Positions 1 through 64,000 of a DNA stretch of 64,000 bases are shown here, piece after piece. The DNA is from Eubacteriales bacterium. Its GTDB lineage: Bacteria > Bacillota > Clostridia > Christensenellales > UMGS416. The notes beneath the pieces were generated by a model. It worked only from the letters and a program-made list of their open reading frames with translations. It was not told the origin of the DNA and ran no database searches. The stretch spans positions 1 through 64,000 of the forward strand of contig JBFLKU010000029.1 of assembly GCA_040883315.1 (NCBI GenBank). Direction: 5' to 3'. Within the stretch, counting starts at the first letter, position 1; the number at the start of each line of letters is the position of its first letter. A program made the position numbers and the translations under genes.

Positions 1-2028
1 GCTTTTCTCATTCAGCCTGTGTATCAGGTGGATAGAGCTGTCTATGCCAATTCCTATTATCAGCGGAAATGCCGCGATGCTGAAAACATTTATTTCTATA
101 TTAAGTATTGGAAGCAGCCCCAGAGTGGTGTACAGGGTCATCACCAGCGGAGTTACAGTCAGCAGAGCCAGCATTATTTTTCTGAAAAGCACAATGGATA
201 TTATCAGCACTATTGCAAAGCAGAAAATACTTATTTTAATAATGTCTTCTTTCACCAGCTCAGTTATTTCATTGAATACCGTCGGCATGCCTACAGGGTA
301 TCTGCCTGATGCTTCATATATCGCATCAATCAGCGGCTCGTATTCATCCCTTGCATACATGTTTACAGCAGGCACTATCTCTGCACGCACTCTGCCGTCC
401 TTGCCTAAATAATTGCTCTTTATGCTCTCTGGCAGGTCATCTGTGGTCATCTCCTCAAGTGTGAATTCCCCAAAGACATCCATACCCATCTGCTGCAGCA
501 TAGCATCGAGGCGGGTGATAATATCCAGCTTGTATTCCATATCCTCGGGCATATAGTCGAATATGCTGTCTATTTGCTCGATATCTCCTCTTTGTGACAG
601 CCTTTCTGTTATCTCCTGCAGCTCATCTTGGCTTTCTCCATATATGCTGATAGTGTCGGTATTGTAGTTGAATGATTTTTTCACCTCGTCTGCCCAATAC
701 AGGCTGTGTATGTTATCGGGGTATATTGCCGCCATATCGCTCTGTATGGTGGTGCCTTTCACATTGATAAACAGTCCGCCCAGCACAGCAATCATAATAA
801 TAAATACTATCCATGGTCTTTTTATCATAAATTCGCTTGTGCTTTTCAGCCAGCCAAGACGTATGCTTTTGGCGGATTTCTCATTGCTCTTTTTGTCAAA
901 TATAATTATTATTGCAGGCACTAATATCAGCATGCCGCCGCATAAACATACCAGCCCTATGGCGGAGACCACACCCATCTGCTCGAATGCACGGAATTTC
1001 GCGAAGGCAAATGAAGCAAATGCCAGTGCTGTGGTTACTGCGCCAAATATTATGGAGCTGCCTGTGGATTTGCTGGATATATCCACAGCTTCTTTTTTGT
1101 CTATGCCCTTTGCTCTCTCCTCCTGATAGCGTGTGAGCAGGTGAACTGCAAAGTCTATTCCCAGCCCCAGCAAAAGCAGGGCAAAGCTGACGGCGAACAT
1201 ATTTAGCGAGCCATATATTATATATGCAGCTGCCGCAGCCATCACTGCCCCCAGAACCAGCGGATAGATAGACAGAAGCGGCAGTTTCAGGCTTCTGAAA
1301 AACAGAATAAGCACCAGCAAAATCAAAACCAGAGTGACAGCCATAGTGCCAAAGAGCCCTTCGAATGCTACGGCATCTGATTCTATATCCTGTATAAATG
1401 CCCCGCCTGTAAGCCCGGAATCCAGAGCTGCAAATCTATCCTCTGATAGCAGCTGGTCTACTGTGCTGTTCACGCCGTCGTAAAAAGACTGCCTGGAGCC
1501 AAGAAAGTCTGTATTGTCCAGCCTAGGCTTTATTATCATCATGTAGTGGGTTTTGTCGTCATTCACTAGATACTCGGCAGTATCCTCCTGTGCATCCATC
1601 TGCCTCTCTATATCCTGCAGTGTTGTCTGTATGGCTATAAGGTCGCCGTTTTGCATAGCTGTGTCTATGTCGTCGTATATTTTTTTGTCTGCGTATGCCC
1701 ATGCAAAGGGCATCATCTCGTCTGTATCCACCATATACATGATGCTGTCTATGTATTCTTTGTCTTCCAGTTCATCTGCCAGCACGCTCAAGTATTGCTT
1801 TGCGGCTGCTTCAAATTCGCTGCCTGCTGTGCCGCCCTTTTGCTTTACAACCACCAGCACCTGGTCCTGCCCGTCGAAATACTTATTGAATTCTGTGGAT
1901 GCCAATAGGCTTGGGCTGTCCTTTGGCAGCATCTCCTCCATGTTGGATATTATCTCTAGCTGGCTGATAGCCAGCAGAGAAAGTGCGAATATTGCAAGGC
2001 TGATTATAAGCCTTAATTTTGCTTTCAT
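1..2028 (-). CDS. MMPL-family (RND superfamily) membrane transporter, partial (3' end beyond window start)
   Basis: Reverse-strand translation from ATG at 2026-2028 gives MKAKLRLIISLAIFALSLLAISQ... with a large periplasmic loop and two TM bundles typical of MMPL/RND exporters. RBS GGAG lies 6 nt upstream. Not in the ORF track because it has no in-window stop. It sits 9 nt downstream of the TetR gene. Confidence 0.8.
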   Translation of the reverse strand, partial: MKAKLRLIISLAIFALSLLAISQLEIISNMEEMLPKDSPSLLASTEFNKYFDGQDQVLVVVKQKGGTAGSEFEAAAKQYLSVLADELEDKEYIDSIMYMVDTDEMMPFAWAYADKKIYDDIDTAMQNGDLIAIQTTLQDIERQMDAQEDTAEYLVNDDKTHYMMIIKPRLDNTDFLGSRQSFYDGVNSTVDQLLSEDRFAALDSGLTGGAFIQDIESDAVAFEGLFGTMAVTLVLILLVLILFFRSLKLPLLSIYPLVLGAVMAAAAAYIIYGSLNMFAVSFALLLLGLGIDFAVHLLTRYQEERAKGIDKKEAVDISSKSTGSSIIFGAVTTALAFASFAFAKFRAFEQMGVVSAIGLVCLCGGMLILVPAIIIIFDKKSNEKSAKSIRLGWLKSTSEFMIKRPWIVFIIMIAVLGGLFINVKGTTIQSDMAAIYPDNIHSLYWADEVKKSFNYNTDTISIYGESQDELQEITERLSQRGDIEQIDSIFDYMPEDMEYKLDIITRLDAMLQQMGMDVFGEFTLEEMTTDDLPESIKSNYLGKDGRVRAEIVPAVNMYARDEYEPLIDAIYEASGRYPVGMPTVFNEITELVKEDIIKISIFCFAIVLIISIVLFRKIMLALLTVTPLVMTLYTTLGLLPILNIEINVFSIAAFPLIIGIGIDSSIHLIHRLNEKS

Positions 2029-2037
2029 AATGCGCTC

Positions 2038-2616
2038 CTATTTTACTGTTTTTTTAAGCAAAAATTTCAAATTCTCCTCCAAATCATCCATGCTAAAGTC
2101 CAGATCTCCTGCTACTACTTTGTCTATCAGCTCGTGTACTCCCATTATCAGGTAGTAGGCAGTAAGTGATGGATCTAAAACATCTATCTTGCCGCTTTCC
2201 TTGCCCACTTTCAGCCATTCACATATAGGGCCGTGCATTTGATAAATATATTTTTTCTCCATGTTTTCTCTGCCTAGAAAGTTTATAAACCTGACTTTGT
2301 GTATCATGCGGAGAATTTTGATGTTCTTCCGCACATAGTCCACTATATAGGTCACCATATCATCAATATCCTTTGATTCGTGCCCCAATATACGGAAGGC
2401 TTCAAACCATTTGAAGACTGGTAAGAGCTGATGATCTATAAAATGCCAGACCAGATCGTCCTTTGACTCGAAGTGAACATAAAACGTACCCTTTGCCACG
2501 CCTGCTCGATTTGTGATGTCGCTGACTGTCACTTTGCTTACGCTTCTTTCCATAAACAGCTCTTTTGCAGCCTCGACGATGGCATTATGGGTGTCTTTTG
2601 CCTTTTGTGTTTTCAT
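2038..2616 (-). CDS. TetR/AcrR family transcriptional regulator
   Basis: N-terminal HTH 'EAAKELFMERSVSKVTVSDITNRAGVAKGTFYVHF' is a TetR_N signature. Co-directional and abutting the MMPL transporter. Confidence 0.85.
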   Translation of the reverse strand: MKTQKAKDTHNAIVEAAKELFMERSVSKVTVSDITNRAGVAKGTFYVHFESKDDLVWHFIDHQLLPVFKWFEAFRILGHESKDIDDMVTYIVDYVRKNIKILRMIHKVRFINFLGRENMEKKYIYQMHGPICEWLKVGKESGKIDVLDPSLTAYYLIMGVHELIDKVVAGDLDFSMDDLEENLKFLLKKTVK

Positions 2617-2660
2617 TTATTTCTCCTCCATATGTGCGCACAATGGATTTATGACCGTTA

Positions 2661-2675
2661 GTCATATTTTCATTA
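2661..2675. promoter_or_regulatory. Palindrome ATGACcgttaGTCAT upstream of the TetR start, a candidate TetR operator
   Basis: Inverted repeat with 5-bp arms about 45 nt upstream of the TetR start codon. Confidence 0.25.
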
Positions 2676-2762
2676 TAAGGCTTTCTTCCGGTAAAAGAAA
2701 TAGTCAATTGTTGTGCATTGGTCAGTTTCATCATTTTGCTTTTTCAAAAATTTAATAAAATA

Positions 2763-2771
2763 TGGTATAAT
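2763..2771 (+). promoter_or_regulatory. Extended -10 element TGgTATAAT, putative promoter for the 2784 ORF (possibly a leaderless mRNA)
   Basis: TGnTATAAT match 12 nt upstream of ATG 2784. No SD precedes that ATG. Confidence 0.3.
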
Positions 2772-2783
2772 TATATATTACGT

Positions 2784-4046
2784 ATGAGGAGGATATTTAT
2801 TATTTTAATACAGTATATTACAAATGGAAACCGTATAGAATTTAAAAAACTGGAAGTTACTCAAACTTCTTTGTTTAAACCGAAAGCATTTGATGCATTC
2901 GATATCAATCTAATTGATTTGAGTACTGAATCTATATGGAAAAATGATGGTGATTACAAAGGAATAAATATTGGAAATGAAATTAATGATTTAAATATGA
3001 TAATTAGTAATGGAACAAAATCAAAAATAATTATTTTGTTACCACAAAATTGTACTTTTAATTATGGGAAAGCTAGTAATGGTAAACTCGTTAAAAAAAT
3101 AGCATTAAAGGATAATATAGGGACATTACAAAACATATTATTTAGAAATTTGGCATATGTTGGATGGGATCAGCATAGAAAACTTTTGCTATATGGACAA
3201 ACACAGACTAAAATTAATAATGAGGTGGCCTATGCTGACTTCTCTTTTATCCAATTAAGTTTTCTTAATAAAGATAAAGTTAAACCAATAACATTTGATA
3301 GTTCTGGGAAGTATATTACAACAGTAGAAATGCATAAAAAAATATTAACTACATTAGATATAGGAAATTCCGAAGAAAAAATAATGAATTTTCTTACAGA
3401 AATTAATTTAATAAATGAAAAGGAAATAGAACCGGAATGGTTTAAAGATATAGAGAGATTAGACGACAAAGAACTAAATGAAGAAAAAAGTAAAATTGAT
3501 ATTCAAATTGATAGATTAAATAAAAAAAGAAATGATATAGAACTCAAGCTAGACAAGAATAAAAAAATAAAATCTATTCTTTATACAAATGGCAATGAAC
3601 TAGCAAACCAGATTTTAGAGATACTTGAAGAAATATTAGAATGTGATTTAACTGAATTTGAAGATAAACATAAGGAAGATTTTAAAATAGAAAAAGATGA
3701 TAATATTTTCATTGGAGAAATAAAGGGTGTAGGAAATAACGTTCAAAACAAGAATGTTTCTCAGCTTGATGTTCATGTTCAGGAGGAAATAGATGCTCGA
3801 AACGAAGAAGAATTAGAAAATATTAAAGTTAAAGGTATATTGATAATGAACACATTCCGAAATATTATACCTAATGAAAGAAAAAATATTAGCAAACAAC
3901 AAGGTGACCTTGCAAAAAGAAATGGTTCATTAGTTATTACTACACTACAATTATTAGAATTATATGAAAAATATTTATCCGGTGAAATATCAAATAAAGA
4001 CATATTAAATATTTTTAAAACCCAAATAGGTATACTAAAACTATAG
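2784..4046 (+). CDS. Hypothetical protein with a central coiled-coil, in an AT-rich island
   Basis: Long ORF (track 2718-4046, first ATG 2784) in markedly AT-rich DNA. The central region 'LDDKELNEEKSKIDIQIDRLNKKRNDIELKLDKNKK...' is a heptad-like coiled-coil. The C-terminal part contains 'DDNIFIGEIKG', a possible D...ExK. I do not recognise the family. Confidence 0.5.
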   Translation: MRRIFIILIQYITNGNRIEFKKLEVTQTSLFKPKAFDAFDINLIDLSTESIWKNDGDYKGINIGNEINDLNMIISNGTKSKIIILLPQNCTFNYGKASNGKLVKKIALKDNIGTLQNILFRNLAYVGWDQHRKLLLYGQTQTKINNEVAYADFSFIQLSFLNKDKVKPITFDSSGKYITTVEMHKKILTTLDIGNSEEKIMNFLTEINLINEKEIEPEWFKDIERLDDKELNEEKSKIDIQIDRLNKKRNDIELKLDKNKKIKSILYTNGNELANQILEILEEILECDLTEFEDKHKEDFKIEKDDNIFIGEIKGVGNNVQNKNVSQLDVHVQEEIDARNEEELENIKVKGILIMNTFRNIIPNERKNISKQQGDLAKRNGSLVITTLQLLELYEKYLSGEISNKDILNIFKTQIGILKL

Positions 4047-4214
4047 TAAATCAAATGAATTTTAAATGACTATATGCTTATTATTACCATATTTTGTTTA
4101 GTAACAGCCCCATGTGGGTATATTAATAAATACAAATTAGATACAAATTACAGAGCAATTGATAGGGCGTTGGCAAATTGAGAGAGTACTTGAAAGCAGA
4201 TGGAGGGTGCACTG

Positions 4215-5033
4215 ATGAGATTTGTAACCGACAACAATTTTGCAAAAAAGCATGCAGAGGAACAATACAAAATAGCCGAAGACTACTATGAAAACGGTGA
4301 GTATGAGCTGGCTGTGAAGTATTTTAAGAATGCTGCCAAATCCGGACACGCAAAATCACAAAACAAGCTAGGCATATGCTACGCCACAGGCAGAGGAGTG
4401 GTGCAGAGCTATTATAATGCCCTGCAAAGCTATATGCAGGCGGCAGAGGCAGGATACGCTGGGGCAATACACAACGTCGGCCTTTGCTACTATCATGGCT
4501 ACGGCGTAGAAAAATCCTACCCTACAGCTTTAGTATACTTCAGACAGGCTGCTGAAATGGGCTACGCAAAATCTCAATATAATCTCGCCTGCTGCTACTC
4601 CGAGGGCAAGGGAGTGCAAAAGGACGAAAAAACGGCATTTGAATGGTACAAAAGTGCCGCTAGCCAAGGCGACGCCAACGCACAGTATAGCCTAGGCGTG
4701 TGCTACCAAAACGGGCTGGGAACAGAGCCCGACTACAAAAAGGCAATAAAATGGTATGAAAACGCAGCAGAGAATGACGACGCAGTGGCAATGTATAACC
4801 TTGGCTGCATGTATAATATCGGCGGCGAAGCCGAGCAGGACGACGACATGGCACATGAATACTTCGCAAAATCTGCAGAGCTGGGATATGCTCCTGCAAT
4901 GTATAATCTAGGAATGTGCTATGAACACGGCGTTGGGGTTGACGCGGACATGGATGTTGCATTAAAATGGTACAAAAAGGCAGCCGACCTAGGCGACGAA
5001 CTGGCAGCCGAAAAACTGAATGAACTGGAGTAA
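4215..5033 (+). CDS. Sel1-repeat (SLR/TPR-like) protein
   Basis: Repeated ~36-aa units '...KSQ(N/Y)(K/N)LG(I/V)CY..G.GV..(D/S)Y..A..WY.KAA..G.A.AQY.LG.CY'. GGAGGG RBS 7 nt before ATG 4215. Confidence 0.85.
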   Translation: MRFVTDNNFAKKHAEEQYKIAEDYYENGEYELAVKYFKNAAKSGHAKSQNKLGICYATGRGVVQSYYNALQSYMQAAEAGYAGAIHNVGLCYYHGYGVEKSYPTALVYFRQAAEMGYAKSQYNLACCYSEGKGVQKDEKTAFEWYKSAASQGDANAQYSLGVCYQNGLGTEPDYKKAIKWYENAAENDDAVAMYNLGCMYNIGGEAEQDDDMAHEYFAKSAELGYAPAMYNLGMCYEHGVGVDADMDVALKWYKKAADLGDELAAEKLNELE

Positions 5034-5074
5034 GTACCATTATAAAAAAGAATAATACTCGCAAGAGAAAGAAA

Positions 5075-5911
5075 GTGAGCACAAAGGCAAGGCTGATTGA
5101 TTTGGCTATTATAATTGTGCTGCTACTCACCGGGCTATACAGAGGGCCTGTGACAAGAAACTACAATGTAGAATCCGACAAAATACAAAACGAAATAACA
5201 ATAGCTGTGGCGGCAGACCTGCACAATCAGTTTGTGGGCGAAGACCAGCAAAAGCTGATAAAAAGGCTGGAAAAGGCACAGCCGGATATCATACTGATGC
5301 CGGGAGACATGACCAACTCCCCTTATGCAATAGACGGCATGGTCAGCTTTATGAAGCAGGCGGCAGAGATAGCCCCCTGCTACTATGTGATAGGCAACCA
5401 TGAATACTGGAGCGGTGAGTACCAGAAAATATTAGACATAGTGGAGCAAACAGGCGTGGTGGTGCTGCGCAGCGAGATGACACAGCTAGATATAGCGGGC
5501 AGCACAATAGAGCTATACGGAGTAGATGACTGGGATGCGAATATATGGGATGCCACATACAAAGAAAAAAACTGGGCTGCTCATCTGGATGAGATGTGGA
5601 CAGAAAATGATGAAAACACCTTCAGAATATTGATGAGCCACCGCCCGGAGCGAGTGGAAGACTATAAAGAATATGAATACGACCTGATAGTATCCGGGCA
5701 TGCCCACGGCGGACAGGTGCGGATTCCGTTTTTTTTAAATGGGCTGTATGCACCCGACCAAGGATGGTTCCCCAAATATGCAGGCGGCGAATACCAAATA
5801 TCTGATGCCACCACAATGATTGTGAGCCGCGGCATATATAATTACCCCAATATGCCAAGAATATATAACCCATCGGAAATTGTTATAATAACAATTTCCG
5901 GAAACAATTAA
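5075..5911 (+). CDS. Metallophosphoesterase (calcineurin-like phosphoesterase), membrane-anchored
   Basis: Motifs 'GDMTN', 'GNHEY', 'SGHAHGG', with an N-terminal TM segment. GTG start. The last about 12 codons are encoded by the first palindrome of the downstream repeat array. Confidence 0.8.
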   Translation: MSTKARLIDLAIIIVLLLTGLYRGPVTRNYNVESDKIQNEITIAVAADLHNQFVGEDQQKLIKRLEKAQPDIILMPGDMTNSPYAIDGMVSFMKQAAEIAPCYYVIGNHEYWSGEYQKILDIVEQTGVVVLRSEMTQLDIAGSTIELYGVDDWDANIWDATYKEKNWAAHLDEMWTENDENTFRILMSHRPERVEDYKEYEYDLIVSGHAHGGQVRIPFFLNGLYAPDQGWFPKYAGGEYQISDATTMIVSRGIYNYPNMPRIYNPSEIVIITISGNN

Positions 5912-6430
5912 TAACCTAAAACTGCTATCACTTCCACATGCCTGCAAAATTTATTCGTAAGAATAAATGCAAGTGCTAGCAGGCTGGATGGCGTGGAATA
6001 CACTAAAGCACAGTGGAAATCGTGATTATCACGATTTCCGGAAACAACTAAACTATCGAAACCAATATCATCTTCCACATGCCTGCAAAATTTATTCGTA
6101 AGAATAAATGCAAATGCTAGCAGGCTGGATGGCTTGGAATACACTAAAGCACAGAGGGAAATTGTTATAATAACAATTTCCGGAAACAATTAATAAACTA
6201 GGATAGCTATCATCTTCCACATGCCTGCAAAATTTATTCGTAAGAATAAATGCAAATGCTAGCAGGCTGGATAGAGTGGAATACACTAAAGCACAGTGGA
6301 AATCGTGATTATCACGATTTCCGAAAACAATTAATAAACTAAAACAACTATCACTCCCCCATGCCTGCAAAATTTATTCGCAAGAATAAATGCAAAAAGC
6401 TAGCAGACCGGATAAAAGACTTATAAGGCA
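5875..6430. repeat. Tandem array of a ~141-bp structured repeat (about 4 units plus a leading partial unit)
   Basis: Unit starts at 5901, 6041, 6183 and 6324 (period 140-142). Each unit carries CATGCCTGCA, the hairpin ATTTATTCgtaaGAATAAAT, GCAGGCTGGAT..AGCACAG and a perfect 25-nt palindrome GGAAAT[CGTGATtATCACG or TGTTATaATAACA]ATTTCC. Confidence 0.85.
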
Positions 6431-6437
6431 AAAACAT

Positions 6438-7091
6438 ATGATAAAAATGAAAATAAAAGCAATAATTTTTGATTTGGATGGTGTTCTGCTTTTCACAGAT
6501 GAATACCACTATCTTGCATGGAAAAAAATCGCAGATGGAATAGGCGTGTATTTTGATCGCAAAATAAACAACCGACTAAGGGGCGTCAGCAGAGAAGAGA
6601 GCCTGGAGATAATACTGGAGAATGATGCAAATCGATTTGACAGCTATGAAAAGAAGGCTTTTCTGAATGAAAAAAATGAATACTATAAAAAACTGCTGCA
6701 GAATATGACTCCAGATGATGTGGAGCCATTAGTGCGGGAAACCCTATCGAAAATTAAGCAAATGGGCTACAAAATAGCCATTGGCTCATCCAGCAAAAAC
6801 ACCAAATTCATATTAGAGAGAGTGGATATGCTGAATGTTTTTGATGCCATTTCGGACGGCACAAATATCACAAATTCCAAGCCTGACCCCGAGGTTTTCG
6901 TAAAAGCTGCACAGATGCTGGATGTGCCTGCCGAGCAGTGCTGCGTGATAGAGGACGCCGCTGTGGGCATACAGGCAGCTAAGGAAGCAGGCATGGTGGC
7001 TATCGGCATAGGCGACGCCAGAAACTACCCAGAGTGTGACTATAAAATAGACAGCTTAGCAGAGCTTATAGACATAATAACTAATTATTGA
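6438..7091 (+). CDS. HAD-superfamily hydrolase, beta-phosphoglucomutase family
   Basis: 'IIFDLDGVL' motif I, 'SS..N' motif II, a K and 'EDAAVGIQAAKEAGM' motif IV. Start at ATG 6438 or 6447 (track ORF begins at 6390). Confidence 0.8.
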   Translation: MIKMKIKAIIFDLDGVLLFTDEYHYLAWKKIADGIGVYFDRKINNRLRGVSREESLEIILENDANRFDSYEKKAFLNEKNEYYKKLLQNMTPDDVEPLVRETLSKIKQMGYKIAIGSSSKNTKFILERVDMLNVFDAISDGTNITNSKPDPEVFVKAAQMLDVPAEQCCVIEDAAVGIQAAKEAGMVAIGIGDARNYPECDYKIDSLAELIDIITNY

Positions 7092-7109
7092 CACATTGGA
7101 GGACATCAT

Positions 7110-8072
7110 ATGAAAGCATTAAAAACATTTTTGGCAGTACTGCTGACCATAGCCATCGTTTTGGTATCTATTTGCACGGTGGTCTCTGTGAATTCCAGAG
7201 TTGTGTTTGCAAATCCTCAGTTTTATAGGGTATATTTGCCAAAACTTGGCGTATATGATGCAGTGTATGATATTACGATGGATTATATCGTTAATCAGGC
7301 ATTAGCGAGCGAAGGCCTGCACGGGCAGGAAGACATGATTTATGATGTGCTTACAGAGACCATTTCAAAGGAACAGTTCAGCGAATATCTGGGTCAGATG
7401 CTAGGCGATGCGCTGGATAGCATTGCATACAACAGAGGCGAAATGCACATGCCCATCAGGGACATTATAGATGATTTATTAGCTGCCATCGAAAACTCTT
7501 CTCAAATGGATGATATGGACGACGAGCAAAAAGAAATGGCGATGAATATAGTCAGAGATAAATTGTCTCTGCCTGATGGCGTGGACGATACTCTGCGGGA
7601 GTATCTTTACTACGGCTTTCAATATGACGAGCAGAAGATGGAAAAGATAGACTATGTGCTGGACGAGCAGGTGCATAGCTATGCAGTGCGGCTGACCAAC
7701 ACAGCAATACTTTCCTCCATTGTCTTAGCTCTGCTTATTGCATTATTATACTTGGTGTCGATGGATAAAAGAAACAGATTCCTAAAAATTCTCTCCGGCA
7801 TAAATATATTTTATATTGTTATCTATTTCATAGTAATCGGCACTTTGATTACAGCACTGTGCTTGGTGCCAGTGTGGCTGCAGGCTGACAAAGACAGTAT
7901 GCTAAATATGGTATCTACAGCTATCACTGATTTGGTGAAAAGCGTGCTGTATCTATCCATCATCGCAACTGTAATTTTGATTACACTAAAAATCATTTTC
8001 AAGCAGCTGATAAAGGCAAATAACACGAAAGCCCAAACTGCTATTTCCGAAAACGAGGATGATGCCTATTAA
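7110..8072 (+). CDS. Hypothetical membrane protein (N-terminal TM plus C-terminal TM cluster)
   Basis: RBS GGAGG 8 nt upstream. Hydrophobic N-terminus and a C-terminal polytopic region. No recognised family. Confidence 0.55.
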   Translation: MKALKTFLAVLLTIAIVLVSICTVVSVNSRVVFANPQFYRVYLPKLGVYDAVYDITMDYIVNQALASEGLHGQEDMIYDVLTETISKEQFSEYLGQMLGDALDSIAYNRGEMHMPIRDIIDDLLAAIENSSQMDDMDDEQKEMAMNIVRDKLSLPDGVDDTLREYLYYGFQYDEQKMEKIDYVLDEQVHSYAVRLTNTAILSSIVLALLIALLYLVSMDKRNRFLKILSGINIFYIVIYFIVIGTLITALCLVPVWLQADKDSMLNMVSTAITDLVKSVLYLSIIATVILITLKIIFKQLIKANNTKAQTAISENEDDAY

Positions 8073-8097
8073 GAGAGACCCGCCTATACTTGAAATG

Positions 8098-8128
8098 AAA
8101 AATACCACCTTATAAAAGGTGGTATTTA
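8098..8128. terminator. Bidirectional intrinsic terminator
   Basis: Perfect stem AAATACCACCTT-ataa-AAGGTGGTATTT flanked by A and T runs. It lies between convergent genes. Confidence 0.7.
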
Positions 8129-8162
8129 TTATATACAGTATTTTGCGTTTCTTGGCGTGCTG

Positions 8163-8783
8163 CTATTCTGCTGCTGCTTCCTCTGCTACTGCTGGTACTA
8201 CCACTGCATCATCATCCACAGTTTCTTCCACGAATTTAGCACCGTGTGTTATAACACATACTTGTGACTCCATAGGAGACATAATCTCGATGTTTTTGTC
8301 CTTTGTGATATCTAAATCGCTTACAAGCACAGAATCACCGAGTTTGTATTTAGATACATCAACATCAACATGGTCTATCAAATGCTTCGGCAATGCCAAA
8401 ATCTCTATTTCGTTCATTTGCTCCTGCAAAACTTCGTCCTTGCCGACAGATTCCTTATTCAAATAAATAATAGGCACATTTACTTTAATTTTTTCACCAG
8501 TTGTCAATGCCTGAAAATCCATATGAATTGTCTTGTATGTCAAAGTCTCTCTTTGAGATTCCTTGAAAATCGCCAGCTGTTCTTTGCCTTCAATATCCAA
8601 AAGCACCTGTGAACCCATAGACTGTGCCTTCATAAACTTCAGCACATCGATATGATCGATTTGAATACTTATCGGCTCTATATTATGCCCATATACCGTG
8701 GCAGGCACAAATCCACTCTCTCTGATTTTTTTTGCTTTTTGAGATAAATCTCTTTTCTTACATAACAATTTATATACTTCCAT
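8163..8783 (-). CDS. rplY: 50S ribosomal protein L25 / general stress protein Ctc
   Basis: About 206 aa with an acidic C-terminal tail. The N-terminal domain 'LL.IEG..Q.A..KE.Q.E.....IHMDFQ' is typical of L25/Ctc. Confidence 0.85.
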   Translation of the reverse strand: MEVYKLLCKKRDLSQKAKKIRESGFVPATVYGHNIEPISIQIDHIDVLKFMKAQSMGSQVLLDIEGKEQLAIFKESQRETLTYKTIHMDFQALTTGEKIKVNVPIIYLNKESVGKDEVLQEQMNEIEILALPKHLIDHVDVDVSKYKLGDSVLVSDLDITKDKNIEIMSPMESQVCVITHGAKFVEETVDDDAVVVPAVAEEAAAE

Positions 8784-9016
8784 TGTTATCCTCCAATAAA
8801 ATTTTTTATTATATCTATTATATCTTATACCCTAATTAGGAAAATTACAAATTTATTTCAATAATTAGCCTGCTTTGCGTCCATTTTCGCAGAGTATAAG
8901 GTGCATAAATATTTGCATATTCATGTCCCAAAAGAACCGCTAACAATATTCTAAATCAATGGTTTTACCAGCATACCAGGGCATATATTCGCTAGATTAA
9001 TTTTATTGTATTCTAC

Positions 9017-9045
9017 ATTTGACTTTATGTTTTTTAATAATTATA
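9017..9045 (+). promoter_or_regulatory. Sigma-70-type promoter (TTGACT-17-TATACT)
   Basis: -35 TTGACT 9017-9022, 17-nt spacer, -10 TATACT 9040-9045. About 45 nt upstream of ATG 9092. Confidence 0.4.
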
Positions 9046-9091
9046 CTTAAATTATCAGCAATAAATAAATATACAACTAATGGAGGAATAT

Positions 9092-10189
9092 ATGGATAAG
9101 GATAATTCAGCTGCACTGCAAAACATTGAAGATGAATACAATAAACTGAATATAAAGAGAAATGATATAGAAATATGGGAAGACGGAATGCGAACCACCG
9201 GACAGAAGAATACTTTCGAATGGTGGTACACAGATGCGGAGTTTGAGGACGGCACTACAATTGTGGTGGTGTTTTTCACCAAGTTTGGCTTTGATGTGAA
9301 AGGCCCTGCCCACCCTACCGCTACAATAGATATCACATTGCCAGACGGCACCAAAATAATCCAGCAGGTGTGCGAGCAAAAAGGACAGGTGATAGATGCA
9401 TCCCGCAAAATGTGCGATGTGAAGGTGAAAGAGAGCTACATAAAATATATAGATGGTGACTACGAGCTTCAGTATAAGGATGAAAAAATAGAATACCGTG
9501 CCCATATGAAATCGCTGCTTCCCATGTGGAGACCGGAGACTGGGCATATGTTTTTCGGGAAAAAGCAGGAGGTCTTTTTTGCATGGATGCCGGCTCAGCC
9601 ATCCTGCAAAGTAGACGCCACCCTCTCGGTGGACGGCAAACAAAAAAACATAAAGGGCATAGGATACCACGACCACAACTGGGGAAATATATCCATGAAC
9701 AAGGTGATGAACCACTGGTACTGGGGCAGAGCAAATATTGGCGGCTACACCATAATAACCAGTGATATAATATCCGAGAAAAAATATGGATATAAAAGGC
9801 TTCCTATTTTTATGATAGCAAAAGACGGAAAAATAATAGAAACGGATTTGACCAAAACAAAAGTAATCCGTCAGGATACATATCAGCACGAAGTAACAGG
9901 CAAATTCATGGATAATCATCTAACCTTTATCAATTATCATGATGGTGCAGAATATAAAGTGGAATTTATGCGGAAAAGAGATATCGTGGCTGCCAGCCTG
10001 CTAGAACAGCTGCCTAAATCCAAAAGATTTATCGCAAAACTAATAGGTGCAAACCCCACCTATGTGAGGATACTGGGCGATGTGCGGCTGACTATCACAA
10101 AGGACGGCAAATCCGATGTGATAGAGCATGAGGGGCTATGGGAACAGATGTTTTTCGGCAGCAATAAGCATGCCATAATAAATCCATAG
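9092..10189 (+). CDS. CrtC/AttH-like lipocalin-fold protein (hydroxyneurosporene-synthase family domain)
   Basis: 'YHDHNWGN' and 'WYW' motifs as in CrtC/AttH-type proteins. GGAGG 6 nt before ATG 9092. Family call is tentative. Confidence 0.5.
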   Translation: MDKDNSAALQNIEDEYNKLNIKRNDIEIWEDGMRTTGQKNTFEWWYTDAEFEDGTTIVVVFFTKFGFDVKGPAHPTATIDITLPDGTKIIQQVCEQKGQVIDASRKMCDVKVKESYIKYIDGDYELQYKDEKIEYRAHMKSLLPMWRPETGHMFFGKKQEVFFAWMPAQPSCKVDATLSVDGKQKNIKGIGYHDHNWGNISMNKVMNHWYWGRANIGGYTIITSDIISEKKYGYKRLPIFMIAKDGKIIETDLTKTKVIRQDTYQHEVTGKFMDNHLTFINYHDGAEYKVEFMRKRDIVAASLLEQLPKSKRFIAKLIGANPTYVRILGDVRLTITKDGKSDVIEHEGLWEQMFFGSNKHAIINP

Positions 10190-10210
10190 CATAGAAATAT
10201 ATAAAATAAA

Positions 10211-10240
10211 AGACCCCTGTAAAGAGGTCATATTTTTATG
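10211..10240. terminator. Probable intrinsic terminator (imperfect stem plus T-run)
   Basis: GACCCCTgtaaAGAGGTC then ATATTTTTAT. One mismatch in the stem. Confidence 0.35.
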
Positions 10241-11036
10241 CTTCTTTTTGCTTTTTCTCTTTAGGCTCTTTTTCTTTGTCAGTATCTTTCAGCCCTCTTT
10301 TGTTGTTTATAATCATTGCTATAATTGCACCAACAAAGATGAATATTGAAATGAACTGGGATGTAGAAAGAACGCCTACGCTTCCTCTATAGTCAGCTCT
10401 GAAGAATTCAATAACGCTTCTGAACACACTATAAAGTATCAGGTACAGAAGTCCCACGTTGCCCGGTCTTTTGTTTTTTCTGGCATATATCAGCAGTATT
10501 GCAGCTATTGTAAAATTGCTGATGCTGGAATATATCTGGGTCGGCACCAACGGCACATTAATAGGCGCGATGTTTGCCTCGTGAAAAATTATGTGAAATA
10601 TAGACTCTGTCTCGCGACCATAGCAGCACCCTGCCCCTAGGCAGCCTATTCTGCCGAAGCCCTGTGCCAGTGCTATGGATGGCATAAACAAATCAAAGTG
10701 CTTTAGGAAGCTAATGCCTTTTTTCTTGCAGTATAAAAATGCTGAAAGTGCACCAAAGATGATGCCGCCGTACACTACAAATCCGCTTCCTGATAAAAGC
10801 AATCCAAATGGGTCACGCAAAAATGCCTTGAACTCCACTACCAAATACAGCAGCTTTGCTCCCAAAAAGCCAGTGATTATGGCTATAATCATTAAATTGA
10901 AAACCAGATCTCCATCCAGCCCTTGCTTTTTGCCTCTGTAGTCTGCCAGCAAAATAGCTGCCAGCAGCCCTATTGCTATCATCAGCCCATATCCGTGAAC
11001 TGTGATTGGACCTACCTTAAATACCTCGTAAAACAT
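10236..11036 (-). CDS. lgt: Prolipoprotein diacylglyceryl transferase
   Basis: 'GLMIAIG', 'G.IFGA' and the signature 'FGRIGC..AGCCYG'. Polytopic membrane protein with a lysine-rich tail. Confidence 0.9.
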   Translation of the reverse strand: MFYEVFKVGPITVHGYGLMIAIGLLAAILLADYRGKKQGLDGDLVFNLMIIAIITGFLGAKLLYLVVEFKAFLRDPFGLLLSGSGFVVYGGIIFGALSAFLYCKKKGISFLKHFDLFMPSIALAQGFGRIGCLGAGCCYGRETESIFHIIFHEANIAPINVPLVPTQIYSSISNFTIAAILLIYARKNKRPGNVGLLYLILYSVFRSVIEFFRADYRGSVGVLSTSQFISIFIFVGAIIAMIINNKRGLKDTDKEKEPKEKKQKEA

Positions 11037-11133
11037 ATTGTCTCCTTGTTCTGTAACGCTTCGTTTATTGTATCATACTTTTTGCTAAATTTCATTATAC
11101 ACAGCAAATATGTTTTTTATATGTAAAAAGCTA

Positions 11134-11162
11134 TTGACAAACAAAAAAATAAACATTATACT
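11134..11162 (+). promoter_or_regulatory. Sigma-70-type promoter TTGACA-17-TATACT
   Basis: Consensus -35, exact 17-nt spacer. Upstream of the TetR-flavodoxin-FMN operon. Confidence 0.45.
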
Positions 11163-11193
11163 TAACATTGTTAATTAATTTAACTATGTTAAG
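11161..11193. promoter_or_regulatory. Inverted repeat CTTAACAT-N17-ATGTTAAG overlapping +1, a candidate TetR auto-operator
   Basis: Perfect 8-bp arms immediately downstream of the -10 and upstream of the TetR RBS. Confidence 0.35.
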
Positions 11194-11222
11194 TAATTAT
11201 ACTACTGTTAAAGGAGAGGCAC

Positions 11223-11807
11223 ATGGAGAAAAAATCTGTAAAGCAGCAGAGAGTGGAATCGTATTTTATAGATGCCGCAAAAAAGATAATAAAAGATGAA
11301 GGAGTGCACAGCGTGTCCGTTCGTAAAATAGCCGAGCTTTCCGGATATTCCTATGGCTCTATATATAATTATTATGCGGATTTAGATGAGCTATTATTTA
11401 ATGTAAAAAACTCCATGATATACGATATGGTGGGCATTATGCAGGAATACGACAGCGACCGCAAGCCCAGCCTGCAGGATTTGAAAGAGGGCAACAGGCG
11501 ATTTATCACCTACTTTATCGAGAACCCGAATGTATACGAATTTTTCTACACCTTCCCTATCAAAAAGCAGGGCAATACGCCCATGGATGATGTCAGCTTC
11601 GACGAAAACAGAACCAAAGCCTATATGGGATTTGTAGAGGATGGCATAATCACTATGGAGGAGCTGCCTACCGTCATCATGACTGTGATTTGCAGCATAT
11701 TTGGGCTGCTTACCTTGTATTTCTCGTCCAACGGAATGACCAAGGAACAGGTGTATGAAAGCATCGACAACATAACAGAGAATTTATTAAAAGGAGATAA
11801 AAAATGA
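11223..11807 (+). CDS. TetR/AcrR family transcriptional regulator
   Basis: HTH 'VRKIAELSGYSYGSIYNYYADLDELL'. AGGAGAGG RBS. Confidence 0.85.
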   Translation: MEKKSVKQQRVESYFIDAAKKIIKDEGVHSVSVRKIAELSGYSYGSIYNYYADLDELLFNVKNSMIYDMVGIMQEYDSDRKPSLQDLKEGNRRFITYFIENPNVYEFFYTFPIKKQGNTPMDDVSFDENRTKAYMGFVEDGIITMEELPTVIMTVICSIFGLLTLYFSSNGMTKEQVYESIDNITENLLKGDKK

Positions 11808-12268
11808 ACATAGGTATTTTGATACATTCCGATACCGGCAACACATTGTCTGTGGCTCAGAGGATACAGGAGCAGCTAGAGAAAGACGGACATACAGCAA
11901 AAATAGAAAAAGTGACCGCTATAAAAGGCGATCCAAAAAACGGACTGCATTCCACATTATCCAGCATCCCCAAAATAGAGGGCTATGACAAAATAATAGT
12001 CGGCGCACCTATCAATGGGTTTGCACTGAGCAGAGCCATGAAAGAATATCTGGCTCTGCATGGTGAATTTCAAAACAAAGACGTAAACTGCTTTGTAACA
12101 CAGCACTTCAAGCGATCGTTTCTGGGCGGAAACCAAGGCATAAAGTACATGCTAGGCACTATCAGGGCAAGAGGCGGCAAAATAAAAAGCACTGCAGTAG
12201 TCCACTGGTCATCATTAAAAAGAGATGCCGAAATAAAAGAAGCTATAGAAGCTATGGCTGACATATAG
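11804..12268 (+). CDS. Flavodoxin-family protein
   Basis: N-terminal 'IGILIHSDTGNT' FMN-phosphate loop. 4-nt overlap with the upstream TetR. Confidence 0.8.
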   Translation: MNIGILIHSDTGNTLSVAQRIQEQLEKDGHTAKIEKVTAIKGDPKNGLHSTLSSIPKIEGYDKIIVGAPINGFALSRAMKEYLALHGEFQNKDVNCFVTQHFKRSFLGGNQGIKYMLGTIRARGGKIKSTAVVHWSSLKRDAEIKEAIEAMADI

Positions 12269-12276
12269 GAGGAAAC

Positions 12277-12660
12277 ATGAAAAAAGCATTAAAAACAGTA
12301 CTGTTTGTTATACTCGGTATAATAGCGTTGGGGCTGGTTTTGGCGGGCTTCGGCACTCTTGGTCTAAAGGAAGCAACGGCACTGGAGATTGCGGCTATTG
12401 ATTTATCACAGGTGCCCGACGGCAAATACGAGGGCAGCTATCAAAACGGTCGCTGGAGCAACGACGTGGAGGTGACGGTGAAGGACAGCAGCATAGAGGA
12501 CATTCGGATTATAAAGTCTGGTAACTCATCGCAGATAGCTGTGCTGGAAGAGATATCAAATGCCGTGATTGAACAGCAAAAGGTGAATATAGACGCCGTA
12601 TCCGGTGCCACAGCCACTACGAATTCTTTGCTGAAAGCTATAGAGAATGCATTTGAATAA
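12277..12660 (+). CDS. FMN-binding domain protein (membrane-anchored)
   Basis: Signal anchor plus 'DAVSGATATTNSL' FMN_bind motif, as in RnfG/NqrC. Confidence 0.75.
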   Translation: MKKALKTVLFVILGIIALGLVLAGFGTLGLKEATALEIAAIDLSQVPDGKYEGSYQNGRWSNDVEVTVKDSSIEDIRIIKSGNSSQIAVLEEISNAVIEQQKVNIDAVSGATATTNSLLKAIENAFE

Positions 12661-12670
12661 TAAAATTAAG

Positions 12671-12697
12671 CACAGGATTTATATCCTGTGTTTTTTT
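12671..12697 (+). terminator. Intrinsic terminator
   Basis: CACAGGAT-ttatat-ATCCTGTG then TTTTTTT. Confidence 0.75.
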
Positions 12698-12710
12698 CAT
12701 GGTGGCTTGT

Positions 12711-13523
12711 TCAGTATTCTTTAAGGCGTGCCATTGCATCATCTACTATTTTTCTGGTCTCTAAAAAATTATATGCACAGAAAACCAAAATTACAGCATT
12801 GGAAATAGAATCGAAAAGCCCATAAAACACATAAGATGCTGCCTCTTTTAGATAGCTATCTGCTGTTAATGCAGATTTATCAATCCCCATCTCGCTCAAT
12901 GTATCATCTGACAAGCTTTCCAGCTCTACAGTGGCGTCCAGCTCTGCTACATACACTTCCATCTCGCTTATATCTGTAGTATCCTCTGTATACCACGGAA
13001 ATAGTGCAAACTCAAGAACCATAAATATGGCTGCCAAAGCTGCTACTTTCAGGAATATGCTTTTCGTTTCATTTGTTGCCATGTCTATAGCGTCTGCAAA
13101 GCTGTGAGTAGAAATTACAGCTATAAGTGCAACCGCCTCGAATGTCATTATGACGAAATCCCAGACAAAAATATATGCGCCTACTATTCTGTAGCCATAT
13201 ATTAAACCAAAAGCTTTTATCCAAGGCAGAATTAACCTTGTAATAATGATTATAATAAGAACCTTAAGTGTATTTTTGAACAATCCTTTTGAAAACCAAT
13301 TATCGCTTATGTCTCCATTGCACGCTTCAAAGGTATATGTGACAAAGGGACCCATCAGCAATATTATAAATATCATTTTAATAATAGCCGCACTGGTAGT
13401 ATAGTCCATATACTCACCTGCAAATATCCCTGCCAGCATATACGGCACCATTCCTATTACCAGCGACAAAAGCAAAATCCATGGCTTTGTTAAAAGCGTC
13501 ATAAGTGTTTTTCTTATTATCAT
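12711..13523 (-). CDS. Hypothetical polytopic membrane protein with an acidic C-terminal region
   Basis: Multiple TM helices and a codon usage consistent with neighbours. No family recognised. Confidence 0.55.
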   Translation of the reverse strand: MIIRKTLMTLLTKPWILLLSLVIGMVPYMLAGIFAGEYMDYTTSAAIIKMIFIILLMGPFVTYTFEACNGDISDNWFSKGLFKNTLKVLIIIIITRLILPWIKAFGLIYGYRIVGAYIFVWDFVIMTFEAVALIAVISTHSFADAIDMATNETKSIFLKVAALAAIFMVLEFALFPWYTEDTTDISEMEVYVAELDATVELESLSDDTLSEMGIDKSALTADSYLKEAASYVFYGLFDSISNAVILVFCAYNFLETRKIVDDAMARLKEY

Positions 13524-13588
13524 TTTATCCCTCTTTGTAATAATACCCCCGCTTTCGCAGGGGCATATTTTCTATTTTATAGTTTTTA

Positions 13589-15049
13589 CTATTTTTTTGG
13601 TTCTGTATCTTCTGGCTGCTCCGGTGCAGGCTCAGCTGATGCTGGCTCCTCCACAGTCTGCAGTGCAGTCTCTGTCACGTCTTCTGCATTGGCTGTGCCC
13701 TTTTGCTTGCCTAGGAATGACGGCAAATCCATGCCTGCCATTTCAAATAGCTCGTTCATAGGTGGGATAGACTTTGCCATGCCGGACAAGAAATTGGCTG
13801 TGGCAGGTGCTCCGCCTTTGCCGCCCATTGTGTCCCAAACGGTTACCTTATCTATCTTCAGGTTCTTAATAGCCTCCACCTGTACTCTTACCAGCTCTTC
13901 CAGCTTGTCAGCCACAATCAGCTTTACTGCTTGGTCTGCATTGCCGCCGGCTGCCTGCACTATTCGTCCGAAACCTTCAGCCTGCTTCATCAGTATTTCC
14001 TGAATACCACGAGCCTCTGCCTCCATCTTTGCGAACATAGCATCTGCTTCACCTTTTGCCATCAGTCTGGTTTTCTCGGCTTGGGCTGCTGCTGCTATCT
14101 CTGCCTGGCGTTTTGCTATCTCTGCAGATACGATGATATCAGCTTCTTTTGTTGCCTGCTCTCTGCGTGCTCTGGCAGTTTCTGATATTTGCTCTGCTTT
14201 GTATGATTCTTCCTGTGCCATAGCGTTTTGAACACGCTCTGCTGCAATAGCCTGACGCTCTGCCTCAGCCAGCTTTTCACGGCGGTTTGCCTCGGAATTG
14301 GCAACGGTGATTTTAGCCATGTTTTCACCTTCTACAGCTTTTGCATTTGCCTCTGCCACGCGGATACGCTGATCCTGCAATGCCACTGCTTCGCCGATAG
14401 AGCCGTCTCTTGTTTTCTCTGCCACGCTCTTTTTAGCGTCGTTGATGGCCTTTGCTGCTGCTTCTTTACCCAATGCTTCGATGTAGCCTGATTCATCCTT
14501 GATGTCGGTTACGTTAACGTTGATTAGGCGAAGACCGATTTTTTGCAGCTCGGATTCCACGTTGCGTGAAACTGCCGCTAGGAATTTATCACGGTCTGTG
14601 TTGATTTCTTCGATATCCATTGTAGCAACAACCAGACGCAGCTGACCAAATATAATATCCTTTGCAAGTTCCTCTATCTCATTTTGGCGAAGGCCCAGCA
14701 GACGCTCAGCAGCATTTTGCATGATGCCATTCTCTGTGGATATACCAACTGTGAAACGTGATGGAACGTCTATTCTGATGTTTTGCTTACTCAGCGCATT
14801 TGTCAGATTTACGTTGATGGATATTGGTGTCAGGCTCAGGAATTCATAGTGCTGAATGATAGGCCAGATAAAAGCCGCACCACCGTGAATACATTTGGCG
14901 CTCTTGTTTACGCCGCCTGATGTTCTGCCTACTTTACCGTAGATAACCAAGATTTTGTCGGAAGGACATTTTTTATATCTGGATAACAGTGATAAAAATG
15001 TTCCTAATAATAGTATAACAACTACTACTATTAATACTAATGTGTCCAT
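13589..15049 (-). CDS. Flotillin-family protein (SPFH/band-7 domain, FloT/YuaG-like)
   Basis: N-terminal TM, SPFH domain, then a long Ala/Glu-rich coiled-coil 'AEAERQAIAAERVQNA...'. Typical flotillin architecture. Confidence 0.85.
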   Translation of the reverse strand: MDTLVLIVVVVILLLGTFLSLLSRYKKCPSDKILVIYGKVGRTSGGVNKSAKCIHGGAAFIWPIIQHYEFLSLTPISINVNLTNALSKQNIRIDVPSRFTVGISTENGIMQNAAERLLGLRQNEIEELAKDIIFGQLRLVVATMDIEEINTDRDKFLAAVSRNVESELQKIGLRLINVNVTDIKDESGYIEALGKEAAAKAINDAKKSVAEKTRDGSIGEAVALQDQRIRVAEANAKAVEGENMAKITVANSEANRREKLAEAERQAIAAERVQNAMAQEESYKAEQISETARARREQATKEADIIVSAEIAKRQAEIAAAAQAEKTRLMAKGEADAMFAKMEAEARGIQEILMKQAEGFGRIVQAAGGNADQAVKLIVADKLEELVRVQVEAIKNLKIDKVTVWDTMGGKGGAPATANFLSGMAKSIPPMNELFEMAGMDLPSFLGKQKGTANAEDVTETALQTVEEPASAEPAPEQPEDTEPKK

Positions 15050-15084
15050 GTAATAACCTCTTCTTTCATATAATAAATTTTATT

Positions 15085-15747
15085 TTATTCATCTATTGCT
15101 TTTACGACCAAAGTGGACAGCCCCACGATGCCAACCACCTGCACCATGTCGCCTGTGGCGTGCTTTTTGCCGTCGTTGGCTACAGCCGATGCCTCCACTA
15201 GCCTGTCCTGAATGACCACCTGCACCTTGCCCTTAAATCCGTTTTCTTTTAGCAATGGGATATACACCTCGGCAGTCTGACCTATGGCATTTTTATAGTC
15301 TATGTTTCCGCTGGACTGGAGCCTGGCTGTGATATAGAAAAGATAGCCAATAATAAACATAGCAAACAATCCTGCAAGCACTGCTATAAATATTGCAAGT
15401 GCTGTGTTCATGCCTTTGCCAAGGAGCACTATGCCCGTCCATGGGAAAACTGTGAGAAATGCGATAACAGTTCTGAAAGATACAAACCTGAAATCTGTAT
15501 TCCCAAAATCTGCGGCGTCTGCATCTGTGCCGTCTGCGTGGAAATCCGCCGTGTCCATGTCGCCATCGATATCCATATCGCCATCGAAGTCTATGTCTCC
15601 GTCAGCGTCGCCCACGTCCACATCGCTGTCGCCGGTCAGCCCTATCACCGACAATATAAACTGAATGGCCAACACCAAAGTAGAAGGTATTGCCACATAA
15701 TAAAAGAACTGCTCAAGGGTAGTAAGTGCTTCCCACCATGCTGACAT
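15085..15747 (-). CDS. NfeD-family membrane protein (YuaF-like), partner of flotillin
   Basis: TM segments, Asp-rich linker and a C-terminal OB-fold-like tail. AGGAGA RBS 7 nt before ATG 15747 (track ORF extends to 15795). Gene order nfeD-flotillin as in yuaF-floT. Confidence 0.75.
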   Translation of the reverse strand: MSAWWEALTTLEQFFYYVAIPSTLVLAIQFILSVIGLTGDSDVDVGDADGDIDFDGDMDIDGDMDTADFHADGTDADAADFGNTDFRFVSFRTVIAFLTVFPWTGIVLLGKGMNTALAIFIAVLAGLFAMFIIGYLFYITARLQSSGNIDYKNAIGQTAEVYIPLLKENGFKGKVQVVIQDRLVEASAVANDGKKHATGDMVQVVGIVGLSTLVVKAIDE

Positions 15748-16173
15748 AATCTCATCTCCTCTTACATAAAAAGTCGCTACGCCGATAATCTCCAATTTTA
15801 TTTTAAATTGAGTTTTTATACAATATTATGGTCTATTGGCATATTGTATCATTATACCATAGTGAATATCCGCTTTCAATTCTGAAAGACTGATAATATG
15901 TGTCTATGTTATACAAAATTGTATTTGATTTGACAGGGAATTTTTTGGATTGATTTCATATGTTGCTTCTCAACATTCCTGTCAGTCCAAATATCTCCAC
16001 GCGAAGAATGGCTCTTCAAGCATAAAATATCATATAATGCCAAATAAGATATGTTTTATTTACGACTGTTGCACAACAAATAGTTTAATGGTAAAATATA
16101 TATAATGTTAAATTTTATTGATGTTTAACAATGTAAATCTCAAAATCAACTAATATTTTATTGGAGGAAAAAT

Positions 16174-16419
16174 ATGAGTACTAATAAAAAATTCGCGTTA
16201 AAATGTAGTGTTTGTGGCAATATTAATTTTGAATATGATGAAAAATTATACTCATCTATTACAGAGGCAAGTAAAGTAAAATGTACTATTTGCAACAAAG
16301 AATATTCAAAAAAAGAATTAGAAGATGCTAACTTGAATTTAATTAGAGAGGAAGTAATTGAGTTATCAAAAGATGAACTTAAAAGAGCTCTAAAGAATTC
16401 AGGATTCAAGATTAAATAA
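16174..16419 (+). CDS. Small zinc-ribbon protein (2x CxxC) with a C-terminal coiled-coil, AT-rich cassette gene 1
   Basis: 'KCSVCGN...KVKCTICNK'. GGAGG RBS. Very low GC. Confidence 0.55.
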   Translation: MSTNKKFALKCSVCGNINFEYDEKLYSSITEASKVKCTICNKEYSKKELEDANLNLIREEVIELSKDELKRALKNSGFKIK

Positions 16420-16429
16420 GGAGATAAAA

Positions 16430-16960
16430 ATGTCATTTGATTGGCAAATTTCAGTTGGAGATATTATCGCATTTGTATCACTAATTGGTTCAATAATCAT
16501 GTTTGTTCTTACTACAATTAAGCAAACCAAGAGTAAAAGTAATGCTGAGGGAGCAAGCTCTTTCAATGATGCTGCTAAGAAATATTACGAATTAATGGTA
16601 GATATTACACCAAAGCTTCTGAATAGAACTAAGGTAGAAGAAAAAAAGGAAAAAGCAGAATGCGATGCAGCTGTTGTTAGAACGGGTAAGTCAAAATGGG
16701 TGATTAAAATATTTAATAAAGGCAATTCTAATGCTAATAATGTCGCTTTTAAATATTTATCCGAAGACGGTCCCGCAATTATAGGCTCAGTTAAAGAAAT
16801 TTTCCCAATTGAGTTAATTGAGCCACAAAAAAATGTAGACTATCATTTTATGGTATTTATGAGCACTAAAAGCTCTAGTTGGAAATATGAACTTACTTGG
16901 ACAAATGATGATGGTACTCCAGGAAGCAAAAAAGGCGTAATAACCTTACCTCTAACATAA
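16430..16960 (+). CDS. Hypothetical membrane-anchored protein, AT-rich cassette gene 2
   Basis: AAGGAG RBS, one N-terminal TM and a beta-rich C-terminal domain. 10-nt gap from gene 1. Confidence 0.55.
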   Translation: MSFDWQISVGDIIAFVSLIGSIIMFVLTTIKQTKSKSNAEGASSFNDAAKKYYELMVDITPKLLNRTKVEEKKEKAECDAAVVRTGKSKWVIKIFNKGNSNANNVAFKYLSEDGPAIIGSVKEIFPIELIEPQKNVDYHFMVFMSTKSSSWKYELTWTNDDGTPGSKKGVITLPLT

Positions 16961-16982
16961 TATTACAGTAAATTATCAAAAT

Positions 16983-17048
16983 ATGAACTGAGGGATTTTC
17001 AAGGGACAAGTCCCTTGAACAGGGCATGGGGCAGAGCCCCATAACAAT
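16983..17048 (+). repeat. Dispersed double-hairpin element, copy A
   Basis: ATGAACTGAGGGAT..CAAGGGACaaGTCCCTTG..GGGGCAGAGCCCC. Homologous to copies at 39491 and 58371. Confidence 0.5.
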
Positions 17049-17128
17049 CTTTCTTGGCTCTCGGTATGTTTTTTCAAAACATTCCTGTCGCCCAGCGTAT
17101 TCCCTTTGGGAATTACTTGCCCTAATAA

Positions 17129-17704
17129 CTATTCCTTAATCAAATCCTTCCAATACACATGTCCATATTCAAATTCATTAATCTTTACAAACCCGGTCTT
17201 TTCATACATGCCCACTGTGCCCCTATAGTGCTTTTGACTGAATCCATCTGCTTTTATAGGCAGTGCCATTATGGCATCAAAACCCTGATTTTTAAAATCC
17301 TGTATTGCCGCATCCAGCAGGCTTGATGCTACGCCCATGTTTCTGTATTCCGGATGAATAACATAGCATATCACTATGCCTACCTTTTTGTCGCCTACTA
17401 CATCTGAAACATAAGGATGCAGCCGCTTGTAGCTGCTCCAGTGGTTGGCATTCAGCCAGCCGATGCACTTTTCACCTTCGTATGCCAAAAATCCCGTCAT
17501 CTCGCCGGCATCTATTGCATCTATCGTTTCTTTTTTATTGGTCTCCCCTGTTCTTTGCTTCCAGTCGTCCATGTCTGTATCCAGATGATAGAACCTGCAG
17601 AAGCACGTAGAATAAAATGGCTCGTGGCTGAAATCCAGATTTTCATAATACTCCGCGAAATCTTTGCCCATGCCTTTTTTCACCTTTGTTATTTTTATAT
17701 CCAT
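17129..17704 (-). CDS. GNAT-family N-acetyltransferase
   Basis: 'IHPEYRNMGVASSLLDAAI' acetyl-CoA binding motif A. Confidence 0.85.
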   Translation of the reverse strand: MDIKITKVKKGMGKDFAEYYENLDFSHEPFYSTCFCRFYHLDTDMDDWKQRTGETNKKETIDAIDAGEMTGFLAYEGEKCIGWLNANHWSSYKRLHPYVSDVVGDKKVGIVICYVIHPEYRNMGVASSLLDAAIQDFKNQGFDAIMALPIKADGFSQKHYRGTVGMYEKTGFVKINEFEYGHVYWKDLIKE

Positions 17705-17960
17705 AATTCCTCCTTATATGCCAATAAATTTCATAAGAAAATTATATCATAGATTTCATAATTCTATAATTAAAATACAATTTATTTCCATTTTTAGCTC
17801 CATTTTAACGTTTTTTATTAATAATTTATCATATTTCGTATATTATTTAATGTTTTATTTAAAATTATTATTGACAAACATAAATTGATGTTGTATGATT
17901 TGCTCATAAAGTTAATATTAACGAGAAATAAAAAACAAAAAATATAAGAGGAAAAAGCAA

Positions 17961-18611
17961 ATGAACAATAAAAAAACAGGACGACTAACAGGAATACTCT
18001 TTATTGCTGCTACAGCAGCCGGAGTGGCAAGCCTTTCCTTCATCAGTGTGAAAGATGGAAATGACTTCGCCGCACAAATAAACCAAAACCCCAATACCTT
18101 GCTGGTTGGTGCATTCCTAATATTGCTGATGGGAATATTCTGCAGTGCAATTGCATTTTCCATCTATCCTATGCTCAGCAAACATAGCAAAGGTCTGGCA
18201 ATAGGTGCCGCAGGGTTTCGCACAATAGAGGGCGGAATATTCATAGCATCTGCCGGCATTCTGGCAGCTATGGTGCCTGCTGCAGCATACAGCCAGGACG
18301 CAGCCGCCGTGCTGAGGATAGCACACGAAAGTGTTTCGGAAAACGCTGCCTTTGCATTCTGCGTAGGTGCACTGCTATACTACATCGGCTTCTACAAAAC
18401 AAAGCTGGTTCCAAGATGGCTATCCATCTGGGGCATAGCAGCAATAATACTGCATTTCGGTGCAAATGTATCTGTCTTCTTCGGAGCAGAGTCATTCTCC
18501 ACTGTAAATGTGATAATCAACATTCCTATAGCTATACAGGAAATGGTGCTGGCAGTATGGCTATTGATATTCGGCTTTAAAGAAGTGCCGGCACGCGAAA
18601 AAATAAACTAA
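17961..18611 (+). CDS. DUF4386-like polytopic membrane protein
   Basis: About 216 aa. The hydrophobic profile and C-terminal 'IQEMVLAVWLLIFGFKEV' resemble the DUF4386 family. Confidence 0.6.
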   Translation: MNNKKTGRLTGILFIAATAAGVASLSFISVKDGNDFAAQINQNPNTLLVGAFLILLMGIFCSAIAFSIYPMLSKHSKGLAIGAAGFRTIEGGIFIASAGILAAMVPAAAYSQDAAAVLRIAHESVSENAAFAFCVGALLYYIGFYKTKLVPRWLSIWGIAAIILHFGANVSVFFGAESFSTVNVIINIPIAIQEMVLAVWLLIFGFKEVPAREKIN

Positions 18612-18643
18612 AAAATATAAGTATATTCAGGAGGAAAAAGCAT

Positions 18644-19222
18644 ATGAAAATGCAAGAGAAAAAATTAAAGAAGTTTAACGTATATAAGAACATAACCAAT
18701 GTACTTTTTATACTAACAGTGATATTGGGAGCATTATTTTTGGTGACATCCGTTTTAGCCACCAGTTTCCTATCCGTTTCAGGATACGATGTGATTGACA
18801 TTGTCAGAAAGATTTTAACAGAAGTTAACCCGGAAGCACTAGCATTGATACCGAATAATTTCACCATACCGTATGGACTAATTATTACCGGAATAATAGC
18901 AGCTCTATTCAGTATGGCACTTACAGCCTATATCTTCAAAGCTGTGTCTATTATGTTTGGCAGAATAGTACAAGAAGAGACACCATTTACAGAAGGCGTG
19001 GTAAAAGGGCTAAAGCACATGGGAATAGCATTCTTTGTCTACACAGCAATTATATTTATAATCGGAATAATTGCAAGCACAGCTACAAACCACCCTATGA
19101 ATATGAACATTGATATTACTATAAAATGGACTTACATCATGTTTGGTCTGCTTCTATTCTCACTAGGCGAGATATTTGAATTCGGAATGAATCTGCAAAA
19201 CGACAGCGAAAGCATAGTATAA
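18644..19222 (+). CDS. DUF2975-family membrane protein (YoaS-like)
   Basis: Four-TM protein immediately upstream of a small XRE HTH gene, the canonical DUF2975-HTH pair. Confidence 0.65.
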   Translation: MKMQEKKLKKFNVYKNITNVLFILTVILGALFLVTSVLATSFLSVSGYDVIDIVRKILTEVNPEALALIPNNFTIPYGLIITGIIAALFSMALTAYIFKAVSIMFGRIVQEETPFTEGVVKGLKHMGIAFFVYTAIIFIIGIIASTATNHPMNMNIDITIKWTYIMFGLLLFSLGEIFEFGMNLQNDSESIV

Positions 19223-19234
19223 GGGAGTGATGAA

Positions 19235-19441
19235 ATGATTATAGTACGTCTGGACAAAATGATGGCCGACCGAAAGATTTCATTAAATGAGCTTTCAGAG
19301 AAAGTAGGGCTTTCCAATGTGAATCTTTCTTTGCTGAAAACCGGCAAGGTGAAAGGGATCCGCTTCAATACACTGGATGCAATCTGCGAGACATTGGACT
19401 GTACACCAGGAGATATTTTGGAATACGAAAAGGAACTTTGA
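19235..19441 (+). CDS. XRE-family helix-turn-helix transcriptional regulator (YozG-like)
   Basis: 'ISLNELSEKVGLSNVNLSLLKTGKVKGIRFNTLDAICETLDCTPGDIL'. Confidence 0.8.
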   Translation: MIIVRLDKMMADRKISLNELSEKVGLSNVNLSLLKTGKVKGIRFNTLDAICETLDCTPGDILEYEKEL

Positions 19442-19456
19442 GTATTATAAAATATC

Positions 19457-19775
19457 GAAAACAATTATCAACAAAAATATCTATAGGCTACTCATGCCTG
19501 AATGGTTAATTCCTTGGAATTAACATCACATTAGTGATTGCAGGCTGAATAGCATAGATTTAGTAAAAAGCATAGTAGATATCCTAGAATATGAAAGAGA
19601 ATCTTGAATGTTCTAGATATCACAAAACAATTATCAACAAAAACATCTATGGGCTACTCATGCCTGCATGGTTAATTCCCTGGAATTAACATCACATTAG
19701 TGATTGCAGACTGGATAGCACAGATTTAGCAAAAAGCTTACAGATATCCTATAGCATGTTCTAGATATCACAATA
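19457..19775. repeat. Two tandem copies (167 and 152 bp) of the same structured repeat family as 5875-6430
   Basis: Shared 5' 'AAAACAATTAtcAAcaAAAAcATCTAT..CTCATGCCTG(C/A)ATGG' and 'TTGCAG(G/A)CTG(G/A)ATAGCA(C/T)AG'. Internal perfect palindromes GTTAATTCCttGGAATTAAC and ATCACattaGTGAT. Confidence 0.8.
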
Positions 19776-19834
19776 ATGAAAAATGGTCCGTATGGAAAGC
19801 AATCTATACGGACCAAAAAATAAGAGGTAAAAAA

Positions 19835-20503
19835 ATGAAAGAATCAAATAAACTAAGTCTGCAGAAGGCAGGCGGAATATCCATGATATACGCAGGACTG
19901 GCATACCTAGCGATGATAGTATATTTCCTAGGGATAATAGACTATACAAGCATCACAGATGCAGGCGAAAAAATACAGCTTTTTTCACAAAACCAAGCTG
20001 GCTTCTATGTAATATATCTGCTGGGCTATGTGATTTTCGGATTGGCTTTGGTGGTTATTTCCCTGTCACTATACGAAAAGCTAAAGCAATCATCCAGCAT
20101 TACAAAAATTGCCGCAGTATATGGCATTATATGGGCAGCTCTTTTGATAGGAGCAGGCACAATATATAATAGAGGAATTGCAACTGCTGTGCAGATGTAT
20201 GCCAGCGACCCAGCAGGCGCAATAGCGTTTTTGAATGCCACTGAAGCCACAGCACTTGGCATCAGCTTTTCAGACGGCGAAATACTGGGCGGCCTTTGGA
20301 CACTGCTTATAAGCATTGCAGCAATGAAGGGAAAAATATTTAACAAGGCAATTAATTATTTGGGCTTGGTTGTGGGCACTGCAGGCATATTGTCAGTCAT
20401 ACCTGCTATCAACGAATTCGGAGGCACTGGAATATTTGGCATAGGTCAGATGATATGGTTTGTATGGGTTGGCATACTGATGCTAAAGGAAAAACAAGCA
20501 TAG
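19835..20503 (+). CDS. DUF4386-like polytopic membrane protein (paralog of 17961-18611)
   Basis: Similar length and topology. AAGAGG RBS. Confidence 0.55.
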   Translation: MKESNKLSLQKAGGISMIYAGLAYLAMIVYFLGIIDYTSITDAGEKIQLFSQNQAGFYVIYLLGYVIFGLALVVISLSLYEKLKQSSSITKIAAVYGIIWAALLIGAGTIYNRGIATAVQMYASDPAGAIAFLNATEATALGISFSDGEILGGLWTLLISIAAMKGKIFNKAINYLGLVVGTAGILSVIPAINEFGGTGIFGIGQMIWFVWVGILMLKEKQA

Positions 20504-20513
20504 TCAATAAGCG

Positions 20514-20541
20514 AAAAGCCTGCAAAAGCAGGCTTTTTTTA
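20514..20541 (+). terminator. Intrinsic terminator
   Basis: AAAGCCTGC-aaa-GCAGGCTTT then TTTTTTT. Confidence 0.75.
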
Positions 20542-20566
20542 TACCGTTTATTGGTAGCAGAAATGG

Positions 20567-21046
20567 CTAAATCAGTTCAAAAAACCTCTCTCTGATTTCA
20601 TATGCCGAGTATCTGAAAAGTACTATTAGAAAAAAATAAATAATAATAACTGCCCATACAAAGCCTGCGGTGTTTTCATAATATACTCCGTATTTAGCGT
20701 GACAATATATAGAGCCGACTATCTCAGATATAAGTATACCGAAAATAAATGTGAAAACCAGATATAGTAGATATATCATTCGAATTTTTATAGTTACTTC
20801 TCGAATTTCACCCTTTTCCCTTAACTTGCCATCTATGATTGCCCAAGATAAATTTCTGTGGCTCCAGCTTCGAGATATAATGAAACTGTCATGTCCGATT
20901 TTGCTTATGAAATCTAAATCAAAATCTCTAAACATGAAGGACCAATTCTCTAAGCAAAATGTAGAATTTTTAGCCAGAATATTTAGTATTTCATCTTTAG
21001 TTTTATTTGTAGTAAATGTGATTTTATCATATGGTATTAAAAACAT
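20567..21046 (-). CDS. Hypothetical protein (soluble N-domain plus 2 C-terminal TM), tandem paralog 1
   Basis: 159 aa. Shares the 'IIDG...E.GE.R...KIR' motif and topology with 21107-21586. Confidence 0.5.
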   Translation of the reverse strand: MFLIPYDKITFTTNKTKDEILNILAKNSTFCLENWSFMFRDFDLDFISKIGHDSFIISRSWSHRNLSWAIIDGKLREKGEIREVTIKIRMIYLLYLVFTFIFGILISEIVGSIYCHAKYGVYYENTAGFVWAVIIIYFFLIVLFRYSAYEIRERFFELI

Positions 21047-21106
21047 TAATTCTGCACTCTATTCTTTATTAATTCTCTTCTCGTAGTCTGCTATAATGCT
21101 CTCTAG

Positions 21107-21586
21107 CTACTCTTTGCATTTTCCAGCACTTGCCCTGAATGCAAAAGGCACTACGCTGAATACTAGAAGAAGCATGATAGAATATGCATAGCCTGCTTTT
21201 CCCATTCCGCCAATAATCCATCTATAAATTGCTCCCATTGTGGCTACTATCAAAAGCAATATTATTAAAAAGAAAAATATAGCTGTAAAAAAGTTTATTC
21301 TAATTTTCAAATCTATGACTCGAAATTCACCCTCTTCACATATTTCTCCATCTATTATAGGCAAAGCAGAGCTTCTGTAATATATTAATTTTTTGATTGT
21401 AAATTTGCTGTCTTCTATACTTCCAACATATATCTTTTTGTTCTGTCCTTCTTCACCGTAAATATATGTTATTTCTCTCATTATTTCGATTATTTCACTT
21501 TTTTGCATCTTGGTTGTAATCTTGTATCTGTAGTATGGTAAAAATTTTATTAACCAGCTTTTTTGCCTATTATTCATCCTTACCAT
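21107..21586 (-). CDS. Hypothetical protein, tandem paralog 2
   Basis: 159 aa, same architecture as 20567-21046. Confidence 0.5.
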   Translation of the reverse strand: MVRMNNRQKSWLIKFLPYYRYKITTKMQKSEIIEIMREITYIYGEEGQNKKIYVGSIEDSKFTIKKLIYYRSSALPIIDGEICEEGEFRVIDLKIRINFFTAIFFFLIILLLIVATMGAIYRWIIGGMGKAGYAYSIMLLLVFSVVPFAFRASAGKCKE

Positions 21587-22427
21587 TTTCTTGCTCCTCT
21601 GCCTCCGCTTCGGCTTTTTGTCTCTCCTCCTCGTCCAGCTTCTCTCGCTCCTGCAGATAGTATCTCATGCTGTAGGTGAAAAGAAACGCCTGTGCAAACA
21701 CATAGTAGACGCTGAGGCATGATATCAGGAATATGAAAATCAATGCCAAAAGCCTTGGCGGCAAATCAATGGTGGGCACTGCGTAGGCTATATCCCACCC
21801 TACATTATGGAAATATATCATGAATATCGCACTCACAATAATAGCCGGCGTCATAACAACAGTAGAGGTAAAATACATCTTCAGATAGTATCTGCTGCCT
21901 ACAAAAAATGTATTAGGCAGGCTGTCTATAAATCTATCCTCTGCAATAACCGACGTGAGGCTGATTATCCAAAAAACTGCCCATGCGGAAAATGCCACTA
22001 AATAAAGTGCAAAGCCCAGATTTGGGACTGCAAAGAATAAAAATAACGCTATGAAAACAGCAAACAGAGTAAGAAATGCAAACAGGCTTTTCAAAAGTAT
22101 TCTCCATGAATAGGAGAAAAATCTCCCCTGCGACCATGTTATCTTTTCATTTCCCGTCACTGCCTTATATACGTATCCATAAAGCGGCGGCAAAACAAAA
22201 ATAGCCATCAAAATGTATGCAAATGGCGAAGCAAATGCATAAGTTCTGATAACTTCTCTAAAATTGGGAACATCATCTATTCGGGAATAGTCCCCGAGAA
22301 GAGTTAGTATAATTGACTGATAAACAGGGAAAACCGTGGCAAGCCCAATTATTACAGGAATAGTAAATCCCCAAAGCATTTTGGGATATTGCTTAATAGT
22401 CTCTATAGTTTTCTTCCACATAATCAT
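21570..22427 (-). CDS. Hypothetical polytopic membrane protein with an acidic Glu/Ala C-terminal tail
   Basis: 6-7 TM. C-terminal 'EEERQKAEAEAEEQENGKDE'. Confidence 0.55.
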   Translation of the reverse strand: MIMWKKTIETIKQYPKMLWGFTIPVIIGLATVFPVYQSIILTLLGDYSRIDDVPNFREVIRTYAFASPFAYILMAIFVLPPLYGYVYKAVTGNEKITWSQGRFFSYSWRILLKSLFAFLTLFAVFIALFLFFAVPNLGFALYLVAFSAWAVFWIISLTSVIAEDRFIDSLPNTFFVGSRYYLKMYFTSTVVMTPAIIVSAIFMIYFHNVGWDIAYAVPTIDLPPRLLALIFIFLISCLSVYYVFAQAFLFTYSMRYYLQEREKLDEEERQKAEAEAEEQENGKDE

Positions 22428-22603
22428 CCACCCTTTTTATCTTTATCTATTTATATAATAGCAATATTTGCTATTATATTCAAGTTTTTGGAGCTATTTG
22501 TGGTATTATTTTTTTGAAATTCTTGATATCCTAAACATACGCCATAGATAATTATTAAGCAAATAAAAGGAATACAAAACATCTGTTTCTAATTTATATC
22601 ATT

Positions 22604-23236
22604 TTATTTTTTCATGTATCTATATACGCTAGGCTCAGATATCCCCAGCTCCTGTGCCGTCTGCGCCACTGTGCCCTTCAGTAGGAATATTCCCTTTTTC
22701 TGCAGAGATTTTACTACGGCTGTTTTTTCCTCTACAGACATTCTGGATGGATGGATTCCCACCTTCTCTACAGCTCTTTTTATTTGATATGTGCAGTACT
22801 CGTCTACACTGCCATCCAGCCTCTCCTGCACGCTCTCGTCGCCTATTTTTTCCTCACTGAATGAAAGATGCTCATCTACGAATGCCTTTATGTGGTTGAG
22901 CATGCTTACATTTGTGTTTATGCACAGTGCACCGATAGGTTCGCCCTCTTCATCCTCTATTATCATAGTGGATGCACGTAGCACATCGCCATTGGCTGAA
23001 TATACTTTGTAGTTGGAAAGGTATTTTCTACTCTTAAATTCACCGTCGATTATCATTTTAAGCAGCAGATCGGTGATAGAATCCCCCTCTTTTCTGCCGC
23101 TGATATGACCGTTTTTTATTGATATTATGGATTTTTTATAGTCGGATAAATCATGGAGTACAATTTCTGTGTTGCTACCGAAAATGTTTGACAAAAAATC
23201 AACCATTTTCATATATGGCTTTAGCTTGTCTACCAT
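22604..23236 (-). CDS. YheO-like PAS-domain plus HTH transcriptional regulator
   Basis: Sensor-like N-domain and C-terminal HTH 'TAQELGISEPSVYRYMKK'. AAGGAG RBS 9 nt before ATG 23236. Confidence 0.7.
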   Translation of the reverse strand: MVDKLKPYMKMVDFLSNIFGSNTEIVLHDLSDYKKSIISIKNGHISGRKEGDSITDLLLKMIIDGEFKSRKYLSNYKVYSANGDVLRASTMIIEDEEGEPIGALCINTNVSMLNHIKAFVDEHLSFSEEKIGDESVQERLDGSVDEYCTYQIKRAVEKVGIHPSRMSVEEKTAVVKSLQKKGIFLLKGTVAQTAQELGISEPSVYRYMKK

Positions 23237-23305
23237 TTTTCTTTTCTCCTTAGTTGATGCATACCTATAAAAGGCTGCGTTCAACAGCCTTTTACAAAAT
23301 ATGCC

Positions 23306-23683
23306 CTACTTATATGCTACCATTTCTATCTCGATCTTTGCGCCTTTGGGTAGCGCGCCCACTTCAAATGCCGCTCTAGCAGGGCAGTCAGATTCAAAAA
23401 ATTCTGCATATACTTCGTTCATCTTAACAAATTCATCAATACTGTTTAAATAAACTGTTGTTTTCACCACATCATCCAGGCTATAGCCGGCAGCCTTTAA
23501 TATTGCCTCTGCATTTAGTATGCACTGCTTTGTTTGCTCCTGAATAGTAGAACCAATAAATTTGCCTGTGGCAGGGTGTATGGGCAGCTGACCGGACACA
23601 AAAAGGAATCCGTTTGCTTTGACTGCCTGAGAGTATGGACCAATTGCCCCTGGTGCATTTTCTGTTTTTATTATCTCTTTCAT
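23306..23683 (-). CDS. ridA: RidA/YjgF-family reactive intermediate deaminase
   Basis: '[11 protein letters not shown]', 'ARAA.EV..LP.GA.IEIE' signature. Confidence 0.85.
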
Positions 23684-23702
23684 TTTGCCCTCCGATTGCA
23701 AT

Positions 23703-24887
23703 TTAGTTCATCTGACTAATGCGTATGTCGTATTGTTCCTTGAACTGCTTCAGTACTTTTTCTATTGTTGATCTCTGTGTTGCCAGATTGAACCGAACAA
23801 AATTTTTGCCTGTATCTCTTCCAAACATTGTGCCCATGTTCACAGCCACCTTCACCTTTTTCACGAAGAAGTCTTTCAGTTCGCTTTCCTTGTATTTCAG
23901 AGCAGTGCAGTCCACCCACATCAGGTAGGTGCCCTCCATATTCGTGCACTTTATCTGGCTCATGTTCTGCTCTATGTATTTTTGCGCAAATTTAAAATTG
24001 CCTTCTATATATTCTATCTGCTCATCCAGCCACTTTTCGCCGTGCTCATATGCAGCAATAGTTGCCTCTATTCCGAATATATTTATGCCGCCTGCTCCTA
24101 TGGAATTTTGAAAAGCTATCAGCTTCTTCTTCAGTTCCGCATTCTTTACTATAGCCACAGACGACTCCAGCCCAGCAATATTAAACGTCTTGCTAGGTGC
24201 CATCAGAGTGATTGTTCTATCTGCTATTTCCTCAGAAAGCGTTGCCATTGGCGTGTGCACAAAATCTTTCAATATTAAATCCGAATGTATTTCGTCTGAT
24301 ATTATCAATATGTCGTTGTCCACGCAGATTTTGCCCAGCTCCAAAAGCTCCTCTTTTGTCCACACTCTGCCCACAGGGTTGTGCGGGCTGCAAAGTATTA
24401 TCATCTTTGTGTCTGTGTCTATCTGGCCTTTTAGGGGTGCAAAATCCATGAAATATCTGCCGCCGTCCAGCACCAGATTGTTCTCTATCAGCTTTCTATT
24501 ATTGTTGGTGACGGCAGAATAGAATGGAAAATAAACAGGGGGCTGAACTATTATTTTGTCACCCTCTTTTGTGAATGCGTGCACAGCCCAGTTGATGGCA
24601 GCCACTACGCCGGGTATGGCTACGATGTGGTCTTTTTCTATTTGCCAGCCGTGTCTTTTTTGCATCCAATTGATTATAGATGTATAAAACCTATCGCTTC
24701 TTCTGGTGTATCCGTATGCCCCGTGTTCTGCTCTTTTTTTTAGGGCCTCCACCACCTCTTTGGGGGCTTCAAAGTCTGAATCCGCCACCCACATAGGTGT
24801 GATATCACCTGCGCCAAAAATCTCCTCTAGGTAGTCCCATTTAATGGAGCATGTGCCGCGTCTATCGATAGGTTTATCAAAATTCAT
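23703..24887 (-). CDS. PLP-dependent C-S lyase (MalY/PatB-type cystathionine beta-lyase)
   Basis: About 394 aa. '[10 protein letters not shown]', 'SDEIH' and 'SKTFN' carrying the lysine, the aminotransferase class I/II fold of the PatB subfamily. Confidence 0.85.
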
Positions 24888-25029
24888 ATGTGTTTCCTTT
24901 TTCTTCGGGAATAATCTGTAATAAGAATTTATTTACTTAATAATATTTTATCATCTACTGGCGAAAAATCAATGATTTTGTAAAAATATTCTTTATTTTA
25001 AGGAAAAATATTTACCAAATCCATGTTAT

Positions 25030-25059
25030 TTGACATTATCGGCGATAAAACTGTATAAT
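25030..25059 (+). promoter_or_regulatory. Sigma-70-type promoter TTGACA-18-TATAAT
   Basis: Consensus hexamers, upstream of a strong-RBS mini-ORF and the Mor-like gene. Confidence 0.35.
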
Positions 25060-25242
25060 ATCTGCATAATAAACGAAAGGCAGGTGAGCATTTTCTGAAA
25101 TTACAAACTAAATATTCGAACAAAAATACAGTGAAAAGGAGGTGCACACCGTGTCCAAAAACGACCTGAACAGAACTGACAAACTCCATACAAAGTCTGC
25201 ATAGTGGCAATGCTTTGTGTGGAGTATGAAAATATTGCCCGA

Positions 25243-25256
25243 GTGAATTAATTCAC
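25243..25256. promoter_or_regulatory. Perfect 14-bp palindrome GTGAATTAATTCAC, a candidate operator
   Basis: Immediately upstream of the Mor-like gene start. Confidence 0.3.
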
Positions 25257-25265
25257 ATGTAGGCT

Positions 25266-25574
25266 TTGTATCCTTATGAAACAAAATTTTTAAGGATTGG
25301 AGCCACGAAAGTGAAATATAAAAACGCAAATGATGTTCTGCCAAAGAGGCTTATAATCGAACTGCAAAGCTATGTTTGCGGTGAGATAATATACATCCCC
25401 AAGCCGGCTGAAAAACACAAAAAATGGGGCGAAGTATCAGGAGGCAGAAAATATATCATAGAACGAAATGAAAAAATCCGCAGCACTTTTAAAAAGCAGC
25501 GGAACATAGAAAAGCTGGCTGATGAATTTTCTTTGTCTACAGACAGCATAAAGAAAATAGTATATTCAAAATAA
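25266..25574 (+). CDS. Mor-family (CD3324-like) small transcriptional activator-like protein
   Basis: About 90-100 aa with the C-terminal HTH-like 'IEKLADEFSLSTDSIKKIV'. Start is TTG 25266 or, more likely, GTG 25311 (GGAG 8 nt upstream). Confidence 0.5.
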   Translation: MYPYETKFLRIGATKVKYKNANDVLPKRLIIELQSYVCGEIIYIPKPAEKHKKWGEVSGGRKYIIERNEKIRSTFKKQRNIEKLADEFSLSTDSIKKIVYSK

Positions 25575-25653
25575 TCTAGGGACTGCAATGCAGTCCCTTT
25601 TTGTATGTATTAATTATTTTTACGAATGTATATGCCGTGAAAGTGTATAAAAA

Positions 25654-26454
25654 CTATATGTTAAGGTTTTTTCTTTTGAATATATAAGCTGATAGAGCGA
25701 ATATGCACGCAGCCACAAAAAGAAGAACCAGCGACAATATTAAACCATAAGGAATATTATTGAGTATCTTGTTTGTATCTAGAAGTGTATATGGCGACAT
25801 ATATTTGAAGAACTCAACCCCGCTTCCAATCTCGGAAATAATCTTAAGCATTACAAACAGCACCGGTATGCCTGCCCCGAATGCCAGCGAATACTTGGCA
25901 TCATTAAATATGCATGATGACAAAAAGCTGACAGACCCAACTGCAATGAGCAATAGCAGAGTGACTAAGTTTAAAACCAAGAAACTGCCAATTTCCAGAT
26001 GCCCCGGCCACAGGATAGCGCATAGCACTACAATTATAGATGTAATAAATCCCAAGAGAGCAGTAGTAGAGAGAATAAAATATGCAGCCTGTGTTGTGAT
26101 TATTTTTCCTCTGGTATTAGGTGTGGATAGCAAATATGCCATTGAGCCTTTGTCAACATGTCCAGCAACCAAAGAGTTCGCAGCTATAATGGTATATATC
26201 AGCGGAAAAACCAGCAGAATAAACCCATAAAAATAGCTTGCAAGGTATGTAGTCAAATTTGTTCCTAGTCCGTCAAAGCCAAAAGCTTTTACCATGCCTT
26301 CGGGCATCATGCTGAATACAGCCTGTATTGATGCTGCATCTTCCGGATTAAACATTGCTATTGCAGCAGATACATATATCATTATCATAAATAAGATAGC
26401 GGCAAAAGGAATCCAGTTAAATTTAATATTAGCTTTCAATAATGTGCTATTCAT
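25654..26454 (-). CDS. ABC-2 family transporter permease
   Basis: Six-TM ABC-2 topology, directly downstream of the ATPase with a 1-nt junction. Confidence 0.8.
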   Translation of the reverse strand: MNSTLLKANIKFNWIPFAAILFMIMIYVSAAIAMFNPEDAASIQAVFSMMPEGMVKAFGFDGLGTNLTTYLASYFYGFILLVFPLIYTIIAANSLVAGHVDKGSMAYLLSTPNTRGKIITTQAAYFILSTTALLGFITSIIVVLCAILWPGHLEIGSFLVLNLVTLLLLIAVGSVSFLSSCIFNDAKYSLAFGAGIPVLFVMLKIISEIGSGVEFFKYMSPYTLLDTNKILNNIPYGLILSLVLLFVAACIFALSAYIFKRKNLNI

Positions 26455-27339
26455 TTATTTATCCTCCTTTGAACTATAGTATTTCATAAAGGCGTTCTCC
26501 AGTGACATCTGCTGAGAATCCAGAGAAATAACATCACACTGCAGCAGCATTTTATAAAAATCCTTAAATGGATAAACTGTAGATATTTTCACCGTGTTCT
26601 CGTTAACCTTTTCCGACTCAAATTCACTTTTCAAGATGAAATCTACATCTTTGCTGCTTCCTAAAGTCACCAAATATGTTTTTGTCTTTTGAGCTATTAG
26701 TTCCTTTACATCTTCAATTGCAGCAATACGACCATCTTTAATAATTCCTACTCTGCTGCAGGATTTCTGCACCTCTTCGAAAATATGAGATGACATCAGT
26801 ATGGTCTTTCCTTTTTTGTTTTCTTCGTCTATCAATTCAGAAAATTCAATCTGCATCAGTGGATCCAGCCCGCTTGTTGGTTCGTCCAGAATATATACAT
26901 CCGGATCATGCATAAACGCAGCAATAATTCCTAGCTTTTGTTTCATTCCCTTGGACATCTTTTTAATTTTGCCGCTCGTATCCAAATCAAAGCGTTCTAT
27001 AAGCGAATCCATACGAGTGAAATCCTTCATGCATCGCATATCGCCCATAAATTTCAAAAATTCTATGCCGTTCATTGAATCCAGCAGATTCATTTCACCC
27101 GGCAGATAGCCCACCATTTTTTGAATTTCGCAGGCATCTTTCCAGCAGTCGAGTCCGTTGATTCGGCAGCTGCCCTCAGCAGGGGCAACAAAGCCCAGAA
27201 GGCTTCTGATGGTTGTTGTTTTTCCTGCGCCGTTTGGCCCCAAATAGCCAAATACTTCACCCTTTTTCACACTGAATGTTACATCATAAATCCCCTTTTT
27301 GCTCGGATAGACATAATTCAAACCGTTTATCTCTATCAT
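26455..27339 (-). CDS. ABC transporter ATP-binding protein
   Basis: Walker A 'GPNGAGKTT', signature 'LSKGMKQK', Walker B 'ILDEPTSGLD'. Confidence 0.9.
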   Translation of the reverse strand: MIEINGLNYVYPSKKGIYDVTFSVKKGEVFGYLGPNGAGKTTTIRSLLGFVAPAEGSCRINGLDCWKDACEIQKMVGYLPGEMNLLDSMNGIEFLKFMGDMRCMKDFTRMDSLIERFDLDTSGKIKKMSKGMKQKLGIIAAFMHDPDVYILDEPTSGLDPLMQIEFSELIDEENKKGKTILMSSHIFEEVQKSCSRVGIIKDGRIAAIEDVKELIAQKTKTYLVTLGSSKDVDFILKSEFESEKVNENTVKISTVYPFKDFYKMLLQCDVISLDSQQMSLENAFMKYYSSKEDK

Positions 27340-27386
27340 ACTTCCCTCCTAATTTTTTTATATGCTTTGGCATTATGCCAATTACA

Positions 27387-27950
27387 TCACCTATCATTTC
27401 GCTTTACTAGCCCATAAAAGTAAATCTCTCTAAGCTGAGTCTGCATTTGGGCATTGTTTTCAAATAGTTTCTTTTCATACGCTTCTTTTGCAAACTCATT
27501 GAATTTTTGGGTTACATACCAAATTACCTCAGTTGATAAATCAGGATTAATCTCGCCTTTTTCCTGGGCTTTTTTTATGTTGCTCAGATATCTGTTTTTT
27601 ATTGCTTCCTGCTGATTATGAATATATTCCAAATCCATAATGTCGTTCATAAATTCTTCCGTCATCGAGGATGCAAATTCAATTCGCCATGCCGTTGTCA
27701 AATCTATTTTTTCCATGAAGGATATATCGCGTTTATTAATCTCATCAAATTTTGCAAAGCCTTCCTCTGTAAGCTGGTCTCTTATCTGAACTGCTAGCTC
27801 TGTCTTGTTCTTGAAAAATTTATAGAAAGTCATCTTGCTTACATTGGATTCTGTGCATATTTCCTCCACAGTTACACGCTTGACACCATATTTAAAAAAT
27901 AATCTTTTTGCAGTATCTACAAGCGAATTATATTTTTCAGAATTCTCCAT
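27387..27950 (-). CDS. TetR/AcrR family transcriptional regulator
   Basis: 'VTVEEICTESNVSKMTFYKFFKNKTEL'. Confidence 0.85.
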   Translation of the reverse strand: MENSEKYNSLVDTAKRLFFKYGVKRVTVEEICTESNVSKMTFYKFFKNKTELAVQIRDQLTEEGFAKFDEINKRDISFMEKIDLTTAWRIEFASSMTEEFMNDIMDLEYIHNQQEAIKNRYLSNIKKAQEKGEINPDLSTEVIWYVTQKFNEFAKEAYEKKLFENNAQMQTQLREIYFYGLVKRNDR

Positions 27951-28161
27951 GATTGCTCCTTTTGTTTACGTTTTTATATTTACTTTACGTTATTTGTTCT
28001 AATATTATATTATCGTAAGGTAAATGTCAATATTTATTTTAACAAACCTTATATGGCATCTAACTGAGTGAGTAAACTTCGCCTATAGATAAACTTTACA
28101 TATAATATCGTTTTTCATTTTGCTAGGCTATAACTGCAGCACAATACAGGGCGTGAGCGAA

Positions 28162-29163
28162 ATGGAACAGGAAATATCAAACAAAAACTATATCAGCAAA
28201 TCTAAATATGCATATGTTACATTCATCATCATCAACGACAGCTTTCTGCCGGGTGCTCTGATGTTTGCATATGGGCTGCGACAGCAAAAGACCGCCGCCA
28301 GCATAGTATGCCTAGTCAGTGGAAAGGTATCTCCCCAATGCGTGGAGGCACTTCATGCGATTTTTGACAAGGTGATAAATACAGACGAGGTGTATGTGCA
28401 CCACAGAATGGGGCACGAGAGACAGGACAGACCATTTTTATTTTCTCGCTTCAATGCACTGCGTCTGGGCAAGGACGGCGACCTTCGGCAGGGCTACAAA
28501 AAAATAGTAGTATGCGACGCCGACCTTATGCCCATTAAGGACTATGACAGTTTATTTTCGCTGGATGTGCCTGCAGGCATAATAAACGAGAAAAAGCAAA
28601 ATTGTGTGCAGAGCAAAGACAGAAAATACACTGTGGAGGACGCACAGAGCGGCAAATGGTGCTGGCATAGAAACTACGGCAGCATTTGCCCCCACGGACA
28701 GAAAATACCTATGCATATCACAAACCGCGTGAAAAGCGACTACGAAAACATGGGGGTTAATTCATCTTTGTGGGTTCTGGAGCCATCTATAGTGGAATAT
28801 GAAATGATAATGGATGAGATAGCAAAACCGGAAACACGTGATATGATAAGCAAATTCAAATGGCCGGAGATGCAGTACGCCACTTTGCGATGGAGCGGGC
28901 TGTGGACAAGCGTGGACATAAAATACAGCAGCTTCAACGGATACCCGAATATAGAATCATTGTGCGGCACTCACTATGCAGGCACAAAGCCATGGAGATA
29001 CAAGGACAAAAAGCAGCTGAAGCATTTCTTTTCCTATCCGGATTATTATATGTGGTACATGAAATATATACAGATGATGTGCGAATACAACGCACTTTTC
29101 CAATGCAGAAAGCTAAGTGCCCTGTACAAGGACATAGTTGATATATTCGAAAATTTGGCATGA
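28162..29163 (+). CDS. Glycosyltransferase family 8 (glycogenin-like) protein
   Basis: 'YAYVTF..NDSFLPGALMFAYGL' and DxD 'VVCDADLM'. ATG 28162 is preferred; the track starts at TTG 28120. Confidence 0.65.
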   Translation: MEQEISNKNYISKSKYAYVTFIIINDSFLPGALMFAYGLRQQKTAASIVCLVSGKVSPQCVEALHAIFDKVINTDEVYVHHRMGHERQDRPFLFSRFNALRLGKDGDLRQGYKKIVVCDADLMPIKDYDSLFSLDVPAGIINEKKQNCVQSKDRKYTVEDAQSGKWCWHRNYGSICPHGQKIPMHITNRVKSDYENMGVNSSLWVLEPSIVEYEMIMDEIAKPETRDMISKFKWPEMQYATLRWSGLWTSVDIKYSSFNGYPNIESLCGTHYAGTKPWRYKDKKQLKHFFSYPDYYMWYMKYIQMMCEYNALFQCRKLSALYKDIVDIFENLA

Positions 29164-29164
29164 A

Positions 29165-29189
29165 AAAAGGGGCTATGCAGCCCCTTTTA
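29165..29189. terminator. Bidirectional intrinsic terminator
   Basis: AAGGGGC-tatgca-GCCCCTT then TTT. Lies between convergent genes. Confidence 0.7.
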
Positions 29190-29199
29190 GTATTTCCTA

Positions 29200-30174
29200 T
29201 TATTGTACACTATTTATAAAATCGAAAATCGCTTTTGCAACTTCATCCGGCATCTCGTAGTCTTCAAGTACTGTGTAGAAATAAACATCTACATAATAGT
29301 GCTCTGTTTCGCCGAATACGCCATATACATATGATCCGTCTCCTGAATCAAACTCATATATAAATGCATATCCTGCTTCATCTGCAATTGTGATGTCGCC
29401 ATAATATGAATACTCAGGATACTCTGAGTATGTATCCAGCAGTGTTGTCATGTCGTTGGCGTATTCGTCGCTAGACTCTAGAACATCAATATAGAAATCA
29501 TAGCCGCCGAAGCCAAATTCCACGCCGTAGCCCCATTCTTGTACGCCGTTTTGGTCTCCTACTTCGGCCCATTGGTCTGATAGCTCAACCTTCAGCATAT
29601 TGGAATACATTTCTTCTTTTGTATATACCATGCCTGAGTCTCCGGTGATTTTAACAGAGTTTGTCATGTCGTGCAGCAGCTGCAGATCATCATCTGAAAT
29701 ATAGGTATTTATGCCGACACTTTCCTCCATATACTTATATGTATCAACTGTTAAAAATTCATTATCCAGCTCAAATATGCTGAATAGTCCGGAATAGTAG
29801 TAGTGAATGTTGTCTAAGCCTGTTGAAAGCGTACGATACTGAACCTGATAAACATCTACACCGTCTATAACCATTTTATCAGTCTTCACTATGTCCTCTG
29901 CAAGGAACAGGTATGTTGCCAAGATGTTCATCATTGTTTCGCTGTCGAAGCTAAACTCTTTAGGATAGTAATGATATGCTATGTACATATCCTTGCTATC
30001 GATATAGTATGCATTGTCTTGGTCTTCTAGTTCCATGTAGGTGCTTGGAATCTCGATGCTGAAACTGCCTGTATCTACAACAGCTGTAGATGCCAATATT
30101 TCCTCTAGCATAGAGCATGCTGTGGCAGAAAAAAGCATGGATAAAATCATCAAAAGCAAAATAATTTTCTTCAT
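29200..30174 (-). CDS. Lipoprotein of unknown function (member of a secreted paralog family)
   Basis: Signal peptide plus lipobox 'FSATAC'. Asp/Glu/Tyr-rich. Shares the 'HYYYSG.F..FEL...F...D.Y' motif with 41080-44322. Start ATG 30174 (GGAGA RBS). Confidence 0.65.
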   Translation of the reverse strand: MKKIILLLMILSMLFSATACSMLEEILASTAVVDTGSFSIEIPSTYMELEDQDNAYYIDSKDMYIAYHYYPKEFSFDSETMMNILATYLFLAEDIVKTDKMVIDGVDVYQVQYRTLSTGLDNIHYYYSGLFSIFELDNEFLTVDTYKYMEESVGINTYISDDDLQLLHDMTNSVKITGDSGMVYTKEEMYSNMLKVELSDQWAEVGDQNGVQEWGYGVEFGFGGYDFYIDVLESSDEYANDMTTLLDTYSEYPEYSYYGDITIADEAGYAFIYEFDSGDGSYVYGVFGETEHYYVDVYFYTVLEDYEMPDEVAKAIFDFINSVQ

Positions 30175-30515
30175 AATATTCTCCTCAAAAGTTGTTTGTA
30201 TTTTATTTATATTCAAGTTTATCATTTGGCTATTTCTATGTCAAAGGGAAAATTACAATTATAAAATTTTATTTCTCTAAGTTTTTGTTTAAAAAAACAA
30301 TACTTGTTCACACTTTATTCATATTTCTTTCGTAAAAATGAGAAATATAAGTATTATTATCTTGTTATAGGAAAAACAAGTGATAACCAGCTCTAATTTT
30401 CTTCCGTGATGTAGTTTGTATCTTTCACACTATCAATAAATAACTCTATAATCTATCTCATATGATATGAACTACATTTATATATTAAAAGCGAGAATTA
30501 TTTCTCGCTTTTTGC

Positions 30516-30953
30516 TTATGATTCCAGTGCCTCGTTCAGCTGGGCTATTCGCTTTTTCTGAACACTATATATTATTATATATATCATCACATAAAGGAAA
30601 AAATATATTCCCCCATATATTAGAATTGCCTGAAGTTTGAAAGGAATCCAATTCGCTATTACTGCACAGGTGAGATGGCTGGTTATTGTTATTAAAAAGT
30701 GCAGAATAGTTTGGGTTCTAAGGCTCCACTTTTCCACGTCCCATATCACAGAGGATGCCCCGAATATGGCACCGATAAACATAGAAACAATATAGCTGAC
30801 AGTATAGAAGCTCAGCCTGTATTCAGCAGGAGCCGGCAGCCCGTTTTGATCCTTCATAATATATGCTATAACCAATGCAAATGTTGCCCCTATTGCTATG
30901 CCGATAGGCACACCATATGCTGCTCTTTTAATAATTTCTTTTTTATAATTCAT
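30516..30953 (-). CDS. DUF3021-family membrane protein
   Basis: 4-TM small protein, translationally coupled to the upstream LytTR regulator. This is the known pairing. Confidence 0.6.
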   Translation of the reverse strand: MNYKKEIIKRAAYGVPIGIAIGATFALVIAYIMKDQNGLPAPAEYRLSFYTVSYIVSMFIGAIFGASSVIWDVEKWSLRTQTILHFLITITSHLTCAVIANWIPFKLQAILIYGGIYFFLYVMIYIIIYSVQKKRIAQLNEALES

Positions 30954-30954
30954 A

Positions 30955-31434
30955 TTACACTCCAATCCCAAGATATTCCTTGATATTCTTCACTGACCTT
31001 CGGGATGCAAACTCCGCTGTGCCGTCCTTGAAAACCACGCTCAATGAGCCGTCTCCATCCATCTTCAGCTTTCGTATCAGCTTACCATTGGCGATGGATG
31101 AATTCGCTATTCTTATGAAGCCCATGCCTTTGTAGCTTTCTTCCAGCTCATAGAGCCTCTCTTTTAAATAATATTTCTCTCCGTTCAAAAGCCTGACAAA
31201 CACCTTTTTACCCTCTGTATATATCAGCACTATTTCCTGCGGCTTTATCAGGGCTATCTCTTCCTTGCGGTATCCTATCAAAACATCAGGCTCCTCTTCG
31301 TGAAGATAGTCTATTGCCTTTTGTATTTTGCTCGTAAGCTTGCCTACGTGAAAATCAACCACATCTTCTTTTATGGATTCATCTATCTTTACATTTATCT
31401 TCACTTCATCCTCCGAATTATTGTGATCTCTCAC
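30955..31434 (-). CDS. LytTR-family DNA-binding protein
   Basis: 'KVFVRLLNGEKYYLKERLYELEES...FIRIANSSIAN' LytTR domain. Confidence 0.8.
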   Translation of the reverse strand: MRDHNNSEDEVKINVKIDESIKEDVVDFHVGKLTSKIQKAIDYLHEEEPDVLIGYRKEEIALIKPQEIVLIYTEGKKVFVRLLNGEKYYLKERLYELEESYKGMGFIRIANSSIANGKLIRKLKMDGDGSLSVVFKDGTAEFASRRSVKNIKEYLGIGV

Positions 31435-31640
31435 ATCTTTATTATATATTACTAAAAATTATTTTAAATAGCAATCGGCTATTCGGGCACTATTGGGGCA
31501 TAGACGGCAATAAAAATTGATTATATATCTCATTGATTGTCAAAATGCCGCCCGGCAACAAATTCACATATTACTTTTTAGTAGATTATATCATAAACCA
31601 CCATAAAATTGCTTTCATTCAGTCTAGTATTTGAAGACAT

Positions 31641-31668
31641 GAAAAAACACCGAGCATCCTCGGTGTTT
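31641..31668 (-). terminator. Intrinsic terminator for hsp20
   Basis: ACACCGAG-gatgc-TCGGTGT followed by T-run on the minus strand. Confidence 0.6.
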
Positions 31669-31682
31669 AGCAGCATATTCGA

Positions 31683-32129
31683 TTAGTTAATATCTATTTG
31701 TTTCACTTTTTCTGTTTCTTCGATTTTGGGAATAGTGATTTTCAGCACGCCGTCTTCCAGCTTTGCGCTCACTTCATCCTGCTTCACATCGCCTAGGTAT
31801 ACATTCCTTGTCATTGAAACAGTCTTTCTTTCCTTATGGATGTAGTTCTTTTTCTCTTCATCCACTTTCTCTTCTCTTTTCACTTGAATGCAAAGAGTGT
31901 TTTCCCTCAACTCTACGCTGATTTCCTTTTTATCGACACCTGGCATGTCAGCCTCAATCAGGTAGTTTTCTCCGTCGTCTTGTACATCAATTTTGAATGT
32001 GTCTCTGGATAAATCTCTGGCTGGTGACCATATATCGCTAAAAAAGTCGTCGAGCATATTATTGAAATGATTGAGTTCTGCAGGTACTATTCTTCTGCTT
32101 CCACGGTTAAAAGGTATCATGTTTGTCAT
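31683..32129 (-). CDS. Hsp20/alpha-crystallin family small heat-shock protein
   Basis: ACD domain 'FKIDVQDDGENYLIEADMPGVDKKEISVELRENTL'. AAGGAG 9 nt before ATG 32129 (track ORF extends to 32207). Confidence 0.85.
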   Translation of the reverse strand: MTNMIPFNRGSRRIVPAELNHFNNMLDDFFSDIWSPARDLSRDTFKIDVQDDGENYLIEADMPGVDKKEISVELRENTLCIQVKREEKVDEEKKNYIHKERKTVSMTRNVYLGDVKQDEVSAKLEDGVLKITIPKIEETEKVKQIDIN

Positions 32130-32158
32130 ATTATTCAACTCCTTTTTTAATCTTTTTG

Positions 32159-32185
32159 TTAGCACTCTCACTAGGTGAGTGCCAA
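32159..32185. promoter_or_regulatory. CIRCE-like inverted repeat (HrcA operator-like) TTAGCACTC-N9-GAGTGCcAA
   Basis: 8/9 plus 9/9 match to CIRCE consensus TTAGCACTC-N9-GAGTGCTAA. Located between the -10 and the RBS of hsp20. Confidence 0.55.
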
Positions 32186-32195
32186 CCACAACTAT

Positions 32196-32223
32196 ATTAT
32201 ACTCCATTTAGGTGCTGTGTCAA
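32196..32223 (-). promoter_or_regulatory. Sigma-70-type promoter TTGACA-16-TATAAT for hsp20
   Basis: Consensus hexamers on the minus strand. CIRCE-like element starts about 10 nt downstream. Confidence 0.5.
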
Positions 32224-32271
32224 GGATTTTTGCAAAAATATTTGCATATTTTTAGATTTTTTTGCATCATA

Positions 32272-32300
32272 AAAGCCCTATGTAAATCATAGGGCTTTTA
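32272..32300. terminator. Bidirectional intrinsic terminator
   Basis: AAAAGCCCTAT-gtaaatc-ATAGGGCTTTT. Confidence 0.65.
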
Positions 32301-32335
32301 GTCGATTTTAGAAAGAAAAAGAATTTAGCTATTTA

Positions 32336-32719
32336 TTACTTCACGCTTGTTCTCCACAAGCCGTGCAGGTTGCAGTATGAATATACGTCTGCTTCGCCTT
32401 TTGCACAGAATGTAGCTGCTGGTTTGTCGCCTGGTTTCAGGTGAAAACGCTCTACATGATTATCCTGAACCACTTCAATCCATTGGATGAAATGCTCGTC
32501 TGTCATTGGATGCTCCACTTCGCCTACTGTCACTTTCAGTTGGTCGCCCACTCTCTCCACCTTTGGCAGATGCTTTTCTACACCTGTGTCAGATGTCTTA
32601 ATTTCCAGTTCCACCATTTCTTCGCCGCAGCAGACAATGTCTACTCCGCTGTCATAAAGTTTTGTTGCAATATTGCCGCAGTGTGGGCAGTACAAAAATT
32701 TTACATCTTCTTTTTTCAT
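32336..32719 (-). CDS. dfx: Desulfoferrodoxin (superoxide reductase, 2Fe-SOR)
   Basis: N-terminal desulforedoxin 'CPHCGN...CCGEEM'. SOR centre 'EKHLP', 'H..WIE', 'C..HGLW'. Confidence 0.85.
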   Translation of the reverse strand: MKKEDVKFLYCPHCGNIATKLYDSGVDIVCCGEEMVELEIKTSDTGVEKHLPKVERVGDQLKVTVGEVEHPMTDEHFIQWIEVVQDNHVERFHLKPGDKPAATFCAKGEADVYSYCNLHGLWRTSVK

Positions 32720-32952
32720 TGTTTTACCTCTTTTTTATTTTATTTATAATAGATAATACTATTTTGCTTTTTTGAAACATATAAGCCTTTTCAGGCAATA
32801 TGCAAAAAAATTGAATCTTACGGAAGTTTGATTAATTGATTGTCTCTATTATTCCATATAATTATGAATAAAAATGTAATAATGTTACATAAGTGTGTTC
32901 CAACTAACTCGTGAAGGTAATAAAGCTCTGAAAAGCATAAATTTGCTCTACT

Positions 32953-32977
32953 AAAAAACAGCCCAATGGGCTGTTTT
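32953..32977. terminator. Intrinsic terminator (bidirectional hairpin)
   Basis: AAAACAGCCC-aat-GGGCTGTTTT. Confidence 0.6.
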
Positions 32978-32983
32978 TATTAA

Positions 32984-33838
32984 TTAACTATTTGATTCAT
33001 CATCATGCAGCATATCGCTCCATCTGGCTTGCAGCTTCTGTTTATCTTTTTCTTCTAAAACCGGACGTCTAACCATATACATTTTATTAATATATACAAT
33101 TATAAAAGCTGATACTATCCCAATTAGCGCCAATACTGCCAGAGCAATAACAACAATCAAAATCACATTACCAGTATTTATTCCAATGAAATAATGTTGG
33201 TTATCATTTTTCACCATAAAATATCCTATTAGACATCCTATAGTGAAAAATATAAATTGAATCAAAGACACTTTTAAGAAATTCTTAATACCTATTCTAA
33301 AGGCATTTTTTAGACCCTTCCCAAAATTCTCTTCTACCACAACCGTTACTGAGGCGATCGATAAATAAGAATAGCATATAATTGTAGATACTAAAAATAC
33401 CGTGCCCAGCACTATATAGGCAGCAATAGAACCTCCGCCACTAAACATTAACATCAAAAATATCATAAACGCAATAAAATAAACTATATAGTATGGTAGC
33501 AACACTATAATACTGGTAACAAATATTTTCCACCAGTTCTTTTTAAGCCCGCGACTAATCCATCCTTTTTCCGCACTGACATTTTTAGCTACTTCATATA
33601 TATAATTATATAAAACCGGAAAATAAATGAACTGTGCAAAGAACGCACAAAGAATGAACAAAAATCTCGATGCAGAAGTACTAAACAAAGCATTAATGTC
33701 GACATATGAAAATGAATTAAGCATAGGTTGATTTATAATTACCGGAATGTAGCAAAGCAATAATAATATTATAGGAATGATACATCCTAATATAATCATT
33801 GGATTTTTAAGAACTGTTTTAATTGAATCTTTTAGCAT
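32984..33838 (-). CDS. Hypothetical polytopic membrane protein
   Basis: 7 TM. Similar architecture to 21570-22427. Confidence 0.55.
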   Translation of the reverse strand: MLKDSIKTVLKNPMIILGCIIPIILLLLCYIPVIINQPMLNSFSYVDINALFSTSASRFLFILCAFFAQFIYFPVLYNYIYEVAKNVSAEKGWISRGLKKNWWKIFVTSIIVLLPYYIVYFIAFMIFLMLMFSGGGSIAAYIVLGTVFLVSTIICYSYLSIASVTVVVEENFGKGLKNAFRIGIKNFLKVSLIQFIFFTIGCLIGYFMVKNDNQHYFIGINTGNVILIVVIALAVLALIGIVSAFIIVYINKMYMVRRPVLEEKDKQKLQARWSDMLHDDESNS

Positions 33839-33921
33839 AAATTACCTCGAAAAAATATTTTTATCATTATATCATATTTTCCAGTATTAAGCAGTATTAT
33901 TCTGGAAATATCTATATCTTA

Positions 33922-34431
33922 TTATTGCAGTATATTGTCATTTGTTTGGTCAAAGAAAAATGTATCCGTTTTGTAATATGACTGAAGCAAATTTTCTATT
34001 TCCGGTCTTTTGTCAAATTTTATAGATATTGTTTCTTCGCTGTATTGCTCCTGAACATACAGCACAGTTTTAGAAATATGTATGTCTTGCCCTCTCTTTG
34101 TGCTCACCCAGCAGTCGCTGCCCTTTCCTTTTATGCTGTCCCAAGCATACTGGGTCTTTTTAAAATATCTGCATACATCTACACCATATATGCCAAATGC
34201 TATTCTATCAAAAGCGTACTTTGGTATATGATATGTCAGAAAAGCGAATCCAGCAAACAAAAACATCATGCTTAAAAACAATGGTGCAATCGCACTGATA
34301 TTGTTATCATTTTTCATCTTGATGTGAAGAAGCAGCATGCCTACCCACATTATCATCCATACAATATATAATATGAAAGCTTCTGCAGCTTCCCTTTTGT
34401 GCTGAAAAAATCTCTTTCCCATGTATTCCAC
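33922..34431 (-). CDS. Hypothetical membrane protein
   Basis: 2-3 TM plus a C-terminal soluble domain. Confidence 0.45.
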   Translation of the reverse strand: MEYMGKRFFQHKREAAEAFILYIVWMIMWVGMLLLHIKMKNDNNISAIAPLFLSMMFLFAGFAFLTYHIPKYAFDRIAFGIYGVDVCRYFKKTQYAWDSIKGKGSDCWVSTKRGQDIHISKTVLYVQEQYSEETISIKFDKRPEIENLLQSYYKTDTFFFDQTNDNILQ

Positions 34432-34700
34432 CTTTTATTTGCATCTAATCTGTATAGTCATTTGCAGTTATAAATAAAATATATCATTATTACGAGATAA
34501 AAACATCTACCCTGTTGTATTCATCATGCCTTCTATCTATAATCAAACCCATGCAATTATATCATATTTTTCCCATATTATGCAATGCAAGTAATTTGAT
34601 GAATATTCAGAAAAGCAAGCTGAAATAGATATTTCAAAACAACAGCAAACTCATACTAACATTAATTTAGCTTTATTTTTTATATAATTATAATTTATAC

Positions 34701-34730
34701 TTGACAATGGTGTATGTCATACACTATAAT
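34701..34730 (+). promoter_or_regulatory. Promoter TTGACA-18-TATAAT with embedded palindrome GTGTATGtCATACAC (candidate PadR operator)
   Basis: Perfect 7-bp arms in the spacer. 20 nt upstream of the PadR RBS. Confidence 0.45.
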
Positions 34731-34750
34731 AGCATCAAGAGGTGATATAA

Positions 34751-35080
34751 ATGGATAAAAACCCAATTGAAAGCTTGATGCAGGAGCTAAAAAGAGGCAC
34801 TTTGGTGCTAGGGGTGCTTTCCCAGCTGAAAGAGCCGCTATACGGATATTCGCTGGTCAGCTCTCTTAGCGAAAAGGGAATGGAAATTGACAAAAACACC
34901 CTCTACCCTCTGCTTAGGAGGCTGGAGAGCCAAGAGCTTCTAATCAGCGAATGGAACGTGGAGGAGAGCCGTCCACGCAGATATTATAAGCTAAGCGACA
35001 AAGGACACAGCGTTTTAAAAGAGCTGGCTGTGGAGTGGGAGAACCTAAACGACACGATTAAAAAACTATTGGAGGATTAA
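34751..35080 (+). CDS. PadR-family transcriptional regulator
   Basis: 'LYGYSLVSSL...LYPLLRRLESQELLISEW...RRYYKLSDKG'. Confidence 0.85.
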   Translation: MDKNPIESLMQELKRGTLVLGVLSQLKEPLYGYSLVSSLSEKGMEIDKNTLYPLLRRLESQELLISEWNVEESRPRRYYKLSDKGHSVLKELAVEWENLNDTIKKLLED

Positions 35081-35081
35081 A

Positions 35082-36104
35082 ATGGATTTGATTAAAAAGT
35101 ATATTTATGCCATTCAAAGAAGACTGCCGGCGCAGAACAAGGATGACATAGCAAAGGAAATTAATTCGCTGATATTCGACGAACTGGAAGGCAAATTCGG
35201 CAAGAAGGACGAATACACAGCAGAAGAGATTGAAAAAGTGATAAAGGAAATGGGGCACCCAAGCCAAGTAGCAGCCAGATACAGAGGCGACAAACAGCTA
35301 CTGATAGGACCAGAGCTATACCCAGTGTACAAAATGGTTCTGGCAATAACAGGTGGATTCACAGCACTAGGGCTGGTAATCAGCTTTATAGTAAATGTGA
35401 TAGAACAGGCAGTAGAAAAAGGTGCAACACTGGGGTTATTTATTTCCAACTTTGCAAATCTACTTTCAGGTGTATTTTCATCACTTTTAGGCATAGTAGG
35501 ATTTATAACTATAATATTTGCTTTAGTGCAATACTACGGCAAATTCGAAAAAGATAGCATAGACATGTACGAGGACTGGAAGCCAAAAGACCTGCCGGAT
35601 CTGCCGGAGCAAAGAGACAGAGTAAAAAGAATTGAACCAATACTAGGAATGTTCTTCATCACTGTTGGCTTCGTACTGCTAAACTACTATGTAATAGACG
35701 GCAACCTACCTATGACGATAAAAACGAATGAAAGCATAACTGTGCTGCCAATATTTAGCCTAGATGCACTTCGCCAATATCTGCCGCTGTGGAATCTATC
35801 GCTGATTTCATCCTTTGCACTGCAGGTGGTTCTGCTGGTTCGCGGCAAATGGACACTAGGCGAAAGACTATTCGAGCTGTCTATAGCACTGCTTGGCATA
35901 GTGATTACAGCCACCATGATAAACGGACCTATGATAATATCTACAGTAGAGATGGTGAAAGAATTCGGTGCCGCAGAATGGATAAGCACACTGGAACAAT
36001 ACTACTATACAGTGCTGAAAGTATTTTTGGGATTTGGAATATTTGGTGTTGTAGTTAATGTAATAAAAATAATTGTGCAGCAGGCACGCAAGGCAAATGT
36101 ATAA
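35082..36104 (+). CDS. DUF1700 (HAAS-type) membrane protein partner of PadR
   Basis: N-terminal soluble 'YI..I.RRLP...' domain then a polytopic region. Adjacent to and coupled with PadR. Confidence 0.6.
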   Translation: MDLIKKYIYAIQRRLPAQNKDDIAKEINSLIFDELEGKFGKKDEYTAEEIEKVIKEMGHPSQVAARYRGDKQLLIGPELYPVYKMVLAITGGFTALGLVISFIVNVIEQAVEKGATLGLFISNFANLLSGVFSSLLGIVGFITIIFALVQYYGKFEKDSIDMYEDWKPKDLPDLPEQRDRVKRIEPILGMFFITVGFVLLNYYVIDGNLPMTIKTNESITVLPIFSLDALRQYLPLWNLSLISSFALQVVLLVRGKWTLGERLFELSIALLGIVITATMINGPMIISTVEMVKEFGAAEWISTLEQYYYTVLKVFLGFGIFGVVVNVIKIIVQQARKANV

Positions 36105-36138
36105 TTTCGAGAAAAGCTTTGCTTTCCTCGATAGTCTT

Positions 36139-36190
36139 ACAAAGTGCAAAAAACTCAACTGCGTTTCGTGCGTTTTTGCACTTTGCGCTT
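36139..36190. terminator. Long inverted repeat (12-bp arms), probable bidirectional terminator
   Basis: AAAGTGCAAAAA...TTTTTGCACTTT between convergent genes. Confidence 0.4.
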
Positions 36191-36264
36191 TGTATGGTGC
36201 GAATGATATATTTTGTATAGAAAAACGGCAAATAATTGCCGTTTTTTAATTCTATAACACTATT

Positions 36265-36684
36265 TTATTCCTCAAACCATTCATCATCATCTACGTCATC
36301 TTCGATGTCTTCATCGTAGTCTTCCAGCACATATGCATCCTTGGATTCCAGCACTTCCATTGCCTCATCGAAATCTTCATCGCTTACAAATATCACTCTT
36401 TCTACTTCCAGCTTGTGGGTGTATGTGCTCTTTAGCAGCTGCCCGCCCTTGGTGCGCACACGGAAAGGTATATCCATCTCATCCAGCATGGATGCCACGT
36501 ACATAAACTCTATGTTGTCTGTAAAGGTCTCCAGAACCACTTCATTTTTCAAAGGCTCTGTCACTGGTTTTTCTTCTTCGCTCTCTTGCTCCACTGGCAG
36601 CACATCCACCAAATCCACATCGCAGTCTGCACACTTTGTGAAGCCTTCTCTGTATTCATCTTTGCATTTTGGACAATATGGCAT
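36265..36684 (-). CDS. Zinc-ribbon plus DUF2007-like small acidic protein (tandem paralog 1)
   Basis: N-terminal 'MPYCPKCKDEYREGFTKCADCD'. Acidic C-terminal tail. Confidence 0.5.
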   Translation of the reverse strand: MPYCPKCKDEYREGFTKCADCDVDLVDVLPVEQESEEEKPVTEPLKNEVVLETFTDNIEFMYVASMLDEMDIPFRVRTKGGQLLKSTYTHKLEVERVIFVSDEDFDEAMEVLESKDAYVLEDYDEDIEDDVDDDEWFEE

Positions 36685-36698
36685 AAAATCACTTCCTT

Positions 36699-37142
36699 CT
36701 ATTCAGGGTTGTTTTCCTGTATTTCAGCGTAAACGGATTCCACTATTTCTTTGGCTTTTTCCAAATTTTTGCCGTCCACAAATATGGTTTTGCCCATATA
36801 GCTAGTGCCAAAATAGATGGCAAGATAGTTGCCAATGTCCCTTTCCATAATACGATACGGAATATTTTCATTTTCCAGCTCGGATGTGATATAGACAAGC
36901 TCCACTTGATTATCAACAGTAGTTAGTGCCACTTCATCGGAAAGGCTTGGCTGAGGTTTCACTTTCCCGGCTTCCTCTTTCTGCACTTCTACCTCATATT
37001 CGTTCATCTCCGGATACTTATCTGCATAGTCTATCGGCACTTCTCCGTCTGCAGGCAGCTCGCCCACCAAAATAGTGTCGCAGTCTTCGCATACTGTAAA
37101 GCCGTCTCTATATTCACTTCTGCATTTTGGACAATATGGCAT
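36699..37142 (-). CDS. Zinc-ribbon plus DUF2007-like protein (tandem paralog 2)
   Basis: N-terminal 'MPYCPKCRSEYRDGFTVCEDCD'. Confidence 0.5.
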   Translation of the reverse strand: MPYCPKCRSEYRDGFTVCEDCDTILVGELPADGEVPIDYADKYPEMNEYEVEVQKEEAGKVKPQPSLSDEVALTTVDNQVELVYITSELENENIPYRIMERDIGNYLAIYFGTSYMGKTIFVDGKNLEKAKEIVESVYAEIQENNPE

Positions 37143-37209
37143 AAAACCAACCCCTTTACTTGTTGTTTAGCTTACCATATTATATTTATTTTTACAATGA
37201 TTTTATAGC

Positions 37210-37770
37210 CTATTGATGCACCTCTGCGTCCTTTTTCAGCATGCGTATTCTTTTGCGGAATTTGCGGGATATCAGCAAAAATATCAGTCCCAGCACAATG
37301 CATAGCATTCCCATAATAAAATTTGTGCCTATTAAATTCGATGCACTATCCGATGACATATTACTAGCTGCAATAGCCACATTAGAGCAGCCTATGGCTA
37401 TCTCTGCCATTGCCAGAGTCAACCAAAAGGTGTTTACTCTTTTGAAGTGCTTCATCTTGGATTCGATATCTGTATACATTTCGAATTCGCCATCCACTGC
37501 CTTTTTGCGCAAATACACCCAGCGCATATAGCTGGCAACGTGCTCCACGCCGCTTTCTTCCAGAAATCTGATATATGCCTTGCTCTCCTCTGAGCTTGCC
37601 AAATTCTCCAGAAGCTCCAGCCTGTATATGTATTTTCCCGGCTCGCCTTCGGAAAATGTATACCTGCCCCAGCTGTATCCATCCATATGCATGCCCTTTG
37701 CTGCCATTTTGTTCAGCCACTTCTCTTCATTCTCATAGTCCCAGTATAGTTTCCTTACAACGTGTTTCAT
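37210..37770 (-). CDS. DUF2812-family membrane protein (PadR partner)
   Basis: Overlaps the PadR stop by 4 nt. N-terminal soluble domain plus 2 TM. Confidence 0.6.
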   Translation of the reverse strand: MKHVVRKLYWDYENEEKWLNKMAAKGMHMDGYSWGRYTFSEGEPGKYIYRLELLENLASSEESKAYIRFLEESGVEHVASYMRWVYLRKKAVDGEFEMYTDIESKMKHFKRVNTFWLTLAMAEIAIGCSNVAIAASNMSSDSASNLIGTNFIMGMLCIVLGLIFLLISRKFRKRIRMLKKDAEVHQ

Positions 37771-38090
37771 CTTTTGTCCTCCCCTAGTATTTTTTTGCCG
37801 TTTGATACAAGCTCCTCAAGCCTTGATATTTCGTTTTGTACTATTAGTTTCCCCGTGTCGGTTATTTGATACTCTTTTTTTCTGGAATTTTTCTCGCCCT
37901 CCATAGGCTGTATCCATCCTTTTGAAACCGTGGTGTTTATGGCTCCGTACAGTGTGCCGGGACCTAAATCCACCCTGCCTCCGCTTATTTCTTTTACGTT
38001 CTGCATTATGCCGTAGCCGTGCAGCGGGCTATATAGGCTGAGCAAAATGTAGAATACTACCTCTGTTAATGCATTTTTATTTTCAGGCAT
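37767..38090 (-). CDS. PadR-family transcriptional regulator
   Basis: 'LHGYGIMQNV...DLGPGTLYGAINT...KKEYQITDTG'. Confidence 0.8.
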   Translation of the reverse strand: MPENKNALTEVVFYILLSLYSPLHGYGIMQNVKEISGGRVDLGPGTLYGAINTTVSKGWIQPMEGEKNSRKKEYQITDTGKLIVQNEISRLEELVSNGKKILGEDKR

Positions 38091-38137
38091 ATGCCACCTC
38101 CTCTTGTTACGTTTGTCGATATATCGGCTTACGTAGT

Positions 38138-38166
38138 ATTATATCGGCAAGCGATATAGTTGTCAA
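38138..38166 (-). promoter_or_regulatory. Promoter TTGACA-17-TATAAT for the padR-DUF2812 operon, with CGATATA-type repeats nearby
   Basis: Exact consensus on the minus strand. The palindrome CGATATATCG lies downstream. Confidence 0.5.
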
Positions 38167-38311
38167 TATAAATTTTAATGTTTTTTTGCGAATTTTTTTT
38201 AGTATTTTAATGTTTTCCGTACAAAATATCAATATATTTGATATTTCAGCTTGACAATACTTTAATTATTTGATATGTTGTTAAAAAATATTAAATATAT
38301 TGGAGATAAAG

Positions 38312-39490
38312 ATGAAGATATTAAAATTAACGGGAAAAGTACTTTTAGGGATATTCTCCTTATTAATTATAGCAGTAGGTGTGTTTTTGGCTGTGAACGT
38401 AGACTTTTCAAATCCAGATGACCTGCAGACATTCCTAGACAATAAAAGCAGGAAACTAGATGTAGCCGGCATGGCATTTGCCCTGGTAGAGGGAGATGAG
38501 ATGACGCAATTCTATTCATACGGCTATGCGGACATAGCGGAGCAAACCCCCATCACTGAGGACACCATTTTTCAAATGGCTTCCGTCTCAAAGACGGTGA
38601 CAGGCACTGCGATAATGCAGCTTGCAGATGCAGGCAAAATAGATATTGATGAGGATATAAACACCTATCTGCCATTCGAGGTGCATAATCCGAATCACCC
38701 GGACGCAGCAATCACCACACGAATGCTGCTGACCCACACATCATCCATAATAGACAACTGGGATGTGTATGATTCATTCTACACCATCGATGCAGGCGGC
38801 GGCGACCCAACTATCAGCTTGGCAGAATTCAACGAAGGATATCTGACAGAAGACGGCGAATACTACGATGCCGCTATGAATTTTTCTCCTGATACACCCG
38901 GCACATACTATGAATACTCCAACTGCGGCTATGCACTGCTAGGATATATACTAGAGTGCGTGACAGGCACAGATTTCAATATTTACTGCAACGAAAATAT
39001 ATTCACCCCACTAGGCATGGACAGCACCAGATGGTTTTTGCACGAGACAGATTTAAGCAGGCTGGCAAAGCCACACGAGGGCGAAAATGCACTACCCTAC
39101 TATAGCTTTGCAACATACCCGGACGGCTGCCTAAGAACATCCGCCAGCGACTACAGCAAATTCCTATCCATGTATATGAATGGCGGCAAGCTAGGCGGCG
39201 TGAGAATACTGGAGCAAAGCACAGTGGAGAATATGTTGAAACCACAGGTAGCTGATTTATATGAAAACCAAGGGCTGACGTGGGATTTGAAAGTGCCGGA
39301 GGAAATATTTATTAAATGCGATAGCTACGTATTCGGGCACAGCGGCGGCGACCCGGGAGTATCCACCATGGTGATGTTTAATCCAGAAACACAAAAGGCA
39401 GCTATTTTTCTGATAAACAGCGATGTGGAGCTGAAAGAGCTGATTACATACAGGCAGATAATCCAGCGCATGGTGGCGGAGATAGGATAA
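38312..39490 (+). CDS. Serine hydrolase of the beta-lactamase/PBP4*-like family, membrane-anchored
   Basis: 'FQMASVSKTVTG' SxxK active-site motif. N-terminal TM. GGAG RBS before ATG 38312. Confidence 0.75.
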   Translation: MKILKLTGKVLLGIFSLLIIAVGVFLAVNVDFSNPDDLQTFLDNKSRKLDVAGMAFALVEGDEMTQFYSYGYADIAEQTPITEDTIFQMASVSKTVTGTAIMQLADAGKIDIDEDINTYLPFEVHNPNHPDAAITTRMLLTHTSSIIDNWDVYDSFYTIDAGGGDPTISLAEFNEGYLTEDGEYYDAAMNFSPDTPGTYYEYSNCGYALLGYILECVTGTDFNIYCNENIFTPLGMDSTRWFLHETDLSRLAKPHEGENALPYYSFATYPDGCLRTSASDYSKFLSMYMNGGKLGGVRILEQSTVENMLKPQVADLYENQGLTWDLKVPEEIFIKCDSYVFGHSGGDPGVSTMVMFNPETQKAAIFLINSDVELKELITYRQIIQRMVAEIG

Positions 39491-39563
39491 TAAATGAACT
39501 AAAAGGAATATGGAGGCTTTGCCTCCATACCTCCATTTAAGGGACTAGTCCCTTAAAAATCCC
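39491..39563 (+). repeat. Dispersed double-hairpin element, copy B
   Basis: AAATGAACTAAAAGGAAT..GGAGGCtttGCCTCC..TTAAGGGACtaGTCCCTTAA. Confidence 0.4.
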
Positions 39564-39674
39564 AAAAATCTCATTCTATATGCCTATCTTTTTGTGCTCG
39601 CTTTATTTTTCCTTAATTGCTGATATAATATAAGTATAAGTGAAATATTTTAATATTAAGGAATGAGGTACAAA

Positions 39675-40136
39675 ATGTTTAAAATATTTAAGAAGCAAAA
39701 TAAAAAGGATAATCAACTGCCAAAATCTACGCAGCAGATACTAAGCGAGACATTTACCAACCTGATAGCTGCTTTTGATAAAGATGCAAAAAAACTTAGC
39801 CCGCCTGATTTTAATCTATGTCTTATTGAAATACTAGAAATGGAAGTGAACAACGGCGGATTCAATTTGTATTTCGTCAATTCATATGGCGGCTACATAC
39901 AGCAAACTATCGATGCACTGGATACAATAGGCTCTAAAGTTTTTAAGGAAATTTTACAAAAGGCAAAAAAACTATATCCCAGCGATTCCATATCAGAAGA
40001 CAGGTCGGAAAGAGTGGAGCTAATTATGGACTCAGAGGGACTTTTTGAAAAACTAGACAGAGAATTTTATGCAGCCTACAGCAAGGAAGACATACACCAG
40101 ATGCTTTTAGATTATTATAATAAGCATAAAAAATAG
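39675..40136 (+). CDS. DUF4375-like protein
   Basis: 'EVNNGGFNLYFVNSYG' motif. GAGG RBS before ATG 39675. Confidence 0.45.
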   Translation: MFKIFKKQNKKDNQLPKSTQQILSETFTNLIAAFDKDAKKLSPPDFNLCLIEILEMEVNNGGFNLYFVNSYGGYIQQTIDALDTIGSKVFKEILQKAKKLYPSDSISEDRSERVELIMDSEGLFEKLDREFYAAYSKEDIHQMLLDYYNKHKK

Positions 40137-40143
40137 CACATTA

Positions 40144-40175
40144 AAAGAGACCGTTTAAAACCGGTCTCTTTTTTC
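40144..40175. terminator. Bidirectional intrinsic terminator
   Basis: AGAGACCG-tttaaaa-CCGGTCTCT then TTTTT. Confidence 0.75.
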
Positions 40176-40959
40176 AATCTGTTTTTACATTCACTCCATC
40201 ATACGTAAAGTATCTATCAAAGCTTTCCACTGTCAGCATATCCTCAAAAGACGTCGGCTGCATTTGCTCCAAGTCGTAGGGCAGCGTAATTTCACTTTGG
40301 TCATCTACAGACCAGCTGGCTACGCCGATAAATCCTCCGTCGTAGTATAATACACTTAAGTAAAGATTATTCATTAAAAGGTGTGATTTCACTATAAATA
40401 GCTTGCCGTCATCTGTCATAAAATATTTGTCTATGGATATGCTATCCGGTGCATTCATATTGCCAGTATGCACCAGCAGGTTTTTGTCCCCGTAGTATGT
40501 GATGTCCGTAAGCATAATTTCTTTGTCTCTTTCCACATAGTCATACATAATATTATTATAGCTATATGTTCTGCCCTCTTTGCTTATCTTGGTCACTACG
40601 TACAGCTGGTTTTCTGCGTCATCCGTCTCGGAATACGCCTCGTGTTCCCGATTATAGTTGAGGTATAGCCCTTCAATGATGCTGTCACATACTCTATAGT
40701 CCGCAAACTCCATATTCCAGTTATCGCTGTCCAGCTTATCCAGCCCTTCCTCCAGAAAGTTTATCATTTCTTTTGAAAGTGCCAGCATGTCAGCCAGCTT
40801 TTGCATGTCCGGGTCATCTGTGCCCTTTTCTTCTGTCGCCTGCTGCTGCGATGCATCGTCTGCCTGCTCAATGTCTTTAGTCTCGGCATTTTCGGTGATG
40901 CACGATGCCAGCAAAAGCATTATACATAAAATCAACAAAACTAATCTCTTCATATTCAT
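40174..40959 (-). CDS. Lipoprotein of unknown function
   Basis: Signal peptide plus lipobox 'LLASC'. Confidence 0.6.
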   Translation of the reverse strand: MNMKRLVLLILCIMLLLASCITENAETKDIEQADDASQQQATEEKGTDDPDMQKLADMLALSKEMINFLEEGLDKLDSDNWNMEFADYRVCDSIIEGLYLNYNREHEAYSETDDAENQLYVVTKISKEGRTYSYNNIMYDYVERDKEIMLTDITYYGDKNLLVHTGNMNAPDSISIDKYFMTDDGKLFIVKSHLLMNNLYLSVLYYDGGFIGVASWSVDDQSEITLPYDLEQMQPTSFEDMLTVESFDRYFTYDGVNVKTD

Positions 40960-41079
40960 CTACCTTTTTCTGCCTTTTCTGAAATTCTATCACTGTGTAT
41001 TTGTTATGTCAAAGAAAATATAATATATCAAAAAGAGCCGACCGAAGCCAGCTCTATCTATAATATGTTTTGTTTGTGA

Positions 41080-42135
41080 TTAGTCCAGTAAATCCTTTTC
41101 TATCTCTCTTTGCATTGCCTTGGTCAGCTCGTAGTCATCATTAACCGTATACATGAATATATCCGCATAGTAGTGCTCCGAAATAGCAAACACTCCGCTC
41201 ACATATCCCACTCCTGAGCTTTCCTGCACGGAATTGTATGCCACCACCATACACGGCTCGCCATTCAAAAAATTCTCATCGATAATCGTATAGTCATCTC
41301 TATATGGCTGTCCTTGCAGGCTGTTCAAGATACTTCCTAAATCATTCGTATCCTCTGTCATCATCTCGCTGCACTGCATGTTAATAGAATTTTCTTTGTA
41401 TTGATAGTATGCATATCTGCCATATGCGTCTTCGCTATAATCGCCATCCTCTGTCGAGTTTTCCCATGCATCAGAAAGTATGAACACAAATTTATCCAGC
41501 TTGTACTGGTTTATTTTCGTTTTCGGGAAATCCGGCGTATTGTCCTCTATTTTTATTGTGTTTGCAATCTTGTCAATCAGTCTTCGCTGTGAGCTGTCTA
41601 TGTCGTTATTTATGCCCTCAGCCTCGCTAAGCGAATAGTATATATCAGCTACTACAAATCTATTGCTTAGCTCAAACAGCACAAAATCGCCGCTATAGTA
41701 ATAGTGAATGCCGTCCTTGCCCACTTGCAGACATTTATAGCTCAGCTTTTTCGCTTCCCTGTCGTTTATCACTACGTCTTCCACCACTCCGTATTCGCCC
41801 TCGGGAAACCAATAGGCAAATACTAGAGGCATCATATCATCTAGCGTCATGCCATAGTCTTTGTTTAGATAATACCAGTCAACATGCAGCAAAGTCGACT
41901 CGCTAACATAGTAGGCATCTTCGCCATCTTCATAGTATTCCACGGATTTTGGCGTCTGTATAGTCAGGGTCTCATCCGTATATGTATTGGTGAAAAGCAT
42001 GCTGTTGTCGCTGAAATGATTAATCGCAATAAAACTGCCAGCTATCAGCATAATAAAAACCACTATTTTGCTGCTTTTCTTTTTACCATTTCCATTGTTT
42101 TCATCGGTGTATCCGTAATTATAATTCTCGTCCAT
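41080..42135 (-). CDS. Membrane-anchored secreted protein, paralog family member
   Basis: N-terminal TM. 'GIHYYYSGDFVLFELSNRFVVADIYY' motif shared with 29200, 42213 and 43327. Confidence 0.6.
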   Translation of the reverse strand: MDENYNYGYTDENNGNGKKKSSKIVVFIMLIAGSFIAINHFSDNSMLFTNTYTDETLTIQTPKSVEYYEDGEDAYYVSESTLLHVDWYYLNKDYGMTLDDMMPLVFAYWFPEGEYGVVEDVVINDREAKKLSYKCLQVGKDGIHYYYSGDFVLFELSNRFVVADIYYSLSEAEGINNDIDSSQRRLIDKIANTIKIEDNTPDFPKTKINQYKLDKFVFILSDAWENSTEDGDYSEDAYGRYAYYQYKENSINMQCSEMMTEDTNDLGSILNSLQGQPYRDDYTIIDENFLNGEPCMVVAYNSVQESSGVGYVSGVFAISEHYYADIFMYTVNDDYELTKAMQREIEKDLLD

Positions 42136-42212
42136 AGCTCTGTCCTCTTTATATATTAATTAGAATGATTTTATCATTTGTGTTAGTCAAAGTCAAAGAT
42201 ATCATCGCATTT

Positions 42213-43205
42213 TCATTTCTGGTTTCCAAACAGCATATCTATCATTGCCCGCTTTATCTCTTGAGTAGATGAATATTCATTAGAATACGGGGATATAGTA
42301 AACTGAATTATGTATTTTTCAGAAGTCGCTACTAGTTCATAGTCATGTTTAGAATAATACAGTTCAAATTCCTCCTCACCCATCTTGTAGTTCCCAATAT
42401 AGTTATAAAAAACTGAATCATCGCGGTTTCCTACATGTTGAAAAATATAATCAATTCGTGCCCTATTATGATCAGTTATCAAATAACTGCGTATACTGGC
42501 TGACATTTCAGTATTATAAATGCTAATATCCTTGTTGCCGCTAAACATAAGACCAAACCAATACTCTGGAAGATTAAACTCTAAATCATAAAACTGTATG
42601 GTTATATTCTCAGCCGCCGGCATATCAGCAGTGTTATCGTCTACTTTTATCATATTAGTTATTTTATTGTAAAGCTCCAGCTGAATATCCTCAAAGTCCA
42701 ACACTTCGCCTTCGCCACGCACCAATGTATTATACATATCAATAACTAAAAATCTGTCTTCCAGCTCAATCAAAGTACCAAGCCCCGCCATATAATAGGT
42801 ATCATAATTAATCAGTGTCTTATAGATATAGTGCCTTTGCAGAGCGTTATATCCATCAATTTCCGCCGAGTATATTTCCGAGTATTCGCCGGGATACAAA
42901 TCCTTGAATATCATATCCATCATTTGGTCTTGGTTGAACGCAAAGTCTTTGTGTATATAATAATAGTTTATAATGGGTTTTTCTGATGTTTCTCTGTAGT
43001 CATTACTATCTATAACCATAAAATTAAATGGCACACTAATGACTATATTATCATCTTTTACTTTTTTGTATATTAGGTTTGTGTTCTGCCCTACTAAAAG
43101 AAATATCAGAGCCAATACCAATAGTATCAGCAACATTACCAGCAATAGCCCAATGTCTATCTTCTTTTCTTCTTTATTTATGTTCTCTTCCATGTGCTTC
43201 TCCAA
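42213..43205 (-). CDS. Membrane-anchored secreted protein, paralog family member
   Basis: N-terminal 35 aa identical to the 43327 gene. 'YMAGLGTLIELEDRFLVIDMYN'. Confidence 0.6.
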   Translation of the reverse strand: MEKHMEENINKEEKKIDIGLLLVMLLILLVLALIFLLVGQNTNLIYKKVKDDNIVISVPFNFMVIDSNDYRETSEKPIINYYYIHKDFAFNQDQMMDMIFKDLYPGEYSEIYSAEIDGYNALQRHYIYKTLINYDTYYMAGLGTLIELEDRFLVIDMYNTLVRGEGEVLDFEDIQLELYNKITNMIKVDDNTADMPAAENITIQFYDLEFNLPEYWFGLMFSGNKDISIYNTEMSASIRSYLITDHNRARIDYIFQHVGNRDDSVFYNYIGNYKMGEEEFELYYSKHDYELVATSEKYIIQFTISPYSNEYSSTQEIKRAMIDMLFGNQK

Positions 43206-43326
43206 TTTCTATCTTCTGCAAAAGTTTATTTATGCAAATTACATCTGTCAAAGAAAACATAAATAGATGTTTTTAGCTTTTGCAATATGTTTTTTATCAA
43301 AATTGTGTCCAATAAGTTCTTTGTTT

Positions 43327-44322
43327 CTATTCCCCGAAAATCATCTCTAAAAGTGCCTGCTTTGGCACCTCATCCGCTATATAATCCAATTCATAGCTGT
43401 ATAGCTTTATAATAAAATAGCATTTGTCAGAGACAGCCACTATCTCCTTTCCATTGTCTATGAAAACCGTAAATGGTTCTCCGTCCAGCATGTATTCGCC
43501 TATATATTCATCGTCGTTAACAAGGTCTATGTTTTCTTTTTTATTAATATAATATTCAGTTACAACGTTTTCTGTTTTCTGAACTGCATGCCCGATAAGC
43601 ATAGCATATGAAAATTCATCATTATTAAAGCTTATATTCACTTTGCTGCTCATGAATACACTCCAATACCCAGGCAATGTAATATCCAGCCCTGCAAAGT
43701 TTACTACTGTATCGTCCGGTTCATGCATATTCGCAGTGTTGTCATGTATTTTTAGTGTGTCCATTATTTTATTATAAAAATCCAGTTGGATATCCTCCAG
43801 ATTCATGGTTTCGCCCGTTTCTACATCCACTTTTTCATAAACATTGATCACTAGGAATCTATCTTCCAGCTCTATCAGCGTAGCCAGCCCTGCCACATAA
43901 TAAAACCCCGAAATTTTCCCGCTATGGTCTAAATATATGTAATTATACTGAAGAGCATCATAGCCATCTAGCTTTCTTTTATAGATATCAGAATACTTCC
44001 ATTCATCATAAAGAATGTCTTTCATCAGAACGTTCACTATTTGCTCTTTTGTCAGCCCATAGTCCTTGTGGATGTAATAATAATGTATGTATCCGTCATT
44101 TTCATCTTCCGCTGCTTCATTGCTCTCAATCACCTCATAGCTGTAGGGCACACTAATGCGTATATTATCATCTTTTACTTTTTTGCGAATTGGGTTTGTG
44201 TTTTCCCCTATTAAAATGAATATCAGAGCCAATACCAATAGTATTAGCAACATTACTAGCAATAGCCCAATGTCTATCTTCTTTTCTTCTTTATTTATGT
44301 TCTCTTCCATGTGCTTCTCCAA
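43327..44322 (-). CDS. Membrane-anchored secreted protein, paralog family member
   Basis: Recent tandem duplicate of 42213-43205. Upstream region also duplicated. Confidence 0.6.
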   Translation of the reverse strand: MEKHMEENINKEEKKIDIGLLLVMLLILLVLALIFILIGENTNPIRKKVKDDNIRISVPYSYEVIESNEAAEDENDGYIHYYYIHKDYGLTKEQIVNVLMKDILYDEWKYSDIYKRKLDGYDALQYNYIYLDHSGKISGFYYVAGLATLIELEDRFLVINVYEKVDVETGETMNLEDIQLDFYNKIMDTLKIHDNTANMHEPDDTVVNFAGLDITLPGYWSVFMSSKVNISFNNDEFSYAMLIGHAVQKTENVVTEYYINKKENIDLVNDDEYIGEYMLDGEPFTVFIDNGKEIVAVSDKCYFIIKLYSYELDYIADEVPKQALLEMIFGE

Positions 44323-44406
44323 TTTCTATCTTCTGTAAAAGTTTATCATCTGAAATCACATCTGTAAAGATAAAAAGAGCCGACCTATGCCAGCTCATTA
44401 TTTTTA

Positions 44407-45084
44407 TTATCCATCCATCTTTTTCATCATATCCATAGTCATATCCAGGTATTCTACCGCAGGCTGCTTAATGGATATCACAGCACCATCTGCATTTAGT
44501 GCATGGTTGATGGTATCCTCCACAAACTGTGCACGGGATAGAAAATCCTCATACAGTTTTTCATCGCCTTTATTTACTATAATCTCTGTCACTTTCCCAT
44601 ATAGCCTAGTCACCTCGTGTGTCCACATCTCTGCCAGTGCCTTGGGTGAAGCCGGACTGAAAAGCCCTTGTTCTATTCCCTTTAATATCAGCTTTTCATA
44701 TATGCCGGAGAGCAGGTCTATAAAGTCGAATGCCATCTTCTGCACTATAGCGTCGCTGTCCTTATGGGCATAGATATTTATCAGCTCTTTCCAGTCGGAA
44801 AGTCTTTGTTTCTTGTAGTCATTCAGGCTGCTAAATACAGTATTCAGCAGATAAATCGTGTCGTTTTCCGTGCTCTGCAGCATGCTTTCATATAGCTTTA
44901 CAATCTCCTTGAAAAACCTATTGGTTATCTCCTCCAAGACCTCTTTTTTGGATGCAAAGTGATGATAGAACCCGCCCTTGCTGCTGCCCGATCTTTCCAC
45001 TATCTGCGCTATAGTAGCCTTTTCATATCCGTATTCGCCGAATATCTCCAAAGCCGCCTGAACTATTCTGTCCTTCAGATCCAC
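44407..45084 (-). CDS. TetR/AcrR family transcriptional regulator
   Basis: 'IVQAALEIFGEYGYEKATIAQIVERSGSSKGGFYHHF'. GTG 45084 with AGAGGTGA RBS (track ORF to 45171 overlaps the permease). Confidence 0.75.
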   Translation of the reverse strand: MDLKDRIVQAALEIFGEYGYEKATIAQIVERSGSSKGGFYHHFASKKEVLEEITNRFFKEIVKLYESMLQSTENDTIYLLNTVFSSLNDYKKQRLSDWKELINIYAHKDSDAIVQKMAFDFIDLLSGIYEKLILKGIEQGLFSPASPKALAEMWTHEVTRLYGKVTEIIVNKGDEKLYEDFLSRAQFVEDTINHALNADGAVISIKQPAVEYLDMTMDMMKKMDG

Positions 45085-45095
45085 AAAATCACCTC

Positions 45096-45911
45096 TTATA
45101 TTGCTAGGCTCTTTTTGTTGAATATTATAACTCCCAGCGAATATAGAGCTGCCGATGCCAGCACCAGACACAGGCTGACTATCATTACATATTTGTTGTC
45201 ATTCAGCACTTTGTCTGTGTTCAGCAAAGTATATATGCTGAAATATCTGAAAAAGTCCACCTTTTCACTGATGTCTGCCAGCATCTTGAACAAAACAAAT
45301 GCTATCGGTATGCCTGCCCCGAATGCCAGGGATGCCTTTGAGTCGCTGAATATGCACGAAGCCAAAAAGCTGATGCTGCTGACTGCGAGTATAATAAAAA
45401 GTGTTACCATATTCAGCACCAAGAATCTGCCTATTTCCAGATGCCCCGGGAATATTGCCTCCGATAGCCCAATCAGCACGCCAACCATAAACGAAAGCAT
45501 TGCAGTCAGGGATATTATCAAATATAGTGCCTGTGTCATTGCCACCTTTATTCGGGTGTTTGGTGTAGCCAAAATATAGGACATAGACCCTCTGTCTACG
45601 TGCTTGGCTATCAGATTGTTTGCAACTATGGATATATATATTATAGGAAAGACCAAAAGGATGAATCCATATAAGTACCCTGCCAAATATGTGGTCAGGT
45701 TGGTTCCCAACCCCACAAATCCAAAAGCCTTTATCATTCCCTCCGGCAGCATGTCAAACATTGCCTGCATTGCCGTTGCACTCTCCGGGTCGAACATTGC
45801 TATTGCTGTGGAAACATATATCATCAGCATGCCAACTATAAAAACAAAAATACCCCAGTTGGATTTCATATTGGTTTTAAATAATGTCCAGCTCATATTA
45901 TGCCTCCTCAT
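45096..45911 (-). CDS. ABC-2 family transporter permease (paralog of 25654-26454)
   Basis: Alignable to the first permease, e.g. 'MFNPEDAASIQAVFSMMPEGMVKAFGF' versus 'MFDPESATAMQAMFDMLPEGMIKAFGF'. Confidence 0.8.
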   Translation of the reverse strand: MRRHNMSWTLFKTNMKSNWGIFVFIVGMLMIYVSTAIAMFDPESATAMQAMFDMLPEGMIKAFGFVGLGTNLTTYLAGYLYGFILLVFPIIYISIVANNLIAKHVDRGSMSYILATPNTRIKVAMTQALYLIISLTAMLSFMVGVLIGLSEAIFPGHLEIGRFLVLNMVTLFIILAVSSISFLASCIFSDSKASLAFGAGIPIAFVLFKMLADISEKVDFFRYFSIYTLLNTDKVLNDNKYVMIVSLCLVLASAALYSLGVIIFNKKSLAI

Positions 45912-46779
45912 TTTCGTAGTACTTCATAAACATATTTTCCAATGTGATGTGCTCCACTTCCAGCGACTTTACATCGCACTTTGAAAGCAGTGCATAGAAA
46001 TCATTAAATGGATATGATGCAGATATTTTCACTTTTGTCTCGCCCACTTTTTGCGTGTCGAATTTGCTATCCTCTATCAGCTTCATGTCCTTTTTCTTCC
46101 CTAGTGTCACCACAAATGTCTTGGTATTTACAGAGTCTAAATCCCCGATGTTTTGAATGGTTACAATTCTTCCATCTTTTATTATGCCTACTCTGTCGCA
46201 GGATCTCTGCACCTCTTCGAAAATATGCGAGGACATCAGTATAGTTTTCCCTCTGCTTTTCTCTTCCTTTATAAGCTCCATGAATACATTCTGCATCAGC
46301 GGATCCAATCCGCTGGTTGGCTCATCCAAAATATAAACTTTAGGGTCATGCATAAATGCAGCGATAATTCCAATTTTCTGTTTCATGCCCTTGGACATCT
46401 TCTTTATCTTGCCGCTGGCATCCAGATCGAATCTTTTTATCAGCTCTTCCTTTCGGCTGGTGTCCTTCATGCCTCTCATTTCGCCAAGGAATTTCAAAAA
46501 TTCATTCCCCGTCATATAGTCCAGCATATTCATTTCGCCGGGAAGATACCCAACCATCTTTTGCAGCTCTGCGGCATTTTTTCTGCACTCCAGACCATTT
46601 ACAACCGCACTTCCGCTTTCTGCATTGGCAAAGCCCATCAGCCCGCGTATGGTGGTAGTCTTGCCTGCGCCGTTTGGACCAAGATAGCCAAATACTTCGC
46701 CTTCAGCCACACCAAAGCTGACATCGAATATGCCCTTGCCGCTTTTGTATACCTGAGTCAGGTTGTCCACTTTTATCAT
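45898..46779 (-). CDS. ABC transporter ATP-binding protein (paralog of 26455-27339)
   Basis: Walker A 'GPNGAGKTT', 'LSKGMKQK', 'ILDEPTSGLD'. Confidence 0.9.
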   Translation of the reverse strand: MIKVDNLTQVYKSGKGIFDVSFGVAEGEVFGYLGPNGAGKTTTIRGLMGFANAESGSAVVNGLECRKNAAELQKMVGYLPGEMNMLDYMTGNEFLKFLGEMRGMKDTSRKEELIKRFDLDASGKIKKMSKGMKQKIGIIAAFMHDPKVYILDEPTSGLDPLMQNVFMELIKEEKSRGKTILMSSHIFEEVQRSCDRVGIIKDGRIVTIQNIGDLDSVNTKTFVVTLGKKKDMKLIEDSKFDTQKVGETKVKISASYPFNDFYALLSKCDVKSLEVEHITLENMFMKYYENEEA

Positions 46780-46807
46780 ATTACGCCCCCTTATCAGTGT
46801 CTTTTCC

Positions 46808-46832
46808 GTACCGACCGACCGTCGGTCTGTAC
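46808..46832. promoter_or_regulatory. GC-rich near-perfect palindrome GTACCGACCGACcGTCGGTCtGTAC in the 5' UTR of the ABC operon, a candidate TetR operator
   Basis: 7-bp perfect core arms GACCGAC/GTCGGTC. Unusual GC island in AT-rich intergenic DNA. Confidence 0.4.
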
Positions 46833-46948
46833 ATTCATGTTATTACAAGACATTTAATTTGTCAATAAAAAATACAGATTTTTTGCATTGAATAGATATT
46901 AAAATTAATAAATTTTTATGAATAATGAAATTTTATCCATAATAAGCA

Positions 46949-46977
46949 TTGACATGTTTTGTCGATAGTGATATATT
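46949..46977 (+). promoter_or_regulatory. Promoter TTGACA-17-TATATT
   Basis: Upstream of the SDR gene. Confidence 0.4.
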
Positions 46978-46982
46978 TTATT

Positions 46983-47002
46983 TATAGACCACCCGGTCTA
47001 TA
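46983..47002. promoter_or_regulatory. Palindrome TATAGACCacccGGTCTATA, a candidate operator
   Basis: Perfect 8-bp arms between the -10 and the RBS of the SDR-membrane-TetR operon. Confidence 0.35.
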
Positions 47003-47031
47003 AACCGAAATAGTAAAGGAAAGTATAAAAA

Positions 47032-47895
47032 ATGAACAAAAAATTGTGTGTTATTACCGGTGCTAATTCTGGAATAGGCAAGCAAGCCGCCATTCAAATG
47101 GCTGAAGCGGGATATCATGTGGTTATAGGATGCCGAAGCAAAGAACGCGGCGAAAAAGCCCTAGCAGAAATAAAGCAAACAAGCGGCAGCCAAGATGTAG
47201 ACCTCATTTTAGTAGACCTGAGCCTGAAATCATCTACAAAGGATTTTGCTGATGAAATAATAAAAAAATATGACGCAGTTGATGTATTAATACACAACGC
47301 AGCTATTTTTGATATTTCGCAAAAGCAGGCTAACATCACCAGCGAGGGCTACGAAAGCGTATGGATGACCAACCATATTAATCCTATATATCTGACCGAC
47401 CTTCTGCTGGACAACCTGAAAGCCAGCGAAAACGGCAGAGTGATTACCGTGTCATCCAAGGGACTTCTGGCTATGCCAAACCTGAAAGTAGACCTAGCAG
47501 ACCCTGAATTTAAGAACAAAAAATTCAATATGACAAAGGCATACTACCAATCAAAAAGAGCTCAGGTTATGTTTACCTACTATCTGGCTGACAAGCTGAA
47601 AGACACAAACGTGACTGTCAACTGCGTACGCGTGACAGCCGTGAAGGTGGACATAAGCCGCCATCCAAATATCTCAGGCTTCACAAAATGGGTGTATGCG
47701 CAAAAGAGCAAACAGGCAATCTCGCCGGAAGATATGGCAAAGACCTATACTTATCTGGCAACGAGCGAGGATGTGAAGAATACTACAGGAAAATACTTTG
47801 ATGAAAAGAACAAACAAGTAAAATCAAATAAGTATACCTATGAAAAAGAAAATATCGACGCAGTAATGGAACTGAGCGAAAAATACATAAAATAG
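47032..47895 (+). CDS. Short-chain dehydrogenase/reductase (SDR) family oxidoreductase
   Basis: 'TGANSGIGK' and 'YYQSK' catalytic motif. Confidence 0.85.
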   Translation: MNKKLCVITGANSGIGKQAAIQMAEAGYHVVIGCRSKERGEKALAEIKQTSGSQDVDLILVDLSLKSSTKDFADEIIKKYDAVDVLIHNAAIFDISQKQANITSEGYESVWMTNHINPIYLTDLLLDNLKASENGRVITVSSKGLLAMPNLKVDLADPEFKNKKFNMTKAYYQSKRAQVMFTYYLADKLKDTNVTVNCVRVTAVKVDISRHPNISGFTKWVYAQKSKQAISPEDMAKTYTYLATSEDVKNTTGKYFDEKNKQVKSNKYTYEKENIDAVMELSEKYIK

Positions 47896-47909
47896 AGAGG
47901 AGAACATAC

Positions 47910-48497
47910 ATGAACAATAAAATATTTTCAAAAAAAATCCTAACCATTGCTTTTGCAGTGCTGTCTATTGGCTTCATTGCTCTGATGGCTCTTAGCAAAG
48001 ACTTCTTCCAATGGACATTTGCAAGGCATCAAAATGTGCTCAGCTGGTATATCCGACCGCTGTTTATCATTCCATTTTGCTTCTTCGCCTTTAAAAGAAG
48101 CGGACTAGGCATATCAATAACAGTATTCCTGATGCTTACCAGCATGTTCTGGTTCCCTGAGCCTGCAGTAATAAACGAACAGGTACGAGGATTTTTGGAC
48201 ATGGAAAAAGAATACCTGACCTCCGGCTGGACAGCAGCAAAGGTAGTGTTTGCGTTGGTGGTAGCCGGCTCTATGTCACTTCTGGCATTTGCATTCTGGA
48301 AAAGAAGCATTAAGCTGGGCATAGGCATAATGGTGGCTATAGCAGTAGGCAAGGTAGCATGGAGCGCAGTGGAGGGTGGCGACGCAGGACTGGCAGTTGT
48401 TGTTCCGGCATCTGTAGGGCTTGTATTATGCATAGTTTTAGTATATTATTTTGTTAGCCGCAGCAAGAGCAAGGCAAAAGAAAAAACTGCGAAATAG
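47910..48497 (+). CDS. Hypothetical membrane protein
   Basis: 5-6 TM, co-operonic with the SDR. Confidence 0.5.
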   Translation: MNNKIFSKKILTIAFAVLSIGFIALMALSKDFFQWTFARHQNVLSWYIRPLFIIPFCFFAFKRSGLGISITVFLMLTSMFWFPEPAVINEQVRGFLDMEKEYLTSGWTAAKVVFALVVAGSMSLLAFAFWKRSIKLGIGIMVAIAVGKVAWSAVEGGDAGLAVVVPASVGLVLCIVLVYYFVSRSKSKAKEKTAK

Positions 48498-48507
48498 GTG
48501 ATTTCTT

Positions 48508-49128
48508 ATTAAAGAGAAAAAATTCAAAAGCAAAGATGAATTAATTGAAGCAACCTTGAATGAATTTTGTGAAAACGATTTTGAGAGTGCTTCTCTTAAT
48601 CGTATTATAAAAAATGCGGGCATAAGCAAGGGAACATTCTACTACCATTTTGAAAACAAAGAGGCACTATACCTTTTCCTTTTGGAAAAAGGCGTAAGCG
48701 CAAAATGGAACTACATCAGCGAATATACAAAGTCAAACAAAGCAGATTTTTCGAAAATGGATATATTCGATAAGTTTCTCTATCAAGCAAGGGCAGGTGC
48801 ACTCTTTGCAGACAAACACCCCAGGTATCACAAGCTGAGCAATATGCTAACCAAAGAGAAAGGCAATCCTATATACGAAAAAGCTCTTTCTCATCTGAAA
48901 ACCAATACCAGTGACATTCTGGAGGGCATGGTGGCAGAAGCATATAAAAACAATGAGCTGGACACTAAATTCAGCAAGGAATTTTTAAGTCAGCTGCTAG
49001 CTCACCTGTTCAGCTATTTTGATGACATATTCGCAGACACCCAAGGAGATCTGCAGCATACGCTGGATACATTGGAAAGCTATGTAGAATTTATAAAATA
49101 CGGTATAAAAAACAAAGAAGGCAATTGA
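48508..49128 (+). CDS. TetR/AcrR family transcriptional regulator (start uncertain, possible AUU start)
   Basis: HTH 'ESASLNRIIKNAGISKGTFYYHFENKEAL'. The frame is open back to 48502 with no ATG, GTG or TTG before TTG 48556. AGGTGA sits 8 nt upstream of ATT 48508. Confidence 0.7.
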   Translation: MKEKKFKSKDELIEATLNEFCENDFESASLNRIIKNAGISKGTFYYHFENKEALYLFLLEKGVSAKWNYISEYTKSNKADFSKMDIFDKFLYQARAGALFADKHPRYHKLSNMLTKEKGNPIYEKALSHLKTNTSDILEGMVAEAYKNNELDTKFSKEFLSQLLAHLFSYFDDIFADTQGDLQHTLDTLESYVEFIKYGIKNKEGN

Positions 49129-49153
49129 TATTCCTTCTTTTCTATATTAATCT

Positions 49154-49480
49154 CTACCTGCCAATATACATAAAATAAATCAGCGCCGCCACAAACACCA
49201 GCATGGCAGCAGTGACGACTATAGCGATGTGTTTCTTTGCCTTAATATATGCTTCGTACGCAGTGAAATCCATCCAGCATACTCCGTTCATCTTCTTTAT
49301 TATGCCTTTATTCACAAGTGTTCCGATTACACTTTTGCCTATAGCTGTATTGCAGCCGGCTATCTGGGTTTCCTTGATGCCTCTATCCATAGAGTATGCG
49401 CCCGCTTTCGAAAAGCTTTTTACCACTCTTTTCTGCTCTTCCTCAAACCGCTGCATTATTCTTCTCTGTGCAAATCCCAT
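49154..49480 (-). CDS. Hypothetical small protein with a C-terminal TM
   Basis: 108 aa. No family recognised. Confidence 0.4.
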   Translation of the reverse strand: MGFAQRRIMQRFEEEQKRVVKSFSKAGAYSMDRGIKETQIAGCNTAIGKSVIGTLVNKGIIKKMNGVCWMDFTAYEAYIKAKKHIAIVVTAAMLVFVAALIYFMYIGR

Positions 49481-49696
49481 TTCAGCATCTCCTTCTATAT
49501 ATTATTTTTTACAGGACAAAATGATTCTAACATATTCTGCCTTATCATTGTAGTATATTGCCACATTGTTTAATCAATCTATTATTTTATGCTGTTTTGT
49601 TATATTTCGCCTTTTTTTGATTATATTTAGTAGATAGATAGATTTTTATTTAGCAAGTAACTATAGATTCCTATAAATAAAGGAGTGATGCAAAAA

Positions 49697-50161
49697 ATGA
49701 ATATAGGAATACTCGTTTATTCATTAACCGGCAATACGCTTCAAGTGGCAGAGAAAGTGAAAGAAAAGCTAGAAGAGATTGGGCAAAATGTGGAGATAGC
49801 TCGAATTACGCTTTCCCAAAAAAGCCCCAACAGCCCTGCTCCCGTGAAGCTGGATAATGTGCCTGATTTGCTGGCATATGATAAATTAATAATAGGCTCC
49901 CCCATCAATGGGTTTTCTCTCAGTGCCCCTATGCGCGAATACCTGCAGAACCATGCAGACTTGAAGGGCAAAACAATAAACTGCTATGTCACGCAGCACT
50001 TTCGCCAGGCTGCCCTAGGCGGGAACCGCGGAATACGCCAGATGACAGATCTTTGCGAGGAAAAGGGAGCGAGAGTGCAGACCACAGCAATTGTTCACTG
50101 GTCTGCCCAAGACAGAGAAAGCCAAATAAAAGAAGCCGTTAAAAGACTAACAAGAATATAG
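49697..50161 (+). CDS. Flavodoxin-family protein (paralog of 11804-12268)
   Basis: 'IGILVYSLTGNT'. Alignable along its length to the first flavodoxin. Confidence 0.8.
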   Translation: MNIGILVYSLTGNTLQVAEKVKEKLEEIGQNVEIARITLSQKSPNSPAPVKLDNVPDLLAYDKLIIGSPINGFSLSAPMREYLQNHADLKGKTINCYVTQHFRQAALGGNRGIRQMTDLCEEKGARVQTTAIVHWSAQDRESQIKEAVKRLTRI

Positions 50162-50168
50162 CATTTGT

Positions 50169-50197
50169 AAAGCCGATATAAATATATCGGCTTTTTT
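50169..50197 (+). terminator. Intrinsic terminator
   Basis: AAGCCGATATA-aat-ATATCGGCTT then TTTTT. Confidence 0.75.
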
Positions 50198-50379
50198 ATG
50201 TAAAATTTATAAAAATCCTAAAATTTCGACACAAGCCGACATGATTTATATTAATTATATGTTATAATATGCATAACTATGAAATATTTGAACGCATTTA
50301 AAAATACTTTAGCATAGGCTTGCTTGTGCAATAACTAATTTTTTCTTAATCACACTTTAGCTTGTATTTTTATTTGCAG

Positions 50380-50406
50380 AAAAGACCGCCGATGGCGGTC
50401 TTTTCA
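50380..50406 (-). terminator. Intrinsic terminator for the rnf-methyltransferase transcript
   Basis: AAGACCGCC-gat-GGCGGTCTT with a T-run on the minus strand. Confidence 0.6.
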
Positions 50407-50412
50407 TATATA

Positions 50413-51021
50413 CTATTTTTTATCACATTTGATAATATAATATCCTTTGTCCTTGGCGATAGCATGGCATTCGCCGTATATCTCCTCCAAATGCTTCATG
50501 GCTGATGGTGCACCCTGCTTTTTCTGTATCACGCAGTAAAACCTGCCGCCTTCATTCAAATAGTTTATGCTTTCATCGAACCATTTGTAGTACACATCCT
50601 TGCCGGCACGTATAGGAGGATTGGTGACTATCATGTCGAATGTGCCCTCCACATTTTCAAAGCCGTCGCTTTGCAAAACCTCCACATCAGCCTGCTGTGC
50701 ATTCTCTTTTGCCAGCTCCACTGCCCTTTGGTTGATATCGCACATCAGTGCATGGCAGCCGAATATCTTGCTGAGAGATATGCCCACCACGCCATAGCCG
50801 CAGCCAATATCCAAAACACTCTTCGGTGCCGCTTCCTTGGCTATGGTATTTATCAAAAGATTCGAACCAAAGTCCACAGCATGCTTGCTGAAAACTCCGT
50901 CCGCAGTCTTTAGGCGTATGGAATGCCTTCCTGCATTGTAGACCAGATTGTATGTTTTAAAATCCGACGTAGGGCTCTGCGTATAGTAATGCTCGCTTTG
51001 TTTTTTCTGCTGTTTTTCCAT
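50413..51021 (-). CDS. Class I SAM-dependent methyltransferase (small MTS domain, RsmC-like)
   Basis: 'VLDIGCGYGVVG' motif I and 'TNPPI' motif IV. Confidence 0.8.
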   Translation of the reverse strand: MEKQQKKQSEHYYTQSPTSDFKTYNLVYNAGRHSIRLKTADGVFSKHAVDFGSNLLINTIAKEAAPKSVLDIGCGYGVVGISLSKIFGCHALMCDINQRAVELAKENAQQADVEVLQSDGFENVEGTFDMIVTNPPIRAGKDVYYKWFDESINYLNEGGRFYCVIQKKQGAPSAMKHLEEIYGECHAIAKDKGYYIIKCDKK

Positions 51022-51033
51022 GTTATGCAGGTT

Positions 51034-52020
51034 CTACTTTCTGCCTATCATGTTGATAGCGCCCACTTTGCATGCCTTTTCGCATGCCCCGCAGCCTACG
51101 CATTTGTCGGGAAGTATCTTGTGTATCTCCTTCAGCTCGCCCTCCACAGCATCATATTTGCATGCCTTGAAGCACAGTGTGCAGCCTACACATTTGCCTT
51201 CTGATATAAATGCCACTTTTTGCTTTGTTTTGTCGTATGCTATGCATTCTCTTGGGCATTTTTCAGCGCATATTCCGCAGTTCACGCATTTTTCGTAGTC
51301 GATAACCGCCAAATCGTCCACCATCTCGATAGCACTTTGCGGGCAGTTTTTGGCACATATTCCGCAGCCTATGCAGCCTACTTTGCATGCATTTCGCACC
51401 TCAGCACCCTTGGCTGTGGCACGGCATTTTATTATAGTGGCAGCGGACACAGGAACAAGCCCGATGATGCCCCTTGGGCATATAGCTGCACATTTTCCGC
51501 AGGCTATGCAGCGCTCTCTATCCACTTGTGCTACGCCGTCTATCACGGTGATGGCATCTGTCGGGCACACCTTGGCACAATTGCCAAGACCCAAGCATGC
51601 GTATTTGCATGCCTTATATCCGTCTGCCAGCTGTGATGCTGCTGCACAGTCGTGTATGCCTTCATATGTGTATTTCAAAGTGGCATTTTCTATTGTGCCC
51701 TGGCAGCGTACTACTGCCACCAATGGCTCGGCACTGCCTGCCTCTACGCCCATTATTTTACCTAGGTTCTCCAGCTGCTCTGTGGAGCATACAGGACATC
51801 CGTTTATTGGTGCTCCGTTTTCTGCCACAGCCTTTGCAAAGCCGTCGCAGCCCGGATATCCGCATGCGCCGCAGTTGGCTCCCGGCAGTGCTTCACGCAC
51901 CTGTGCAATCAGTGGATTGCCCTCTACAGCAAAGAATTTGGATGCTAGTGCCAGCATTACGCCCAGTATCAGTCCTAATGCTCCCACCACTCCTGCTGCT
52001 GATAATATATTAATTAACAT
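51034..52020 (-). CDS. rnfB: Rnf electron transport complex subunit B
   Basis: N-terminal TM, 'CGACGYPGC' and multiple CxxCxxCxxxCP ferredoxin motifs. Confidence 0.9.
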   Translation of the reverse strand: MLINILSAAGVVGALGLILGVMLALASKFFAVEGNPLIAQVREALPGANCGACGYPGCDGFAKAVAENGAPINGCPVCSTEQLENLGKIMGVEAGSAEPLVAVVRCQGTIENATLKYTYEGIHDCAAASQLADGYKACKYACLGLGNCAKVCPTDAITVIDGVAQVDRERCIACGKCAAICPRGIIGLVPVSAATIIKCRATAKGAEVRNACKVGCIGCGICAKNCPQSAIEMVDDLAVIDYEKCVNCGICAEKCPRECIAYDKTKQKVAFISEGKCVGCTLCFKACKYDAVEGELKEIHKILPDKCVGCGACEKACKVGAINMIGRK

Positions 52021-52044
52021 TTATATATCTCCTTTTAAATGTAA

Positions 52045-52671
52045 TCACCCTGCCAGCCCTTGGAATGCCATAAAGGCGATTGACAGAAGTCCTGCTGAAA
52101 TCAATGCAATAGGGAAGCCTTTGAATGCCTCCGGTATGTCTGCATCTTCCAGTCTCTCTCTCACTCCAGCAAACAGTATCAATGCTATGGAAAAGCCAAG
52201 TGCGGCACCAACGCCGTTGAATAGGGATTCCACCAGAGTATATTCTTCCTGCATATTTATCAATACCACGCCCATTACTGCACAGTTGGTAGTAATCAAC
52301 GGAAGATATACACCCAATGCAGAGTATAGAGCCGGGTTTGTTTTTTGTATCAGCATCTCAACAAACTGAACTAATGCTGCAATAACCAAGATGAATGCGA
52401 TGGTCTGCAAAAACATCAAATCCGGAATTTCCTCAGCTGCTACGCCGAATTTCACCAGCCATGTGGGCACTAGAAATACCTTTTGCACAATCCATGTGAA
52501 TACAGATGCCAATGCCATTACAAAAGTAACAGCGGCACTCATGCCTATGGCAGTCTCCAGCTTTTTGCTCATTCCAAGGAATGGGCATATTCCCAAAAAT
52601 CTTGACAGAACAAAGTTGTTTACCAATGCTGCCGATATAACAATCATTACGATATTTTGAATACTATTCAT
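52045..52671 (-). CDS. rnfA: Rnf electron transport complex subunit A
   Basis: 'VNNFVLSRFLGICPFLG' RnfA/NqrE signature. Confidence 0.9.
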   Translation of the reverse strand: MNSIQNIVMIVISAALVNNFVLSRFLGICPFLGMSKKLETAIGMSAAVTFVMALASVFTWIVQKVFLVPTWLVKFGVAAEEIPDLMFLQTIAFILVIAALVQFVEMLIQKTNPALYSALGVYLPLITTNCAVMGVVLINMQEEYTLVESLFNGVGAALGFSIALILFAGVRERLEDADIPEAFKGFPIALISAGLLSIAFMAFQGLAG

Positions 52672-52680
52672 GTTGCCCCC

Positions 52681-53271
52681 CTACTCTTTCACTGCCATTG
52701 CATTTATCAATGCAAGCAAAAGTCCAAGTGCTATAAATCCGCCGGGAGCTAGAATGAATATTAACGCCGGCTGATATGATGCCCCCAGCACCTGCACGCC
52801 GAATATTGAGCCGTTGCCCAGTATCTCTCTTACAGATGCCAAAAGTGTGAGTGCCAGCGTGAAGCCAAGCCCCATACCAAGACCATCCACTATAGATGCT
52901 ACAGGGCCGTTCTTTGATGCGAATGCCTCTGCTCTAGCTAGGATGATGCAGTTTACAACTATCAATGGAATAAATAATCCAAGTGACTCATAAAGAGTGG
53001 GGATGTATGCTTCCATCAGCAGCTGCACTATTGTAACGAAGGTTGCTATAACAACTATGAAAGATGGTATACGTATCTTTTCAGGTATAAAACCCTTTAT
53101 CAGAGAAATAACAAGGTTGGAGCCAACTAAAACAAATGTAGCTGCCAAGCCCATGCCTATTCCGTTGGTTGCAGATGTAGTAACAGCCAATGTAGGGCAC
53201 ATACCAAGCAAAAGCCTGAAAACAGGGTTTTCCTTAGTTATACCATTCATAAAAACTTTTCTGTAATTCAT
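52681..53271 (-). CDS. rnfE: Rnf electron transport complex subunit E
   Basis: 'NPVFRLLLGMCPTLAVT' RnfE/NqrD signature. Confidence 0.9.
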   Translation of the reverse strand: MNYRKVFMNGITKENPVFRLLLGMCPTLAVTTSATNGIGMGLAATFVLVGSNLVISLIKGFIPEKIRIPSFIVVIATFVTIVQLLMEAYIPTLYESLGLFIPLIVVNCIILARAEAFASKNGPVASIVDGLGMGLGFTLALTLLASVREILGNGSIFGVQVLGASYQPALIFILAPGGFIALGLLLALINAMAVKE

Positions 53272-53846
53272 CAGCCTTGTACCTCCATTAGTTTCTGAGC
53301 CATATCAATTACTGCATCTATGCCTTTTATAACTGCACGAGATGTGATGGTCGCACCTGTCAGTGCATCAACGGCTTGGTCGCTTGCTGCGTCGTCCTTT
53401 GAAAGCACTGGCTTTTTCTTTCCTCTGAATTGATCTGTAAAGTCAGGCTTTGTGGCATTTGCACCCAGTCCTGCTGTTTCATTATGGCTGCCGATTACCA
53501 CATTTGTGATGTGCATATCTGCACCTACGCCAACTATTATCTCCACGTCTCCGCCGTATCCTTTGGACAGAACGTTGATTACATATCCTGCAAATTCGCC
53601 TTCACGCTCTGCAATGAATACTTCCTTTACAGCAGCACCATCCGGTGAAACGAATTCCTGCCACTCTTCCTTGGGCACTTCCACAAAATCCGCACCCGGG
53701 TATGCTTTCTCTCTGGATAGCTGCAGCTGATACGCTCTCTGCTCTGCAATAGGCTCCTTTGTGTACATATATGTGACACCCAGCAAAAGCCCCAGAATAA
53801 ATGTTATTAAAAATAGCTTTAGAGGCAGCTCAATATATTTACGCAT
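53271..53846 (-). CDS. rnfG: Rnf electron transport complex subunit G (FMN-binding)
   Basis: 'DALTGATITSRAV' FMN_bind motif. Confidence 0.9.
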   Translation of the reverse strand: MRKYIELPLKLFLITFILGLLLGVTYMYTKEPIAEQRAYQLQLSREKAYPGADFVEVPKEEWQEFVSPDGAAVKEVFIAEREGEFAGYVINVLSKGYGGDVEIIVGVGADMHITNVVIGSHNETAGLGANATKPDFTDQFRGKKKPVLSKDDAASDQAVDALTGATITSRAVIKGIDAVIDMAQKLMEVQG

Positions 53847-54786
53847 TGCGTTTCACCTCCCCAAATATTTTTGGTTTTGTCAGTCTGTCAATCAGCGGTA
53901 CGCACACATTCATCAGCAGTATTGAAAGGCTTACGCCCTCTGCTGAATTACTATAGAGCCTGATAAGCACGGTCATTATTCCGCAGCCTATTCCCATCAT
54001 CAGCTGTCCCCTAGGTGTTACAGGAGATGTGGTGTAGTCTGTTGCCATGTATATAGCACCCAGCATCAGTCCGCCGCCCAAAAGGTGGGCAAGTGAAACC
54101 ATGTAGTCCATGCCGCCCAGCAAAAATGAAAGAACGAAAACCGTTACCATATATGTGATTGGTATCCTCCAGCGGATAATGCGCTTTGCAAACAGATATA
54201 TGCCGCCTGCAAGCAATGCAATTGCAGATGCTTCACCTATGCAGCCGGCAGCATTTCCCACTGCTAAATTCATCAAAAACGATCCGGATACAGCTTCGCC
54301 AGCCTTCAGCATAGCCATTGGTGTGGCAGATGATATAGTATCTACTGTACCGGGGTTCACCCATGTGGTCATAGCCACTGGCCAGCATGCCACCAAAAAT
54401 ACACGACCTGCAAGAGCCGGGTTCACAAAATTGTGTCCCAAGCCGCCAAAGGGCTGCTTAACTATTGCTATGGCAAAAACTGAGCCTAGAACAGCCACCC
54501 ACCACGGCACGCCAACGGACAAATTCATGCCCAGAAGCAGACCGGTGACAGCTGCTGATAAATCCTTTATGCTGCCGGGTCTATTGAATGCCTTCAATAT
54601 CACCCACTCTGTAAACACAGCAGAAAATGTTGCCAGCGCTATGATAAGCGCCGCCTTTGCACCGAAAAAGTATATTCCTACGCCGCATGCAGGCAAAAGG
54701 GCAATCAGAACATCAAACATAATATTCTGCGTGTCCTGCTTTGCAAATACGTGAGGCGACGATGAAACAAATAGTTTTGTACTCAT
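53839..54786 (-). CDS. rnfD: Rnf electron transport complex subunit D
   Basis: 'SSPH', 'TGATP' plus polytopic RnfD/NqrB homology. Confidence 0.9.
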   Translation of the reverse strand: MSTKLFVSSSPHVFAKQDTQNIMFDVLIALLPACGVGIYFFGAKAALIIALATFSAVFTEWVILKAFNRPGSIKDLSAAVTGLLLGMNLSVGVPWWVAVLGSVFAIAIVKQPFGGLGHNFVNPALAGRVFLVACWPVAMTTWVNPGTVDTISSATPMAMLKAGEAVSGSFLMNLAVGNAAGCIGEASAIALLAGGIYLFAKRIIRWRIPITYMVTVFVLSFLLGGMDYMVSLAHLLGGGLMLGAIYMATDYTTSPVTPRGQLMMGIGCGIMTVLIRLYSNSAEGVSLSILLMNVCVPLIDRLTKPKIFGEVKRNA

Positions 54787-54808
54787 ATTAATTCTCTCCT
54801 TGGAAACT

Positions 54809-56134
54809 TTATAAATTCGATTTTCTGATGGCGTTTTTAGCCAGCCTGATAGACTGCATCAATCTACGCCTAGATGGGCAAATAAACGTGCATGCACCGC
54901 ACTCTACGCAGTCCATGGCATTGTATTTCTTTGCCTCTGCAAACCTGCCTGCATCTGCTGCTGCCGATATTTGCAGCGGCACTAATTTCAGTGGGCATGC
55001 CTCTACGCAGCGTGCACACCTGATGCAGTTATTTATTTCATGAATTGTTGTTTCATCTTCGTTCAGTGCCAATATGCCTGATGTTCCTGCTATTACAGGA
55101 GCCTGTGTATCTGGCTGGGCTATTCCCATCATTGGTCCGCCGGATATCACCTTGGCTGTGTCGTCGCACAGACCGCCGCATGCATCGATGCACTGCTGGA
55201 ATGTAGTGCCAAAGCGCACTATCAGATTCCTAGGCTCTTTTATGCATGTGCCTGTCACTGTGACTATTCTTTCTATTAATGGCATTCCTGTGGTAATTGA
55301 TTTATAAATTGCGGCTAATGTGCCTACATTCAGCACGATTACGCCTATCTCCATAGGCAGACCGCCAGCCGGCACTCTTCTGCCTGTTAATGCGTGAATT
55401 AATTGCTTTTCTGCGCCCTGCGGATATTTAGGAGCCAGCGGAACGATTTTAATCTTTTCCTCGTTGTCTGCAAATGACTGCAGCAGCTCTATAGCGTCCT
55501 CTTTGTTGCTCTCTATGCCTATTATGCCCTCTTGCACGTCAAACATTTTGATAACAGTCTTCAAGCCCTCAATCACGTCCTGCGGATGCTCCAGCATCAG
55601 CCTGTGGTCGGCTGTCAGATACGGTTCGCACTCTGCTCCGTTTACTATTATATAGTCTATTTTGGCGTCCTTTGGAGGCATCAATTTGACATGAGTGGGG
55701 AATGTAGCACCGCCCATGCCCACAATACCCAAATCCTTTACTGCCTGAGCTATCTCTTCCTTGCTCATCTTATTGATATCTCTAGGCACTACAGTGTCTG
55801 CAACGGCTTCCTTGAAGTCGTTTTCTATCACCACTGCCAGCCTCTTTATGCCTGTTGGGTGCGGTCTGTTCTCCACCTTTATAACAGTACCAGAAACAGA
55901 CGAGTGAACATTGGAACTGATAAAGCCATCGGCTTCACCGATTAGCTGTCCTTTTTTCACATAGTCGCCCTTTTGAACCAGCGGCTTTGCCTCCTTGCCA
56001 ATGATTCTGGAAAGCGGTATAACCACTTCCTTTGGAGGCTCCAGCACCTTGGCTGCCTTATGCTCTGTTAGTGTTTTGCCATGATAAATGTGAGACAGTG
56101 GATGTACCCCGCCTTTGAAAGTCTTTTTTTTCAC
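54809..56134 (-). CDS. rnfC: Rnf electron transport complex subunit C
   Basis: 'KTFKGGVHP', NADH-binding 'GMGGATFPTHVKL' and two C-terminal 4Fe-4S motifs. Probable GTG start 56134 with AAGGAAGAG RBS (ATG 56182 lies within the putative -10 region). Confidence 0.9.
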   Translation of the reverse strand: MKKKTFKGGVHPLSHIYHGKTLTEHKAAKVLEPPKEVVIPLSRIIGKEAKPLVQKGDYVKKGQLIGEADGFISSNVHSSVSGTVIKVENRPHPTGIKRLAVVIENDFKEAVADTVVPRDINKMSKEEIAQAVKDLGIVGMGGATFPTHVKLMPPKDAKIDYIIVNGAECEPYLTADHRLMLEHPQDVIEGLKTVIKMFDVQEGIIGIESNKEDAIELLQSFADNEEKIKIVPLAPKYPQGAEKQLIHALTGRRVPAGGLPMEIGVIVLNVGTLAAIYKSITTGMPLIERIVTVTGTCIKEPRNLIVRFGTTFQQCIDACGGLCDDTAKVISGGPMMGIAQPDTQAPVIAGTSGILALNEDETTIHEINNCIRCARCVEACPLKLVPLQISAAADAGRFAEAKKYNAMDCVECGACTFICPSRRRLMQSIRLAKNAIRKSNL

Positions 56135-56313
56135 TTTTTTCTCTTCCTTACCATAAAATCTCCGCTTTGCGCCTATATGCACAAAGCAAATTTATTATAG
56201 CATAGTTTTTTTTAAAACTCTATAATTGTGAATTTGTTATCAAAGTGTTTAAATTATTGGAAGGGTGTGGGAGGTGTTAACATAAATATTATAGCAGAGT
56301 GGCTTCCTTTATA

Positions 56314-57087
56314 TTAAAATCCTCCGTTTTGATTTGTGCTAATTATTTCTTTTAATTTCTCTATAGTTAAAGTATCATTTCTTCTTCTGTGTATCATTCT
56401 ATGGCAATTAGAACATACTGGTACAACATTTTTTAATGCACTATCAATAAACATATTGGCATCTTGCTCTTCATATGTATATATTGGCTTTTGATGATGT
56501 ATCTCTATGTATCCATCACCTCTAGCTCCATATTTAGCTTTAAAATCAAATTTACAAGCATCACATAAAATTACGCCATTATGCGTGTAATATTCTATCG
56601 CAATATTTCTTAGTTTAGCTGACCTTTCATATACTTTATTTCTTATTGTTTTTCTGCTTCCCTCATATACAAAAATATTTTCATCATATACTAAAGGTTT
56701 TCTTTTTCTCTCGATTGAATCTGTAATCTCTACTAATGTATCTTCTATATCTATATTTTCAAAATCATTGTCTATCAAATATTCGAAAATATCTTTGTTC
56801 TGTTCAATATACTCTTTCCCTTTTTCTGTAATAGTATGCGAACCATTCCTTTGCCCTTTAATCGTTGTATAGCCTAGTTGGTCGTCAAGTTTATGATGGG
56901 ATACCAAATTCCTAACAATTTGGGTGAATCTTGCATCATTCCTACTTCCGTAGTTTTTTAAATCTTCTCCCGTTGGATTAATTAAATTTGATAATTCCAA
57001 AATCAAGTCACTAGTTTTTATATTCGGATTATTACTAATTACATACAAAGCCGGAATTACTAATTCTTTTTCAGAAACTCTAGACAT
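56314..57087 (-). CDS. HNH-family endonuclease, candidate Type II restriction endonuclease (AT-rich island)
   Basis: C-terminal 'CDAC...GYIEIHHQKPI...VVPVCSNCHRMIH' HNH. An 11-nt gap separates it from the upstream MTase gene. About 28% GC versus about 48% in the flanking DNA. Confidence 0.7.
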   Translation of the reverse strand: MSRVSEKELVIPALYVISNNPNIKTSDLILELSNLINPTGEDLKNYGSRNDARFTQIVRNLVSHHKLDDQLGYTTIKGQRNGSHTITEKGKEYIEQNKDIFEYLIDNDFENIDIEDTLVEITDSIERKRKPLVYDENIFVYEGSRKTIRNKVYERSAKLRNIAIEYYTHNGVILCDACKFDFKAKYGARGDGYIEIHHQKPIYTYEEQDANMFIDSALKNVVPVCSNCHRMIHRRRNDTLTIEKLKEIISTNQNGGF

Positions 57088-57098
57088 TATCTTCTCCT

Positions 57099-64000: not shown

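What the first reader, a model, noticed from the sequence alone, without database searches (positions are those of the whole stretch)
2718..4046. Orphan AT-rich island ORF with coiled-coil and possible PD-(D/E)xK-like motif, expressed from an extended -10 with no SD
A ~1.3-kb stretch of markedly lower GC than its neighbours (TetR/MMPL on the left, Sel1 protein on the right) encodes a single 420-442 aa protein. It has an unrecognised N-domain and a ~70-aa heptad coiled-coil, EPEWFKDIERLDDKELNEEKSKIDIQIDRLNKKRNDIELKLDKNKK. Its C-domain contains DDNIFIGEIKG (D then hydrophobic strand then ExK) and later TTLQLLELY. That is a weak, speculative resemblance to the restriction-endonuclease-like PD-(D/E)xK/RecB motifs II and III. 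The only upstream promoter-like signal is TGgTATAAT, 12 nt before ATG 2784, with no Shine-Dalgarno, which suggests a leaderless transcript. Compositional foreignness, single-gene architecture and the coiled-coil plus putative nuclease combination resemble standalone abortive-infection or defence proteins. I cannot assign a family.
Basis: partly seen in the sequence, partly recalled or inferred. Interest (0 to 1): 0.6.

Follow-up and report, generated by a model that had tools for sequence, protein, structure and literature searches.

The report
Mobile FokI-fold nuclease, likely defence
This AT-rich one-gene island encodes a member of a large, unnamed protein family with a dead amidotransferase-like domain, a short coiled coil and a FokI-like DNA-cutting domain. 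The family sits in the slots where bacteria and prophages keep anti-phage genes, so it is a good but untested candidate for a new single-gene defence nuclease.

Summary
The gene and its foreign composition are real. GC is 0.25 against a mean of 0.41 for 51 ORFs in the window, the lowest of all. It is not an orphan: a profile search finds 2351 cluster representatives, all about 400-430 aa, none named, none matching Pfam or PADLOC.

A confident AlphaFold model (pLDDT 92) shows three parts:
- an N-terminal fold like class I glutamine amidotransferases, without the catalytic triad;
- a coiled coil of about four heptads;

The nuclease guess was right in kind but wrong in detail. The catalytic Asp lies in 'EDF', not 'DDN'. 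TTLQLLELY is not a RecB motif. A perfect AGGAGG Shine-Dalgarno does exist (2787-2792) and probably serves an ATT start.

Context of relatives:
- 20 of 76 species carry the gene between hsdS and hsdR of type I R-M operons.
- About 20 of 24 viral contigs carry it in a hypervariable cargo slot upstream of terS.
- Others sit beside MobV relaxases.
- It is more AT-rich than its flanks in 73 of 73 loci.

Most likely it is a stand-alone defence nuclease activated by pairing of its catalytic domains. Function is untested. The main rival is a selfish homing-type nuclease.

The parts
2650..4150 (.). AT-rich island. Boundaries are approximate and read from 100-nt GC steps.
   Evidence: GC is 0.18-0.30 inside and 0.42-0.53 outside. 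No conserved terminal repeats, tRNA or recombinase were seen in the island.
2743..2771 (+). Promoter-like site: -35 TTCAAA, 17-nt spacer, TGn-extended -10 TATAAT.
   Evidence: Best-scoring site in the region, 10 of 12 with TG. Consensus match only; expression is not shown.
2787..2792 (+). Shine-Dalgarno AGGAGG.
   Evidence: Read directly. It is positionally equivalent to the SD of 60+ homologous loci.
2799..4046 (+). Coding sequence, 415 aa from ATT 2799. Alternative starts are ATT 2802 and ATG 2784 (420 aa). The TTG 2871 start of the NCBI record (391 aa) would remove the conserved first strand.
   Evidence: A gene call on a Logan assembly uses ATG 2784; the NCBI record has 391 aa.
2799..3413 (+). 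N-domain (aa 1-205): alpha/beta fold like class I glutamine amidotransferases, with no Cys-His-Glu triad. It is the most variable part of the family.
3465..3581 (+). Long helix (aa 223-261) with heptad a/d positions 230/233/237/240/244/247/251/254, including invariant Asn254. Presumed coiled-coil oligomerisation element.
   Evidence: DSSP on the model. Family hydrophobicity profile peaks at period 3.5.
3585..4043 (+). C-domain (aa 263-415): PD-(D/E)xK nuclease with FokI cleavage-domain topology.
3678..3680 (+). Codon of D294, the predicted catalytic Asp (the 'PD' position).
   Evidence: Invariant in 104 sequences. It lies at the start of strand 294-299.
3717..3725 (+). Codons of E307-I308-K309, the predicted (D/E)xK motif.
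   Evidence: E307 and K309 are invariant and lie in strand 302-310.

Best explanation
The island carries one horizontally acquired gene. Its product is a roughly 415-aa cytoplasmic protein from a large, unnamed family.

Shown:
- The protein has three modules: a non-catalytic class-I-glutamine-amidotransferase-like N-domain, a coiled coil of about four heptads, and a C-terminal PD-(D/E)xK domain with the fold of the FokI cleavage domain and an invariant D294/E307/K309 triad.
- The family moves as a single-gene cargo between chromosomes, type I R-M operons, temperate phages and mobilisable elements.
- It is always more AT-rich than its surroundings.

Inferred:
- It is a stand-alone anti-phage or anti-mobile-element nuclease.
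- The coiled coil makes a dimer or higher oligomer.
- As in FokI, a single catalytic domain can only nick or is inactive, so double-strand cutting needs two C-domains to pair.
- The fast-evolving, acidic N-domain is the sensor or autoinhibitory module. It releases or aligns the nuclease domains when it meets an infection cue, probably a phage protein or small ligand rather than a DNA sequence.
- Whether the outcome is selective destruction of invader DNA or abortive infection cannot be told.

The window copy keeps every catalytic residue. It has lost the canonical ATG (it probably starts at ATT behind a strong SD) and carries substitutions at several family-conserved positions, so its activity in this genome is uncertain.
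For: Fold:
- AF2 model with pLDDT 92.1 from a 104-sequence alignment.
- Foldseek agrees.

Catalytic triad and other invariants.

Coiled coil.

Family size and uniform architecture:
- 364 hits at E <= 0.001; the 120 listed are 391-442 aa and carry no Pfam domain.
- 2351 representatives at E <= 1e-3 and 478 at E <= 1e-30. The 150 best are nearly all full length.

No known family:
- Pfam, PADLOC, NCBIfam and PHROGs are negative for the protein.
- Pfam and PADLOC are also negative for all 104 members.
- The source names found are 'hypothetical protein'.

Context:
- 20 of 76 species-level loci have hsdS-FAM-hsdR inside Fic-hsdM-hsdS-...-hsdR operons, often with overlapping or 10-nt junctions. This is the slot used by PrrC and DarTG2 (papers 10.1101/2024.01.29.577857 and PMC12255303).
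- L007 holds two paralogues next to AbiH.
- Other neighbours are Bro-N, KilA-N and WYL proteins, MobV relaxases and recombinases.
- About 20 of 24 IMG/VR contigs carry it just upstream of terS/terL/portal.
- In 80 phages with near-identical terL, that slot holds 69 different cargo clusters. They include TIR, HicB and a TRADD-N-associated TM domain, and no HNH, GIY-YIG or LAGLIDADG domain.

Foreignness: the gene is more AT-rich than its flanks in 73 of 73 loci, by 9.5 points on average. In the window it is the lowest-GC ORF.

Sensor-like divergence: inside one R-M operon family, HsdR and HsdM are 72% and 75% identical, while FAM is 39% (N-domain 32%), close to HsdS at 28%. FAM identity does not track HsdR identity (r = 0.09).

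Same genome: the other strongly AT-rich island (56.3-58.3 kb) is a type II R-M pair.
Against: - No member has been tested.
- No defence HMM matches.
- About two thirds of chromosomal loci show no obvious defence neighbours. In the 50 non-R-M loci sampled, the +/-2 neighbours are a mix of mobile, R-M and housekeeping genes.
- The window copy sits alone between TetR and Sel1 genes.
- The 20 R-M-embedded cases are not independent events. They cluster partly in one clade and share one operon type.
- Sequence-level homology to the FokI cleavage domain (PF09254) is not established: hhalign E 0.033, probability 1.5%. 'FokI-like' is a statement about fold.
- Oligomeric state, DNA cutting and the role of the N-domain are all inferred.
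- The phage copies lie at the head of the late operon, which is an odd place for a gene that should be expressed in the lysogen.
Confidence: 0.55

Rival explanations
1. Selfish, free-standing homing-type endonuclease. The gene spreads by cutting a conserved site next to its own insertion point (5' of hsdR, upstream of terS) in alleles that lack it, and is then copied in by repair. It gives the host no benefit.
For: - It is a single-gene AT-rich insertion with no recombinase and no repeats.
- It recurs between conserved genes: hsdS|hsdR and regulator|terS.
- Its phylogeny is uncoupled from the flanking HsdR (r = 0.09).
- It occurs in phages, chromosomes and mobilisable elements.
- PD-(D/E)xK homing enzymes exist, for example I-Ssp6803I (own knowledge).
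Against: - The flanks are very diverse. Many loci, including the window, have unrelated neighbours.
- The N-domain has no known DNA-binding fold and is acidic in the family (median pI 5.5). The whole protein has a net charge of about -16.
- The phage slot holds 69 unrelated cargo types and none of the classical homing families. That looks like a moron or defence hotspot rather than one enzyme's target.
- At 415 aa with a coiled coil it is atypically large for a homing enzyme.
Confidence: 0.15
2. DNA-reading restriction enzyme without a methylase: type IV (modification-dependent) or type IIS-like. The N-domain recognises modified or specific DNA directly, and the FokI-like domains cut at a distance. 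This is a sub-case of defence with a different trigger.
For: - The FokI-type cleavage module is typical of type IIS enzymes.
- There is no cognate methyltransferase in the window.
- The N-domain is hypervariable, like specificity domains.
- Modification-dependent systems are known to be embedded in type I R-M loci, as in V. cholerae VPI-2 (PMC11411939, from its title and abstract).
- The window copy's N-domain is basic (pI 9.0).
Against: - The family N-domain is acidic.
- Its fold (GATase1-like) is not a known reader of DNA or modified bases.
- There are no top fold hits to SRA, wHTH or other reader domains.
Confidence: 0.2
3. PrrC-like guard or accessory of type I R-M. The protein is held inactive by the Hsd complex and is unleashed when a phage anti-restriction protein attacks it.
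For: - 20 of 76 relatives occupy exactly the hsdS|hsdR slot of PrrC, co-oriented and often translationally coupled.
- PrrC is almost exclusively embedded in type I R-M (10.1101/2024.01.29.577857).
Against: - Most family members have no adjacent R-M. That includes the window copy, which has no ORF of 180 aa or more longer than 518 aa in 64 kb, so no HsdR-sized gene.
- The gene also occurs in phages and beside relaxases.
- Its phylogeny is uncoupled from HsdR.
- It shares no domain with PrrC.
Confidence: 0.1
4. The window copy is a decaying, non-functional remnant, whatever the family does.
For: - The canonical ATG is replaced by TTA.
- Substitutions occur at positions conserved in 92-95% of the family: E133G, Y330E and K356I.
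- The N-domain charge is reversed relative to the family.
Against: - The 415-codon frame is intact.
- All 25 invariant residues are kept.
- A perfect SD is followed by ATT at 6 and 9 nt, and there is an in-frame ATG at 2784.
- A good extended -10 promoter is present.
Confidence: 0.2
5. Phage packaging or late-function accessory nuclease, analogous to the HNH proteins that assist terminases.
For: In about 20 of 24 viral contigs the gene lies 0-6 genes upstream of terS/terL.
Against: - Closely related phages (terL 83-98% identical) mostly lack it and carry unrelated cargo, or nothing, in the same slot.
- The family is also found in R-M operons, beside relaxases and in bare chromosomal sites.
- There is no hit in 50,697 GenBank phage records.
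Confidence: 0.04

Closest known systems
FokI cleavage domain and type IIS relatives (N.BspD6I, and the R.BspD6I small subunit, a free-standing FokI-type catalytic subunit)
   Same: - Same D...(D/E)xK arrangement.
- The helix after the ExK strand aligns colinearly with FokI helix alpha4 ('SQLDVHYQxY' against 'GQADEMQRY') and with the following strand and helix over 87 columns.
- This predicts the same need for two catalytic domains to make a double-strand break.
   Different: - No significant sequence-profile match to PF09254.
- No triple-wHTH recognition domain.
- No partner methyltransferase.
- The catalytic domain is joined to a coiled coil and a GATase1-like domain instead.
PrrC, DarTG2 and other cargo embedded between hsdS and hsdR of type I R-M operons
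   Same: A quarter of the relatives occupy the same genomic slot. The same logic of 'guilt by embedding' applies.
   Different: The proteins are unrelated. This family is mostly found outside R-M operons and does not match any PADLOC PDC or HEC model.
Shedu (SduA) and similar single-protein defences: variable N-terminal sensor plus C-terminal PD-(D/E)xK nuclease acting as an oligomer
   Same: The overall logic is the same: one gene, a variable N-terminal module, a conserved PD-(D/E)xK effector and predicted oligomerisation.
   Different: No match to DUF4263 or the PADLOC Shedu models. The N-domain fold differs, and the nuclease sub-fold is of FokI type.
Lamassu-Fok (LmuA with a FokI-type nuclease effector, working with the coiled-coil SMC protein LmuB) - named from my own knowledge
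   Same: A FokI-type nuclease is used as a defence effector together with coiled-coil elements.
   Different: Lamassu is a two- or three-gene system with an SMC ATPase. Here there is one gene and no ATPase, and no PADLOC Lmu model matches.
Class I glutamine amidotransferases and their non-catalytic look-alikes (GH42 beta-galactosidase trimerisation domain, IFT52 N-domain, ThuA)
   Different: No Cys-His-Glu triad and no conserved Cys or His at all. Like the non-catalytic look-alikes, it may serve assembly or binding.

Membership tests
PD-(D/E)xK nuclease superfamily | alpha-beta-beta-beta-alpha-beta core fold | tested here: met
   [not shown]
PD-(D/E)xK nuclease superfamily | Conserved Asp at the start of one core strand and (D/E)xK in the next | tested here: met
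   D294, E307 and K309 are invariant in 104 sequences and lie in strands 294-299 and 302-310.
PD-(D/E)xK nuclease superfamily | Metal-dependent phosphodiester cleavage | not testable with these tools
   Needs an enzyme assay.
FokI cleavage domain family (Pfam PF09254, Endonuc-FokI_C) | Significant sequence or profile match to the family | tested here: not met
   No Pfam hit for the protein or for any of 104 members. hhalign of A2 against 21 PF09254 proteins gives E 0.033 and probability 1.5%.
FokI cleavage domain family (Pfam PF09254, Endonuc-FokI_C) | Closest three-dimensional similarity | tested here: met
   [not shown]
Type IIS restriction-modification enzyme | DNA-recognition domain fused to the cleavage domain, plus a cognate methyltransferase | tested here: not met
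   The N-domain is GATase1-like, not wHTH. The flanking genes are TetR and Sel1. The nearest methyltransferase in the window is 53 kb away and pairs with its own HNH enzyme.
Class I glutamine amidotransferase (enzyme) | Flavodoxin-like GATase1 fold | tested here: met
   [not shown]
Class I glutamine amidotransferase (enzyme) | Cys-His-Glu catalytic triad with nucleophile elbow | tested here: not met
   No Cys or His is conserved at 85% or more in residues 1-205. The strand at 76-80 is followed by 'PQN' and another strand, not by an elbow helix.
Known or candidate defence systems in PADLOC-DB v2.0.0 (including Shedu, Lamassu, Hachiman, Abi, HEC and PDC models) | HMM match to a system protein | tested here: not met
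   Zero families for the window protein at E <= 1. Only scattered single hits at E >= 0.002 among 104 members. Later PADLOC or DefenseFinder releases could not be searched.
Type I R-M-embedded cargo (PrrC-like position) | Gene lies between hsdS and hsdR, co-oriented | tested here: not met
   Not met for the window copy: among ORFs of 180 aa or more, none exceeds 518 aa, so there is no HsdR-sized gene, and no hsd gene was noticed. Met in 20 of 76 relatives.
Coiled-coil oligomer | Heptad a/d hydrophobic periodicity over several heptads | tested here: met
   Family profile has a = 230, 237, 244, 251 and d = 233, 240, 247, 254. The power peak is at period 3.5. The helix spans 223-261. Oligomeric state was not tested.
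Free-standing homing endonuclease | Cleaves a specific site in gene-less alleles next to its insertion point, and has a recognised DNA-binding module | tested here: inconclusive
   It recurs next to conserved genes. However, the flanks are diverse, the N-domain is acidic with no DNA-binding fold, and the phage slot holds 69 unrelated cargo types. Cleavage specificity cannot be tested here.

The most novel reading that the evidence does not exclude
The family is a previously undescribed single-gene immune system. A catalytically dead glutamine-amidotransferase-like domain has been recruited as an infection sensor: it binds a phage protein or a small molecule. Through a coiled coil it gates the pairing of two FokI-type nuclease domains. 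This would be a new sensor class coupled to a dimerisation-switched DNA cutter. It is widespread in gut and rumen Bacillota and their prophages. When embedded in type I R-M operons it would act as a second layer that fires when restriction is evaded.
Probability: 0.3. Interest if true: 0.72.

Novelty: new variant of a known kind. Interest (0 to 1): 0.55.

Why it matters
If the inference holds, this is an unnamed defence family. It has at least several hundred sequence clusters and 2351 representatives at E <= 1e-3. It is absent from Pfam-A and PADLOC v2.

It is common in Clostridia, Erysipelotrichales, Mollicutes and their temperate phages, and scattered in Fusobacteria, Spirochaetota, Elusimicrobia, Campylobacterota and Neisseriaceae.

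It would add a new sensor fold to the known repertoire of 'sensor plus PD-(D/E)xK' immune proteins. It would also add one more cargo type to the hsdS|hsdR embedding hotspot.

A compact, naturally dimerising FokI-type cleavage module with a swappable N-domain could interest enzyme engineers.

The study also identifies a hypervariable cargo slot between the late regulator and terS in a group of gut prophages. That slot could be mined for further systems.

Tried and rejected
- Sequence libraries. Pfam, NCBIfam, PHROGs and PADLOC on the protein gave nothing, or chance hits on the coiled coil such as FlbB at E 0.012. Pfam and PADLOC on all 104 members also gave nothing consistent. PDB by sequence and by profile gave only chance hits.
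- FokI homology by sequence. hhalign against one FokI sequence and against a 21-member PF09254 alignment gave colinear but non-significant alignments. Membership of PF09254 is therefore not claimed.
- AFDB50 fold search. The library was not available. BFVD gave only weak restriction-endonuclease hits.
- Terminal inverted repeats. A 14-nt pair flanks the gene (2754-2767 and 4085-4098; p about 0.025 against mononucleotide shuffles). 16 of 71 homologous loci also show a 'significant' pair. Rejected as an element feature.
- Presence or absence in close relatives of this genome. An exact look-up of TetR found only the same organism. The Sel1 protein was not on record. A metagenome scan with TetR found nothing. 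Not testable here.
- GenBank phages gave no hit. PLSDB gave one hit, which is really a 2.1-Mb Fusobacterium vincentii replicon without annotation.
- Literature searches for FokI-like, coiled-coil or embedded defence proteins found general precedents but no description of this family.
- The idea that the family replaces the HsdR nuclease. From reading the L001 HsdR translation printed, I judged that it keeps its own D...EAK motif.
Full report
**1. What is in the sequence**

ORF 2718-4046 (+) is real. It is the most AT-rich gene of the window. The CDS has GC 0.252 and GC3 0.161. The means for 51 ORFs are 0.409 +/- 0.053 and 0.438 +/- 0.087, giving z = -2.95 and -3.18. In 100-nt steps GC falls from 0.42-0.47 to 0.24 at about 2700 and recovers to 0.36-0.46 after about 4100.

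- a TetR regulator (2038-2616, -), whose exact protein sits beside an MMPL gene in L091, the same locus from a second assembly;
- a Sel1-repeat protein (4215-5033, +), followed by a metallophosphoesterase.

The extended -10 (TGgTATAAT, 2763-2771) with a TTCAAA -35 at 17 nt is the best promoter-like site in the region. Such sites are no commoner here than in shuffled sequence.

**2. Start codon**

The 'no SD, leaderless' reading does not hold. AGGAGG lies at 2787-2792. I lined up the DNA upstream of the conserved 'IQ' codons in more than 60 homologous loci. They show a GGAGG-type SD 6-10 nt before an ATG that lies one or two codons before 'IQ'.

The window has the SD in the same place but TTA where the ATG should be. 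ATT codons at 2799 and 2802 lie 6 and 9 nt after the SD. The protein therefore most likely starts at ATT 2799 or 2802 (415 or 414 aa). ATG 2784 (420 aa) is the alternative, but it has no SD and lies only 12 nt after the -10. The TTG 2871 start of the NCBI record (391 aa) would delete the conserved first beta-strand. Residue numbers below count from ATT 2799.

**3. The family**

The protein is not an orphan.
- The word-indexed search found 364 relatives at E <= 0.001. The 120 listed are 391-442 aa, 34-42% identical over 88-100% of the query (apart from the query's own record), and carry no Pfam domain. The names shown are 'hypothetical protein'.
- A profile of 104 members, searched against 1.84 billion cluster representatives, gave 2351 hits at E <= 1e-3, 1103 at <= 1e-10 and 478 at <= 1e-30. 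The 150 best are nearly all full length.
- Pfam, NCBIfam, PHROGs and PADLOC find nothing for the window protein. Pfam and PADLOC find nothing consistent for any of the 104 members.
- Sequence searches of the PDB are empty.

In 76 species-level genomes the hosts are mainly Bacillota MAGs: Clostridia, Lachnospiraceae, Oscillospiraceae, Erysipelotrichales, Bacilli and Mollicutes. There are single cases in Elusimicrobia, Cloacimonadota, Spirochaetota, Neisseriaceae and Campylobacteraceae, three in Deferribacteraceae, and one Fusobacterium from the plasmid collection. This is a patchy, horizontal-transfer type of distribution.

**4. Structure**

AlphaFold2 on the 104-sequence alignment gives mean pLDDT 92.1 with no segment below 50. 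pTM is 0.56, as expected for domains on a flexible or oligomerising stalk. There are three modules.

- Pdx2 and HisH;
- GH42 beta-galactosidase trimerisation domains;
- IFT52-N and ThuA.

No Cys or His is conserved in this domain, so the amidotransferase triad is absent. Its conserved residues are Q5, D32, W47, P82, N84, K104, E133, T137, S170, K172 and T174. These are polar and could line a binding site. I could not inspect coordinates to confirm that.

(b) A single helix, 223-261. Across the family its hydrophobic positions follow a clean 3-4 spacing (a = 230, 237, 244, 251; d = 233, 240, 247, 254). Asn254 is invariant, and the periodicity peak is at 3.5 residues. So this is a coiled coil of about four heptads, not about 70 aa.

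Foldseek agrees: FokI E 6e-4, probability 1.0.

D294 (in 'EDF'), E307 and K309 (in 'GEIKG') are invariant. They sit at the start of one strand and inside the next, the canonical geometry. Further invariant or near-invariant residues lie on the two helices that correspond in order to FokI alpha4 and alpha5, its dimer interface: Q322, H326, Q328, Y330; then Q368, L371, A372, R374, N375.

I checked my recalled FokI domain sequence. It is 98% identical to a FokI nuclease domain in a cloning vector and belongs to PF09254. Profile-profile comparison with 21 PF09254 proteins aligns 87 colinear columns, including 'NENVSQLDVHYQxY' with 'NLPISQADEMERY'. The score is only E 0.033, probability 1.5%. I therefore call the domain FokI-like in fold and do not file it in PF09254.

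**5.

GEIKG is right. The Asp is not the 'DD' of DDNIF, which lies in variable columns, but D294 thirteen residues upstream of E307. TTLQLLELY is a conserved helix after the last core strand (T382, L385, L386, E390). It is not a RecB QxxxY motif.

**6. Genomic context of relatives**

*Chromosomal loci.* I called ORFs in the 76 loci plus earlier ones, clustered the neighbours and labelled the large clusters with HMMs.
- In 20 of 76 loci the gene lies between hsdS and hsdR of one operon type: Fic-hsdM-(small membrane protein)-hsdS-FAM-(0-2 variable genes)-hsdR. It is co-oriented, and the junctions are sometimes overlapping or only 10 nt apart.
- About six more loci have R-M-like or Fic genes nearby.
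- L007 has two paralogues in one shufflon-like type I locus, next to AbiH.
- The hsdS|hsdR junction is a recognised site for embedded defence genes such as PrrC and DarTG2. 'Guilt by embedding' is an accepted predictor (10.1101/2024.01.29.577857; PMC12255303).
- The embedded cases are not independent. They concentrate in one part of the NJ tree, though not exclusively.
- Elsewhere the neighbours include Bro-N (4-nt gap), a WYL regulator, KilA-N, RhuM-like proteins, MobV relaxases (5 of 150 neighbours sampled), recombinases, type II methyltransferases, a DpnII enzyme, PDC-S22 and MADS genes. They also include plain housekeeping genes.

*Phage loci.* 24 IMG/VR contigs carry the gene. In about 20 of them it lies 0-6 genes upstream of terS, terL and portal. 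This was confirmed with PHROGs in four contigs. In L106 the upstream gene is a late-type transcriptional regulator.

I then fetched 80 phages whose terL is 83-98% identical to that of L106.
- The space between regulator and terS is empty in some.
- Otherwise it holds 69 different cargo clusters among 109 ORFs. FAM is present in three contigs: L106 and L107, and IMGVR_UViG_3300045988_031737, fetched as both L098 and L136.
- 59 of the 69 cargo types have no Pfam match.
- The rest include TIR_2, HicB, a TRADD-N-associated TM domain and several DUFs. None has an HNH, GIY-YIG or LAGLIDADG domain.

That is the signature of a moron or defence hotspot next to the packaging end. From my own knowledge it resembles the P2 old/tin hotspot.

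GenBank phages gave no hit.

**7. Composition and evolutionary rate**

The gene has lower GC than its flanks in 73 of 73 loci. The mean difference is -9.5 points, reaching -30. So the second refutation condition ('native GC in relatives') fails.

Within 15 operons of the same R-M type, median pairwise identities are:

| Protein | Identity |
|---|---|
| HsdR | 72% |
| HsdM | 75% |
| HsdS | 28% |
| FAM, whole | 39% |
| FAM, N-domain | 32% |
| FAM, C-domain | 48% |

FAM identity is uncorrelated with HsdR identity (r = 0.09). The gene is therefore either exchanged independently or evolves very fast, chiefly in the N-domain. That is what one expects of a recognition or sensor module.

**8. Mechanism proposed**

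Shown: the fold, the triad, the heptads, the mobility, and embedding in immune and moron slots.

Inferred: a coiled-coil oligomer whose FokI-type domains must pair to cut both strands. The pairing is gated by the N-domain, which senses an infection cue. The family N-domain is acidic (median pI 5.5) and the whole protein carries a net charge of about -16. I read this as favouring a protein or ligand cue over direct DNA-sequence reading, but it is a weak argument.

Probabilities:
- about 0.85 that it is a nuclease;
- about 0.55 that its biological role is defence;
- about 0.35 for the specific pairing-switch model.

Rivals:
- a selfish homing-type endonuclease (0.15);
- a DNA-reading type IV or IIS-like enzyme (0.2; a sub-case of defence);
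- a PrrC-like guard that depends on type I R-M (0.1; it cannot apply to the window copy, which has no HsdR-sized ORF in 64 kb);
- a packaging accessory (0.04);
- independently of these, decay of this particular copy (0.2). Reasons: the lost ATG, E133G, Y330E and K356I at positions conserved in 92-95% of members, and an N-domain pI of 9.0.

**9. Novelty and verdict**

The nuclease fold is classical, and 'sensor plus PD-(D/E)xK' single-gene defences are a known kind (Shedu and others). The combination of a GATase1-like domain, a coiled coil and a FokI-fold domain is new to me. The family is unnamed in the source records checked and matches nothing in Pfam, NCBIfam, PHROGs or PADLOC. I could not search DefenseFinder, PADLOC releases after 2023 or AFDB, so prior description cannot be excluded.

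I rate it a new variant of a known kind, with interest 0.55. It is a well-supported candidate worth a plaque assay, not a surprise in principle.

Noticed in passing
window 56314-58262 (-): A second strongly AT-rich island (GC 0.27-0.29). It encodes a type II R-M-like pair: a D12/Dam-class N6-adenine methyltransferase (57099-58262; Pfam 5e-33, PADLOC MTase_II 9e-60) and an HNH-type endonuclease (56314-57087; HNH 3e-4, PADLOC mREase_IV 8e-6). So AT-rich islets in this genome do carry defence cargo.
   Followed up: partly
window 16174-16960 (+): An AT-rich two-gene islet (GC about 0.29). It encodes an 81-aa protein with two CxxC pairs (zinc-ribbon-like) and a 176-aa protein with an N-terminal hydrophobic helix. 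Neither has a Pfam or PADLOC match.
   Followed up: partly
window 32984-33838 (-): A 284-aa ORF with GC 0.31 (z = -1.9) and no Pfam or PADLOC match. It is another compositionally foreign gene of unknown function.
   Followed up: partly
L007 8001-9260 and 12137-13366: Two diverged paralogues of the family lie in one type I R-M locus: hsdM-hsdS-FAM-tyrosine recombinase-hsdS-...-FAM-AbiH-hsdR. This looks like a phase-variable hsdS shufflon carrying stacked cargo.
   Followed up: partly
L116-L195 (for example L163 and L168 against L106 7386-9749): In a group of gut prophages with terL 83-98% identical, the space between a late transcriptional regulator (phrog_36-like) and terS is a hypervariable cargo hotspot. 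It holds 69 cargo clusters, 59 of them unannotated, including TIR, HicB and a TRADD-N-associated TM domain. It is a possible mine for new phage-borne defence or counter-defence genes.
   Followed up: partly
L001, L012, L019, L025-L027, L031, L033, L037, L052, L053, L059, L060, L063, L067, L080: A conserved type I R-M operon type has Fic upstream of hsdM, a small membrane protein between hsdM and hsdS, and an HsdR of about 1097 aa with an N-terminal DUF4145. Between hsdS and hsdR, variable extra genes of 100-370 aa appear besides the family studied here.
   Followed up: no
window 2754-2767 and 4085-4098: A 14-nt inverted pair (13 of 14 complementary) brackets the gene. Similar but unrelated pairs occur in 16 of 71 homologous loci, against about 5% expected from mononucleotide shuffles. 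They share no consensus. Probably AT-rich or terminator-like sequence rather than element ends.
   Followed up: yes
window 4200-4217: The Sel1 gene more likely starts at ATG 4215, which has GGAGG 7 nt upstream, than at ATG 4200. A gene call on another assembly of the same locus gives 272 aa, which fits this.
   Followed up: no

What the first reader, a model, noticed from the sequence alone, without database searches (positions are those of the whole stretch)
5875..6430. Tandem ~141-bp structured repeat with compensatory palindrome variants, starting inside a CDS 3' end
Four units (starts 5901, 6041, 6183, 6324) plus a leading partial unit lie between the metallophosphoesterase and the HAD hydrolase. 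Each unit reads CATGCCTGCA, hairpin 1 (ATTTATTCgtaaGAATAAAT), GCAGGCTGGAT...AGCACAG, hairpin 2 (a perfect 25-nt palindrome). Hairpin 2 exists in two versions, GGAAATCGTGATtATCACGATTTCC and GGAAATTGTTATaATAACAATTTCC. They differ by two paired double substitutions (C:G to T:A and G:C to T:A) that preserve perfect self-complementarity. The versions alternate TGTTAT, CGTGAT, TGTTAT, CGTGAT, which implies duplication of a 2-unit block of about 283 bp. The first palindrome encodes the last residues (EIVIITISGNN) of the phosphoesterase, so the array has overwritten or created the gene's 3' end. The small in-unit ORF (MPAKFIRKNKCKC) lacks an SD. Preserved structure with changed sequence argues for selection on an RNA or DNA secondary structure, such as a cis-regulatory leader, an sRNA array or a protein-binding palindrome, rather than on coding.
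Basis: seen in the sequence. Interest (0 to 1): 0.75.

Follow-up and report, generated by a model that had tools for sequence, protein, structure and literature searches.

The report
Hairpin-plus-structured-element repeat at gene ends
The 141-bp array is real, but it is not a leader specific to one gene: each unit is a gene-end hairpin plus one copy of an undescribed ~118-nt folded non-coding element that also occurs at a second site in this window and in two other uncultured bacteria.

Summary
There are 3.8 units of 141 bp at 5875-6413 and four perfect 25-nt palindromes in two alternating versions.

The interpretation needs revision in four ways.
1. The palindrome codes for EIVIITIS, the native C-terminus of the phosphoesterase, which is conserved in homologues that have no array. 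Only the last codons, GNN-stop, come from the repeat.
2. All five differences between the two palindrome versions lie at third codon positions and are synonymous. They do not cleanly show selection on structure.
3. The stronger structural signal is in "hairpin 1". It belongs to a three-helix junction (P1, P2 with a tetraloop, P3). In eight copies, 8 of 18 pairs show changes on both sides and 98% of cells are paired.
4. A covariance model found two more copies at 19491-19725, in a 166-bp tandem array that again starts at a hairpin over the 3' end of an unrelated gene (HTH_26). A relative with a 75% identical phosphoesterase carries the element at the same site. A third lineage has one copy that is absent from an 84% identical "empty" site.

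The unit is therefore a locus-specific hairpin plus a dispersed ~116-120-nt element, which I call E. E always lies on the sense strand just 3' of the hairpin. There is no Rfam, phage or plasmid match, and no transposase in the window. How E moves and what it does are inferred, not shown.

The parts
5075..5911 (+). Metallophosphoesterase CDS. Its last 37 nt overlap the array. EIVIITIS is native; GNN-stop (5900-5911) comes from the element.
   Evidence: Pfam Metallophos. C-terminus conserved in homologues. The element's 5' end is shared with locus 2.
5875..5899 (+). Hairpin copy 1 (version TGTTAT), inside the CDS
   Evidence: Perfect 12+1+12 palindrome. RNA fold -10.1 kcal/mol.
5900..6014 (+). 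Element E, copy 1: G-poor 5' linker, junction motif 5935-5989, 3' linker
   Evidence: Alignment A5. Covariance model hit of 87 bits.
6015..6039 (+). Hairpin copy 2 (version CGTGAT), non-coding, still reads EIVIITIS
6040..6156 (+). Element E, copy 2 (motif 6076-6130)
6157..6181 (+). Hairpin copy 3 (version TGTTAT)
6182..6297 (+). Element E, copy 3 (motif 6218-6272)
6298..6322 (+). Hairpin copy 4 (version CGTGAT)
6323..6437 (+). Element E, copy 4. It is the most diverged copy (GCAA loop, two broken P1 pairs). Its 3' linker runs straight into the HAD start codon, and no terminal hairpin follows.
6438..7091 (+). HAD-family hydrolase CDS, same strand, with no terminator-like site between it and the array
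   Evidence: Pfam. Terminator scan. This start was called in an independent assembly.
19235..19441 (+). Locus 2: HTH_26 (Cro/C1-type) regulator CDS, whose last codons form the left arm of hairpin H'1
   Evidence: Pfam HTH_26 covering residues 5-67 of 68. Sequence.
19411..19456 (+). Locus 2 hairpin H'1 (21-nt arms, GAA loop), which spans the stop codon
   Evidence: Inverted repeat I2. Fold -13.1 kcal/mol.
19457..19576 (+). Locus 2 element E, copy 1 (motif 19491-19559)
   Evidence: Model R1 38 bits, R2 65 bits. blastn 65-67% to locus 1 copies.
19577..19621 (+). Locus 2 hairpin H'2, a diverged copy of H'1 with both arms changed together; it still reads DILEYERES-stop
19622..19741 (+). Locus 2 element E, copy 2 (motif 19657-19725)
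19742..19769 (+). Locus 2 hairpin H'3, a copy of H'2 with an internal deletion, followed by sequence that is not the element

Best explanation
The array is a local amplification of a two-part unit. The first part is a stem-loop that belongs to the 3' end of the upstream gene. The second part is one copy of a ~116-120-nt non-coding element, here called E.

E is a dispersed repeat. It always lies within a base or two of the 3' base of a hairpin and on the same strand as the flanking genes. E consists of:
- a ~38-nt G-poor unstructured 5' stretch that begins GRAAACAATTA;
- a three-helix junction: CAUGCC-P1, an 8-bp P2 capped by a GNRA or CUUG-type tetraloop, a short P3, then P1'-GGCUGGAU;
- a ~25-nt 3' linker.

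What is shown:
- The element occurs at two unrelated loci in this window, at the orthologous site in a second species, and as a single filled-versus-empty polymorphism in a third lineage.
- At both window loci the duplicated gene-derived segment starts and ends within 1-2 nt of the hairpin base.
- The fold is kept through changes on both sides of pairs, on the sense strand only.
- E supplies the last three codons and the stop codon of the phosphoesterase.

What is inferred:
- E arrives by an insertion that duplicates its target, either by staggered cuts at the two bases of a hairpin or by copy-choice at a stalled fork.
- Arrays then grow by re-insertion into a duplicated hairpin or by unequal recombination.
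- Because E is co-transcribed with its neighbours, the hairpin plus junction acts as a generic 3'-UTR or intercistronic RNA structure, such as a barrier to decay or a processing site. This would resemble the role of REP/BIME, ERIC or BOX elements and is not gene-specific regulation.

The enzyme that moves E is unknown and is not encoded in the window.
For: 1. Model R1 was built only from locus 1 and L003. With filters off it finds two further copies at 19491-19559 and 19657-19725 (38 and 42 bits, E about 1e-8) and nothing else above noise in 64 kb. The broader model R2 gives the same six copies. blastn independently gives 65-67% identity over about 117 nt between the copies at the two loci.
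2. Locus 2 is a 166-bp repeat present twice plus a third, truncated hairpin. It starts at a 21-nt-arm hairpin over the stop codon of an HTH_26 gene. The independent Logan contig reproduces it base for base.
3. L003 (phosphoesterase 75% identical) has hairpin, E and hairpin at the same spacing of 141 nt.
4. L048 carries one copy in the 3' UTR of an unrelated membrane-protein ORF, upstream of a terminator. The 84% identical relative L056 lacks it. An 18-nt stretch that is single in L056 flanks the 127-nt insert on both sides in L048.
5. Structure: 97.9% of cells are paired and 8 of 18 pairs change on both sides. Partner columns slid by 1-3 give 22-46% paired and no such pairs. RNAalifold on a structure-blind MAFFT alignment predicts the same P1 and P2. 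On the earlier MAFFT alignment the figures were 92.8% paired and 7 pairs.
6. Strand: sense-strand hits score 65-85 bits and antisense hits at most 17 bits. G.U pairs occur on the sense strand in the hairpins of L003, locus 2 and L006. The P2 loops are GUAA (five copies), GCAA, GGGA, CUUG and CCUG.
7. Homology between the two loci begins at GRAAACAATTA, within a base or two of each hairpin's 3' base, and ends at AAAGCAYAGT just before the next hairpin.
Against: - No transposase, reverse transcriptase, integrase or Cas1 was found among the ORFs of at least 150 aa scanned. The only nuclease-like hit is a sub-threshold HNH match next to a D12 methyltransferase, about 50 kb away.
- E has no terminal inverted repeats.
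- Locus 1 has four hairpins and four E copies with no terminal hairpin. L003's second hairpin is followed by only about 28 nt of E. Both patterns fit plain tandem duplication better than repeated insertion.
- The duplicated stretch in L048 is not a hairpin. It also resembles the 3' linker of E in L003 (11 of 14 positions), so L056 could be a deletion footprint rather than a virgin site.
- The non-coding hairpin copy is 23/25 identical between the two species while the linkers are only about 50% alike. That argues that the host, or the element, needs that sequence, which a purely selfish reading does not explain.
- Only three lineages and two loci per 64 kb are known. The genome-wide copy number was not measured.
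Confidence: 0.5

Rival explanations
1. The hairpin-plus-junction unit is a host-selected functional RNA, and its tandem copies raise the dose. It could be a 3'-UTR-derived small RNA, a protein-titrating sponge or a ligand-binding domain. Its dispersal would then reflect recruitment of a useful module, not mobility.
For: - The fold is kept through changes on both sides of pairs across three lineages.
- Within locus 1 the motif is 98-100% identical between units 1-3, while the adjacent linker is only 62-78% identical.
- The non-coding hairpin copy is 23/25 identical between species although the linkers have diverged to about 50%.
- GGA triplets are 2.6 times denser in the locus 1 array than in the window as a whole.
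- Tetraloops of known stable classes cap P2.
Against: - The element follows three unrelated genes (phosphoesterase, HTH_26, a membrane protein) and precedes unrelated ones.
- No promoter-like site lies inside the arrays.
- No terminator ends the individual units.
- The edge copies carry broken P1 pairs: W1_E4 and W2_E2 have GCAGAC, and W2_E1 has GGCUGAAU. This is what decaying repeats look like.
- One lineage (L056) does without the element.
- GGA enrichment is weak at locus 2 (13.8 per kb against 10.2 per kb in the window).
Confidence: 0.25
2. This is a plain minisatellite. A single ancestral hairpin plus 3'-UTR segment was duplicated in tandem by slippage or unequal crossing-over. The palindromes are kept perfect by intra-strand template switching (quasi-palindrome correction) and not by selection. 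The array has no function and does not move.
For: - Copy numbers are not whole numbers at any locus: about 1.1, 1.5, 2.2 and 3.8.
- Edge units are the most diverged.
- Both palindrome versions are perfect Watson-Crick palindromes, which DNA-templated correction would produce.
- Locus 1 has as many hairpins as E copies.
Against: - E is homologous at two unlinked loci and in unrelated gene contexts, so it must have moved at least twice.
- At both window loci the gene-derived part of the unit is exactly the hairpin, which random duplication end points would not give.
- L048 and L056 differ by a clean insertion.
- Compensatory change in P1, P2 and P3 between lineages needs constraint on pairing.
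Confidence: 0.12
3. The palindromes are double-stranded DNA operators for a dimeric regulator or a recombinase, and the array is a cluster of binding sites that controls the HAD gene.
For: - The inverted repeats are perfect 12-nt arms.
- TTTCCGGAAA forms a second overlapping palindrome.
- Version 1 contains TGTTATAAT, an extended -10-like sequence.
Against: - The hairpins at locus 2 and in L048 have unrelated sequences.
- Both L003 copies carry a G.T at positions 11/15, which is tolerated in a folded strand but breaks the symmetry of a duplex.
- Version 2 loses the -10-like sequence.
- The palindrome largely follows from the codons of a conserved peptide, and it occurs in relatives without any array (L019, L006).
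Confidence: 0.05
4. This is an assembly artefact: strain variants of a single-copy region were concatenated by the MAG assembler.
For: The source is a metagenome-assembled genome, and the short-read unitig assembly does not span locus 1.
Against: - The unitig breaks fall exactly at the limits of the repeated 31-mers expected from the 4-unit array.
- The sequence at each break requires two different continuations in the same sample.
- Locus 2 is reproduced identically by the other assembler.
- An unrelated sample and species (L003) shows the same tandem layout in one contig.
Confidence: 0.02

Closest known systems
REP / BIME elements of enterobacteria and pseudomonads (with RAYT transposases)
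   Same: Both are short structured repeats at the 3' ends of genes, co-transcribed with them. Both form regular arrays in which two palindrome versions alternate. Both fold in mRNA and can affect its stability (abstract of PMC2817692, plus general knowledge).
   Different: In REP/BIME the palindrome itself is the dispersed family, present in hundreds of copies. Here the palindromes are locus-specific and derived from the gene, and the dispersed part is the ~118-nt element between them. No RAYT gene was seen. Only two loci were found in 64 kb.
Bacterial MITE-like repeats (ERIC, BOX, RUP, Correia, bcr1)
   Same: They are of similar size (about 100-170 nt), non-coding and dispersed. They fold as RNA, sit next to or over stop codons, can supply stop codons, and sometimes contain tandem sub-repeats (PMC2229807, PMC4596501, plus general knowledge).
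   Different: E has no terminal inverted repeats. Its flanking duplication is 18-46 nt, against 2-9 nt for MITEs, and coincides with a whole hairpin. Its orientation is strictly sense in all four loci.
Hairpin-targeting mobile elements: group IIC introns and IS1272 (IS1182 family)
   Same: They insert next to or into inverted repeats at the ends of genes. They recognise the structure and not the sequence, and they occur in Firmicutes (PMC1702495, PMC5678879).
   Different: Group IIC introns are at least 600 nt long, have ribozyme domains and make no duplication. IS1272 encodes a transposase, replaces the target inverted repeat and makes no duplication. E is about 118 nt, encodes nothing and leaves the hairpin duplicated.
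CRISPR arrays (repeat duplication on spacer integration)
   Same: The layout is palindromic repeat, insert, palindromic repeat. The whole repeat is duplicated at each insertion, and a GAAAC-like sequence follows the hairpin.
   Different: The 'spacers' are 116-120 nt long and homologous to one another. The 'repeats' are pieces of a coding sequence. There are no cas genes in the window. The resemblance is in layout only.
Tandem small-RNA or antitoxin arrays (ToxI of type III toxin-antitoxin systems, tandem rsmX, STAXI motif)
   Same: All are head-to-tail copies of a structured RNA unit transcribed with a neighbouring gene.
   Different: Those units are 34-60 nt (ToxI) or are independent genes with their own promoter and terminator. 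They are tied to one partner gene, and Rfam models for such families did not match here.

Membership tests
Any Rfam 15 family (riboswitch, leader, sRNA, ribozyme) | Score at or above the family's gathering threshold | tested here: not met
   There were no hits at gathering thresholds in the 64 kb. In permissive searches of 5700-6600, 19380-19840 and L003 1900-2424, the best hits were 12-24 bits against thresholds of 35-90 and matched unrelated families.
REP/BIME | The palindrome itself is a family dispersed through extragenic space | tested here: not met
   The 25-nt palindrome, allowing up to 3 mismatches, occurs only in the array. The hairpins at locus 2 and in L048 have unrelated sequences.
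REP/BIME | Associated RAYT (Y1 transposase) gene in the genome | not testable with these tools
   None was found among the window ORFs scanned.
MITE | Terminal inverted repeats matching a parent insertion sequence | tested here: not met
   Inverted-repeat searches of both loci report only the hairpins and P2. The ends of E (GRAAACAATTA... and ...AAAGCAYAGT) are not complementary.
MITE | Short target-site duplication of fixed length (2-10 bp) | tested here: not met
   The duplicated flank is 18 nt in L048, 25 nt at locus 1 and 45-46 nt at locus 2.
CRISPR array | Unique spacers of about 26-72 nt between identical repeats, with cas genes nearby | tested here: not met
   The inter-repeat segments are 115-120 nt and 62-100% identical to each other, depending on the part compared. 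No Cas domains were found in the window.
Group IIC intron | Location immediately 3' of an inverted repeat, in the sense orientation | tested here: met
   All four loci meet this.
Group IIC intron | Six-domain ribozyme of at least about 600 nt with domain V, usually with a reverse-transcriptase ORF | tested here: not met
   The element is 116-127 nt. There was no Intron_gpII hit in Rfam and no reverse transcriptase in the window.
Integron cassette array (attC) | R''/R' core sites (RYYYAAC ... GTTRRRY) bounding each unit, and an IntI integrase | tested here: not met
   The unit boundaries read ...CACAGT|GGAAAT and ATTTCC|GGAAAC. Judged by eye, these are not core-site sequences. No integrase was found in the window.
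Type III toxin-antitoxin antitoxin array (ToxI-like) | Tandem repeats of about 34-60 nt directly upstream of an endoribonuclease toxin gene | tested here: not met
   The period is 141 or 166 nt. The downstream genes are a HAD hydrolase and a DUF4386 protein.
Small protein gene | A conserved ORF with a ribosome-binding site | tested here: not met
   The ORFs that start at the conserved CATG differ in length (8-13 codons) and in sequence between copies. No Shine-Dalgarno sequence lies upstream.

The most novel reading that the evidence does not exclude
E is the non-autonomous member of an undescribed class of mobile element. Its integration machinery would recognise a stem-loop at the end of a gene, cut at both bases of the stem, and so duplicate the whole hairpin at each insertion. 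Repeated hits on the duplicated hairpins would then build hairpin-element-hairpin arrays that resemble CRISPR arrays in layout. The conserved sense-strand junction would be the handle that the machinery recognises, as RNA or as single-stranded DNA.
Probability: 0.25. Interest if true: 0.8.

Novelty: new variant of a known kind. Interest (0 to 1): 0.55.

Why it matters
If the reading is right, this uncultured Clostridia lineage carries a small structured repeat with three unusual properties.
- It chooses hairpins at gene ends as its site.
- It duplicates the whole hairpin and seeds tandem arrays there.
- It rewrites the last codons of the gene it lands in.

That combination is not described for REP, MITE, group IIC intron or IS1272-type elements. 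It would point to an integration mechanism that measures a DNA or RNA structure.

There is also a practical lesson. Apparent "compensatory" variation in a palindrome that overlaps a coding end can be fully synonymous, and should not be read as covariation without checking the reading frame.

The evidence rests on three lineages and no expression data. At present this is a well-documented new repeat family of unknown function.

Tried and rejected
Searches that found nothing useful:
- An exact-pattern scan for hairpin 1 in the GTDB species genomes and in viral contigs gave 0 hits.
- A palindrome-plus-tail pattern gave 0 hits in JGI metagenomes and in viral contigs.
- A protein-guided scan of GTDB genomes for the phosphoesterase found a best relative at only 40% identity, so the lineage is not represented there.
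- The junction pattern in JGI metagenomes gave 30 hits. Of these, 29 are chance or coding matches. They include a GC-rich coding family and L052, which lies inside an ORF despite scoring 30 bits with the model. Only L048 is genuine. The same pattern in viral contigs gave two coding hits.
- blastn of the array against plasmids and phages gave no match.
- I searched the protein collection with the spurious 93-aa antisense ORF of the array, hoping to catch related arrays through miscalled genes. It returned only the MAG's own hypothetical protein.
- Relatives with 62-66% identical phosphoesterases (L004, L006, L009, L019-L023) have no array or element.
- Weak model hits at 15360, 26021, 33147 and 36766 lie inside coding sequence.

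Ideas considered and dropped:
- A fragment or mimic of the 16S rRNA 3' end. From memory, the base of helix 45 reads GCC...GGCUGGAU. I dropped this because the octamer varies between copies (GGCUGAAU, GACUGGAU, GACCGGAU), no anti-Shine-Dalgarno sequence follows it, and Rfam rRNA models did not match.
- A diversity-generating retroelement template/variable repeat pair. There is no reverse transcriptase, the repeated coding stretch is only 25-46 nt, and the differences are not adenine-specific.
- A CsrA-type sponge. GGA enrichment is modest and is absent at locus 2.
Full report
**1.

Tandem Repeats Finder reports 5875-6413 as 3.8 copies of a 141-bp unit, or 1.9 copies of a 283-bp unit. Four perfect 25-nt palindromes sit at 5875, 6015, 6157 and 6298 and alternate between two versions. 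None was found in shuffles, and there are no further copies in the window. The flanking genes are a Metallophos protein and a HAD hydrolase.

The source is an NCBI MAG labelled 'Eubacteriales bacterium'. A unitig assembly of the same sample (Logan, SRR28267356) carries both genes on separate contigs. These end at 5914 and begin at 6294, which are exactly the limits of the repeated 31-mers. The reads themselves therefore require at least two copies of each unit type.

**2. The palindrome is native coding sequence**

In an alignment of 22 homologues the C-terminus ...NPSEIVIITIS matches the family consensus FNPSEVVxITI. Relatives with 62-66% identity that have no array still end this way.

Read in frame (G GAA ATT GTT ATA ATA ACA ATT TCC), the centre of the palindrome is a third codon position. 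Third positions therefore pair with third positions. The first two positions of the codons for E-I-V-I|I-T-I-S (GA/AT/GT/AT|AT/AC/AT/TC) are self-complementary by themselves.

All five differences between the two versions fall on third positions and are synonymous. Units 1-3 read EIVIITISGNN-stop, and unit 4 reads EIVIITISENN-stop because of one non-synonymous tail change. If paired changes fell at random among the 12 pairs, both landing in the 4 wobble-wobble pairs has probability 6/66, or 0.09. Adding the one paired change in L003 gives about 0.03. This is suggestive, not decisive.

The paired substitutions therefore cannot be used on their own as evidence for structure over coding. The gene-end hairpin also exists without any array: L019 has a 27-nt palindrome with one G.T, and L006 forms 11 pairs including two G.U.

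**3. A second species has the same layout**

L003 is an ENA contig whose phosphoesterase is 75% identical. It carries a hairpin in the CDS end, about 116 nt of spacer, and a second hairpin 141 nt downstream.

Between the two species the inner part of the spacer changes on both sides of predicted pairs:
- P1 goes from UGC/GCA to GAC/GUC.
- P2 goes from AUUUAUUC/GAAUAAAU to GUCAAUUC/GAAUUGAC.
- The base of P3 goes from GC/GC to AU/AU.
- The tetraloop goes from GUAA to GGGA.

**4. The element is dispersed**

A covariance model built only from locus 1 and L003, run with filters off, finds two more copies at 19491-19559 and 19657-19725. These lie in a 166-bp tandem repeat (two units at 83% identity, plus a truncated third hairpin). 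The repeat begins at a hairpin with 21-nt arms that spans the stop codon of an HTH_26 gene. The independent Logan contig reproduces this locus exactly.

blastn gives 65-67% identity over about 117 nt between the copies at the two loci. The homology starts at GRAAACAATTA, within a base or two of each hairpin's 3' base. It ends at AAAGCAYAGT, just before the next hairpin.

The unit is therefore a locus-specific hairpin plus a shared element, E, of 116-120 nt. It follows that the phosphoesterase tail GNN-stop (GGAAACAATTAA) comes from the element.

A pattern scan of JGI metagenomes gave one further genuine copy, L048. It lies in the 3' UTR of an unrelated membrane-protein ORF, is preceded by its own 11-bp hairpin, and is followed by a terminator. 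A contig whose ORF is 84% identical (L056) lacks the 127-nt insert. An 18-nt stretch that is single in L056 flanks the insert on both sides in L048.

A broader model built from all eight copies finds nothing more in the window or in the fetched loci.

**5. Structure**

On the model-fitted alignment of eight copies, 97.9% of cells are paired and 8 of 18 pairs change on both sides. Slid controls give 22-46% paired and no such pairs. On the plain MAFFT alignment the figures were 92.8% and 7 pairs. RNAalifold on a structure-blind alignment of whole elements predicts the same P1 and P2 and leaves the 38-nt G-poor 5' stretch and the 3' linker unpaired.

The fold belongs to the sense strand:
- Antisense model scores are at most 17 bits, against 65-85 bits for the sense strand.
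- G.U pairs appear on that strand in several hairpins.
- The P2 loops are GUAA, GCAA, GGGA, CUUG and CCUG.

One caveat applies. There are only three lineages, and the eight-copy alignment was fitted to the model.

**6. What it is not**

- There is no Rfam match at any threshold worth considering.
- There is no phage or plasmid similarity.
- There are no terminal inverted repeats.
- There is no conserved small ORF.
- There is no promoter-like site inside the array, and no terminator between the array and the HAD gene.
- The window is ordinary chromosome (Rnf operon, L25, Lgt, TetR/ABC cassettes). No transposase, reverse transcriptase, integrase or Cas domain was found. The only nuclease-like hit is a sub-threshold HNH match beside a D12 methylase, about 50 kb away.

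**7. Best reading**

E is a small dispersed structured repeat that lodges just 3' of hairpins at gene ends, in the sense orientation. The hairpin-plus-E unit amplifies in place.

At both window loci the gene-derived part of the unit coincides with the hairpin to within 1-2 nt. Together with the filled and empty sites in L048 and L056, this favours an insertion process that duplicates its target. Locus 2 fits that model well: three hairpins, two E copies, then unrelated sequence.

Locus 1 does not fit neatly. It has four hairpins and four E copies, and the last E abuts the HAD start codon. L003 also fits poorly, because its second hairpin is followed by only the first 28 nt or so of E. Unequal recombination and deletions must also have acted. 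I cannot exclude that plain tandem duplication did most of the work.

The effect on the host is inferred only: a set of stable stem-loops inside a co-transcribed unit, as with REP/BIME, ERIC or BOX elements.

**8. Unexplained points**

- The downstream, non-coding hairpin copy is 23/25 identical between the window and L003, and both species share G10/C16 there against T10/A16 in the coding copy. The linkers, by contrast, are only about 50% alike. This points either to purifying selection on the non-coding hairpin or to partial gene conversion from the coding copy.
- The hairpin copies at both loci keep the reading frame and mostly the peptide (DILEYEKEL against DILEYERES at locus 2).
- Within locus 1 the motif is 98-100% identical between units 1-3, whereas the 5' linker is 62-78% identical.
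- L003's element is closer to the locus 2 copies than to the locus 1 copies, although it sits at the site orthologous to locus 1. This hints at exchange between dispersed copies.

**9. Verdict**

The feature is a new variant of the known kind 'small structured interspersed repeat'. It has an unusual hairpin-delimited duplication and an unusual array layout. Interest is moderate (0.55). It would be higher if a genome-wide scan showed many hairpin-flanked insertions and an associated enzyme.

Noticed in passing
window 16995-17125 (+) and L003 2283-2400: A second, unrelated structured intergenic repeat is shared by the two genomes (blastn 74.6% over 67 nt, E 1.4e-7). Two hairpins change on both sides (ATGTTTTTTCAAAACAT against ATGTTTCTAAGAAACAT, and GTATTCCCTTTGGGAATTAC against GTATATCGCAAGCGATATTAC) around a conserved TTTCGCCCAGCGTAT. 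In L003 it lies directly after the array. There is no Rfam hit.
   Followed up: partly
L003 2105-2220 against window 19623-19741: The element at the phosphoesterase site of L003 resembles the window's locus 2 copies more than its locus 1 copies. It has the same P3 (AUCAC...GUGAU) and gives a blastn hit only to locus 2. This suggests exchange or replacement among dispersed copies.
   Followed up: partly
L056 482-925: The gene call on record for this contig reads TGA as tryptophan, giving a 147-aa product. With table 11 the ORF ends at the same codon as its L048 homologue. This is probably a wrong genetic-code assignment for a short contig.
   Followed up: no
window 56314-58262 (-): A D12-class N6-adenine DNA methyltransferase lies next to a 257-aa ORF with a weak, sub-threshold HNH match. 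This is probably a restriction-modification pair. It is the only nuclease-like gene seen in the window.
   Followed up: no
window 25654-27950 and 44407-46779 (-): Two paralogous three-gene cassettes are present, each made of a TetR regulator, an ABC ATPase and an ABC-2 permease.
   Followed up: no
window 19784-19815: A 13-bp-arm hairpin (TGGTCCGTATGGA / TCTATACGGACCA) lies between the end of the locus 2 array and the DUF4386 gene. It is followed by a run of A on the + strand and preceded by AAAAAT, so it looks like a terminator for the opposite strand, although both neighbouring genes are on the + strand.
   Followed up: no
window 6414-6440: The Shine-Dalgarno-like AAGG and the start codon of the HAD gene lie inside, or directly abut, the 3' linker of the last element copy. 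That linker aligns with the 3' linkers of the locus 2 copies. The element may therefore have supplied the translation-initiation region of the downstream gene.
   Followed up: no

What the first reader, a model, noticed from the sequence alone, without database searches (positions are those of the whole stretch)
16983..17048. Dispersed ~65-nt double-hairpin element family (three copies), two at AT-rich island borders
Copy A (16983-17048): ATGAACTGAGGGATTTTCAAGGGACAAGTCCCTTGAACAGGGCATGGGGCAGAGCCCCATAACAA. Copy C (58371-58445): ATGAATTTAGGGATACACAAGGGATGAAATCCCTTGTGCAGGTCGTAGGGCAGAGCCCTACACAAACAA. The two are collinear. Both hairpins, CAAGGGAC..GTCCCTTG versus CACAAGGGAT..ATCCCTTGTG and GGGGCAGAGCCCC versus GTAGGGCAGAGCCCTAC, differ by changes that keep or extend pairing. 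Copy B (39491-39563) shares the ATGAACTAA..GGAAT start and a TTAAGGGACtaGTCCCTTAA hairpin, with a different GC hairpin GGAGGCtttGCCTCC inserted. All three are in the + orientation in intergenic DNA. A abuts the right edge of the 16174-16960 AT-rich cassette. C abuts the right edge of the R-M-like island, next to a C-rich tract CCCAGCCCCCTAACCCCTCC. None is followed by a U-run, so they are not classic terminators. They are candidates for a REP-like element, an sRNA, or a recombination or integration site marking island borders.
Basis: seen in the sequence. Interest (0 to 1): 0.6.

Follow-up and report, generated by a model that had tools for sequence, protein, structure and literature searches.

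The report
Triplex-type double-hairpin intergenic repeat family
The three ~60-nt double hairpins are real copies of a large, apparently undescribed family of intergenic repeats in gut and rumen Clostridia, in which each hairpin carries a "mirror" tail that could fold back into a three-stranded helix; they are not integration sites or small-RNA genes.

Summary
Three related ~60-nt double-hairpin elements lie at 16989-17045, 39508-39566 and 58378-58435, and nothing else in the window resembles them. Copy B is inverted relative to A and C. In the common orientation (A-, B+, C-) each copy follows the stop codon of a same-strand gene by 13-92 nt.

Most are rumen or gut Clostridia, with a variant in Novosphingobium, Acidobacteriota and Desulfobacterota. 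Both hairpins show strong compensatory covariation.

Each hairpin has a purine 5' arm and a pyrimidine 3' arm. A tail follows that is the mirror of the 3' arm and co-varies with it. This is the signature of a potential intrastrand triple helix. The closest known kind is E. coli BoxC/PIT/TM_ECO, but block order, sequence and host differ. There is no Rfam match.

Family members favour the sense strand just 3' of genes (about 3:1). They occur in tandem arrays and have no recurrent neighbour gene.

All three window copies sit at junctions with strain-specific inserts that are absent from relatives. Family-wide there is no island association. Function is inferred, not shown.

The parts
16989..17045 (-). 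Copy A, read on the - strand. H2 ATGGGGC-TCT-GCCCCAT at 17042-17026. Tail CCCTG at 17024-17020. H1 TTCAAGGGAC-TT-GTCCCTTGAA at 17019-16998. Tail AATCCC at 16997-16992.
   Evidence: cmsearch 63.7 bits, E 1.4e-10. nhmmer without window rows 7e-12. RNA fold -24.5 kcal/mol, z -3.3. Begins 83 nt after the stop of the GNAT gene 17129-17704(-). Ends 28 nt from the stop of the convergent 176-aa ORF 16430-16960(+).
39508..39566 (+). Copy B, read on the + strand. H2 TATGGAGGC-TTT-GCCTCCATA at 39509-39529. Tail CCTCC at 39530-39534, a perfect parallel complement of GGAGG. H1 TTTAAGGGAC-TA-GTCCCTTAAA at 39536-39557. Tail AATCCC at 39558-39563.
   Evidence: cmsearch 65.2 bits, E 7e-11. nhmmer 1e-10. Fold -27.0 kcal/mol, z -5.4. 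Starts 18 nt after the stop of the serine-hydrolase (beta-lactamase fold) gene 38300-39490(+). Lies about 100 nt upstream of DMP19 39663-40136(+).
58378..58435 (-). Copy C, read on the - strand. H2 GTAGGGC-TCT-GCCCTAC at 58432-58416. Degenerate tail GACCTG at 58415-58410. H1 CACAAGGGAT-TTC-ATCCCTTGTG at 58409-58387. Tail TATCCC at 58386-58381.
   Evidence: cmsearch 57.7 bits, E 1.9e-9. nhmmer 3e-8. Fold -29.3 kcal/mol, z -5.7. Begins 98 nt after the stop of the ABC-F gene 58534-59994(-). Lies 118 nt upstream of the D12 methyltransferase 57099-58262(-).
16174..16960 (+). Context for A: a strain-specific low-GC two-ORF cassette (81 aa and 176 aa) adjoining copy A.
   Evidence: GC 0.29. No Pfam or PADLOC family. 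In the syntenic relative L140 an ion-channel gene occupies this slot, and both cassette and element are absent.
39663..40172 (+). Context for B: a strain-specific DMP19-like gene followed by a classic intrinsic terminator at 40143-40172.
   Evidence: PF14300, 1e-22. Terminator read. In L145 and L143 the serine-hydrolase gene is followed directly by an intrinsic terminator, with no DMP19 and no element.
56314..58262 (-). Context for C: a strain-specific low-GC restriction-modification-like pair (type II D12 methyltransferase plus HNH nuclease).
   Evidence: GC 0.26-0.32. Absent between ABC-F and rnfC in syntenic L122-L124. L125 carries a different gene there. None of these has the element.

Best explanation
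The three sequences are diverged, two-unit members of a large family of dispersed, non-coding, structure-defined intergenic repeats. They belong to the same broad kind as REP/BIME and E. coli BoxC/PIT.

Each unit, read on the C-rich strand, has this layout:
- 2-3 variable outer base pairs;
- a homopurine 5' arm;
- a 3-nt loop;
- a homopyrimidine 3' arm;
- 1-4 nt of linker;
- a pyrimidine tail that is the mirror image of the 3' arm.

Such a unit can fold as a hairpin whose tail lies back in the major groove, giving an intrastrand triple helix. On the C-rich strand the triples would be C+.G-C and T/U.A-T, possible in DNA or RNA. On the G-rich strand they would be G.G-C and A/T.A-T, possible in DNA only.

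Units are concatenated (two in the window, up to six or more elsewhere) and multiply within genomes by an unknown trans-acting route.

They are kept preferentially just after stop codons with the C-rich strand as the sense strand. My inference is that they act there as a stable 3'-UTR or intercistronic structure. This would block 3' exonucleases or insulate the resident gene from what follows. They are not terminators, sRNA genes or att sites.

Shown: family membership, both hairpins, the mirror-tail covariation, the orientation bias, and presence/absence between relatives.
Inferred: actual triplex formation, which strand or nucleic acid matters, the effect on mRNA, and the mode of spread.
For: Family size and spread
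About 90% are Clostridia MAGs or isolates: Oscillospiraceae, Ruminococcus, Faecalibacterium.
- nhmmer finds 207 hits, 153 near full length, in those loci, with up to 6 per 8 kb.

Hairpins
- 98.1% of cells are paired.
- 173 cells have changes on both sides, against 52 +/- 5 in shuffles (0 of 500 reach it). Slid controls give 19 or fewer.

Mirror tail
- Parallel arm-to-tail 'pairs' are 93.2% complementary, with 36 double changes against 8.0 +/- 2.5 (0 of 500). Slid controls give 72% or less.
- The match is 0.84, against 0.71 +/- 0.013 when tails are swapped between copies.
- For asymmetric arms, the tail matches the mirror of the 3' arm at 0.84 and a direct copy at 0.55.
- At least nine distinct arm/tail variants fit, for example GAGG/CTCC, GGGA/CCCT, GAGGG/CTCCC, GGGAA/CCCTT and GAGAG/CTCTC. 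Run lengths co-vary too.
- The core of the 5' arm is purine in 287 of 296 letters, whereas outer pairs flip freely.

Position and orientation
- A same-strand gene stop lies within 100 nt upstream in 62 copies. An antisense gene stop lies within 100 nt downstream in 21-22 (p about 1e-5).
- Taking one copy per locus gives 34 against 13 (p = 0.003), with a median of 21.5 nt after the stop.
- All three window copies follow this rule.

Amplification and turnover
- Near-identical copies and tandem 28-nt unit arrays occur in L030 and L032.
- There are no copies in about 80 kb of syntenic relatives.

Precedent
- BoxC/PIT/TM_ECO repeats form an intrastrand triplex in vitro (PMC4666352).
Against: - No experiment bears on triplex formation here.
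- The triple-capable cores are short (4-6 triplets). Runs of C+.G-C are disfavoured at neutral pH.
- Opposite an A in the arm the tail has T 47 times but A 33 times. That fits the purine motif on the G-rich DNA strand better than an RNA triplex.
- H2 of copy C has a poor tail, and that of copy A matches 3 of 4.
- Stems are almost purely Watson-Crick (1178 WC, 9 G.T, 6 A.C). This argues for a constraint on both DNA strands, or young copies, rather than a long-lived RNA.
- The orientation bias is about 3:1, not absolute, and could partly reflect replication direction.
- Gene calls in foreign loci were crude ORF calls.
- About 20% of copies have a terminator-like hairpin within 130 nt downstream, but these are as frequent on the antisense strand there and nearly as frequent upstream.
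- The sequences used for the covariation counts were selected for a detectable H2 hairpin. The H1 core was fixed by the search pattern.
Confidence: 0.6

Rival explanations
1. The elements are recombination or integration sites, or fragile sites, that mark where foreign DNA enters. Either they are att-like targets, or their non-B structure provokes breaks and illegitimate insertion next to them.
For: - All three window copies lie exactly between a conserved gene's 3' end and a strain-specific insert: a low-GC two-ORF cassette, DMP19, and a methyltransferase plus HNH pair.
- Syntenic relatives lack both insert and element, and two of the slots hold other genes in other relatives.
- Holder et al. 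report that TM_ECO loci are more rearranged between E. coli strains (PMC4666352).
Against: - Only one border of each insert has a copy.
- No integrase or transposase lies within about 5-6 kb.
- Across 102 copies in other genomes low-GC flanks are not enriched: 3.9% against 4.8%.
- The 111 downstream neighbours are ordinary housekeeping genes.
- The relatives are distant (71-80% amino-acid identity), so many slots differ anyway.
- Orientation is constant relative to the resident gene, not relative to the insert.
Confidence: 0.13
2. They are unconventional, U-tract-independent or factor-dependent transcription terminators or attenuators of the upstream gene.
For: - They sit a median of about 21 nt after stop codons, in the sense orientation.
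- Copy B occupies the place where relatives have an intrinsic terminator.
- The hairpins are stable, at -24 to -29 kcal/mol.
Against: - No U-run follows either hairpin in the window or in the family consensus.
- Many family members are themselves followed by a canonical terminator.
- Tandem arrays of up to six or more units and the conserved mirror tails are not needed for termination.
- The analogous E. coli PIT elements had no terminator activity, as cited in PMC4666352.
Confidence: 0.12
3. They are genes for a small RNA, for example relatives of the Rfam Clostridiales-2 sRNA motif, transcribed from the G-rich strand.
For: A canonical copy gives a full-length but weak match to RF02937 on the G-rich strand: 18.8 bits, E 0.02. 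That model also has a G-run preceding a G-rich hairpin arm.
Against: - The score is far below the gathering score of 58.6.
- No Rfam hit at gathering score in the window or in 18 canonical loci. Nothing relevant at E <= 10 around copy A.
- Wobble pairs are rare and symmetric between strands.
- Copy number, tandem arrays and turnover fit a repeat, not a gene.
Confidence: 0.05
4. Three unrelated terminator-like hairpins that resemble each other by chance.
For: Short GC hairpins are common after genes.
Against: Independent-profile E-values run from 3e-8 to 7e-12. There are hundreds of collinear relatives in other genomes.
Confidence: 0.01

Closest known systems
BoxC / PIT (potential intrastrand triplex) / TM_ECO repeats of E. 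coli and other Proteobacteria (Hoyne et al. 2000, as cited in Holder et al. 2015, PMC4666352)
   Same: Short (about 37-60 nt), G/C-rich, multi-copy and strictly intergenic repeats. They are built from a purine block, its Watson-Crick pyrimidine partner and a third, mirror-related block, so that one strand can fold into a triple helix. No coding capacity and no associated gene. Linked to variable loci.
   Different: - Block order: here R-Y-H on the C-rich strand and RH-R-Y on the G-rich strand. TM_ECO is Y-R-RH.
- Consensus: no CCCTCNCCC...GGGNGAGGG.
- Arms of 4-7 nt rather than 9 nt.
- Two or more different units in tandem.
- Hosts are mainly Clostridia.
- A sense-strand bias just 3' of genes, whereas TM_ECO shows none.
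- The arms vary and co-vary here, whereas TM_ECO is nearly invariant.
REP / BIME elements (repetitive extragenic palindromes) of Gammaproteobacteria
   Same: Imperfect palindromes of 20-40 nt in intergenic DNA, often in 3' UTRs or between cistrons. Clustered in mosaics and numerous per genome. Known in E. coli to stabilise upstream mRNA against 3' exonucleases (established knowledge).
   Different: - No conserved GTAG head.
- No RAYT or other recurrent neighbour gene.
- Units are head-to-tail rather than alternating.
- Strict purine/pyrimidine strand asymmetry and mirror tails, which REPs lack.
Rfam RF02937 Clostridiales-2 RNA motif
   Same: Found in Clostridia. A G-run precedes a hairpin with a G-rich 5' arm, and there are two hairpins. 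A canonical family member aligns end to end with it.
   Different: The score is 18.8 bits against a gathering score of 58.6. The window copies give no hit at all. The sequence consensus differs.
Rho-independent terminators
   Same: GC-rich hairpins just downstream of stop codons.
   Different: No U-tract. Two hairpins with conserved sequence and mirror tails. Often followed by a genuine terminator.
Integron attC sites
   Same: Imperfect palindromes of about 60-140 nt at the boundary of accessory gene cassettes, functional as folded single strands.
   Different: No R''/R' core sites (RYYYAAC / GTTRRRY). No integrase or cassette array nearby. Family-wide the neighbours are housekeeping genes.

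Membership tests
BoxC / PIT / TM_ECO | Three consecutive blocks on one strand (purine block, complementary pyrimidine block, third mirror-related block) able to form an intrastrand triplex | tested here: met
   Mirror-tail covariation: 93.2% complementary, 36 double changes against 8 +/- 2.5, 0 of 500 shuffles. Mirror 0.84 against direct 0.55. 5' arm purine in 287 of 296 letters. This shows potential only; folding was not tested.
BoxC / PIT / TM_ECO | Consensus 5'-CCCTCNCCC N3-6 GGGNGAGGG N3 GGGNGAGGG-3' with block order Y-R-RH (PMC4666352) | tested here: not met
   The family consensus is GGGGC-TCT-GCCCC-A-CCCCG-CCAAAGGGAC-NNN-GTCCCTTTGG-AATCCC. The order is R-Y-H, or RH-R-Y on the other strand.
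BoxC / PIT / TM_ECO | Multi-copy, exclusively intergenic, no associated mobility gene | tested here: met
   All three window copies are intergenic.
REP / BIME | Imperfect palindrome repeated many times in intergenic DNA, often clustered in mosaics | tested here: met
   (arrays in L030 and L032).
REP / BIME | Conserved GTAG-type head and a cognate RAYT (Y1 transposase) gene in the genome | tested here: inconclusive
   No GTAG head in the consensus. No recurrent neighbour family among 111 genes. Whole genomes could not be searched for a RAYT.
Rfam RF02937 Clostridiales-2 | Covariance-model score at or above the gathering score (58.6 bits) | tested here: not met
   18.8 bits for a canonical copy. 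No hit in the window or in 18 loci.
Intrinsic (Rho-independent) terminator | GC-rich hairpin immediately followed by a U/T run | tested here: not met
   Hairpins are present. The sequences that follow are AAAATCCCTCAG, AAAAATCCCAAAAA and TGTATCCCTAAA. The consensus tail is AATCCC.
Integron attC / att-type integration site | Core recombination sites (RYYYAAC...GTTRRRY), a cognate integrase nearby, and copies at cassette boundaries | tested here: not met
   No such cores in A, B or C. No integrase within about 5-6 kb. One border only per insert. No family-wide island association.
MITE | Terminal inverted repeats and target-site duplications flanking a non-autonomous element | tested here: inconclusive
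   Conservation ends within a few nt of the two hairpins. No empty or filled site pair close enough to define ends or duplications was available.

The most novel reading that the evidence does not exclude
The mirror-tail covariation is evolutionary evidence that a nucleic-acid triple helix is itself under selection in bacteria. In this reading each unit folds in the transcript, or in transiently single-stranded DNA, into a hairpin with its tail in the major groove. As RNA it would be a bacterial counterpart of triple-helix 3'-end stabilisers. As DNA it would make a fragile site where foreign genes are captured, which would explain why all three window copies sit at the edge of strain-specific inserts.
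Probability: 0.2. Interest if true: 0.8.

Novelty: new variant of a known kind. Interest (0 to 1): 0.6.

Why it matters
Potential intrastrand-triplex repeats have been described mainly for one almost invariant E. coli motif, so there has been no evolutionary test of whether the third strand matters. This family varies. Its hairpin arms and mirror tails change together in at least nine different ways. That gives comparative evidence for selection on a three-stranded fold and a set of natural variants to test in vitro.

The family is common in rumen and gut Clostridia, where it breaks assemblies (there are N-gaps inside arrays) and generates spurious ORFs. It has no Rfam model, so a model would improve annotation.

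The position just after stop codons, and the local link to strain-specific inserts, give two concrete hypotheses to test: mRNA 3'-end protection and structure-provoked gene capture.

Tried and rejected
- Rfam at gathering score on the window and on 18 canonical loci: nothing. At relaxed E-values the only relevant hit is a weak Clostridiales-2 match.
- Literature search by sequence strings: only primers. Searches for REP or RAYT in Clostridia and for BoxC or triplex repeats: nothing on this family. The supplement of Weinberg 2017 is not held.
- G-quadruplex or i-motif reading: rejected. Variants such as GAGG/CCTC/CTCC break the G and C tracts, while the mirror relation is kept.
- Tail pairing antiparallel with any nearby segment: none found on reading the alignment.
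- Terminator association: terminator-like sites are equally frequent on both strands downstream and nearly as frequent upstream.
- Wobble asymmetry to decide the transcribed strand: uninformative, 9 against 6.
- Generic hairpin-plus-mirror scan of the window: 4 units against 0.6 in shuffles, but too strict to add anything.
- Plasmids: no match. Phages: marginal, unannotated hits. IMG/VR: 13 loci only.
- PADLOC on the cassette ORFs and DMP19: no hits.
- The metagenome scan was not used. The window's proteins are held only by NCBI and Logan, so same-species JGI contigs were unlikely.

Full report
**1. The observation**

The three sequences are present as described. The core AGGGA-N2-9-TCCCT occurs three times in 64 kb against 0.25 expected, and none of 100 shuffles reaches three. 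GGGCAGAGCCC is shared by A and C only. Each copy folds into two adjacent hairpins on either strand, at -24 to -29 kcal/mol and z-scores from -3.3 to -6.3.

B on the + strand is collinear with the reverse complement of A and C. In that common orientation the order is:
- a GC hairpin H2 (GGGGC-TCT-GCCCC, GGAGGC-TTT-GCCTCC or TAGGGC-TCT-GCCCTA);
- a short C-rich spacer;
- hairpin H1 (YAAGGGAY-loop-RTCCCTTR);
- four bases;
- ATCCC.

A covariance model gives 58-65 bits on A(-), B(+) and C(-). It gives only about 20 bits on the opposite strands, through the palindromic H1, and it finds no fourth copy. A profile built without the window sequences gives the same three hits and strands, with E-values of 7e-12, 1e-10 and 3e-8.

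In this orientation each copy lies shortly after the stop codon of a gene on the same strand:
- A follows a GNAT acetyltransferase gene.
- B follows a serine hydrolase with a beta-lactamase fold.
- C follows an ABC-F gene.

**2. A large family**

I scanned one genome per species (185,579 species) for AAGGGAY-N2-5-RTCCCTT-N4-ATCCC. This pattern fits all three copies and should give only some tens of chance matches.

About nine in ten loci are rumen or gut Clostridia: Oscillospiraceae, Ruminococcus including an isolate, Faecalibacterium and others. A variant in which GCCTCCGGCGG directly precedes H1 recurs in three Novosphingobium species, Acidobacteriota, Desulfovibrio and Thermodesulfobacteriota.

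Conservation is confined to about 55 nt. The consensus is GGGGC-TCT-GCCCC-A-CCCCG-CCAAAGGGAC-NNN-GTCCCTTTGG-AATCCC. nhmmer finds 207 hits in these loci, 153 near full length, with up to six per 8 kb. In a Faecalibacterium MAG the 28-nt unit CTYAAGGGC-GCT-GCCCTTRAG-AATCCCG forms head-to-tail arrays long enough to break the assembly. Another MAG carries near-identical copies in a composite repeat of about 240 nt. The window copies are two-unit members with AT-shifted outer stems.

**3. Structure**

On 74 aligned copies, 98.1% of cells in the two stems are paired. There are 173 cells changed on both sides, against 52 +/- 5 in shuffles (0 of 500), and 19 or fewer when partners are slid.

The H1 core was fixed by my search pattern. 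Its three outer pairs and its closing pair were not, and they co-vary cleanly: CCA/TGG, CTC/GAG, CTT/AAG, TTC/GAA, CAC/GTG and TTT/AAA. H2 was not in the pattern, but the sequences were selected for having a hairpin there.

A property that was not selected for also emerged. The core of each 5' arm is purine (287 of 296 letters), whereas outer pairs flip freely. The segment that follows each hairpin is the mirror image of the 3' arm, which is the parallel complement of the 5' arm. Examples are GAGG...CCTC...CTCC, GGGA...TCCC...CCCT, GAGGG...CCCTC...CTCCC, GGGAA...TTCCC...CCCTT and GAGAG...CTCTC...CTCTC. G-run length is matched by C-run length.

The quantitative support is as follows:
- The parallel correspondences are 93.2% complementary, with 36 double changes against 8.0 +/- 2.5 (0 of 500 shuffles). 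Slid controls give 72% or less.
- Swapping tails between copies lowers the match from 0.84 to 0.71 +/- 0.013.
- For arms that are not self-mirror, the tail matches the mirror at 0.84 and a direct copy at 0.55.

A mirror repeat confined to a purine/pyrimidine duplex is the textbook requirement for a triple helix. A purine arm, then a pyrimidine arm, then a mirror pyrimidine tail is the classical intramolecular pyrimidine-motif design. The complementary strand is the purine-motif design (established knowledge, summarised in PMC4666352). H1 obeys the same rule: AGGG in the arm, TCCC in the AATCCC tail.

Which strand or nucleic acid is relevant stays open:
- A in the arm faces T 47 times and A 33 times. 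That fits the G-rich DNA strand better.
- The 1-3-nt linkers fit a tail entering the deep groove on the C-rich strand.
- Wobble pairs are almost absent and symmetric between strands: 9 G.T against 6 A.C among about 1200 pairs. This suggests either a constraint on both DNA strands or young copies.

**4. Position and orientation**

Only stop codons of ORFs of at least 150 aa were used, because these are unambiguous. A same-strand gene ends within 100 nt upstream of 62 copies. An antisense gene ends within 100 nt downstream of 22 copies (p about 1e-5). With one copy per locus the counts are 34 and 13 (p = 0.003), and the median distance after the stop is 21.5 nt.

Many copies are followed by a genuine intrinsic terminator. 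However, terminator-like sites are not enriched on the sense strand. The element therefore tends to lie in the 3' UTR or intercistronic RNA with its C-rich strand as sense. The bias is about 3:1, not absolute.

**5. The island-border idea**

The window comes from an NCBI 'MAG: Eubacteriales bacterium'. Syntenic loci from relatives at 71-80% amino-acid identity compare as follows:

| Copy | Window | Relatives |
|---|---|---|
| C | ABC-F, copy C, methyltransferase + HNH, rnfC | ABC-F, 550 nt, rnfC; or ABC-F, an unrelated gene, rnfC |
| A | GNAT, copy A, low-GC two-ORF cassette, 236-aa gene | GNAT, ion-channel gene, homologue of the 236-aa gene |
| B | serine hydrolase, copy B, DMP19, terminator, convergent gene | serine hydrolase, intrinsic terminator, homologue of the convergent gene |

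None of about 80 kb from the relatives contains a family member. So all three copies sit exactly at the resident-gene side of a strain-specific insert.

Against a dedicated role:
- Each insert has a copy at one border only.
- No integrase or transposase lies within about 5-6 kb.
- Among 102 copies in other genomes, low-GC flanks are no more frequent than at random positions: 3.9% against 4.8%.
- The 111 downstream neighbour genes belong to 126 Pfam families, none present in more than three. They are mostly housekeeping genes.

The association may reflect structure-provoked instability, as proposed for TM_ECO (PMC4666352). It may reflect co-arrival with the inserts, or simply tolerance of repeats in unconstrained junctions. 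Three cases cannot decide between these.

**6. Comparison with known elements**

The closest known kind is the BoxC/PIT/TM_ECO repeat. Its consensus is CCCTCNCCC N3-6 GGGNGAGGG N3 GGGNGAGGG. It has 3,610 copies in 262 proteobacterial genomes and forms a triplex in vitro. It is intergenic, shows no strand bias, has no promoter or terminator activity, and its loci are unusually rearranged.

The present family shares the principle but not the sequence, block order, arm length, host range, modular arrays or orientation bias. That paper's main text does not mention Clostridia or Firmicutes.

- REP/BIME elements share the ecology but lack the strand asymmetry and the tails.
- The only Rfam resemblance is a sub-threshold match to Clostridiales-2.
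- PLSDB plasmids have no match, and phage and viral collections have a handful.

**7. Verdict**

It is a widespread repeat family, unmodelled in Rfam and to my knowledge undescribed. Its units carry comparative evidence for a triple-helix-capable fold.

It is best filed as a new variant of the REP/PIT kind of intergenic repeat. The mechanism is inferred: a structured 3'-UTR or intercistronic module that spreads by an unknown route. The att-site, sRNA and terminator readings are each unlikely.

Noticed in passing
window 58440-58513: Between copy C and the ABC-F stop lies a C-rich tract (CCCAGCCCCCTAACCCCTCC, 58456-58475), followed by the hairpin CCTCC-cctacaagt-GGAGG. On the - strand this reads CCTCC...GGGGAGG...GGAGGGG-TTA-GGGGG. 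That is a pyrimidine block, a purine block and a mirror purine block around a TTA loop, reminiscent of the TM_ECO layout. It may be a second, degenerate triplex-type motif or the ABC-F terminator.
   Followed up: partly
window 5875-6413: An intergenic tandem repeat: period 141 nt, 3.8 copies, 85% matches. Each unit contains the hairpin GGAAATTGTTATAATAACAATTTCC.
   Followed up: no
window 19408-19739: Two tandem copies of a 166-nt unit, 83% identical.
   Followed up: no
window 39663-40172: A DMP19-like (DNA-mimic) gene with its own TATAAT-type promoter. It sits between the serine-hydrolase gene and the intrinsic terminator that directly follows that gene in relatives, so it is a single-gene insertion into a 3' UTR.
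   Followed up: partly
window 56314-58262: A low-GC (26-32%) pair of a type II D12 adenine methyltransferase and an HNH nuclease (weak type IV restriction-enzyme hit). It is inserted between ABC-F and the rnf operon. Relatives have nothing, or a different gene, at the same slot.
   Followed up: partly
window 42213-43205 and 43327-44322; 25654-27339 and 45096-46779: Adjacent paralogous genes of unknown function, with 87% identity over 252 nt. A second pair of diverged paralogous two-gene blocks lies 19.4 kb apart, at 66-71% DNA identity.
   Followed up: no
L032 4600-4800 (Faecalibacterium MAG CAYLIC010000030.1): A head-to-tail array of six or more 28-nt triplex-type units, interrupted by a run of N. 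The repeat evidently breaks short-read assemblies.
   Followed up: partly
L006, L099, L116 (three Novosphingobium species); L011, L080, L021, L026: Outside Firmicutes, a one-hairpin variant recurs in intergenic DNA: GCCTCCGGCGG-SCA-AAGGGAC-NNN-GTCCCTTTGS-AATCCC. In Novosphingobium about 25 nt downstream are also conserved. Its relation to the clostridial family, and whether it spread horizontally, were not examined.
   Followed up: partly
L012, L022, L040, L044, L107 (Ruminococcus sp. RGIG8671): In this genome the element carries a conserved 5' module of about 40 nt (GACTGTTTTGAAAATTCACCCTTTGCGGAGCGCTTAAACG) and two or three hairpin units. Other Oscillospiraceae have a different 5' hairpin (GTATCGC-TCC-GCGATGAT). 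The family is therefore modular.
   Followed up: no

Follow-up and report, generated by a model that had tools for sequence, protein, structure and literature searches.

A putative lineage-restricted family of structured intergenic repeats in tandem arrays that carry copies of local gene-end hairpins

Within the 64-kb stretch of DNA analysed here (hereafter the window) we found two tandem arrays of a structured intergenic repeat, termed family A, which, judged from its sequence, is a real but very rare, previously uncatalogued and lineage-restricted family. Both arrays were located between the stop codon of a + strand gene and the ribosome binding site (RBS) of the next + strand gene (Table 1), and the genes following them, encoding a HAD/beta-phosphoglucomutase at locus 1 and a DUF4386 membrane protein at locus 2, are functionally unrelated. 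Units were 115-125 nt long with a GC content of 0.38-0.44, and all six units as well as all hairpin copies were arranged in direct, head-to-tail order. The explanation we favour, to which we would give an even chance, is a new lineage-restricted structured repeat of the REP/BIME/BOX-like kind that was amplified in tandem and probably acts in cis on operon mRNA.

That the second locus belongs to the same repeat family as the first had been proposed in a preliminary description of this DNA, and reciprocal HMM matches over nearly the whole unit bore this out. In a leave-one-locus-out test with nhmmer, both locus 2 units (19457-19775) were the top matches (E 9e-5 and 1.5e-4) of an HMM built from the four locus 1 units (5875-6425) alone, and the reciprocal search of locus 1 with a locus 2 model gave E-values of 4.4e-7 to 2e-3, indicating that the units of the two loci are homologous. 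Since the alignment of the locus 1 HMM to the locus 2 units spanned model positions 3-123, the homology extends beyond the A-rich stretch, and the refuting condition set in the preliminary description, homology limited to low-complexity A-rich sequence, did not hold. Pattern counts in the window further supported the shared 5' and 3' blocks that had been described: perfect or near-perfect clusters of CATGCCTG(C/A)A occurred only in the six units, GCAG(G/A)CTG(G/A)ATAG was matched eight times against 1.5 expected (five of the eight in the two loci), and clusters of the conserved blocks were confined to loci 1 and 2 within the 64 kb.

Full units of locus 1 were 86-93% identical to each other, and the last unit of this array (6323-~6425) was degenerate at its 3' end. 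Tandem Repeats Finder described locus 1 as period 141 x 3.8 and 283 x 1.9, the 283-nt super-period reflecting that the units are separated in turn by one and the other version of a 25-nt perfect palindrome. At locus 2 a repeat search of the window found a 166-nt direct repeat; the two tandem units reported earlier are present, head to tail and 91% identical, with bounds that we place at 19457-19577 and 19622-19742. The short-read assembly of the window organism breaks inside the locus 1 array, and a spurious 78-aa 'protein' is on record for the same array. This call by the organism's own annotation was the only match when the 93-aa spurious minus-strand ORF across the array was compared with 1.84 billion protein representatives. 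As a practical warning, family A arrays break short-read assemblies and yield spurious ORF calls.

Table 1. Positions in the window and consensus properties of family A and neighbouring hairpins
Feature	Position	Strand	Description
Locus 1 H0	5875..5899	+	perfect 12-bp palindrome GGAAATTGTTAT-A-ATAACAATTTCC; coding 3' end of metallophosphoesterase 5075-5911
Locus 1 array	5900..6425	+	units 5900-6014, 6040-6156, 6182-6297, 6323-~6425
Locus 1 inter-unit hairpin copies	6015-6039, 6157-6181, 6298-6322	+	
Locus 2 H0	19412..19456	+	imperfect hairpin; spans last codons and stop codon (19439-19441) of HTH_26 gene 19235-19441
Locus 2 unit 1	19457..19577	+	R1 covariance model match 19485-19560, 76.1 bits
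Unit 1 A-rich 5' block	19457-19492	+	
Unit 1 P1	5' strand 19493-19500; 3' strand 19541-19547	+	5' strand in CATGCCTG; 3' strand CAGGCTG
Unit 1 P2	19505-19513/19516-19524	+	palindrome; 8-bp stem 19505-19512/19517-19524, tetraloop CUUG 19513-19516, closing pair C19512-G19517
Unit 1 P3	19525-19529/19534-19538	+	
Unit 1 3' block	19548-19577	+	
Locus 2 H1	19578..19621	+	inter-unit hairpin GATATCCTAGAA...TTCTAGATATC; diverged pseudo-copy of HTH gene 3' end (H0)
Locus 2 unit 2	19622..19742	+	R1 covariance model match 19651-19726, 77.2 bits
Unit 2 CATGCC	19659-19664	+	
Unit 2 GCAGACTGGATAG	19706-19718	+	
Unit 2 P2	19671-19679/19682-19690	+	8-bp stem 19671-19678/19683-19690, loop CCUG 19679-19682
Unit 2 P3	19691-19695/19700-19704	+	
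Locus 2 H2	19743..19769	+	shortened H1 copy, same stem base GATATCCTA/TAGATATC, internal deletion
Separate hairpin	19784..19815	+	13 bp, core GGTCCGTAT/ATACGGACC 19785-19814; outside repeat family
Family A 5' block			A-rich, (G/A)AAACAAyTA...CTAT...CAT
Family A 3' block			CUGRAUAG, then A-rich tail
Family A P1			outer stem; C-A-(U bulge)-GCCNNN pairing with NNNGGC-U-G
Family A P2			8-bp stem, invariant AUUC-N4-GAAU, GNRA or CUUG tetraloop
Family A P3			optional second hairpin; ATCAC/GTGAT in locus 2 and L005; two possible pairs left in locus 1

Folding analyses supported a multi-stem element. In alignment A3, which comprised the cores of the six window units and of one unit from another organism (L005, see below), 87% of the cells were paired, against 23-43% when the 3' partners were slid by one to three columns. 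P2 was paired in 100% of the cells with three of its eight pairs changed on both sides, and two pairs of P1 were also changed on both sides, giving five double-sided changes in total. The covariation score was reached by none of 500 shuffles, a statistic that is inflated by the relatedness of the units, and the covariation rests on few events because only three independent subfamilies from two genomes are known. RNAalifold independently predicted P1 and P2 on longer unit alignments, with five compensated pairs. Folds of the units were far better than those of their shuffles (z -2.3 to -6.6), and the fold of the array showed a z of -9.9 versus -7.3 on the other strand; both strands clearly beat shuffles, as any palindrome-rich DNA would. 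For individual units an extra helix was also predicted, pairing the 5' block (CTATC...) with the 3' block (GATAG...), but it was not consistently alignable.

The P1 pairing in A3 corresponds to the conserved outer GCCTG/CAGGC stem that the preliminary description had seen enclosing the hairpins, and the covariation of P1 and P2, together with the comparison to shuffles, agrees with its proposal of a multi-stem folded element. The palindromes it listed for the interior were also found, namely GTTAATTCC/GGAATTAAC (19505-19524 and 19671-19690), ATCAC..GTGAT (19525-19538 and 19691-19704) and GATATCC..TAGATATC (19578-19621 and 19743-19769). The inner hairpins are not 'entirely different' between the loci, as had been stated, since P2 aligned column for column, with an invariant ATTC-N4-GAAT and compensatory changes. 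Being fully paired and compensated, P2 is one maintained helix that was not swapped. What is left of the proposed module swapping is P3, which is present in locus 2 and L005 but degenerate in locus 1; P2 is one homologous helix, and the inter-unit hairpins are local copies.

The three subfamilies (locus 1, locus 2 and L005) were 53-63% identical and about equidistant, and the motifs CATGCC, ATTC-N4-GAAT and GGCTGGATAG were kept in all of them. That such distant subfamilies share the same helices and unpaired motifs points to selection or to the spread of an already constrained element. Conservation of the unpaired CAUGCC and CUGGAUAG at about 55-60% overall identity suggests a putative partner (protein, ligand or catalysis) more specific than would be expected for a generic stability element. 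These conserved unpaired nucleotides, in evidence from two genomes, leave room for a specific RNA function. A coding role for the units was considered and rejected: the 9-13-codon ORFs that start at the ATG in CATGCC (MPAKFIRKNKCKC in locus 1, MPEWLIPWN in locus 2 and MPTSQFGRIDITK in L005) showed neither peptide conservation past Met-Pro nor a Shine-Dalgarno sequence, so that the earlier observation of no conserved peptide between the loci also holds when L005 is included.

The loops of P2 allowed some prediction of the strand. Read on the + strand, they were GUAA (three times), GCAA and GGGA, all of which are GNRA, besides CUUG closed by C-G and CCUG; the complements on the minus strand (UUAC, UUGC, UCCC, CAAG and CAGG) belong to no favoured stable class. 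Three different GNRA loops and a canonical CUUG in three deep lineages are hard to obtain by chance, and the loop classes therefore point to a putative co-transcribed + strand RNA, on the strand of the flanking genes. Three mismatches in P1 slightly favour the opposite strand, on which they would read as G-U: C-A in the fourth unit of locus 1 and the second unit of locus 2, and A-C in the fourth unit of locus 1. These two units are the 3'-most of their arrays, and the fourth unit of locus 1 is visibly degenerate.

Sequence comparison showed that the palindromes within each array are pseudo-copies of the 3'-end hairpin of the array's own upstream gene. At locus 1 the first palindrome GGAAATTGTTATAATAACAATTTCC and the following GGAAACAATTAA are the true end of the metallophosphoesterase gene (encoding …SEIVIITISGNN and the stop codon), and its C-terminus (EIVIITIS) was kept in 15 homologues, down to 42% identity. 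About 97% of synonymous recodings gave a less stable hairpin at this gene end than the codons in use, the same was found for the codons of the closest relative, and the C-terminal peptide has intrinsic hairpin potential. The corresponding hairpin at locus 2 (H0) has 21-nt arms that were 81% complementary in an inverted-repeat search. The H1 region was identical to H0 at 36 of 49 positions, loop and stop-codon region included, compared with 25 of 49 for the best among sampled ungapped 49-nt windows of the stretch. The imperfect hairpin at 19412-19456, the template of the inter-unit hairpins, had been overlooked in the preliminary description.

At both loci the repeated segment consists of the gene-end hairpin plus one unit, with a left edge no more than 4 nt from the 5' base of the hairpin. 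The unit ends (GGAAACAATT... and ...AAAGCACAGT) form no inverted repeat, and the units are flanked by no repeats other than 25-49-bp copies of the hairpin that ends the upstream gene. As local copies, the big hairpins differ between the loci without having been exchanged, and the arrays would have grown by tandem duplication of the hairpin together with the unit. A last hairpin of locus 2, previously placed at 19793-19822, lies at 19785-19814 (19784-19815 when extended), just upstream of the RBS AAGAGG (19822-19827) of the DUF4386 gene (19835-20503). On the minus strand this hairpin is followed by AUUUUUCAUU.

Among relatives, the contig L005 encoded a metallophosphoesterase orthologue with 75% identity and carried one family A unit directly downstream of it, at the locus 1 site, with a compensated P1, GCCGAC/GTCGGC, P2 TCAATTC-GGGA-GAATTGA and P3 ATCAC-GAA-GTGAT. 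Downstream of this unit come CTGGATAG and then the gene-end hairpin once more, together with 16 nt; a second unit starts next and is broken off at the start of P1 by a different structured sequence. The interrupting sequence represents a second structured repeat family (family B), which is also found at positions 16990-17125 of the window and, in inverted orientation, at the opposite end of the L005 contig. A nested insertion is thus the simplest explanation for what looks like a core swap in L005, and this lineage carries several such repeats. Metallophosphoesterase orthologues at 61-66% identity had no family A core downstream. One of these, L006, retained a stretch resembling the 5' block (leave-out E 0.0033), after which comes a different long hairpin. 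In the more distant relatives L022-L024, which encode a DUF4386 protein of 59% identity, only 24 nt separate the stop codon of the HTH gene from the DUF4386 start, representing an empty site with no array. The contig of a 72% DUF4386 orthologue breaks 8 nt upstream of the gene, and for the beta-phosphoglucomutase the best orthologue had 64% identity, with none closer. A candidate third locus just past the end of the window (L020 1-130) was alike by eye but did not pass the leave-out nhmmer tests and was not counted. In the window and 24 fetched loci, the R1 covariance model and HMMs detected no further family A core.

Searches of public collections also gave no sign of a catalogued element. 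Rfam 15 showed no match at the gathering threshold over the whole window; at permissive E-values the best sub-threshold matches for both loci had E >= 0.47 and belonged to unrelated families, and L005, L006, L008 and the family B copy had no Rfam match. Hammerhead and other small-ribozyme cores were rejected on reading of the sequence and for want of Rfam matches. A strict three-block DNA pattern was found in neither genome contigs nor viral contigs, and a relaxed core pattern was matched four times in genome contigs against about four expected by chance and not at all in viral contigs, in genome and metagenome collections that do not contain the window organism. Two metagenome-contig matches to the strict pattern lay in long coding-like sequence and were discarded. 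Among the four relaxed matches, L011 was rejected as it lies inside a 157-aa ORF and lacks P1 complementarity, and the other three had no R1 match. No matches were obtained by blastn (word size 11) of locus 2 against plasmids or of locus 1 against phages.

For family A we infer transcription, a cis effect on mRNA and a duplication mechanism along the following lines. The array would be co-transcribed with its operon as + strand RNA, and its stable structures could hold back 3'-5' exonucleases and so shield the upstream message, and/or provide sites of processing at which the upstream and downstream cistrons are uncoupled and their relative expression shifts, as is proposed for REP/BIME and BOX elements. 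The segment of gene-end hairpin and unit would have been amplified locally by tandem duplication, carrying the stop-codon hairpin along, and family A might persist as a semi-selfish repeat. If true, its unusual traits would be a core of the three-way type with GNRA/CUUG loops that is kept by compensatory change across species, and arrays in which the hairpin at the 3' end of the upstream gene recurs as pseudo-copies. Background for intercistronic cis action of REP/BIME and BOX elements is found in PMC2817692, PMC3049150 and PMC2229807.

Alternatively, although we consider it unlikely, the array could be transcribed as one polycistronic precursor of small RNAs that act in trans or bind proteins. 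Each unit would then be a separate RNA, its A-rich 5' region single-stranded and followed by a branched hairpin, and the perfect inter-unit hairpins would be processed by an endoribonuclease specific for double strands or for hairpins. The units fold independently, perfect stems of 11-12 bp stand between them, and the unpaired nucleotides and GNRA/CUUG loops kept across the three divergent subfamilies would suit such RNAs. Families of sRNAs driven by dosage, e.g. LhrC and Qrr, typically multiply in tandem. One palindrome (6157-6181) holds a perfect extended -10, TGTTATAAT, but this is absent from the other hairpin version and from the locus 2 hairpins. In promoter and terminator scans of both loci, the units did not consistently carry a promoter or a U-tailed terminator of their own, and there is no conserved partner gene nearby.

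Family A might also be a DNA-level non-autonomous mobile or recombination substrate, a possibility that we rate as rather doubtful. Its hairpins would form in single-stranded DNA and integration would take place at or beside stop-codon-proximal hairpins, with the flanking copies representing a long target duplication, just as staggered integration duplicates a CRISPR repeat. Consistent with mobility, one genome contained family A at no fewer than two unrelated loci, and a relative had an empty site; locus 2 contained n units and n+1 hairpins (H0-u1-H1-u2-H2), and in L005 the first unit lay between two hairpin copies (H0-unit-H'); and the closeness of the left duplication edge to the gene-end hairpin (no more than 4 nt from its 5' base) applied to every locus examined. 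In addition, C-GAA-G loops, known for their high stability in hairpins of DNA, were present in P3 of L005 and in L020, and assemblies break at the repeats. However, locus 1 contained four hairpins and four units, as expected from simple tandem duplication, and in L005 and locus 1 about 16 nt of the 5' block of family A itself were duplicated along with the hairpin, which fits tandem duplication better than target duplication. The GNRA, UUCG and CUUG loops speak for selection acting on RNA, and there are no terminal inverted repeats besides the palindromes themselves. Pfam scans of most larger window ORFs and the gene tables of Logan contigs revealed no transposase, integrase, reverse transcriptase, Cas, toxin, HUH or other defence domains among the window genes checked.

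It is improbable, in our estimate, that family A is an element that spreads to stop-codon hairpins with duplication of the whole hairpin (staggered, CRISPR-adaptation-like or cruciform-directed), and/or that the conserved branched hairpin, with its invariant CAUGCC / AUUC-GNRA-GAAU / GGCUGGAUAG, acts as a hitherto undescribed functional RNA made from tandem arrays, for instance a ribozyme or a module that binds a protein or ligand. Less credible still is a tandem cis-regulatory leader (riboswitch or attenuator) for the beta-phosphoglucomutase and DUF4386 genes. Tandem riboswitches are known, the branched hairpin has conserved junction nucleotides, and the position upstream of + strand genes and the co-orientation noted in the preliminary description stand, with the arrays ending 10-60 nt before the downstream RBS. 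The implied role as a 5' leader is weak, as the arrays start in or at the upstream stop codon; it is unlikely to be of the riboswitch type because the downstream genes are unrelated and a relative has its DUF4386 orthologue 24 nt after the HTH gene with no element. The unit in L005, moreover, precedes another repeat instead of a gene start, neither an expression platform (terminator or RBS-sequestering helix) nor a match to an Rfam class was found, and four near-identical serial copies are unlike the organisation of riboswitches.

We give very little credence to a functional minus strand, on which a long P0/P1 hairpin and the U-rich complement of the 5' block (GUUUUUGUUGAUAAUUGUUUU) would form an intrinsic terminator or the end of an antisense RNA: the U-rich tract directly follows the long hairpin in locus 2 and L005, a near-consensus promoter (TTGATA-16-TATAAT) lies at 19471-19444 and the three P1 mismatches become G-U, but none of the minus-strand loops is of a favoured class, no minus-strand gene there needs termination, the U tract of locus 1 is about 10 nt from the stem, and a terminator scan picked up only weak signals at inter-unit hairpins and none in locus 2.

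We compared family A with known repeat systems. Integron attC sites would show GTTRRRY/RYYYAAC, which was absent from unit and hairpin boundaries, and no integrase was encoded among the genes checked. As in CRISPR arrays, palindromic repeats alternate with intervening segments, there are n+1 repeats for n inserts, and assemblies break; in contrast to CRISPR, the 'spacers' of family A are mutually homologous and form its conserved part, and the 'repeats' differ between loci. No Rfam CRISPR-DR match was obtained, nor was a cas domain found among the window genes checked. Repeats of the ToxI type are tandem structured RNAs of ~34-40 nt, located upstream of and co-oriented with a gene for a ToxN/AbiQ-type endoribonuclease, and are processed into units. 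Family A shares with these type III toxin-antitoxin systems the tandem structured direct repeats directly upstream of a co-oriented protein gene, but its periods are 141 and 166 nt and the genes that follow encode a beta-phosphoglucomutase and a DUF4386 protein.

REPs are single hairpins of ~35-40 bp in alternating orientation that are linked to RAYT transposases. REP/BIME elements are extragenic and co-transcribed, lie for the most part in intercistronic regions or 3' UTRs, and combine palindromic hairpins with conserved linker motifs as mosaics that are often clustered; proposed roles are stabilisation of the upstream mRNA and modulation of operon expression (PMC2817692). Family A is likewise intercistronic, co-oriented and built of hairpins and conserved motifs. 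Its units differ, however, in being ~120 nt long, forming a branched hairpin and lying all head to tail, and its inter-unit hairpins copy the local gene 3' end and not a genome-wide consensus. No RAYT or Y1_Tnp-type domain was found among the window genes checked, and the 64 kb contained two family A loci.

BOX elements of S. pneumoniae (boxA-boxB(n)-boxC) are Firmicute repeats whose basic element is <200 bp; they are modular, with an internal module that varies in number, are predicted to fold into extended stem-loops on transcription, are co-transcribed with neighbouring genes, restricted to a narrow lineage and probably parasitic (PMC3049150). BOX elements also have terminal inverted repeats and target-site duplications and are dispersed at >100 copies. 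Family A is similarly <200 bp and AT-rich, is predicted to form a stem-loop RNA and has a variable module (P3 present or absent). It differs from BOX in having neither terminal inverted repeats nor short target-site duplications, in the tandem arrangement of whole units rather than of one internal module, and in its unrelated sequence. With orientation, terminal inverted repeats, short target duplications and sequence all differing, family A is not a member of REP/BIME or BOX; if true, this uncatalogued family would join the small set of structured intergenic repeats known in Firmicutes.

A second structured repeat family, family B, is unrelated to the intergenic repeat units of family A and occurs both in the window and on L005, a relative's contig that carries an orthologous metallophosphoesterase gene (see table). 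Its copies share the layout TCGCCCAGCGTAT-[hairpin]-ATTACTYGCC, and the stem of the first hairpin covaries (TTCCC/GGGAA, ATATCGC/GCGATAT and ATATCAC/GTGATAT), as does that of the second, with ATGTTTT..AAAACAT and variants. Family B gave no match in Rfam and no viral match. Both ends of the L005 contig are bounded by family B, which also breaks up the second family-A unit of that contig.

Coordinates of repeat copies and hairpins
Feature	Location	Strand
Family B copy	window 16990-17125	+
Family B copy	L005 2270-2424	+
Family B copy	L005 1-215	-
Metallophosphoesterase gene-end hairpin	window 5875-5899	
Metallophosphoesterase gene-end hairpin	L005 2080-2104	
Metallophosphoesterase gene-end hairpin	L008 ~4818-4842	
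Hairpin and A-rich block (possible third family-A locus)	L020 1-130 (window contig ~64157-64286, just beyond the window)	-

In the family of this metallophosphoesterase, the C-terminus carries a conserved peptide, E-[IV]-V-[IV]-I-T-I-S, whose codons are by nature palindromic. The codons chosen in the window and in the orthologues L005 and L008 make the hairpin stronger than ~97% of synonymous recodings, with the strength in L008 reached via two G-U pairs on the + strand. The 93-aa minus-strand ORF across the locus-1 array (window 5908-6189) is spurious, and predicted protein P0121, its 78-aa version, is an annotation artefact of the repeat.

Promoter-like sequences were also seen at both array loci. 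A perfect extended -10 element, TGTTATAAT, lies on the + strand inside the locus-1 palindrome GGAAATTGTTATAATAACAATTTCC (window 6163-6171, also 5881-5889), and a transcript initiated from it would begin at the following unit's 5' block; it is absent from the alternate palindrome version and from the locus-2 hairpins. At locus 2, the minus strand carries a near-consensus sigma-70-type promoter (window 19444-19471; TTGATA, 16 nt, TATAAT; 11/12), aimed antisense into the HTH gene; it combines the sequence complementary to the 5' block of unit 1 with the 3' arm of H0, the hairpin across that gene's stop codon. Around this locus (window 17961-20503) a DUF2975-HTH_26 pair stands between genes for DUF4386 membrane proteins at 17961-18611 and at 19835-20503; relatives with an empty locus-2 site (L022-L024) keep DUF2975-HTH-DUF4386, followed by an alcohol dehydrogenase and another DUF4386 gene.

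The starting point of the Logan contig L020 holds the hairpin AGAAGGCTTCAC-GAA-GTGAAC..CCTTCT and then an A-rich block, ending with GGCAACACATTGT, that resembles the family-A 5' block, above all the version at metallophosphoesterase-related locus L006. Leave-out nhmmer tests gave its similarity to family A no statistical significance, so we regard it as no more than a possible third locus.

Elsewhere in the window, an ABC-transporter pair is duplicated (25654-27339 and 45096-46779), with a TetR regulator alongside. Tandem paralogous genes of ~330 aa without a Pfam match occupy 42213-44322, the region where both Logan contigs end; 43000-43251 and 44117-44368 are 87% identical over 252 nt. The low-GC segment 56000-58300 (0.29) contains a minus-strand D12-class (Dam-like) DNA methyltransferase gene (57099-58262), adjoined by a 257-aa ORF without a Pfam match. 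This segment may be an island gained by horizontal transfer, of either the restriction-modification or the orphan methylase kind.
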